From NCBI GenBank assembly GCA_000388065.2, contig KB932201.1: DNA of 10,621 nt; one strand, given 5' to 3'. The notes beneath the pieces are model-generated. The model was given only the letters and a program-made list of their open reading frames with translations. It had not been told where the DNA came from and did no database searches. The position numbers were made by a program, and so were the translations under genes. The stretch comes from Fonticula alba ATCC 38817 (lineage: Eukaryota > Protista > Nucleariida). The stretch's first letter is position 1, and each line of letters opens with the position of its first letter. Of this stretch, positions 1 to 10,621 are shown piece after piece.

Positions 1-92
1 CCGCGCGCGCGGATGGGCCCACCCTCGCACGCCGCCATACATTCAGATCGACTTACCCACCTCCCCCTCCCCCCCCCTCGTCTTGTACATAA

Positions 93-131
93 ACACACAC
101 ACACACACACGCACGCACACACACGCACACA
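93..131. repeat. (CA)n microsatellite with CACG interruptions, upstream of NMNAT
   Basis: Seen directly in the sequence. Confidence 0.95.
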
Positions 132-169
132 TGTGTCGTACATCCATATAGCAACTCCTCCCAGCCACC

Positions 170-2164
170 ATGCCAGGTCAAGTGCCGCCACCCGGGCATG
201 CCGGTCACCGAGATGCTGCGGCCGCCTGCCGGACGGACATGCCGGTGGAGACGACCACGGCAGCCGCGGCGGCCACCACTCACAATGCCTCCGCCATGGA
301 CCTGTCTTCTCCGTCAAACTACCGGCCTCCTTCGCCGCATCTGAGCTCGAACTTCGCCAATTGGATTACCGCCTCCCTGGCGGCCGGCCCCGAGGGAACA
401 TGCATGACCTTCGCTCGGCTGGCGGCTGATGTTGTGGCACTGGGCCTGTCTCCGGAGCAGCTCGAGGCGGCCCTGGCCGCGGCACCCAACCAGCCGCCCT
501 TGGACATGCTGTACCTCCGGTGGCCGGGCTTCACTTCCGGGCCGTCGATGACGGCCACCGTCACCACCTCGGCCGGCCGGTCACCCGACTCGGATGCCAT
601 GACCCCCGGGGTCAGTGACCCCCGGCCGGGGACCCCGCCACCGGGCCACGACGTCGGGCCGAGCGTCGAGGACTTCGCCGCCGAGCGTGCCTCGTCTCCT
701 GGCTCCAACTACGGGGCCGGCGTCAAGCCGCTGGTCCTCCTGGCCTGTGGGTCCTTCTCCCCGATCACCAATATGCACCTCCGGATATTTGGTACGCCCC
801 GCGGCCGCTTCACTCTTGGCCGGCTTCTTGCTGGATGACCAGTCCTCTTCCCATGCCCTGGCGCCCTCTCCCCCTGCTGCTGCTGCTCCTCCTCCTCCTC
901 CTCCTCCTCCTCCTCCTCCTCCTCCATCCCCCTCTTGAGGAAGGCTCCCTTCTCGGGCGCTATGAGCTGACGTGTTCCCCTTCACCTGTGGACCTTGCTG
1001 CTGCGCTGCCACACCATTGCCAATGGCACAGAGATGGCTCGTGACCACATTCGCTTGAACCACCCCGAGCTGGCGGCCATTGCCGGCATCGTGTCGCCCG
1101 TCCATCCGGCCTACGCCAAGCCGAATCTCCTGGCCCCGGCCCATCGGCTGCGCCTCTGCCGACTGGCCACCGCCACCAGCGACTGGCTGGTGGTCGATGA
1201 TTGGGAAATGAGCCAGCTTGAGTGGACTCCCACCGCGCGGGTGCTGAAGCATGTTTACTCAACAGTCAACTTGAACATCCCGGCCGACTCGCCGGTGGAC
1301 ATCGGCGTCATGCTCCTATGCGGGGCGGACCTGATTGACTCGTTTAATGTTCCCGGCCTGTGGGCCGACGAGGATGTGCGTCTCCATTTGCTCTCTGTCT
1401 TTGTCCTCCTCGTTCCCTCTCTCTCTCTCTATCTCTCCCTATCCTCCCTCGCCCTTTTCCAATTTCTCTCCCTTGCCCTTTTTCTCCTTCTTCCAGCAGG
1501 AATGGACCGAACATCATCTAACACAACACGCCTGCCCATGCAGCTTGATGAAATCATCTCACAGCATGGCGTTGTGGTGATTGAGCGCCAGGGGACCGAC
1601 CTCAAGGCGGTCATTGCGGCCTCGCCCATCCTCTCCAAATACAAGGTACGTTTGTGCCGGTAGCATTGATACGCCGGGCTCTCTCATCTGCTAACCAGCA
1701 ACTCCACCCTCCATCCTCTTCCCTTCTCCTCCTCTCGTCGCTTCACATGCACCCACAACCCCCCGCCCCCCCCCCCCATCCATGCATACAGGATCGCTTC
1801 ATCGTGGTGCCACAGCTCTTGAACAATGATGTTTCCTCGACCAAAGTCCGGTGCGTGGCCTTATATTTGGGCTCCGAGACTCATGGAGAACCGACACACT
1901 GACACGCACACACACACACACACATACCCAAAAAAAACGCGCGCGCGTGCGTTCATCAACAGCGAGCTTCTTTCTAAACAGATGTCCATCCGCTACCTGG
2001 TCCCCGACAGCGTAGCTGAGTACATCGCTGAGCACAACCTGTTCAACCCGGCCGCCGCGGCCGGCACCAGTCCCCCCTCCTCGCAGAACACTTCACCGGC
2101 TCCATCCACAAGCCCCCCTCCAGCTGGCGCTGGTCTGCCGGCGGACCCCGGCTCGACAGGGTAG
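170..2164 (+). CDS. NMNAT: Nicotinamide/nicotinate mononucleotide adenylyltransferase, eukaryotic type; join(170..791,1032..1375,1544..1645,1792..1850,1963..2164); 442 aa from ATG170 or 400 aa from ATG296
   Basis: The spliced translation gives the family motifs in order: [106 protein letters not shown]. Four GT..AG introns (792-1031, 1376-1543, 1646-1791, 1851-1962) have phases that keep the frame; total 1329 nt. The start codon is ambiguous (170, 239 or 296). Confidence 0.95.
874..924. repeat. (CTG)4(CTC)13 trinucleotide tract in NMNAT intron 1
   Basis: Seen directly; it generates the spurious poly-Pro, poly-Leu, poly-Glu and poly-Gly ORFs in the track. Confidence 0.95.
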
Positions 2165-2186
2165 TGATCAGAAGGAGGCACACCTG

Positions 2187-2229
2187 CACACACACACACA
2201 CACACAGATATATATATATATATATATGT

Positions 2230-2262
<33 letters not shown>
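2187..2262. repeat. Compound microsatellite (CA)10-G-(AT)10-GTG-(CA)16 just downstream of the NMNAT stop
   Basis: Seen directly in the sequence. Confidence 0.95.
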
Positions 2263-2268
<6 letters not shown>

Positions 2269-2490
2269 AACACCCACACCTCACACCCATACACTACATC
2301 CCTTTCCCATAGAACATAAAAAAACAACGCGCGTGCATGCGCATGCGCCTTTAGTCATCCCTTGTCCTTGTCCCCATGCTTGGCCCTCGGTTTCTTCCCT
2401 CCCCACCCCCAATGCCAGGGCATACATGTATCTTCCCACAACACAAGAATACTGATTGTGCATGTTGATCCTTTTTGTGTGACTCGCGTC

Positions 2491-4272
2491 TCAAGCGGTC
2501 CGTGGCTTCTTGCGCACGGTGAGCGTGCTAATTGGCTGCGCGCGGGAATCGGCCGAAGCCGCCTCGGCCGCCTCCCGACGGAAGGTCAGTCGCACATTCG
2601 ATGTCGCAAGGAGGCACATGGGCCCAAGGGGGGGATCCGATTGATCGGATTGGTGGTCCAGCAGACCGGAGACTTGCCGCCAGAACCGGTCAGAGGCTGC
2701 TTCACATGCTTCGACCGAGGAAAAGTCCCCGGCCAGTGGGCTGGAGACCGGGGTGAAGTGCGGCAGGACTCCCAAAGAGGACAGATCCTCGACACCCAGG
2801 GGCCTGACGAGTGCCTGGCTGCCACCGTGCGGCTGGCCCTCTGACTGGGAGGACTGGAGGGCCATGACAAAGAGGACGGAGTCCCCGCCAGCCAGCACCG
2901 AGTTGATGGCCTGCTTCAGGGGGGGAGCGCGATCGGCGGCGATGGTGGCATTGGCCAAGGCGTCATCAGGGCCGAGGCGCTCCTGCAGTGGCTGTGACCC
3001 GGCGTCTTCCGGCCCACCAAACCAGTTGGAGGCCCAGGTGGCGTCCGTGGTGGTGCTGTCGCCCGGAGTGCTGCAAGCAAAGCCGATGCCCATCTTGGCT
3101 GGCAGGGTCCGACGAAGTCGCCTGCGAAGTGGATGTCAGCATTGGGCAAGAGGACACAGGGCAAGAGGACACAAGGCGCACATGGTCATCACATCGGGCA
3201 GCGCATGGAAGCACCGTCCAAAGCCCAGCGCGCCGATCTGCTCGACCAGCTTCAACACCTGTCCCCACCACTCGGCCAGGCGCTGATTCAGCTATTCGGT
3301 CAGTATAACAAGGGGCAGCGGGATCAGTCGACCTGAAAGAGGGAAGGCACGCACGATCGGGGACAGCTTACGATGGGTGGTTTGCTGTGGGCCCGGCAGG
3401 ATGGCGGAAGGGCAAACAATCTCGAGGGATTAGCTTGGGACTTGGCGTGGCCGGAGAACGTGGCAATGCGTATGCCTGTGTGCGGGTGTGCGGTTACATG
3501 CATGCATGTGTGTGTGTGTGATGCGCACCCGGAACTTGCGAGGATTTAGATCACTCTGAGGGAAGAGGTACCACGGCGCCGGTCGGGCGTGAACACGCAC
3601 GATCCGCAGGCCGAAGGCTGGCAAGGCACACGCCCCAATGAAGGCGGCCGTCAGGCCCTGGCAAATGGCGGACTTAAGCGCCGGCAGGACCGGCTCGCCG
3701 ACTGCCGTGGCAGGGTGCCCACACCCCGTGGTGTCGACCATCTCCAGGTGAACGAGACCCCTGCGCCCGGGAGAAGGAAGGAGGGAAGGCGGGCAAGCAT
3801 GTTAAATGGCGGTTGCCGGGGACCGGCTGGCCGATGATCGGGAGGCACGCGCGACGCACCGGTTGGGCGGGAATCGGCAGGCCGGCCCATAAATCCGCGC
3901 GGTCAAACCGGCAACCAGGGTGATTGCCGAGCCCGCGCCGGCCGCTTGCAGGGCCAGCACGGTCAGACGGAAGGCATCGGTGTCGGTAGGCTGCCCGGTG
4001 AGAGCACTCTCGGCGAATGACCCCCCGACATCGGGCGTGCCAGTGGCTTCAGCATGGCCGGCGGCGCCCTCGACCGGCAGCTCGGCCAGGCGAATTGGCT
4101 CGAAGACAAAGGCCAAGCGCACTTCGGCTGTGGCGGGCCCGGCGGCCGCTGGGACCACCGTTCTCGGGTGAACATCCTCCAGCAGCCGCGCAAAGAGGGG
4201 CACCATGGCCGCGATGAAGGGCAATTCCGCGGGGGCTGCAGCCGAGCTGGCCGGCACATCGCTGGAAGTCAT
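2491..4272 (-). CDS. RTT109: Rtt109-like (KAT11 family) histone H3K56 acetyltransferase; complement(join(2491..3121,3182..3291,3529..3760,3860..4272)); about 461 aa
   Basis: Splicing at GTGCGY..AG introns (3859-3761, 3528-3292, 3181-3122) joins four frames into one 1386-nt ORF. It carries Rtt109-like motifs in the right order: LVAGLTARIY, LVHLEMVDTTGC (yeast FVSKADTNGY), VHARPAPWYLFPQSDLNPRK (yeast FTRPASQYLFPDSSKNSKK), LAEWWGQVL (yeast LMKWWGFIL), RLGPDD (yeast LFPDD), LAGDFSSVEAC, and a basic C-terminal tail TLTVRKKPR (yeast LKPRKKAK). The exact start and the exon 2/3 junction are less certain. Confidence 0.8.
3144..3173. repeat. Perfect 15-bp tandem duplication GGGCAAGAGGACACA x2 inside the 60-nt third intron of the Rtt109-like gene
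   Basis: Units at 3144-3158 and 3159-3173. Confidence 0.95.
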
Positions 4273-4595
4273 GCTGTGGGCTTGGCAGACGGGGGGCGGT
4301 GTCGATCCAGGATGCGGTGGTGGTGATCGGAGGGAGGAGGGGCAAGGACCAGGGGGGGGGGGGGCGGAAGGGCGAGGGGCAACAGGGAAGGGCTGAGCGG
4401 AGGGCCAGCCACAGGGTAGTGGGGGGCTTTTGGCCGGCACAGCGGGCTGGGGCCTTGTGAGATGGATCGCGACTGGTCAGGTCGATCCATTGGGACCTAC
4501 CTTGGCGGGAGACCGCCCAGTGGACGTGCCCAAAAATGGACGCATCTTGGACCATGCATCCACCCTCCCAGGGCGAGGCTCTCCCAGCACCCCCC

Positions 4596-4611
4596 NNNNN
4601 NNNNNNNNNNN
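4596..4611. other. Assembly gap (16 N) within a poly-C tract
   Basis: N run flanked by C5 on both sides. Confidence 0.99.
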
Positions 4612-4632
4612 CCCCCTCCACGCTCCTACACA

Positions 4633-4638
4633 TATAAA
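4633..4638 (+). promoter_or_regulatory. TATAAA, a possible TATA box of the orphan gene
   Basis: Perfect TATAAA about 135 nt upstream of ATG 4774 in otherwise GC-rich DNA; no TSS data. Confidence 0.3.
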
Positions 4639-4654
4639 CACATACACTCGCACA

Positions 4655-4714
4655 CTCGCACCCGCACCCGCACCCGCACCTGCACTCGCACTCGCACCCG
4701 CATCCGCACTCGTA
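4655..4714. repeat. About 10 copies of a degenerate hexamer (consensus CYCGCA) upstream of the orphan gene
   Basis: ctcgca cccgca cccgca cccgca cctgca ctcgca ctcgca cccgca tccgca ctcgta. Confidence 0.9.
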
Positions 4715-4773
4715 GCACATCTTGCCGGCTCTGCCCCACCCTCCCTTTAGACGCGCGCATCCCCACGACCGCA

Positions 4774-5677
4774 ATGATGACCGAAGATCTGGCTGCCCGG
4801 CTGGCGAAGATCCGCGCAGGGCTGACGGACTTCATGGTGGCGCCCAGCCCGCCTACGCCCCCGCCCGCGCCTCCTCTGCCGCCTTCACTGGCGGAGGATC
4901 TGTCAGCCCGCTTGCAGGCACTTTTGACAGCCGTCTCCAAGCCGGAAGTCCTACGTGGGCTGGCCTTCCTGGCTCTCCTGTTTGTCATCGCCCTGGGTGC
5001 GTCGGCCCTTGGGGACTGGCTGTCTCTTGCTCGTGGCCTTTGGCTTTTGCACGCGCGCCCCCCCCCCCCATCGGCACTTGGTTCTTACCATCCCATGCAC
5101 AGCCCTCACGGTCGCGCGATTCCGCCGAGGACCACCGGGTACCCCCGTCGGTCAAACTCCGACCACCAGCAACAGGCACCCTCCAGTGGCCCCGGGGCCG
5201 GCTACCGAGACCCGGGGCCCTGCCGATTATCCCCCCTCCACCAGGTCGCCCGGCTCCCTGCAGCTGAATCTCACGCCCGAGGCGATGGCCGCCCTCGCAG
5301 CGGCACCGACTCGCGCTCCAGCGCAAAACCTGAATGTCACGCTGATGGGGCCAGCAGTGGAGGGTCTTCGGTCGCGGCGGCCCCATGCCACGTCGCCCGA
5401 TGCCACCACCGCCACCGCCGCCGCTCCGGCTGCCGCTGCCGGAGATCCTCCCTCCAGCAAGGGGTGGAAGCCTCTGCGCCAGGTGCTCGGAAAGGGCAGT
5501 CGGACCGACCGTGTCTCTGCCAGGGAGGAGCCCAGCGGCGAAGCATCTGTCAACGGTGGGACATCCGATGCATCGGTGCCGGGCCATGCCTCTCCCCGAT
5601 TTGTCCAGGGCTTGGGTATTGTGGTGTCCGGACCGAGCCCCTCGCGCCTGAAGGCACACCAGGCCAGCAAGAAGTAG
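4774..5677 (+). CDS. Hypothetical single-pass membrane protein, Pro/Ala/Thr-rich; join(4774..4996,5103..5677); 265 aa
   Basis: A phase-1 intron 4997-5102 (GTGCGT donor, C12 run, CTTAC branch-like motif, CAG acceptor) joins two long ORFs in frame. It rebuilds a continuous hydrophobic helix GLAFLALLFVIAL|ALTVA followed by RFRR. No family recognised. Confidence 0.65.
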
Positions 5678-6302
5678 TACCGGCCGCTGCCTGTGCCGCC
5701 TCCTGGAGAAGGTGAAAAGCTGCCAGAGAGGGTGGGAGAGAAAATAGAAAGCCAACCTCCACGCCGGGTGCTACCACGCCGCCCTGGGACAGAAGAAGAC
5801 AGGAAAAGTGGAAAGGGAGAGGGCTGTATATTGGCCGCGGAAGGGGGCACAGTTGAGGGGAGAGTGCGAAACATGCATGCACACGCGCGCACGCACGCAT
5901 ACACACACGCACACACGCACACACCATCATCCAAAGCCCCTTGGAAGAGAGGGCACACAACCGGCCCCCGCCCCCAGGAGAGCGAAGCAGGCGGAGAAGC
6001 AGATGGTAGCGATATCGCACAAGCAAGGGGGAGGGGGGGGGTGGGGAGGGGGATTTACCCGCGAGCGTTTACAAACGCCAGCATGGTGGATTGAGGAAGG
6101 AGGAGAGCGAAGGAGGAAGTACAAGGGCAAAGGAGGGGAGAGGGGGAAGGGGGGGGGGGCCAGGGGGGCGAGGGAAGCAGGCACCCACGGCCCCGGGCTG
6201 ACGCGCACGCACGCACACACATCCACACCTCCGGGGGAGAGAGAGAGAGAGAGGGGGGAGGGGGGGCATGCGCGTGCTCCACATGCGCAGCAGACGGGCA
6301 CT

Positions 6303-8534
<2,232 letters not shown>

Positions 8535-8892
8535 TCAGCTGGGGCTGCGGAAGGTGGTGGGGAGGAGAGGGGCGATGCAGGGGGGGGGGGGCAAAGCCGA
8601 GGAGAGGGAGGAGGGGGACAGAGGGGGGGGGGCGCGTACAAACGCGAACTAGAAATAAGACAAGGGCCAATTCCGGTTGGAGGGTAGGCAAGAGCCAGCT
8701 CGGCCGGAGGGGGGACATAAATATGTTTCCGCGGCCCCCTCCCGCCCCCTCTCGCCCCCTCCCGGTCCTGCTCTCTCTGTCCCGCCCTCTCCCGGCGGGG
8801 GAACCGCCAAGTTCCAACAGCCCGGAGGCGGGAGGGACTCCGGGCAGGAAGGCCCGCGAGGATGGCCGAAACATCCTGCCCACCCATCCGGG

Positions 8893-8907
8893 CGAAAAAT
8901 CGAGAAG
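8893..8907. promoter_or_regulatory. Heat-shock-element-like nGAAnn(A)TCnnGAAn about 410 nt upstream of the HSP60 ATG
   Basis: cGAAaaATCgaGAAg: three correctly phased pentamers with one mismatch to the HSF consensus. Confidence 0.3.
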
Positions 8908-10438
8908 GCGGGCGCCTGGAACTGGAGAAGTATCGCCCCCCCCGCCCCCGTGCTCCGCGCCCCCCTCCTCTGTGTCGTCGGACGCATATAGGACATTCGG
9001 ACTTCACAAAAGAAAAAAGGAAGACCGGGAGAGGCGACAACTGGGCCTCTGTGGGTCCGGGCGAGCGGCACGCGCGGGCACGCATGTACAGGCGTACATG
9101 CAGGGAGCGTGGGCCCCTGTCTCCCCCCGCCCCCGAGGGGGCACAAAAAAGCCCTGGCAAAAGGGGAAGAAGTGCCAGGGAGAGAAGACGGCCGCACGTG
9201 GGACCACCGGCACCGGTCTCTGCCCAACACGACAGGGAACATGCAACACCTCCCGTTCACCCCCCCCCCCTCCCCCCCCCCCGCCCCCTCACCCCACCCC
9301 GAAGCATTGGGGGGAAGGAGGACCCCTCGGCTCGTCTCGCTCCATCGCGGGACGCGGATTTCTCTCGATGCTCCGGGGCCCCGGCCAAGAGTGGAGATGG
9401 ATCTTTCTAGATTTCCCGAATGGCATTTCGATACAGGCGCATGGGTACTGTGATCAGTCGCGGTGTGATTGGAGACTTCTGATCACGCCCTGGTCCGGTG
9501 GATCTCGCAGCGCCGAACGGGGCGCACCCCCCCCCCCCCCGGGCAGAGACCTGGCGGGGCCGTATCGTCCGCCGTATTGACCCTTGGGGAGGGGGGGGGG
9601 AGGCCTCTTCAAGTGAGCATCCGTGTGTGGCAAGCACATCCACACATCGGCAAGGTGCTACAGAGGGGGGGCGGGGGGCGGGGGGCTGCCGGAGTTGCTG
9701 GCCGTCTCCGCCGGGCGAGAGGATGTCTGGGATATGCCTCTTCTGGCGGGCCTGTGCCCTGCTTGAGGGGGGGGGGGAAGGGAGCGCTTGCCCCGGGCTG
9801 GGGAGCGGGGAGGGCAAATAGCCAGAACTCTGTATATTGTTATTTATTTCCCGCGCAGACACATATACCCGCCCTGCCGTCCGTGGATGTACCCGTGCGC
9901 ATATTCATGGCCAAAAGCACGGGGGGGGGGGGGGGGGAGACCGGTGTTTGCGCCCGCATTTCGGCTGTCGGCCCATCTTGCGAGGGACGCCTTTTTCACA
10001 GGCCCAAGGGTCTTGGGCCCTCCGACATGGGGCCGGAGAGCGGGGCCGGGGACGCGGCAAGCCACTTTTCTTTGACGCTGCCGGGCGGGGCAGGGGCTGG
10101 GAAGTCCATCCGGACGCTGGGCGACCGAAACAGATGCCCGGATGGGTCCCTTCGCCCCGACCCCCCCCCGTTCGGTCCCTTTAGTGTGGGGAGGCGTTCG
10201 ACTCTCAGCGGACGTGCCCCCATGGCTCACACTGCCCCGCGCCCCACCGGTTCGGTCGTCAGGGCGGTGCGATCATTTTGAGGAGCCCTGCCCCAGCTGC
10301 CGGGGCCGCCGCGCCGGCCCGGATACCCCCCTCAGCGCGGCGTATCCTGCCCCTCCCTCTTCTCTTTTGTCCCCCCCCCCCATTCTCCCTTCCCCTCTTT
10401 TTCCCCCCCCCCCCCCCCCCCTCGCGCGCACATACACC

Positions 10439-10540
10439 ATGTCCCTCTTCGGTCTGAATCCCGGCGATCTCAGCATCCACCTCGACACCCCGGAGTCTTC
10501 GATTCCCGAGGTCGAGCTGAAGAACAGCAAGGGCCACCTC
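10439..10540 (+). CDS. VPS26: First coding exon (34 aa, MSLFGLNPGDLSIHLDTPESSIPEVELKNSKGHL) of a probable retromer subunit Vps26; the gene continues past the window end
   Basis: ATG after a C-rich leader, ending at a GTACGT donor at 10541. The peptide resembles Vps26 N-termini (human MSFLGGFFGPICEIDIVLNDGETRKMAEMKTEDGKV), but only 34 aa are visible. Confidence 0.55.
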
Positions 10541-10621
10541 GTACGTCCCGGAATGCGCTTGTCGCTGGCCGGCGCCCCTCGCTCACACATCCCCCCCCCC
10601 CTCCCCCCCGTCCGTGCGCCC

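What the first reader, a model, noticed from the sequence alone, without database searches (positions are those of the whole stretch)
2491..4272. Hidden four-exon Rtt109-type H3K56 acetyltransferase, possibly outside true fungi
No single ORF reveals this gene, but splicing yields about 461 aa with at least six Rtt109 motifs in collinear order. These include the equivalents of yeast D89 (VDTTG, 3735-3733), R194/Y199 (RPAPWYLFP), W221/W222 (EWW), D287/D288 (GPDD) and the C-terminal basic tail. Rtt109 is usually described as fungus-specific and is pursued as an antifungal target for that reason. If this genome is a non-fungal holomycotan (the style resembles Fonticula; inferred only), the Rtt109 pathway predates fungi. 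The protein is strongly diverged and could easily be annotated as hypothetical.
Basis: partly seen in the sequence, partly recalled or inferred. Interest (0 to 1): 0.75.

Follow-up and report, generated by a model that had tools for sequence, protein, structure and literature searches.

The report
Rtt109-type histone acetyltransferase in Fonticula
The slime-mould-like amoeba Fonticula alba, a close non-fungal relative of fungi, has a very diverged gene for Rtt109, a histone-marking enzyme widely described as found only in fungi, so the enzyme probably arose before fungi did.

Summary
The spliced minus-strand gene at 2491-4272 is real. The window is 100% identical to Fonticula alba scaffold KB932201.1, and F. 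alba lies outside Fungi (order Rotosphaerida). The gene is already annotated as H696_00894, a 468-aa "hypothetical protein". That public model has five exons, including a 30-nt micro-exon, not four.

Evidence for Rtt109 homology:
- Pfam HAT_KAT11 is the only hit (E 9e-4, 19 bits, below the 22.5-bit cut-off).
- BLASTP against yeast Rtt109 gives E 6e-5.
- hhalign against 68 fungal Rtt109s gives E 7e-6, and an HMM of them gives E 3e-7.
- The central block keeps R194, Y199, F201, S204, K210, L218, W221 and W222.
- The last 15 residues match the Asf1-binding tail of Rtt109. The tail block scores 14.7 bits and no shuffle of 2000 reached it.
- Low-confidence fold models still rank Rtt109 and p300 first.

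D89 (VDTTG) has moderate support. The GPDD = D287/D288 assignment is weak. K290, R292 and F293 are not conserved.

A sibling note on this same window flagged the K290-to-Leu change.

The parts
3860..4272 (-). Exon 1, from ATG 4272-4270, aa 1-138 (last codon split). N-terminal region including Y128, the proposed equivalent of family Y70.
   Evidence: hhalign extension aligns ...TARIY... to the family EVYVY (low to moderate posterior).
3761..3859 (-). Intron 1, 99 nt, GTGCGT...CAG.
3529..3760 (-). Exon 2, aa 139-215. Holds VDTTG (D147, codon 3735-3733) and RPAPWYLFP (R197 at 3585-3583, Y202 at 3570-3568).
   Evidence: Alone it gives a weak HAT_KAT11 hit. It aligns to yeast R194/Y199.
3385..3528 (-). 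Intron 2a of the public model, GTGCGC...CAG.
   Evidence: No RNA check was possible.
3355..3384 (-). 30-nt micro-exon of the public model (QTTHRKLSPI, aa 216-225).
   Evidence: It keeps the family's ungapped L213-to-W221 spacing of 8 (L222-W230). It adds 6 residues to a loop that Nadsonia Rtt109 also lengthens.
3283..3354 (-). Intron 2b of the public model, 72 nt, GTGCGT...CAG, with a CTGAC branch-like site 17 nt before the acceptor.
3182..3282 (-). Exon 4 of the public model, aa 226-259, RLAEWWGQVL... with W230 (3270-3268) and W231 (3267-3265).
   Evidence: Aligned to yeast L218/W221/W222.
3122..3181 (-). Last intron, 60 nt, GTGCGC...CAG, with a CTGAC branch-like site 14 nt before the acceptor.
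2491..3121 (-). Last exon, aa 259 (split codon)-468, plus stop TGA 2493-2491. Holds W288, GPED 295-298, GPDD 309-312 (D311 at 2967-2965, D312 at 2964-2962), L314 (2958-2956) at the K290 position, and the tail.
   Evidence: Apart from its own standalone ORF (P0001, the same sequence), it has no relative among 1.84 billion proteins; the one other hit, P0002, is a bacterial secreted lyase. The DD assignment is weak.
2494..2532 (-). C-terminal tail ISTLTVRKKPRTA (aa 456-468; R462 K463 K464 at 2514-2506), a candidate Asf1-binding peptide.
   Evidence: It matches yeast 421-ITMLKPRKK-429 at the six Asf1-contact positions T422, L424, P426, R427, K428 and K429 (PMC5861439). The family tail block scores 14.7 bits and no shuffle of 2000 reached it. 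The motif appears in 12 of 200000 composition shuffles.

Best explanation
H696_00894 of Fonticula alba encodes a stand-alone, highly diverged member of the Rtt109 branch of the KAT11 (p300/CBP/Rtt109) acetyltransferase fold.

Shown here:
- Homology to fungal Rtt109 in the catalytic centre, covering the acetyl-CoA and lysine-tunnel residues R194, Y199, F201, S204, K210, L218, W221 and W222 (yeast numbering).
- A probable D89 equivalent in VDTTG.
- A C-terminal hydrophobic-then-RKK tail that matches the peptide yeast Rtt109 uses to dock on the histone chaperone Asf1.

Inferred, not shown:
- The protein binds acetyl-CoA and is brought to Asf1-bound new H3-H4 dimers through its tail.
- It acetylates H3, most likely at K56 and perhaps at K9/K27, during replication-coupled chromatin assembly.

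It lacks the long Vps75-binding loop of Saccharomyces Rtt109, with 55 residues from D89 to Y199. A minority of the yeast-lineage Rtt109s aligned here have the same short form (47-57 residues), and a preprint reports that the Aspergillus and Pneumocystis enzymes lack the loop. Leu sits where the autoacetylated K290 should be, so its activation probably does not depend on K290 autoacetylation. Because Fonticula is sister to Fungi, the Rtt109 type probably existed in the common ancestor of Holomycota.
For: Organism and gene:
- The window is 100% identical to GCA_000388065.2 scaffold KB932201.1.
- The protein is XP_009493056.1, and the taxonomy is outside Fungi.

Sequence:
- Pfam HAT_KAT11 is the only family hit, E 9.1e-4, aa 120-236 against profile positions 64-165.
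- phmmer of aa 193-262 against 177,635 PDB sequences returns six hits, all yeast Rtt109.
- BLASTP against yeast Rtt109 gives 30.8 bits, E 6e-5, 33% identity over 78 aa.
- hhalign against 68 fungal Rtt109s gives probability 84%, E 7e-6. An HMM of them gives E 2.9e-7.
- In block tests, the central block scores 21.4 bits and the tail block 14.7 bits. No shuffle of 2000 reached either. For the N block around DTTG, 10 of 2000 shuffles did. All three matches are collinear.
- All family-invariant residues of the central block are kept.

Tail: all six Asf1-contact positions are conserved or conservatively replaced (PMC5861439).

Fold, from low-confidence single-sequence models:
- The Foldseek top 50 are almost all p300/CBP/Rtt109, best E 0.019.
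- In the Foldseek-independent VIA search, Rtt109 3cz7 ranks first of 48,161 chains, and five of the top six are KAT11 chains (four Rtt109, one p300).
- The nearest neighbour of the ESM Atlas's own model is a fungal HAT_KAT11 cluster.

Architecture: no bromodomain, PHD, ZZ or TAZ domain.
Against: - The Pfam score (19.0 bits) is below the curated cut-off (22.5).
- The C-terminal 209 aa has no detectable relative, and no profile match covers the D287/D288 region.
- Residues invariant in 68 fungal Rtt109s are not conserved in the best alignment: K87 (Met), P283, P289 (Ala), R292 (Asn) and F293 (Ala). K290, present in 67 of 68, is Leu. Q319/E320 is uncertain.
- Structure models have pLDDT about 35, and the fold-search scores (Z 5-6) are in the range chance can give.
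- The fungal profile is nearly all Saccharomycotina.
- Expression, splicing, activity and the presence of Asf1 in this genome were not tested.
Confidence: 0.82

Rival explanations
1. It is a true Rtt109 homologue that has lost catalysis. It would be a pseudoenzyme or scaffold that still docks on Asf1 through its tail but no longer acetylates histones.
For: Several positions invariant in 68 fungal Rtt109s are changed: K87 to Met, P289 to Ala, R292 to Asn and F293 to Ala. K290 (67 of 68) is Leu and P283 is lost. The DD region gets no profile support. The C-terminal half is an orphan in 1.84 billion proteins.
Against: The residues the literature names as catalytic (D89, Y199, W221, W222, D288; preprint 10.64898/2026.07.30.741489) all have plausible equivalents. 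One true fungal Rtt109 with a strong HAT_KAT11 match also has Leu at position 290. Codon-position GC bias indicates a maintained coding frame. The alignment of the changed positions is itself uncertain.
Confidence: 0.11
2. It is a stripped-down p300/CBP-type KAT11 enzyme that lost its reader and zinc-finger domains independently of fungi. In that case it is not an orthologue of Rtt109.
For: Foldseek ranks p300/CBP chains slightly above Rtt109. One published phylogeny treats fungal RTT109 as part of the CREBBP/EP300 family (preprint 10.1101/2021.11.30.470311).
Against: Sequence searches hit only Rtt109, never p300. The WW pair and the central-block spacing follow the Rtt109 profile. The Rtt109-specific Asf1-binding tail is present at the very C-terminus. 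No bromodomain, PHD, ZZ or TAZ domain was found. The VIA wide search ranks Rtt109 first.
Confidence: 0.04
3. The similarity is chance, and the protein is a lineage-specific orphan of unknown fold.
For: The Pfam score is below threshold. The structure models are poor. The word-index searches with the Fonticula protein itself, the profile search with its last exon and the metagenome scan found no relative of it.
Against: Two independent collinear blocks each beat all 2000 shuffles. Pairwise and profile E-values run from 6e-5 to 3e-7 for single comparisons. Three different structure searches converge on KAT11.
Confidence: 0.03

Closest known systems
Fungal Rtt109 (KAT11; S. cerevisiae YLL002W; PDB 2RIM, 3Q33, 3CZ7; A. 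fumigatus 5ZB9; C. albicans 7BWZ)
   Same: Both are stand-alone proteins of about 360-600 aa with only a KAT11 domain. The central block is shared: RPAxxYLFPxS...K...L..WW. So are the DTTG motif, the W-to-DD spacing of 23 residues, and a C-terminal hydrophobic-RKK tail a few residues from the end. As in a minority of the yeast-lineage Rtt109s aligned here (D89-to-Y199 spacing 47-57), and as reported for the Aspergillus and Pneumocystis enzymes, there is no long Vps75-binding loop.
   Different: Identity is detectable only over about 80 central residues plus the tail. K87, P283, P289, K290, R292 and F293 are not conserved. The C-terminal half is otherwise unrecognisable. The host is not a fungus.
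Metazoan and plant p300/CBP HAT domain (PDB 3BIY, 4BHW, 8HAG)
   Same: The same KAT11 fold family. The predicted model gives its best Foldseek scores to p300 (E 0.019). Pfam places both in HAT_KAT11.
   Different: No bromodomain, RING/PHD, ZZ or TAZ domain. No sequence-level hit to p300. It has an Rtt109-type WW pair and an Asf1-binding tail.
Fungal Rtt109 variant P0122 (uncultured yeast, Logan assembly)
   Same: Leu at the K290 position, and a tail ending ...VVRKKPKK that nearly matches the Fonticula ...LTVRKKPRTA.
   Different: P0122 is otherwise a normal family member (HAT_KAT11 194.6 bits) with R292, F293 and P289 intact.

Membership tests
Rtt109 (fungal-type KAT11 histone acetyltransferase) | Significant sequence or profile similarity to bona fide Rtt109 proteins. 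| tested here: met
   BLASTP against yeast Rtt109 gives E 6e-5. hhalign against 68 Rtt109s gives E 7e-6, probability 84%. The HMM gives E 2.9e-7. No shuffle of 2000 reached the central-block score.
Rtt109 (fungal-type KAT11 histone acetyltransferase) | Reaches Pfam PF08214 HAT_KAT11 gathering score. This is an operational cut-off, not a biological feature. | tested here: inconclusive
   It is the only family hit, at E 9.1e-4, but 19.0 bits is below the 22.5-bit cut-off. Yeast Rtt109 scores 387 bits.
Rtt109 (fungal-type KAT11 histone acetyltransferase) | Central catalytic and acetyl-CoA residues Y199, W221 and W222, with R194, F201, S204, K210 and L218. | tested here: met
   R197, Y202, F204, S207, K213, L227, W230 and W231 align to them. 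These positions are invariant in the family, apart from position 194, which is R or K.
Rtt109 (fungal-type KAT11 histone acetyltransferase) | D89 in the K-A-D-T-x-G motif. | tested here: inconclusive
   VDTTG aligns to ADTTG, giving D147, T148 and G150, in the hhalign extension with posterior about 0.7-0.8 and in the N-block HMM, whose score 10 of 2000 shuffles reach. Invariant K87 is Met. phmmer of this piece against the PDB finds nothing.
Rtt109 (fungal-type KAT11 histone acetyltransferase) | D287/D288 in the P-D-D-P-K-x-R-F motif. | tested here: inconclusive
   GPDD (309-312) aligns only in a low-posterior extension. No local profile hit was found. The W288-to-D311 spacing of 23 equals the family mode. 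P289, R292 and F293 are not conserved.
Rtt109 (fungal-type KAT11 histone acetyltransferase) | Autoacetylated K290. | tested here: not met
   Leu314 sits at this position in the best alignment. K290 is present in 67 of 68 fungal sequences, and one true member (P0122) also has Leu. It is therefore near-universal rather than strictly defining.
Rtt109 (fungal-type KAT11 histone acetyltransferase) | C-terminal Asf1-binding tail: hydrophobic residues, then R-K-K, near the C-terminus. | tested here: met
   STLTVRKK at 457-464 covers yeast T422, L424, P426, R427, K428 and K429 (PMC5861439). The tail block scores 14.7 bits and no shuffle of 2000 reached it. Six residues follow R462, against 2-9 in most fungal members. 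Actual binding to Asf1 was not tested.
Rtt109 (fungal-type KAT11 histone acetyltransferase) | KAT11 three-dimensional fold. | tested here: inconclusive
   The models have pLDDT about 35. Even so, KAT11 chains dominate the Foldseek list, Rtt109 ranks first of 48,161 chains in the VIA wide search at Z 5.8, and the ESM Atlas neighbour is a fungal KAT11 cluster with TM 0.34-0.40. The scores themselves are in the chance range.
Rtt109 (fungal-type KAT11 histone acetyltransferase) | Asf1- or Vps75-stimulated acetylation of H3K56 (and K9/K27). | not testable with these tools
   Needs biochemistry or genetics.
p300/CBP | KAT11 domain flanked by bromodomain, RING/PHD, ZZ and TAZ domains. | tested here: not met
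   Pfam finds no such domain in the 468-aa protein at E up to 10.

The most novel reading that the evidence does not exclude
Fonticula's protein is a working, Asf1-dependent H3K56 acetyltransferase and the deepest-branching Rtt109 known. In that case the Rtt109-Asf1 pathway, docking tail included, was already in place in the common ancestor of Fungi and nucleariids. K290 autoacetylation and the Vps75 loop would then be later fungal additions, and 'fungus-specific' should read 'Holomycota-specific'.
Probability: 0.5. Interest if true: 0.55.

Novelty: new member of a known kind. Interest (0 to 1): 0.5.

Why it matters
Papers read here describe Rtt109 as fungus-specific or found only in fungi, and cite it as a possible antifungal target for that reason. 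A recognisable Rtt109 with the Asf1-docking tail in Fonticula alba moves the enzyme's origin back to before the split of Fungi from nucleariids. It also gives an outgroup for asking how Rtt109 diverged from p300/CBP, and which features are ancestral (the tail) or added later (the Vps75 loop, K290 autoacetylation). The drug-target logic is unaffected, since animals still lack the enzyme. The case also shows that gathering-threshold domain surveys can miss fast-evolving members: this protein has no Pfam hit on record. No paper in the searched library mentions Rtt109 together with Fonticula.

Tried and rejected
- **Exon-by-exon Pfam:** only a 10-bit KAT11 hit, for exon 2.
- **Exon-by-exon PDB phmmer:** noise only, from antibody light chains and alkaline phosphatase. 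Pieces around VDTTG and GPDD found nothing relevant.
- **Full HMMER search:** It found only the protein itself plus an unrelated bacterial lyase. With hindsight the central part would have been the better query.
- **Word-index searches** with the whole protein and with aa 120-245: nothing.
- **Metagenome scan** for relatives: nothing.
- **ESM Atlas search by features:** no usable hit.
- **AlphaFold2:** both single-sequence runs (whole protein and aa 96-345) gave pLDDT about 35. The trimmed model hit only generic GNAT, HAT1 and p300 chains weakly. The atlas shape search gave HAT1 at TM 0.28.
- **RNA evidence:** Two Logan contigs that carry the last exon are unspliced and collinear with the genome, so they say nothing about splicing.
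- **Alternative DD motif:** GPED (295-298) was considered as the D287/D288 equivalent. It was set aside because the W288-to-D311 spacing (23) matches the family mode and hhalign picks GPDD.
- **Joined model:** Its exons were searched by reference, and the public protein record served as the full-length query.
Full report
**Observation**

On the minus strand between 4272 and 2491 there are several open stretches in one orientation, but no single ORF covers them. Its exons are 4272-3860, 3760-3529, 3291-3182 and 3121-2491, which is 1386 nt, or 461 codons plus the stop.

- Every intron starts GTGCG[TC]. The first intron of the neighbouring Hsp60 gene has the same donor.
- Two introns carry a CTGAC branch-like site.
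- GC3 exceeds GC2 in all exons.

**Organism and public record**

A profile search with the last exon returned a 200-aa ORF fragment. Its 90%-identity cluster also holds a 468-aa protein, KCV73355.1 / XP_009493056.1 / A0A058ZG34, "hypothetical protein H696_00894 [Fonticula alba]".

- That protein is encoded on NCBI assembly GCA_000388065.2, scaffold KB932201.1, with no Pfam hit on record.
- The whole window is 100% identical to that scaffold.
- NCBI taxonomy places Fonticula alba in Opisthokonta, order Rotosphaerida, outside Fungi.

The gene is not unannotated, but it is unnamed.

**Gene model**

The public protein maps to five exons: 4272-3860, 3760-3529, 3384-3355, 3282-3182 and 3121-2491. 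A form that skips the micro-exon would also stay in frame.

I could not test the junctions:
- Two Logan contigs covering the last exon are collinear with the genome and uninformative.

Indirect arguments point both ways:
- The public model keeps the family's invariant 8-residue spacing from L213 to W221 without a gap (L222 to W230).
- Nadsonia Rtt109 has a 4-residue insertion in the same loop, so insertions there are tolerated.

I favour the public model at roughly 65%. All conserved residues are the same in either model. Its exons were searched by reference, and the stored public protein (P0003) was used as the full-length query.

**Is it a KAT11/Rtt109 protein?**

Exon by exon, only exon 2 gave a faint HAT_KAT11 hit (E 0.37). 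PDB searches with single exons gave noise.

The full-length public protein gives HAT_KAT11 as its only Pfam hit. The hit has E 9.1e-4 and 19.0 bits, and covers aa 120-236 against profile positions 64-165. It is below the 22.5-bit gathering score.

phmmer of aa 193-262 against 177,635 PDB sequences returned six hits, all yeast Rtt109. They align RPAPWYLFP...RLAEWWG to yeast T193-D227, so R197 = R194, Y202 = Y199 and W230/W231 = W221/W222.

To obtain family sequences by reference, I scanned metagenome contigs with a degenerate DNA pattern taken from that alignment.
- One of the 19 loci found, L012, is a Saccharomyces contig carrying the 436-aa RTT109 gene. It scores 387 bits on HAT_KAT11.
- BLASTP of the Fonticula protein against it gives 30.8 bits, E 6e-5, 33% identity over aa 159-235.
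- A word-index search from it gave 120 fungal Rtt109s, of which 68 were aligned (A1).
- hhalign of P0003 against A1 gives probability 84% and E 7e-6.
- An HMM of A1 gives E 2.9e-7 for the single comparison.

**Block tests**

I built sub-profiles of A1 and scored them against the collinear part of P0003 and against 2000 shuffles of that part.

| Block (yeast residues) | Score | Shuffles reaching it | Match in P0003 |
|---|---|---|---|
| Central (185-235) | 21.4 bits | 0 of 2000 (best shuffle 6.1) | RPAPWYLFP...EWWG |
| C-terminal tail (405-436) | 14.7 bits | 0 of 2000 (best shuffle 8.0) | AQPISTLTVRKKPRT against consensus vntLttLvvRKKpKk |
| N-terminal (55-110) | 0.7 bits | 10 of 2000 | DTTG at 147-150 |
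| DD region (255-335) | no support | not applicable | none |

This gives two strong matches and one moderate one, in the right order. The tail is the more telling of the two strong ones, because it is specific to Rtt109 and absent from p300.

**The tail**

Lercher et al. (PMC5861439) solved yeast Asf1 bound to Rtt109 419-LAITMLKPRKKAKAL-433.
- T422, L424 and P426 make the hydrophobic contacts.
- R427, K428 and K429 make the ionic contacts, and charge reversal at these positions abolishes binding.
- The general Asf1-docking motif is hydrophobic-x-hydrophobic-R-basic.

Fonticula ends ...ISTLTVRKKPRTA. Anchoring the alignment on R462 gives S457, L459, V461, R462, K463 and K464 at those six positions. 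Six residues follow R462, against 2-9 in most fungal members. The protein has only eight lysines in all. The pattern appears in the last 16 residues in 12 of 200000 composition-preserving shuffles. That pattern was chosen after seeing the sequence.

**Residue inventory against 68 fungal sequences**

- **Kept:** Y70 (Y128, one of only two tyrosines), D89, T90, G92, R194, Y199, F201, S204, N207, K210, L218, W221, W222, P286, D287, D288, R427, K428 and K429. W264 is probably kept as W288, since the W-to-DD spacing of 23 equals the family mode.
- **Not kept:** K87 (Met145), P283, P289 (Ala313), K290 (Leu314), R292 (Asn316) and F293 (Ala317). Q319/E320 is uncertain.

The DD assignment rests on a low-posterior hhalign extension and on spacing only. 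Leu at the K290 position agrees with a sibling first-stage note on this window. It also has a precedent in one genuine fungal Rtt109, P0122, which scores 194.6 bits on HAT_KAT11 and ends VVRKKPKK.

The D89-to-Y199 distance is 55 residues. This puts the protein in the short-loop class (47-57) and not the long Vps75-loop class (97-137). A preprint reports that A. fumigatus and P. carinii Rtt109 also lack that loop, and lists D89, Y199, W221, W222 and D288 as the conserved catalytic residues (10.64898/2026.07.30.741489).

**Fold**

Single-sequence AlphaFold2 models are poor, with pLDDT 34.9 and 36.2. The fold evidence is supportive only.

- About 43 of the top 50 Foldseek hits among 350,542 chains are p300, CBP or Rtt109. 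The best has E 0.019 and probability 0.94.
- The Foldseek-independent VIA search ranks Rtt109 3cz7 first of 48,161 chains: Z 5.8, 173 residues aligned, model 29-274 against Rtt109 1-258. Three more Rtt109 chains and one p300 chain are in the top six, followed by HAT1 and many GNATs.
- The ESM Atlas's own model of this protein has a fungal HAT_KAT11 cluster as nearest neighbour, at TM 0.34-0.40.

The absolute scores are in the range chance can produce. What carries weight is that three searches converge on one small family.

**Relatives and literature**

- The last exon has no relative among 1.84 billion representative proteins apart from its own standalone ORF (P0001, the same sequence); the one other hit is an unrelated bacterial lyase.
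- Word-index searches and a metagenome scan found nothing.
- No paper in the library holds both "Rtt109" and "Fonticula".
- Recent papers still call Rtt109 fungus-specific or exclusive to fungi.

**Mechanism**

Shown: homology of the catalytic centre and of the Asf1-docking tail.

Inferred from what is known of Rtt109: the protein binds acetyl-CoA in the pocket lined by the Y199/W221/W222 equivalents. It is recruited through its tail to Asf1 carrying a new H3-H4 dimer. It then acetylates H3, most likely at K56. With no Vps75 loop and no K290, its activation would be Asf1-centred and independent of K290 autoacetylation.

The main rival is a catalytically dead relic (about 11%), given the lost invariant residues. 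An independently reduced p300/CBP (about 4%) and chance similarity (about 3%) are unlikely.

**Verdict**

This is a new, very divergent member of a known family in a non-fungal holomycotan. It moves the origin of the Rtt109 type to before the Fungi-nucleariid split. It is an incremental evolutionary finding and not a new kind of system, so I score interest at 0.5.

Noticed in passing
window 3355-3384 (-): The public gene model contains a 30-nt micro-exon (QTTHRKLSPI) with its own GTGCGT donor.
   Followed up: partly
window 6303-8480 (-): Mitochondrial-type Hsp60 gene with at least three exons. The first and last exons hit Cpn60_TCP1 at E 1e-32 and 3e-33. The first intron donor is GTGCGT at 7799, and the protein ends in a GGM repeat. 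The annotated 596-aa product has no Pfam hit on record in the collection, which looks like a gap in the precomputed table.
   Followed up: partly
window 170-2164 (+): Spliced gene for a 442-aa cytidylyltransferase-like protein that reads like an NMN adenylyltransferase. It converges tail-to-tail with the Rtt109-like gene.
   Followed up: partly
window 4774-5677 (+): Divergently transcribed neighbour encoding a 265-aa protein with no Pfam hit. It shares a roughly 500-bp promoter region with the Rtt109-like gene. That region holds an assembly gap (N run 4596-4611) and long GT/CA-type microsatellites.
   Followed up: no
window 1850-2330, 4650-4720, 5890-6220: Abundant (CA)n/(TG)n and related dinucleotide microsatellites in intergenic and intronic DNA. 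They create long spurious ORFs rich in His-Thr or Cys-Val.
   Followed up: no
P0122 (Logan assembly, unnamed yeast): A bona fide fungal Rtt109 (HAT_KAT11 194.6 bits) has Leu in place of the autoacetylated K290 (motif SDDPLTRF). Loss of this lysine is therefore not unique to Fonticula.
   Followed up: partly
L012 (ERZ794936.3 NODE-3, 348 kb): A metagenome-assembly contig that is plainly Saccharomyces chromosome XII DNA. It carries RTT109 next to a 757-aa dynamin-like gene.
   Followed up: no
L002 and L003 (Logan contigs of SRR548319 and SRR35359246): Both contigs carry the last exon and are collinear with the genome, introns included. A gene caller run on them produced the 200-aa fragment that represents this protein's cluster, which hides the full-length record from length-filtered searches.
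   Followed up: yes
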